A DNA stretch of 13,374 nucleotides, from positions 1-13,374 of the forward strand of contig JBBDTI010000004.1 in NCBI GenBank assembly GCA_040904565.1, written 5' to 3'. The stretch is from Rhodothermales bacterium. Its GTDB lineage: Bacteria; Bacteroidota; Rhodothermia; Rhodothermales; VXPQ01. Below the pieces are notes generated by a model. It made no database searches. It was not told where the DNA came from and saw only the letters and a list, made by a program, of their open reading frames with translations. Made by a program: the position numbers and the translations under genes. Shown one piece after another: positions 1 to 13,374 of the stretch. Positions within the stretch are counted from its first letter, which is position 1. Each line of letters starts with the position of its first letter.

Positions 1-45
1 TCCGAGCCGCAGGACTGCTATCCGATTAAGACTCCGCCTACCGTG

Positions 46-55
46 CGGCTAAGCG
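46..55 (+). repeat. Left copy of the 10-bp target site duplication CGGCTAAGCG
   Basis: Identical to 1587-1596 and directly abuts the left inverted repeat. Confidence 0.9.
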
Positions 56-127
56 CAATACCGTTGAAATAGACAATTCCGCTGCACTATCTTCTCTTCA
101 CATGGGCAACTTACTGGAGGGAATAGC

Positions 128-1420
128 ATGGCGCGCACCGTTGCGGGACTGCCGGCAGGCACGCGGCTCAGCGACTACATCACGCTCGGCGTCATCGCCG
201 AGCGCATTCCTCGTCGTATGGTCGACGATATCCTCCGTGAGGAGGAGCGAGAGAGTGAGCGCATTCGTAAGCTCCCGGCGCACGTCGTCGTCTACTACGT
301 GATCGCCCTGGCGATCTACATGAATGTCTCCTACGGGGAGGTGCTGCGGTGTCTTCTCGAAGGGCTCGCGTGGCTTGGCCGGCCGGTCAGGCAGCTTCGC
401 CAGACGACCAAGTCGGCCATTTCGCATGCCAGGACTCGCCTCGGCTACGAGCCCATGCGGCGGCTCTACCGGGAGCTGGTCGCGCCGGTGGCGACCGATC
501 GCACGCTCGGGGCGTGGTACCGTTCGCCGGTGCCGGATCGAGGTCCGCAGGCTCCGTCCTGGCGTCTTGTGAGCCTCGACGGATCGACGCTCGACGTGCC
601 GGACGAGACGGCGAACGTGGACGTCTTCGGCCGCCCAGGTACCGCACACGGCAAGAGTGCGTTTCCTCAGCTGCGATTCGTTTCGCTCGTCGAGTGCGGG
701 ACGCACGTAATCTTCGCTGCCGCTGAGGGCCCGTTCAGCTTCTCGGAGGTCCACCTGACAAGGAGCGTTCTGCCACAGTTGACGCCGGGTATGCTCTGCC
801 TCGCCGACCGCAACTTCTTCGGATACGACCTCTGGCACGAGGCCGCCTCGACGGGAGCGGATCTGCTCTGGCGCGTACGGCTCGATGCCGCGCTGCCGGT
901 TACGGAGTCGTTGCAGGACGGCTCCTTCCTCAGCACGATCTACGCCTCGGCCAAGGACCGGCGATCCGATCACGATGGCACGCCGGTGCGCGTCATCGAA
1001 TACGAGCTCGTCGACGACGTCGGCAACCGCGTCACGCCGGGGAGCAAGGACAACCATTACCGCCTCCTTACCACGATTCTCGATCCGGAAGCGGCCCCGG
1101 CCTCCGACCTGGCCCGGCTCTATCATGAGCGATGGGAGGCCGAGAACGCCTTTGACGAGTTCAAGACGCACCTGCGAGGACGAGCAACCGTGCTCCGGAG
1201 CCGAACGCCGGCCCTCGTGCGACAAGAGTTCTATGGCTTTCTGCTCGCTCACTACGTCATCCGCGGCCTGATGCACGAGGCCGCACTGGCCGCCGATATC
1301 GATCCCGATGAGGTCTCCTTCGTCCACAGCGTGCGCGTCATTCGCCGGAAGATCCAGGCCTCGGTCCGCCACCGTGGCACCGCCCCTTTTTCCCCCTCGG
1401 GCAATCGCCATGTTGCATGA
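128..1420 (+). CDS. IS4-family DDE transposase (430 aa in frame 0)
   Basis: IS4 N-terminal region (R.RKLPAHVVVYYVIALAIY...KSAISHARTRLG). Catalytic residues in LDGS and LADRNF. Exact Y-x2-R-x3-E-x6-K (YREK) signature YHERWEAENAFDEFK. RBS GGAGG at 116-120. Confidence 0.95.
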   Translation: MARTVAGLPAGTRLSDYITLGVIAERIPRRMVDDILREEERESERIRKLPAHVVVYYVIALAIYMNVSYGEVLRCLLEGLAWLGRPVRQLRQTTKSAISHARTRLGYEPMRRLYRELVAPVATDRTLGAWYRSPVPDRGPQAPSWRLVSLDGSTLDVPDETANVDVFGRPGTAHGKSAFPQLRFVSLVECGTHVIFAAAEGPFSFSEVHLTRSVLPQLTPGMLCLADRNFFGYDLWHEAASTGADLLWRVRLDAALPVTESLQDGSFLSTIYASAKDRRSDHDGTPVRVIEYELVDDVGNRVTPGSKDNHYRLLTTILDPEAAPASDLARLYHERWEAENAFDEFKTHLRGRATVLRSRTPALVRQEFYGFLLAHYVIRGLMHEAALAADIDPDEVSFVHSVRVIRRKIQASVRHRGTAPFSPSGNRHVA

Positions 1421-1577
1421 GAGCATCATCGAAGAGATTCTCGAGGTCCGCGTGGAGTCCAGCCGAGGTCGTCAGAACCCTCGCGCCGTCAAGCGAAAGA
1501 TGAGCAGCTACCCGACCCGGCATCGACAATACGTTCATCGCAAGCGGCGACAACTCGAGGTAAAAGTGCTAAAGTAA
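1389..1577 (+). CDS. Putative +1-frame C-terminal extension of the IS4 transposase (or a 55-aa ORF from ATG 1410)
   Basis: The +1 frame reads FPPRAIAMLHESIIEEILEVRVESSRGRQNPRAVKRKMSSYP..., a basic tail resembling IS4 C-termini. It starts at the TTTTTCCCCCT run, and its TAA stop (1575-1577) lies inside the right inverted repeat. Confidence 0.6.
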   Translation, partial: FPPRAIAMLHESIIEEILEVRVESSRGRQNPRAVKRKMSSYPTRHRQYVHRKRRQLEVKVLK

Positions 1578-1586
1578 ACGGTGTTG

Positions 1587-1596
1587 CGGCTAAGCG
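1587..1596 (+). repeat. Right copy of the 10-bp target site duplication CGGCTAAGCG
   Basis: Identical to 46-55 and directly abuts the right inverted repeat. Confidence 0.9.
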
Positions 1597-1938
1597 GCTA
1601 TTATCCGGAGACCGTCTGCACCCGTCACGATTCCGAATCGGGGAGCGTCACCGTATCGCTGGAAGAGTTCACCTTTCGGGAGGCGGAGGCGATTTGAGCG
1701 CGATCCAGGCAGGTGATAGGTGATTATTAAGGTTCGTAAGGATACCGTAGGCGCAAACTCGAGTATCTATATGCCCTTCAGATCGTTGCGAGCTATGCCG
1801 CCCAACAGGGAGACGGCGTAGACGTCGCCCGACACCACCTGATCTGGTCATATTGTCGTCGATCGGCCTCTCAACCACGTGATACATTTATATATTAGAG
1901 CCTGCGGCCCCAATCGCAATCGGCCGCGTCAGAGGTAT

Positions 1939-2436
1939 CTATTCGACAATCGCGGGGAACGAGGGGACGAATACTGAGCGATCGTGCTCGCCGCCGCGAT
2001 CGAAGAAGCGCATGCGCCCCTTCATGTCGCACGTCCAGACCTCGAGTGCGCCCGCCTCAAAGTAGAGATCTCGTTTTTCGTCGATCTCGGCGCGCGTGTT
2101 AGAATAGGAAAGAACCTCCACACAGATCTCGGGCGCAACGGGACAGACCTCGGCGCCTTCCGGCATCAGCTTCAGACGTTGATCCGAGATCCATACCACG
2201 TCGGGCAGCTTCACGCCCTTGGATGTCTCCACGGCAAACTCGACGGCGGATCGTCCCGGTCGCTCGAGCCGATCGAGCAGCGCGCCGATCCGGCCCTGCA
2301 TGAGCCCATGTCCGGGCTTCTGCGGGCTCATTACCAGCTGCCCATATTCGTTCGTCTCGATCTTGTAGGGCAGATCGCGCAGCGACGGATCGCGAAGGGC
2401 GCGGCTCCATCCGGAAAGGGCTTCCATGAGATGCAT
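1939..2436 (-). CDS. Uma2/DUF820 family PD-(D/E)XK nuclease-fold protein (165 aa; alternative start ATG 2427)
   Basis: Motifs LPYKIETNEYGQLVMSP...H, VKLPDVVWIS, APEICVEVLS.SN, EKRDLYFEAGALEVW are typical of Uma2 proteins. Confidence 0.9.
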   Translation of the reverse strand: MHLMEALSGWSRALRDPSLRDLPYKIETNEYGQLVMSPQKPGHGLMQGRIGALLDRLERPGRSAVEFAVETSKGVKLPDVVWISDQRLKLMPEGAEVCPVAPEICVEVLSYSNTRAEIDEKRDLYFEAGALEVWTCDMKGRMRFFDRGGEHDRSVFVPSFPAIVE

Positions 2437-2712
2437 GTCTAGATCGCTCCGTCAACATCCTGTTGAACAATCGAACGTCGGTCCCGATCCCGGGGCGAGC
2501 CATATGTAAAGACACGGAAACAAGCGTTTCATAATCTCGCCACGCCGGCGGCCGGAGGGAACCCGTTCATAACCCTGAAGGACAGCCGTGCCCTGGTCGG
2601 CTCGAAAGGCTCGTGGATGGCGAATGGGTGAAAGCTTACAATCCGGTCTCTGCGCGGCCGGGTGGTGGGTCGCCGATCAAGGTCGATGCTGAAGCACGTT
2701 TTTCAGCTGAGT

Positions 2713-2988
2713 TCACCATTCACGCTTCCCTTTTCGATCCTGGCTCTCCGTTTGACTCGTGGCCGGGAGACGGTGCTTCTGGCGCTTTGTGGCGATGTAC
2801 GGCGTGATGCCGGCTTCGACGCAGGCTTTGACATTGTCGCCGCTGTAGTACCCGGTGTCGGCCAGCACGGCGCGGACCCGGCCGAATGCCTCTGGCAAAG
2901 CAGCCAACCGCTCTGCGGCCGGCTCTAGTTGGTAGATGTCGATAGGATGGTTCGTGACGTCGGCACTCAGTATAAAGCCGCTGTCGAC
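2713..2988 (-). pseudogene. IS1182-like transposase internal fragment
   Basis: In-frame translation extended upstream of the listed ORF gives VDSGFILSADVTNHPIDIYQLEPAAERLAALPEAFGRVRAVLADTGYYSGDNVKACVEAGITPYIATKRQKH, with the LADxGY DDE motif in IS1182-type context. The N-terminus and the C-terminal catalytic E region are missing. Confidence 0.7.
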
Positions 2989-3072
2989 GCATCGGCCATG
3001 CAGGCACCATGGCGATCGTCGCCATGAGAGGTTTCAGAACTCCCCATTGGCATCGCGGTCTGAAAACCTATG

Positions 3073-6000
3073 TCATTCCAATGTGCGGATGAACGAAATC
3101 AAATCAGCCACTTCCTGATCGGTATAGTGTTCTATGAGTCCTTCCGGCATGAACGACCGGCCGCTGATAAACCCCTGATCTCTTATCTGCTCCTGGTCTA
3201 TGAAGACCGTCGCCCCGCCCACGAAGGCTATTGTTGTACCCTGCTCACCTCTCTCCACCAAATAACCCTCAACAATCCCCCCGTCTGTCTGGACAATGCG
3301 GTACACCAAATATCCGGACTCCACGGCCGCATTCGGATCGAGGATGGCTGTAAGTAGTGCTTCGGTATCACGGTAGGCCGAGCCGTCCAGGGCAGGTGCT
3401 ATATTTTGACCCCGGTCGCCCACGGAATGGCAGGTGAGGCACGTCTGAAACAATTTTTCTCCGTTCTCTACAGCCCCTCTGATCGACTGAACGATTCGCT
3501 GAAAGCGAGCTAGTTTGCTCTCAAATATCTCCTTCTCTTGCTGCTCGCGTTTCTGCACGCCCTCCAGGATTGCCGAACTAAGCGAACCGTCGCCGGCACC
3601 GCTGAGGCGTTCTGCTGCGGCAAGATCAAAGGCATCAAGTCCAATCATGTTTTCGTCATACATGCGTATCAACAGCTTCCTCCCGTCGTCAGAAGTTGAC
3701 AGGACATCCGTCATATCCTTTATCCGGTGATCGGTCAGCCCGGGGAGCCACTGACGGACCACGTTCAGTGCTGCCGCAGCATTTCCCCTGGCCAGGCTGT
3801 GCAGAGCATTGACGCGTATGTCGAACGCTATGCTTTCGTCACGGGCAATCCGAGCAAAGAAGTCCTGAGCCGTCACCGGATTGCTCTCCAGGGCTTTGAG
3901 AGCGAGAGTAAGGGTTTGCTCGGACGTATGGCGATCCAGCAGCGAAACGATTTCCTCAGAAAACCCTTCCATACCGAATTTTCCGATCGCGTCCAGCGCC
4001 AGGTTTATATCCTGCTCTGAATCGCTTTGCAGTAATGAGTTCACCGGAACGTGCATCATAGCCGTAAAGTCCGGGGAGTGCACCTGCCCCTGATACTGCA
4101 GCGCGAAATGAGTGTATCGGGAAGCGTGGGCAGGGGTATGAAGGACCGGTTTCACTAATTCATAGATCTCTTCATGGTCCAGCATCCGGGCAATGCTGAC
4201 AAAGGTCGGCCCATCGAGTCTCGTTATACCGGCCTTCGGCCACAATGCTAGAAAGGCCTCCTCTTTTGGTCCATCCGGGAGCGCCTGCGAGGCCCACAAC
4301 AGATTTTCGGCCGGCACCCTCCCGGCAGCATCTGAATCGAGGTACGTCTCCAGCTGGTCCGGATACTGCTCGAGGGCCTTTCGGGCCAGATACCGTTCAA
4401 ACGATCTCTCATACGGTCCTCCCAGAGCATATCCATCCATCTCCGGTTTGCCGGCACGAACAAGGAGCTCCACCGTCCCCTGGGTGGCCCCTTCAATGTC
4501 TGCCAACGTACGAAGCACCTGGGAGCGAACCATCGGATTGTCATCCTCTTCCAGGCCCTGCAGCCGGCCGGCTACGTGTGCCGGTTCCAGGGTGAAGCTG
4601 GCCAGGGACCGCACGGCTTCGCGGCGAAGGTCGTCCAGATCGCTTTCTAGTAACGAGGAAATAAGACCTTCATCGTAATGATCGATGCCTTCCAGGGACC
4701 ACAGGGCATGGATGCGGGTGATTTCATCGCGGGTATCGTCGCCGGCTAACGCGACCAGATCGGGAGCCAGCGTCTTCGTTTCGGCAATGGGCCGATCGCT
4801 GATTTGATGCCACGCCGCCCGCTTTTGCCAGAGCGATGGAGCGACGAGATGATCAACTAACGCAGCCGTACGAACCGCATAAAAATTCGGGATGCTTGGC
4901 TGCTCTTGGCTCTCATGGCAAACCCGCCAAATCCGACCGTGCGCTTTGTCCCGATCCAGGTGCGTGAGGGAAACCTCGTTATGGGATATAATCTTGTTGT
5001 ACCAATCGGCAATGTAAAGGCATCCATCTGGACCGAATTCCAGATTGACCGGACGAAAGAACTCGTCTTCCGACGTCATAAAATCCGCCAGGTGCTGAGC
5101 GCTGACCGCGCCATCGGCGTTTCTGACGATCCGTACCGCGTTAATGGTACTGGTAATGGGATTGGCAAGCAGCGCTACGTCATTCCAATTCTCAGGGAAA
5201 GAAACGCCTGGCCCGTCATCCGGGAATTCCAACCCGGAAATACCTGTGCCTCCAACGCGAAACTCATGTAGCTCCGGCATCCGGGGTTGATACGGCCGCA
5301 GGCGTTCGTTGCCTATGCCCGGGAAGCCTGTGCCCGGCTCCATCGGGACCACGGAATAGCCCAGGTCGTTGGCTTCGGTCCCATACCACTGCCCGTTATG
5401 GCGCAGCTGGAAGCCCCAGATGTTGTTCAGGCCCGAGCTTACGAGCTCGATCTCTTTCCCATCTAATGAAAACCGGACGATCTTACTGTAATCAATATCC
5501 AATTGCACATCGCTGTTAGCAGCCGATACTTTACCTTTGTTCAAGGCTCCGTGACTAAAATAAATCCAGCCGCCAGGGCCTCGGATGAGTGTATGGGCCA
5601 TCGTGTGGGTATCGGTAATACCGAACCCGGTGAATAGTGGAATGCGGCCGTCGGCCCGGCCGTCGTCGTTTTCATCCTCCAGGAAAAACAGTTCCGAGCC
5701 TTGCGCGATATACGCCCCATTCTTGTAGGGCAAGATACTCTGCGGAATAGCCAGGCCACTGGCCCACTTGGTTACGTTAACGGGGCTATTTCCATACAAA
5801 TTGGAAAGGACGAGAATATCGTCTTCCCCCTCGATCTTGCCCTGGTACATATCCAAAATTCTTTTGAACTCCGGATGATTGGTTTGAGCATCAGGATCAT
5901 CCATGAGCGCAATCAGCTCATTCCACTGAATATCCGTCACCGGATCCAGCGGATACATACGGGCTGTCTGCGTCCAAAGTCGGCCGGCGTCGTCAAACGT

Positions 6001-6195
6001 TAAATCAATCGGGTTGACGATGCCATCCCTCTCGCTCGCCACCAATTCTACCTCAAAGCCATCCGGTACCGTAAATCCCGAAAGCTCCTGCTCTGGCGAA
6101 AAAATCTCGTCACGATCAGACCGCGTATCCTGAGCAAATGAGCTTAATGGGAATAGTATGCTGATTATCAGGAGGACGGGAGAGAAATGTACCAT
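3073..6195 (-). CDS. PVC-type heme-binding CxxCH protein (secreted; dehydrogenase-like beta-propeller, HEAT-like repeats, C-terminal cytochrome c), 1040 aa
   Basis: Signal peptide MVHFSPVLLIISILFPLSSFA/Q. N-terminal SPEQELSGFTVPDGFEVELVASE..NPIDLTFDDAGRLW and FRPVNLEFGPDGCLYIADWYNKII.H motifs. HEAT-like RIHALWSLEG, LRREAVRSL, VRSQVLRTL. C-terminal GEKLFQTCLTCH (CLTCH at 3427-3441), ALLTAILDPNAAVESGY and SFMPEGL (candidate distal Met). Confidence 0.9.
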   Translation of the reverse strand: MVHFSPVLLIISILFPLSSFAQDTRSDRDEIFSPEQELSGFTVPDGFEVELVASERDGIVNPIDLTFDDAGRLWTQTARMYPLDPVTDIQWNELIALMDDPDAQTNHPEFKRILDMYQGKIEGEDDILVLSNLYGNSPVNVTKWASGLAIPQSILPYKNGAYIAQGSELFFLEDENDDGRADGRIPLFTGFGITDTHTMAHTLIRGPGGWIYFSHGALNKGKVSAANSDVQLDIDYSKIVRFSLDGKEIELVSSGLNNIWGFQLRHNGQWYGTEANDLGYSVVPMEPGTGFPGIGNERLRPYQPRMPELHEFRVGGTGISGLEFPDDGPGVSFPENWNDVALLANPITSTINAVRIVRNADGAVSAQHLADFMTSEDEFFRPVNLEFGPDGCLYIADWYNKIISHNEVSLTHLDRDKAHGRIWRVCHESQEQPSIPNFYAVRTAALVDHLVAPSLWQKRAAWHQISDRPIAETKTLAPDLVALAGDDTRDEITRIHALWSLEGIDHYDEGLISSLLESDLDDLRREAVRSLASFTLEPAHVAGRLQGLEEDDNPMVRSQVLRTLADIEGATQGTVELLVRAGKPEMDGYALGGPYERSFERYLARKALEQYPDQLETYLDSDAAGRVPAENLLWASQALPDGPKEEAFLALWPKAGITRLDGPTFVSIARMLDHEEIYELVKPVLHTPAHASRYTHFALQYQGQVHSPDFTAMMHVPVNSLLQSDSEQDINLALDAIGKFGMEGFSEEIVSLLDRHTSEQTLTLALKALESNPVTAQDFFARIARDESIAFDIRVNALHSLARGNAAAALNVVRQWLPGLTDHRIKDMTDVLSTSDDGRKLLIRMYDENMIGLDAFDLAAAERLSGAGDGSLSSAILEGVQKREQQEKEIFESKLARFQRIVQSIRGAVENGEKLFQTCLTCHSVGDRGQNIAPALDGSAYRDTEALLTAILDPNAAVESGYLVYRIVQTDGGIVEGYLVERGEQGTTIAFVGGATVFIDQEQIRDQGFISGRSFMPEGLIEHYTDQEVADLISFIRTLE

Positions 6196-6242
6196 TTAGG
6201 TTTTCACTACGGTGGTTTACGAATGCCTCGGTTTAAATATTG

Positions 6243-6258
6243 CCTAAGTTGAGCGATT
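6243..6258. repeat. Putative right terminal inverted repeat of the IS1380-like remnant (CCTAAGTTGAGCGATT)
   Basis: Lies about 70 bp downstream of the transposase fragment and begins CCTA..TT like IS1380-family ends (e.g. ISEcp1 CCTAGATT). No partner IR was found in the window. Confidence 0.4.
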
Positions 6259-6325
6259 CCGCATTTATGATAGGCATCGAGGGTGTCTGAAGCGGCTTTT
6301 CATTCTGCGGATCGTCTGATTGTTG

Positions 6326-6907
6326 CTAATTGCGTCGTTGGTGATCGCCTTGGATCGCCTCGTGCACGTCGCCGTAGAGCTTGCCGCCGATGAGATAACC
6401 AACGCCGAGGGCCTCGAGCTCTTTCATGAGGTTCTGGTCGAAGAAGCCGGCGTCCATGCGGTCAAGGATCGGCACCTCGCGGTAGCGGGTGCGAATAAGG
6501 TAGACGATGCGGGCGATCATCTTGATGATGGTATCGCCGTGATTGCTGTGCTTACTGCCTCCGCGGAAGACGGCATCAATCATAAACCGGCGCCATGTAA
6601 CCTGAAGCGACTGGAAGCCCTTGACGCCCCGCTTGTAGGTCGGGTCGACGCCTTGACGCACGTCCGCCTCACTGTTGTCCTTGACCATCGTATCGACGCC
6701 GAGAACGACAACCTCGGGCTCTTCGACATCGATCCGCCAGAGGAAGAGCTGCTGCAGAATCCGACGAAAGAGCCAGATGCGCCCCCACGAGAAGCCGCCG
6801 AAGAACCGCTTCATCTGGTGCGAGGAGGCCATCGCTTCCTCCGGCGTCTCGATCGCACCGGCGTAGCCATCATCCTCTTTCAGGTGATCGAAGTAGACGA
6901 GATGCCA
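6326..6907 (-). pseudogene. IS1380-family transposase fragment, truncated at both ends
   Basis: The frame is open from 6907: WHLVYFDHLKEDDGYAGAIETPEEAMASSHQMKRFF...VVLGVDTMVKDN...GVDPTYK.GVKGFQSLQ...FRGGSKHSN...RMDAGFFD. These are IS1380-type DDE motifs, but the fragment is about 190 aa, far shorter than a full transposase. Confidence 0.78.
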
Positions 6908-7207
6908 TTACCAATCGGCTCACCGGTGACGCTTAGAGGACGTATTCGAATGCACTAAGCAACTTACGCTGGGAAGCCACCATAAGCCTACCGTCGCGAG
7001 CATCGGCTACGCTTCTGGGCAGGAACATTGAAGCTGAACTCGACGCATTGACATGGCACGAACTGAATGAGGACTTGAGGTATTGACCTTCACCGTTGAA
7101 TTAGTAGCAACGCGTACGAGAGACTGCCCCGATTCCCCCTCGCCTTTCGAATCTGCTTTATCGAATCTGTCCTCCGATGTCCGATGGCCGTCTCCAGCAG
7201 GTCAGCC

Positions 7208-7235
7208 GACCACCGTGCATGAATCACGGGTGGTC
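7208..7235 (-). terminator. Hairpin immediately after the stop codon of the large cytochrome gene
   Basis: GACCACCGTG-catgaat-CACGGGTGGTC forms a 10-bp stem with a one-base bulge, abutting the TGA at 7236-7238. There is no U-tract, so terminator function is uncertain. Confidence 0.35.
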
Positions 7236-10200
7236 TCAGTTGTCCTGGGCGCCGTTGGAAATCCACTCCTTGATATCGTCGATGTCGGTTGCCGTCAAGC
7301 CGCCGTTGGGAGGTGGCATGTTTTCGCCGCAATTCTCCCTCGCATCGCCCTGAGGGAAATTTGCACAGTCAAGACTAGAGAGATTAGCGTTCTCGATTTT
7401 GTCGATCACGTAACTCGCCGCCGGATCACTGGGCGCCACCCGCTTGCCGGAGTTAAGCTCTTCGGCATCGACATCAACGAGCGAGATGTGCGACAGACCG
7501 CTCGAAAGATCCATGTCGATGTCTGTGAAGTTGGGTGGGTCATTGTGGCAAACGGCGCATGCGTTGGTGAGGATCTCGTTCTGAACGAGCGTCAAGGTCG
7601 CCGCGGGCGAGCCCACATCCTCTTCCTCAACGGTGGGCTCTTCCACACAGTTCTCCCCGAGACCTGATAGAGCTAAGGTCGGCTCTACGACGGCGTCGAA
7701 AAACGCCGTCAGGCGGGTAGGACCGAACGGGAATATGGCCGGCTGCGTACTGTCGTAGCTGCTCCAGAACCGATTGTAGGTGGCCAGCGCGTGCGGCATC
7801 ACCCGTTGGGTGCAAACCCGGAGATCCGCTTTCTGGGCAATACCGCCGTCCGCTTCGGGTTTGAGGAACTGATTAACGTCCTGAAAGCGGATGTCCCGGA
7901 CTCCCCCGCTGCCGTTATCTTCGAGGGGCCGGGAGGCGTGACAAACCCGGCAGGCAGGACCGACGACGTTCAAATACATGTCCCGATGAGCGTCGTTCGC
8001 GTCCCAGTTGGTGACCAAGAAGTCCTCGATGGGATCCGGGTCGCTACCCGTATACATCTCGTCGATGATCTCTTCGATAACGGCACCGGGCTCGGTGTCG
8101 ACAACCAGGTCGTTGAGCTCGAAGAACTCGCGATGTTGGTTGGTTTCCTCAAAGTCTAGCGGCACCGCGCCGTCCAGCACGTAGGTGTTGACGTCAAACG
8201 GCAGCATGACTGCGCCCATCTTGACGTCGGCCGGGGTGCTAAAGGCCGGCACGCCGGTGTTGAATCCGGCGTCATAGGCACCCCCGTGACAGACCATGCA
8301 GAGCTGGGGAATCGGCCGGGCCCCTCTGTTGTCGAGGTCGGCAGTGAAGAGCGGGTTACCGGCGGCGTCGTAGACGTAGAATTTGACGACGCGCTCGTTG
8401 TCGGATATCACGATCGGCGCGTTGGGATCATTTGGGTCGGCGCCCGCATCCGGATCATAGTAATTGTACGGCGTGGCCGCTGGATCCTCGATCCGCGACC
8501 ATTCCATGGCCACCGTCGCCACCAACTCGGCCGAATTCTGCGTGACGGCATTTTCGAAGTCGCCTTCGTCGTCGGACTCGTAGCTCCCGTAATTCGTGAC
8601 GTAAAATGCGATGTCGTACTCGTTATCGTTCGCCAGCGTCCGTTTGCCGTGCATGTCCCGTCCAAAGCCCAGATCCACGGCGTTTGCGTACGCAGCTCGC
8701 ACTTCGTCGACCGGCCCGTAGCTTTCCTGAATCAGCGTGTTGCCGTCCGGCGCAAATCCGTTCGTCTGCTTAAACTCCGTGAACGTCTTGCGGAGACCAC
8801 GGGGGTCGATGGTGCCGTAGTAATCAATCGTGGCGTCCTCCAGGTTGTCCTTGAGCGTCTGGTCGAGCACGACGTCCCCTTCCTGCACCCTGCTCGCGGC
8901 AAGCGAATACAGGCCGTGTAGAAACGCGTCCGCTCCGGGCTCGGGTGCGTCCACCTCGAAGAGGACGACCTTGGTCTCGCACTCCGCATAGTTCGGCCCC
9001 GTCGGGTTTCCGCTCTGCGGGCCGTTCGTGTTGACGCCGAAAACACCGTAGGGGACGCCGCCATCCCCCACGGGTGCGTACGGCATGAGTGTGATGTCAG
9101 TGTCGTTCGGAAGATTGATGATCAGGTGATAGACGCCGTTCTCATCGATTTGCTCGTCTCGGACCCGAGGGGCCGATCCGCCCCCCATGGGCACCACAAC
9201 CTCTATTCGGTAAGGCGTCGGCAACCCTTCGCTCTTAAATCGCACGCAGGACTGTCCATCCTTCAGTACGTCCGCGTTGATCGTGGTGAAATGGCCCACC
9301 TGTCCCTCGTAGAATTGTCCGGATGCGTCGAGCGTCATTGTTCCGTCGGTGCGCCAGAGCCCGGCCGTCTCGTCGTAGATCATCTGGGGGATCGTGGTGG
9401 GGATGGATCCGGGAGCGGTCAGCTGCACGTCCGGCACGGGAATCCTCAGCCCGGCGTTCGCCCCGGGCTCGATGTTGTAGCTTTCGCCCCCTGCCGAAAG
9501 CTCCACGAAAACTGCGCCGAAACTGTCCATCGTACGCGGCTCGCCGGCAGCGTTCAACGCCGAGTAATCGCCCGGCATCGAATTCGGTTCAAGAAGATCC
9601 ACCGTGCCGATGGCCACGTCGACCATTGTGCCAGACGGTGGTACGTTGCCGTCGTCGTCTACGATGGAGTTAGCGGGTATGAAGACCTCACCGCCTGGCC
9701 CGCACCCGCGTTCTCGCCGCAGATTCATGACGGAGGCTGGGAAAGGTGACTCGAGACTGTCGCCGATCGCGACGACGCGGCCTCTGCCATCCTGGATCCG
9801 TACTCTCTTGCGCGTTCCAAACGCATCCCAGTCGATCCGGCTGCTCGCAGGAATCGCGCACCCGATCTGCTGATGTACCGAGTCCGCGATCGTATTGTCG
9901 ATCGTCGGATCGATGCTCGTCACGGTAACCGGGCGCATTGTCCAGCGGCCCCCGCTGATGCCGGCCCGATAAATGCGGGAGACCGGTGCAAATCCCTGCC
10001 TGCGGATATTCAGGACATAGCGTGGCACTCGAGTGACCCGCGCGCTGAAATATCCGTTGCTGTTCGTCGTCGCTGTACCATCGCCGACCGCGACCTCGGC
10101 CCCGGCGACGGGCGCTCCGAGAACGTCGAGCACCTGGCCCGAGAAACCCTCGCCGTTCGATCCTGTGGACAGCTTCAGCACCTGCCGGTCGTAGCCTCCC

Positions 10201-11339
10201 TTTCGATCCGTGACGTGCACATAGACGCTGTACAGCCCGGGTGTGTTAGGCAGCGTCCACTGCACAGTCGATCCCGTCGTGGCACTGAGCATGCCCGACC
10301 CCCGGTCGATGCGCCAGGTGTATTCCAATGGGTCGCCATCCGGATCGCCCGACCGCACGACGAGATCGACGACGTCACCCGGATTAGGACGGATCATTTC
10401 AACCCCGCCGACGGAGCTGATCACATCCTCGATTTTCGGCGAAGAATTTCGCATCGTAATATTCACCCGGTGGGTCACACCGGTGATCAGCTTCTCACCG
10501 CGAATAGACCTTGCGGCGCGCCCCTGGTCGATGGACGCCACGACCTGCAGGTGGCCGGCTGAATCCGCCGGGACGCTGGGGATGACGTATCGGCCGAAAT
10601 TGTTTAAGGCTGTCTCGTAGAGAACGGTGTCGCCGAGATCCAGTACTTGCACCTTGACGAAATTGTTGACGCTAACGACCGGCTCGAGGAAGCGAATCGA
10701 ACTGCCGTCGCGCAGGGATACGGTTCCGTAAATGGAGACGCGTGTGCCCTGATCGGTAATCGCCCCGATGCGAACGTCGCCGATATTAACGGGGCGTGAA
10801 TCCACGGTGATGGGATCCGGCAGGCACCCGGAATTGAAGCCGTCTCTTTCCCAGCAAACAAGGTAGTCGCCCGCATCCTGCGGCGGAAAGTCGAAACGCC
10901 CGCTGAGATCGGTCAGCACGGAATCGACGTCGGCGCCGGTAGACGGATTCCGCAGAAATACAGACACGCCCGGAAGATAGATCTCGTGCGCCACTGAATC
11001 TCGCGGCTCGTGCGCGAGATCGGGTCGAAGCTGCGTTAGCACGAAGCCGCGCACGTATTTCTTGTCGCTCAACTGCCGGGTCGGTGCATCCGGCGGAGCC
11101 TGACACCCAAGTTGCGCGCCCACACTGAGGACTAGAAGCACCGCGGCGAAATTGCACCAACTCCTGCCGTTGCGATGCTGGTTCCGCGTGCTTTCTCGGG
11201 CCCGATTGGGTTGTCTGGGGTCTGAAGGTCTGTTTGACTCTGCGCTGTAATCGTCGCCAGCGCGGTCGGCTGAAGTGCGGAGTTGATTCATTATGGTGAT
11301 CCGTTCTTTGGCCGCAGTGAAGCCGCTATCCCGGACCAA
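7236..11339 (-). CDS. Large multidomain putative surface lipoprotein and triheme c-type cytochrome (1367 aa from TTG; more likely ATG at 11291, 1351 aa)
   Basis: Hydrophobic segment and lipobox FAAVLLVLSVGAQLGC (Cys codon 11105-11103). Carboxypeptidase-regulatory/prealbumin-like repeats (LPGVSVFL...TDLSGRFDF...AGDYLV; FSGQVLDVLGAPVAGAEV...TTNSNGYF). Ig/PKD-like domain (DPDGDPLEYTW...PGLYSVYVHVTD). ZU5/FAM171-like region (IPANSI...MPGD...MDSFG...YDETAGLW...HFT). Heme motifs CMVCH (8286-8300), CRVCH (7938-7952), CAVCH (7545-7559). C-terminal RVAPSDPAASYVIDKI...MPP...LTATDIDDIKEWISNGA cytochrome c domain. Confidence 0.88.
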   Translation of the reverse strand: MVRDSGFTAAKERITIMNQLRTSADRAGDDYSAESNRPSDPRQPNRARESTRNQHRNGRSWCNFAAVLLVLSVGAQLGCQAPPDAPTRQLSDKKYVRGFVLTQLRPDLAHEPRDSVAHEIYLPGVSVFLRNPSTGADVDSVLTDLSGRFDFPPQDAGDYLVCWERDGFNSGCLPDPITVDSRPVNIGDVRIGAITDQGTRVSIYGTVSLRDGSSIRFLEPVVSVNNFVKVQVLDLGDTVLYETALNNFGRYVIPSVPADSAGHLQVVASIDQGRAARSIRGEKLITGVTHRVNITMRNSSPKIEDVISSVGGVEMIRPNPGDVVDLVVRSGDPDGDPLEYTWRIDRGSGMLSATTGSTVQWTLPNTPGLYSVYVHVTDRKGGYDRQVLKLSTGSNGEGFSGQVLDVLGAPVAGAEVAVGDGTATTNSNGYFSARVTRVPRYVLNIRRQGFAPVSRIYRAGISGGRWTMRPVTVTSIDPTIDNTIADSVHQQIGCAIPASSRIDWDAFGTRKRVRIQDGRGRVVAIGDSLESPFPASVMNLRRERGCGPGGEVFIPANSIVDDDGNVPPSGTMVDVAIGTVDLLEPNSMPGDYSALNAAGEPRTMDSFGAVFVELSAGGESYNIEPGANAGLRIPVPDVQLTAPGSIPTTIPQMIYDETAGLWRTDGTMTLDASGQFYEGQVGHFTTINADVLKDGQSCVRFKSEGLPTPYRIEVVVPMGGGSAPRVRDEQIDENGVYHLIINLPNDTDITLMPYAPVGDGGVPYGVFGVNTNGPQSGNPTGPNYAECETKVVLFEVDAPEPGADAFLHGLYSLAASRVQEGDVVLDQTLKDNLEDATIDYYGTIDPRGLRKTFTEFKQTNGFAPDGNTLIQESYGPVDEVRAAYANAVDLGFGRDMHGKRTLANDNEYDIAFYVTNYGSYESDDEGDFENAVTQNSAELVATVAMEWSRIEDPAATPYNYYDPDAGADPNDPNAPIVISDNERVVKFYVYDAAGNPLFTADLDNRGARPIPQLCMVCHGGAYDAGFNTGVPAFSTPADVKMGAVMLPFDVNTYVLDGAVPLDFEETNQHREFFELNDLVVDTEPGAVIEEIIDEMYTGSDPDPIEDFLVTNWDANDAHRDMYLNVVGPACRVCHASRPLEDNGSGGVRDIRFQDVNQFLKPEADGGIAQKADLRVCTQRVMPHALATYNRFWSSYDSTQPAIFPFGPTRLTAFFDAVVEPTLALSGLGENCVEEPTVEEEDVGSPAATLTLVQNEILTNACAVCHNDPPNFTDIDMDLSSGLSHISLVDVDAEELNSGKRVAPSDPAASYVIDKIENANLSSLDCANFPQGDARENCGENMPPPNGGLTATDIDDIKEWISNGAQDN

Positions 11340-11741
11340 CCGTCGTCAAGCTTTCCTAATTCAACTGATAGAAGTGACCACACTCAGCTTGACTCTGCTT
11401 GGGATAGGTACCCCACGCAAGAGATGAAAAAAGGTCCTGCAAGACGGACGCAATACGAGCAGGTATCGTTCGATTCAAAAAGCGCGTGTAACGTCCCAGG
11501 CCGTGTGCAAACATTGAGAAGCTACCGCCCATCTGAGCAGGTTTTCAAGCGCCAATCCAGAACCACACTTTAGAAAGGCTACACCTGGGAAATGGATAAT
11601 ACGTCCCTCCGAGCTGACAAGCAAACAGCTCATCGACCTGGTCGTAGAGATCATGCCACTTGGCATGCAGACAATCATTCAGAAGCACCGGAAAGGCGAC
11701 CAGGCCGATTACCTGAGTCGTAGCGAGCCCTTCCGCCAAAC

Positions 11742-12221
11742 TCACCCCACCCGCCGATCCAGCGTCCGGTACTGAATCGCCTCGGAGATGTGCTCGGGGC
11801 GCAGCTCGGCCGAGCCCGCCAAGTCTGCCACCGTGCGGGCCACCTTCAGAATGCGCCCGTATCCCCGCGCGCTGAGCCCCAGCCGCTGGATCGCCATCTT
11901 CATGAGCGCGCGGCAGGCCGAGTCCATCGTGCAATAACGGCGTACGAGCCGCATCGACATCTGCGCGTTGCAGTGGACGTAGGCCTGGCCGCTGAAGCGT
12001 GCCCGCTGCAGCTCCCGTGCCGCCAGCACGCGGCGGAGCACGTCGGCCGACGACTCCGCCTCGGCGCGAGAGGACAGCTCGTCGAACGGGACGGGCGAGA
12101 CGTCCAGGTGCAGATCGATCCGGTCCATCAACGGCCCGGAAATACGCCTTCGGTAGCGCTGGACGTCCCCCGACGAGCACACGCATTCCTGGTGGAGCGA
12201 GCCCAGCATGCCGCACTTGCA
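11742..12221 (-). pseudogene. comM: 3' fragment (159 codons) of a comM/yifB Mg-chelatase-like AAA+ ATPase gene
   Basis: CKCGMLG...CVCS...YRRRISGPLMDRIDL...ESSA..RRVLAARELQRARF...NAQM...LGLSARGY.RILKVARTVADL...HISEAIQYR is the canonical ComM/YifB C-terminus. Similarity stops where AMNP should precede CxCG. Confidence 0.9.
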
Positions 12222-12245
12222 CCGTTGCGTCGACAAGTTGCCACC
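12210..12245. mobile_element. Probable integration junction (att hybrid site) of an element inserted in comM, extending rightwards
   Basis: ComM similarity ends abruptly at about 12222 and GC content visibly drops to the right. comM is an established hotspot for integrative elements. No integrase is present in the window. Confidence 0.6.
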
Positions 12246-12313
12246 TGCATCTCGAGGCGGAAATCCCTCCTCCTTCAGGGTATCCGACGGAATTGCGGAC
12301 CATCGGAGCCCAT

Positions 12314-12685
12314 ATGCGCAAGAAACGAATCGATTTGGGGCTTCGTCAGAGAGACGTTGCGACGCTGATCGGCGTGACCGAATCGACGATCTGGAACTGG
12401 GAGTGTGGCTGTGTAACGAATCCAGAGATTCATTACGGGCCCGCAATCATCGCCTTTCTCGGCTACGTGCCTATGAAAGATCCGACAGCGTTACGGGAGC
12501 AACTGCGCGCGTATCGCATGTTACGCGGAATGTCACAGAGGCAAGCCGCATGCGACATAGGTGTAGACCCGTCGACGTGGGAAAAGTGGGAGAACGAGAC
12601 TGCTACTCCACGGCTCAAACGACTAAGGGCCTGCATCTCGAGATTCGTAGTGCCGGTTGTCGAGAAACTCGAGTATCGTGGATAA
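12314..12685 (+). CDS. Tandem helix-turn-helix XRE/Cro-C1-like regulator (123 aa from ATG 12314; true start uncertain, frame open back through 12221)
   Basis: Two HTH_3-like units: MRKKRIDLGLRQRDVATLIGVTESTIWNWE and LRAYRMLRGMSQRQAACDIGVDPSTWEKWE. The protein-like GYPTELRTIGAH segment lies upstream of the ATG. Confidence 0.85.
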   Translation: MRKKRIDLGLRQRDVATLIGVTESTIWNWECGCVTNPEIHYGPAIIAFLGYVPMKDPTALREQLRAYRMLRGMSQRQAACDIGVDPSTWEKWENETATPRLKRLRACISRFVVPVVEKLEYRG

Positions 12686-12991
12686 TACAGTCTTCTTCTT
12701 TCGGCCTACCAACAGGAATTAGCGGACGAACGTTTCGCGGACAACACGCTGCATCCACATTCTTCCTGAAATCGATATCGATCCCTCCCAGCATCCTCAC
12801 TGATCTATTTAAACCTCGGATCGCAAAGGAGGGCCTCGTTTACGTCGGTCGAGAGAGTAAACGGGGTTAGCCAGGCGTGAGGGATATGAGGAGTCACGTC
12901 GAGCTACGCCTCGTAATTCCGTCCCGAGGATAACCGAAAGTGTGGTCGGAAGACTGCTGTCTCAATATCGGCAACTGGATACGATTAGATA

Positions 12992-13020
12992 TTCAGCATA
13001 GATACAAAGACGAATATAAT
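12992..13020 (+). promoter_or_regulatory. Possible sigma70-type promoter for the lipoprotein gene
   Basis: Perfect TATAAT at 13015-13020 in an AT-rich stretch about 100 bp upstream of ATG 13120. The -35 candidate TTCAGC at 17-bp spacing is weak. Confidence 0.25.
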
Positions 13021-13119
13021 GTGAGGCTATCGTGAATCAAGGGGGAGCACTTGTCTTTGCGACCATTAACGACTACGGTGAAGAAAGCACATCTGAAGTC
13101 TGACGTACCGAGGTGTGGC

Positions 13120-13374
13120 ATGAACACGCTGTTTGGATCATGGCGGCGTCTAGTTGAGCACAGATCCGGGCCCACCACACTCATCGCCACTCTCTTTGCG
13201 GGTCTCTTGCTTACCGGTTGCCCGGATTTTTTAACGAGCGAAGATGATGGGCGCATCCTGCCGCTGAAGAGCATCGACGGTGTTCGGCTCGGCGACTCCA
13301 GGGAGCAGGTGGAAATGCGTCTTGGTGAACCAGATGCCGTCGCTATGGGTGATTTCCCAGGGGTGTTGCTGGAA
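13120..13374 (+). CDS. Putative lipoprotein, 5' part (85 codons, runs off the window edge; not in the supplied ORF track)
   Basis: RBS-like GAGG at 13110-13113 and ATG at 13120. Translation MNTLFGSWRRLVEHRSGPTTLIATLFAGLLLTGCPDFLTSEDDGRILPLKSIDGVRLGDSREQVEMRLGEPD... has lipobox LTGC (Cys34) and a G-x-S-x-EQV-x3-LG-x-P motif like BamE/BLIP-fold domains. Confidence 0.75.
   Translation, partial: MNTLFGSWRRLVEHRSGPTTLIATLFAGLLLTGCPDFLTSEDDGRILPLKSIDGVRLGDSREQVEMRLGEPDAVAMGDFPGVLLE

Follow-up and report, generated by a model that had tools for sequence, protein, structure and literature searches.

A large stalked three-haem protein with a predicted self-cleavage site in a Rhodothermales bacterium

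Gene, export signal and stalk

The window (the whole 13,374-nucleotide stretch of DNA that was analysed) carries on its minus strand an open reading frame at 7236..11339, with 1367 codons counted from a TTG, along the full length of which homologues align. Its first ATG is codon 17 (window position 11291), and a search for further ATG, GTG or TTG codons between this ATG and the hydrophobic segment of the signal found none. The gene therefore probably occupies 7236..11291 (minus strand) and encodes 1351 aa. The public gene call on the same DNA (P0003, 1278 aa) starts at an internal TTG and loses the signal. The product is a large, modular and probably exported haemoprotein belonging to a widespread, uncharacterised family. 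Flanking the gene are an IS4 transposase, a fragment of a transposase and a Mg-chelatase-like gene that is truncated; the gene's own GC content is 0.607, versus 0.549 in the neighbouring haem protein gene.

The export signal (aa 17-79; 11103..11291, minus strand) consists of a long basic N-region, a hydrophobic stretch (FAAVLLVLSVGAQLG) and Cys79, with which the lipobox-like QLGC ends. In bacterial lipoproteins the canonical lipobox at the end of the signal peptide is L-[ASTVI]-[GAS]-C; the lipobox-like signal perceived in the earlier note is borne out, though its Gln at position -3 is non-canonical. Among 24 homologues with full N-termini (alignment A1), 13 have a Cys directly after the hydrophobic stretch, several of them in canonical lipoboxes (LSAC, LAGC, LAAC, LVSC and LSSC), and 11 have none; the closest relatives have Cys at the same position as the window protein. 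The 10 non-haem cysteines fall into nearest-neighbour pairs (162/172, 494/546, 698/787, 1176/1231 and 1325/1337). A 29-sequence alignment shows no variation at C698, C787, C1176 and C1231, and at least 90% of its sequences keep C494 and C546. The hydrophobic signal with its Cys and the pairing of the other cysteines support export, which would proceed via Sec. To judge from the sequence, the Rhodothermales bacterium protein is probably lipid anchored at Cys79, but the non-canonical lipobox and the 11 homologues lacking the Cys indicate that a lipid anchor is no trait of the family.

Pfam matches resolve the stalk (aa 90-478; 9906..11072, minus strand), previously described as beta-sandwich-like repeats, into four beta-sandwich domains: two CarboxypepD_reg/SdrD-B-like, one PKD-like (aa 321-386) and one CarboxypepD_reg (aa 398-478). 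CarboxypepD_reg (E 3.8e-17) matches three stretches, most strongly aa 400-455, and was found in 26 of 29 family members, while the matches to PKD (aa 321-386) and to an SdrD_B/NOMO-like domain (aa 122-164) are weak.

The GAIN/ZU5-like domain and its H-F-T triplet

A fold search identified aa 479-694 (9258..9905, minus strand) as a GAIN_B/ZU5/FIIND-like beta-sandwich, confirming the ZU5/FAM171-like region suspected earlier. The Pfam models for ZU5 (PF00791), GPS (PF01825) and P460 had no match in the window protein at E ≤ 1, and 25 listed families, of the 39 matched by 29 members, do not include them. Microbial GAIN-like domains are reported to show no strong resemblance in sequence to their eukaryotic counterparts.

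The final two strands of the sandwich are joined by a turn that holds H683-F684-T685 (9285..9293, minus strand), a predicted cis-autoproteolysis site. In the predicted structure the triplet comprises model residues 214-216, flanked by strands at 207-212 and 217-224, and the NLRP1 ZU5 fragment, which ends at F1212, aligned to model residues 1..215 in the fold search. The domain thus has the H-x-S/T triplet in the turn preceding the last beta-strand that marks the GAIN/MAIN/ZU5 superfamily. Of the 239 domains of relatives that were compared, 223 keep H[FL][ST] and 238 keep x[FL][ST]. Some ZU5 domains, such as those of ankyrin and UNC5b, are non-cleaving. Here, however, the cleavage residues rank with the most strongly conserved in the domain, the nucleophile being kept in all but one of the 239, and conservation of the triplet for structural reasons alone is therefore hard to defend. 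Fold and motif together suggest that the protein probably cleaves itself between F684 and T685. Of the earlier description of anchor, stalk and haem head "in one polypeptide", the domain order within one open reading frame stands, but a single mature chain is improbable given the conserved triplet in the ZU5-like domain.

Self-cleaving domains of this kind have precedents in bacteria. A 2012 study (PMC3482391) predicted ZU5 autopeptidases in bacterial surface proteins, and bacterial GAIN-like "MAIN" domains have been shown to cut between F and S of HFS, with the fragments remaining associated (Brogan & Rudner, bioRxiv 10.64898/2026.05.12.724683).

The three-haem head and its relatives

The predicted C-terminal fragment has as its first domain an Ig/FN3/transthyretin-like beta-sandwich (aa 695-800; 8940..9257) with conserved Cys698 and Cys787; like all features of the head, it is encoded on the minus strand. 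The haem-1 domain (aa 827-1085; 8085..8861) has two helices and a five-stranded sheet, then C1014-M-V-C-H1018 (8286..8300) inside an invariant RP[IV]PQLC..CH. The haem-2 domain (aa 1086-1244; 7608..8084), for which the fold search gave no specific match, is helical and holds CRVCH (aa 1130; 7938-7952), the invariant C1176, VMPH (aa 1180-1183; 7791-7802) and C1231. The haem-3 domain (aa 1245-1367; 7239..7607) is a class-I/PSCyt1-like cytochrome c with CAVCH (aa 1261; 7545-7559), a distal Met in the invariant Met1341-Pro1342 (7314-7319) and a class-I fold; in the fold search it resembles FoxE and PccH, both electron carriers.

The positions given in the earlier note for the three CxxCH motifs and for the candidate Met-ligand motifs RVMPH (aa 1179-1183) and ENMPP (aa 1339-1343) are correct. 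Shuffling the protein 20,000 times gave on average 0.003 CxxCH per sequence, and three or more never occurred. All three CxxCH, M1181-P1182-H1183 and M1341-P1342 are invariant in the 29 aligned homologues, and in a 48-sequence alignment the same residues are invariant except H1183 (at least 90%). Homologues thus keep the haem motifs and share the architecture, an export signal is present, and no match to a characterised family emerged, so that none of the three refutations named in the earlier note applies. Among 134 three-domain relatives, 15 have only two C..CH; the third site is Cx4CH in the 4 checked in alignment A1. The genome carries two Cytochrom_C_asm genes, and the three haems c would be attached outside the cytoplasm.

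The head consists of three different haem domains, two of them without a solved or named relative, and its conserved core is the first rather than the cytochrome-c-like last. The haem-1 domain is the most conserved section of the protein and has many invariant columns, polar residues included. The invariant M896, M945, M1181 and H1183 are possible sixth ligands; if they make haems 1 and 2 six-coordinate, that would speak for a role in electron transfer alone.

The P460/c'-beta fold is a five-stranded antiparallel sheet with a C-terminal CxxCH. The sheet of the haem-1 domain looks similar, and on the predicted structure this conserved core may be distantly related to that fold, which a 2025 review calls unique to the two families (PMC11928373). 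Pfam PF16694 had no match in the genome, in the window protein or among the families listed for 29 members, and hhalign of the domain against P460 gave a non-significant probability of 8%. The domain is therefore not classed as a P460/c'-beta member, and the likeness of fold serves as a lead. P460 and c'-beta proteins are small homodimers of ∼150 aa, whereas the haem-1 domain has ∼260 aa and sits within a three-haem protein of 1350 aa. Five-coordinate haem is a mark of the superfamily, and a Lys-porphyrin cross-link is a mark of P460 alone. Lys986 is invariant in both the 29- and the 48-sequence alignments, and in the non-significant hhalign alignment (8%) it falls on the K/F column of P460. 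That Lys986 might be a porphyrin cross-link residue is a guess.

Relatives at E ≤ 1e-3 numbered 136 among 8000 scored candidates, most of them 1250-1350 aa long, and an exhaustive phmmer search with aa 470-1367 found 3189 representatives at E ≤ 1e-3 and 213 at E ≤ 1e-30. Relatives with the same architecture (∼1250-1350 aa) occur in many diderm phyla. The 80 genomic loci likewise span many phyla, with Corallococcus, Tistlia and Parvibium among the cultured carriers; the copy of Bradyrhizobium sp. TZ2 is split over two ORFs. A sample of 300 other genomes of the same phylum yielded no full-length relative. In agreement with the earlier note, literature searches brought up no characterised protein with this architecture, and the sequence searches gave no named match.

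The loci scanned have no conserved neighbour gene pointing to a substrate or partner, and no conserved conduit, porin or electron-conduit genes nearby. A scan of 36 neighbours showed adjacent tyrosinase-domain genes in 4, and at one locus (L044) a paralogue beside the family member combines CarboxypepD_reg and a ZU5-like module (with HLS) with a tyrosinase head. The head also occurs alone, with a hydrophobic N-terminus of its own (P0269, 652 aa, on a 73.6-kb contig). Most carriers belong to lineages that we take to be aerobic soil heterotrophs or soil and sediment bacteria, and this, with the lack of conserved electron-conduit genes nearby, does not favour extracellular electron transfer; peroxide or metal chemistry and redox sensing, the other functions suggested in the earlier note, are further candidates.

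Proposed mechanism, alternatives and known systems

The self-cleavage triplet, the large and widespread family, and the three different haem domains with the first as core go beyond the earlier note. Together with the anatomy they lead us to a reading in which we have about even confidence: a Sec-exported, probably lipid-tethered, self-cutting stalked three-haem protein with haem 1 as working site and haems 2 and 3 as relays. An N-O acyl shift, in which His683 would be the base and Thr685 the nucleophile, would cut the chain between F684 and T685, yielding one fragment with anchor and stalk and another that runs from the last strand of the sandwich through the Ig domain into the haem head. Both would be held together non-covalently via the last strand and be separable under force or unfolding, so that the head would be displayed on a breakable tether. 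The haem-1 domain would bind a small substrate or ligand, as its invariant polar residues and its cytochrome c'-beta/P460-like sheet suggest, while haem 2, with VMPH as its ligand region, and haem 3, of class I with His/Met ligands, would pass electrons on to a partner or receive them from one.

The same anatomy would suit the picture drawn in the earlier note, an uncleaved, lipid-anchored single chain in which stalk and ZU5-like domain are a spacer or adhesin, three six-coordinate haems exchange electrons with an external or periplasmic partner and H-F-T is structural only. Invariant candidates for sixth ligands (M896, M945, M1181, H1183 and M1341), the likeness of haem 3 to FoxE and PccH, and the existence of non-cleaving ZU5 domains fit such a chain, and a characterised extracellular tri-haem lipoprotein is known in PgcA of Geobacter (PMC5732950). 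The conservation of the three cleavage residues, above all the nucleophile, nevertheless speaks against it, as do invariant haem-1 columns, polar ones included, in excess of what a simple wire would need, and the lack of conserved conduit or porin genes nearby; we consider it possible but rather unlikely. We are more doubtful still of a soluble periplasmic or secreted redox enzyme, with its signal removed, no lipid anchor, sandwiches that bind a polymer (cell wall, polysaccharide or humic matter) and any cleavage serving maturation. The Gln at -3, the 11 homologues without Cys and the stand-alone head are compatible with it, and the tyrosinase-headed paralogue and adjacent tyrosinase-domain genes point to oxidative chemistry on external substrates; yet 13 of the 24 homologues have the Cys, several in canonical lipoboxes, and the closest relatives retain it at the position seen in the window protein.

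A very small chance is left to a recently transferred passenger gene, decaying or unexpressed here, the anatomy of which would inform on the family rather than on this organism. Its transposase and truncated-gene flanks, its higher GC content and the lack of a full-length relative in the 300 genomes sampled would agree with transfer, but the frame is open over 1367 codons, every invariant family residue is present and the signal is intact. The preferred reading, a self-cutting and probably tethered protein, can be carried further to a shed redox enzyme, which we regard as improbable: the GAIN/ZU5-type self-cut would make a lipid tether breakable by force or signal, releasing a three-haem oxidoreductase that acts on small N/O species or phenolic matter, with its catalytic haem in an unrecognised P460/c'-beta branch, possibly with a Lys986-porphyrin cross-link, and with a tether module shared with copper (tyrosinase) heads.

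The closest parallel is with MAIN proteins such as Bacillus subtilis YfkN, which, as described by Brogan & Rudner (bioRxiv 10.64898/2026.05.12.724683), share the GAIN_B-like sandwich and, in a beta-turn close to the end of that domain, the H-x-S/T triplet (HFS in YfkN), and are also large, exported and multidomain, with Ig-like adhesion domains, enzymatic cargo and a proposed role as releasable tether. Their order is signal, cargo, MAIN domain and C-terminal wall anchor, whereas here signal and Cys are followed by stalk, GAIN-like domain and cargo, a reversal that counts against the self-cutting reading. Their anchors are sortase or SLH rather than a probable lipobox, and they are described mainly from Bacillota rather than diderm phyla; neither "cytochrome" nor "heme" appears anywhere in the main text of that preprint, whereas the cargo here is a haem protein. 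Because it ends in a cytochrome domain without a C-terminal anchor, the window protein is not a MAIN protein of the described architecture, though by analogy it may work like one. Bacterial GAIN/ZU5-type self-cleaving domains have so far been linked to Gram-positive wall-anchored hydrolases and toxins. If confirmed, the present case would widen their range to include diderm phyla, an inverted topology in which the anchor comes first, and redox cargo (haem, and tyrosinase in the paralogue); it would add a widespread new tri-haem head, with two of its three domains lacking a solved or named relative, and a redox enzyme that the cell displays on a tether able to break.

Other likenesses are more partial. 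The autoproteolytic ZU5/FIIND domains of PIDD, NLRP1 and CARD8 have a death-fold domain as effector, whereas the window protein is extracytoplasmic and bacterial, lacks a Pfam ZU5 match and has a cytochrome instead. Kinship with the C-terminal haem domain of hydrazine synthase alpha (5c2v), FoxE (5mab) and PccH (4rlr) is limited to the last 120 aa. PgcA of Geobacter sulfurreducens, a tri-haem lipoprotein outside the cell with a shorter released form without the lipid domain, is a functional analogy (PMC5732950; see also PMC10570954). As described (PMC5732950), it is set apart by three mono-haem domains that resemble one another and are linked through Pro-Thr repeats, with no Ig-like stalk and no ZU5/GAIN domain, and its cutting is not attributed there to self-cleavage; no Pro-Thr repeat was seen in the window protein translation. 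The FAM171A1/A2 ectodomain shares the unit of a carboxypeptidase-regulatory-like domain directly before a ZU5-like sandwich, but FAM171, a type-I membrane protein of animals, has its anchor at the C-terminus and forms trimers, and the available part of the source mentions no self-cleavage (bioRxiv 10.1101/2025.09.18.675241). The Pfam FAM171 model (PF10577) had no match in the window protein; in a relative (P0215), the ZU5-like part gave a sub-threshold match to the same model, FAM171A1-2-B_N (E 6.5e-6; 26 bits versus a cut-off of 31.2).

The gene, its surroundings and its probably exported stalk

The window, one entire contig of 13,374 bases in an assembly of 4.0 Mb and 95 contigs, carries on its minus strand an ORF (7236..11339) of 1,367 codons counted from a TTG; the gene is single copy in the assembly. 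Because codon 17 (window position 11291) is the first ATG and no other start codon precedes the hydrophobic segment, the gene is probably 7236..11291, encoding 1,351 aa. Residues are numbered here from the TTG, as in the earlier note. The public gene call on the same DNA (P0003; 1,278 aa) begins at an internal TTG, codon 90, and has lost the signal peptide and Cys79 encoded at the 5' end of the gene (window 11073-11339), and automatic annotation would therefore miss the export. Relatives align through the dropped region. The possibility that gene calling in high-GC DNA had produced the whole gene spuriously was discarded, as the many inner plus-strand ORFs are unsupported and the minus-strand frame is conserved across phyla.

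The N terminus has a long basic N-region, a hydrophobic stretch (FAAVLLVLSVGAQLG) and then Cys79, so that the lipobox-like signal described in the earlier note is present, in a Q-L-G-C box that is noncanonical at −3 with respect to the lipobox pattern. The closest relatives have Cys at the same position, some of them in canonical boxes (LSAC, LAGC, LAAC, LVSC, and LSSC). Among the 24 full N termini in a 29-sequence alignment, Cys follows the hydrophobic stretch in 13 and is absent in 11. Export by Sec followed by heme attachment would be expected, and the genome contains two cytochrome c assembly genes; Cys79 may carry a lipid anchor in the present organism.

In the stalk (aa 90 to 478), Pfam identified CarboxypepD_reg in three stretches (E value, 3.8e-17), a weak PKD match at aa 321 to 386 and weak SdrD-B/NOMO-like signals, in agreement with the beta-sandwich-like repeats described previously. 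For the whole protein, NCBIfam gave nothing significant and phmmer against PDB sequences gave a single chance-level match (E value, 0.45).

An intact IS4-family transposase (128-1420, plus strand), a Uma2 gene, a DDE_Tnp_1_4 transposase fragment covering only profile positions 97 to 255 of 435 (6326-6832, minus strand), and an N-terminally truncated Mg-chelatase (YifB/ComM-like) gene (11742-12446, minus strand) overlapping an XRE-type HTH ORF on the opposite strand (11999-12685, plus strand) share the window with the target gene; either of the two overlapping frames may be the real one. The transposase, the transposase fragment and the truncated and overlapping genes are signs of a mobile, decaying region. 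Promoter and terminator scans and a repeat search around the gene found nothing above shuffled sequence, and the repeat search found no IS-like inverted repeats framing it. Beyond the transposase fragment lies a second large exported c-type cytochrome, a PVC-type heme-binding protein of 1,040 aa (3073-6195, minus strand; TIGR02604 E value, 1.6e-46; TIGR02603 E value, 7.8e-27) with DUF7133, HEAT repeats and a C-terminal cytochrome c domain.

Horizontal acquisition of the target gene by this genome is likely, because its GC content (7236-11291) is 0.607 versus 0.549 for the adjacent heme protein gene and because 300 other sampled genomes of the same phylum contained no full-length relative and at most a weak match to the third heme domain. 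Acquisition is also suggested by the closest relatives (63 to 65% identity), which are found in metagenome-assembled genomes labeled Planctomycetota and Thermoanaerobaculia.

The three-heme head

The three CxxCH motifs reported in the earlier note (CMVCH at 1014, CRVCH at 1130, and CAVCH at 1261) and its RVMPH and ENMPP segments were all recovered at the same residues. CxxCH occurs on average 0.003 times per shuffle of the target protein, and none of 20,000 shuffles contained three. The motifs are conserved among homologues, the check proposed previously: the three CxxCH sites, together with M1181-P1182-H1183 and M1341-P1342, do not vary in the 29-sequence alignment, whose members were chosen to span 120 listed hits, and in a 48-sequence alignment the same residues are invariant except H1183, which is kept at 90% or more. 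The third heme site has the form Cx4CH in 4 of the 29 (P0020, P0024, P0045, and P0101), and 15 of 134 three-domain relatives have only two C..CH sites. Cx4CH-type sites often require a dedicated heme lyase. The Arg of the second motif, C-R-x-C-H (window 7938-7952, minus strand), is invariant in 29/29 and 48/48 sequences; an invariant Arg within the variable positions of CxxCH is unusual.

Invariant columns make up 16.6% of the heme-1 domain (aa 827 to 1085), 10.1% of heme-2, 4.9% of heme-3 (aa 1245 to 1367), 4.6% of the GAIN/ZU5-like domain (aa 479 to 694) and 0% of the stalk, and this conservation points to heme-1 as the probable core of the head. Its invariant columns include the polar residues N886, D889, R894, E946, R983, K986, D1003, R1008, and D1049. 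Because the invariant M896, M945, M1181, and H1183 could be sixth heme ligands, heme 1 may or may not be five-coordinate.

A model of the head (aa 800 to 1367; 48-row alignment) had a pLDDT of 83.8 and a pTM of 0.78. Foldseek found no PDB match at an E value of ≤1e-3, and exhaustive structural alignment split the head into three parts. Fold class could be assigned to the third heme domain; the heme-2 domain (aa ∼1086 to 1244), which is helical in the model, had no specific match in this alignment. In the ESM Atlas the clusters nearest to aa 820 to 1245 are unnamed hypothetical proteins. With hhalign, three head subprofiles had no significant match to 25 P460-family sequences that came from same-phylum genomes; the best, nonsignificant hit spanned 22 columns around the heme-2 CxxCH at 37% probability, and the heme-1 domain reached a nonsignificant 8% over 52 columns. 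A P460-like working heme is rather less likely than not.

The middle domain and its predicted cleavage

The AlphaFold2 model of aa 470 to 800 (59-row alignment) had a pLDDT of 92.3 and a pTM of 0.88. Its GAIN/ZU5 relationship is visible only with an exhaustive aligner and not with Foldseek, which returned generic tandem-sandwich matches alone (CGTase; TM of about 0.2). Against 48,161 PDB representatives, exhaustive alignment placed ZU5 domains (ankyrin, 8.6, 8.4, and 8.2; UNC5b, 6.5) and FIIND domains (NLRP1, 5.9 and 5.8; CARD8, 5.7) at the top, all over model residues 1 to 215-226. These are known self-cleaving beta-sandwiches and their noncleaving kin. One NLRP1 chain stops at its P1 residue, F1212, and covers model residues 1 to 215 in the alignment, the last of them being F684. 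In the model, the final two strands (207 to 212 and 217 to 224) are joined by a turn that holds H683-F684-T685, and residues 226 to 331 (aa 695 to 800) form an Ig/FN3/transthyretin-like sandwich.

A domain HMM gave 256 hits in 255 fetched proteins, 239 with residues at the triplet site. The triplet is H[FL][ST] in 223 of these, SFS in seven, GFS in four, RFS in two and something else in three, and its Ser/Thr is kept in 238.

Zhang et al. is one of three papers bearing on this domain. Brogan and Rudner (bioRxiv, May 2026, 10.64898/2026.05.12.724683) showed that the GAIN-like MAIN domains of bacteria cleave at HFS, between its F and its S; the cut is blocked by Ser-to-Ala substitution and the fragments remain together, so that self-cleavage of the GAIN/ZU5 type now has experimental demonstration in bacteria. 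The proteins they surveyed, mostly from Bacillota, are arranged as signal, cargo, MAIN and wall anchor, and neither "cytochrome" nor "heme" occurs in the main text. Bird et al. (bioRxiv, 10.1101/2025.09.18.675241) showed that the FAM171A1/A2 ectodomain pairs a carboxypeptidase-regulatory-like domain with a ZU5-like one, just as aa 398 to 694 of the target do. Because of this shared pair and a subthreshold match of one relative (P0215) to the Pfam FAM171 model within its ZU5-like part, the label "ZU5/FAM171-like" used previously was apt. The Pfam ZU5, GPS and FAM171 models do not match the target protein, nor does any of them appear in a list of 25 families for 29 members. A three-copy complex prediction for aa 395 to 696 scored 0.00; it was run without controls and is evidence neither way on a trimer.

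We are highly confident that this is a real family of exported triheme cytochromes. Self-cleavage at F684|T685, taken alone, we rate somewhat above even. The head fragment would then remain docked by way of the final strand of the sandwich, like the fragments of GAIN, MAIN and FIIND domains, and be releasable; heme 1 may bind a substrate or ligand, with hemes 2 and 3 serving as a relay. The full composite of Sec export, lipid anchoring, self-cleavage, a releasable head and this division among the hemes is evenly balanced between right and wrong. Its main rival, the uncleaved stalked electron carrier favored by the earlier note, is distinctly less probable; it would place the domain with the noncleaving ZU5 kin, and would have to accommodate the near-universal Ser/Thr of the triplet. 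Less probable again is a soluble enzyme in which the sandwiches bind a polymer, a reading that the relatives lacking the cysteine favor and those keeping it oppose. That the gene is a silent passenger is very improbable given the invariant heme motifs, even in a decaying region. The stretch is listed in no RNA data set and in four DNA runs from a single sediment study, of which two may be the source.

Each part is of a known kind, namely, c-type cytochrome domains, Ig-like stalks and GAIN/ZU5 self-cleaving domains. The literature searched yielded no paper on their combination and no characterized protein of this architecture, as the earlier note had supposed. The novelty lies in how they are combined: the topology puts the anchor first, the hosts are diderm, the cargo is a redox one, and the first two domains of the triheme head lack a named relative.

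Distribution, architectures and neighbors of the family

With aa 900 to 1367 as the query, a word-indexed search found 136 proteins at an E value of ≤1e-3 among 8,000 candidates scored, most of 1,250 to 1,350 aa with CarboxypepD_reg or PKD matches and named only as "carboxypeptidase-like regulatory domain-containing," "hypothetical," or "mono/diheme cytochrome c family." Exhaustive phmmer with aa 470 to 1367 against 1.84 billion representatives gave 3,189 hits at E values of ≤1e-3, 1,219 at ≤1e-10 and 213 at ≤1e-30. In GTDB species genomes, a relative is encoded at 120 of 184 pattern matches. The 80 loci retained for neighborhood analysis belong to Acidobacteriota, Planctomycetota, Verrucomicrobiota, Myxococcota, Gemmatimonadota, Chloroflexota, Deinococcales and several Proteobacteria. 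Among the carriers in culture are Corallococcus, Myxococcus, Tistlia consotensis, and Parvibium lacunae.

Modules were scored in 254 fetched proteins, a set biased by collection in which the target counts twice (P0001 and P0003). In this biased set, 134 have the GAIN/ZU5-like domain followed by all three heme domains, 75 lack the third heme domain (74 with two CxxCH motifs and one with one), and 12 have the first two heme domains without the GAIN/ZU5-like domain, these being short and many possibly fragments. Shorter proteins were also sought, and most of the 80 recovered lie on short contigs; P0269 (652 aa; contig of 73.6 kb) consists of a head preceded by a hydrophobic N terminus of its own, and the head can therefore exist alone. 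At several loci (L014, L037, L046, and L052), two ORFs that overlap or abut take the place of the single gene. The copy at L037, in the complete genome of Bradyrhizobium sp. TZ2, comprises 7584-9980 and 9938-11542 (798 and 534 aa), where the record annotates a 521-aa hypothetical protein. Such splits could arise from frameshift, pseudogene formation or assembly error.

Clustering of 999 ORFs from the 80 loci revealed no conserved neighbor; the largest nonfamily cluster occurs in 10 loci, and no cluster occupies more than three of the adjacent positions listed. Of the 53 same-strand neighbors within 300 bp, 36 were scanned with Pfam, the other 17 being nine pieces of the family gene and eight ORFs of 103 to 122 aa. 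The 36 are heterogeneous save for four tyrosinase-domain genes. One, at L044 (11699-14485, plus strand), lies directly downstream of a family member (7445-11698) and encodes a 928-aa paralogue with CarboxypepD_reg, a ZU5-like domain (HLSTINTD) and a tyrosinase (type 3 copper) domain, with no CxxCH and no heme head; the tether module is thus common to heme and copper heads. Tyrosinase-domain genes also adjoin family members at L021 (a weak match), L049, and L058.
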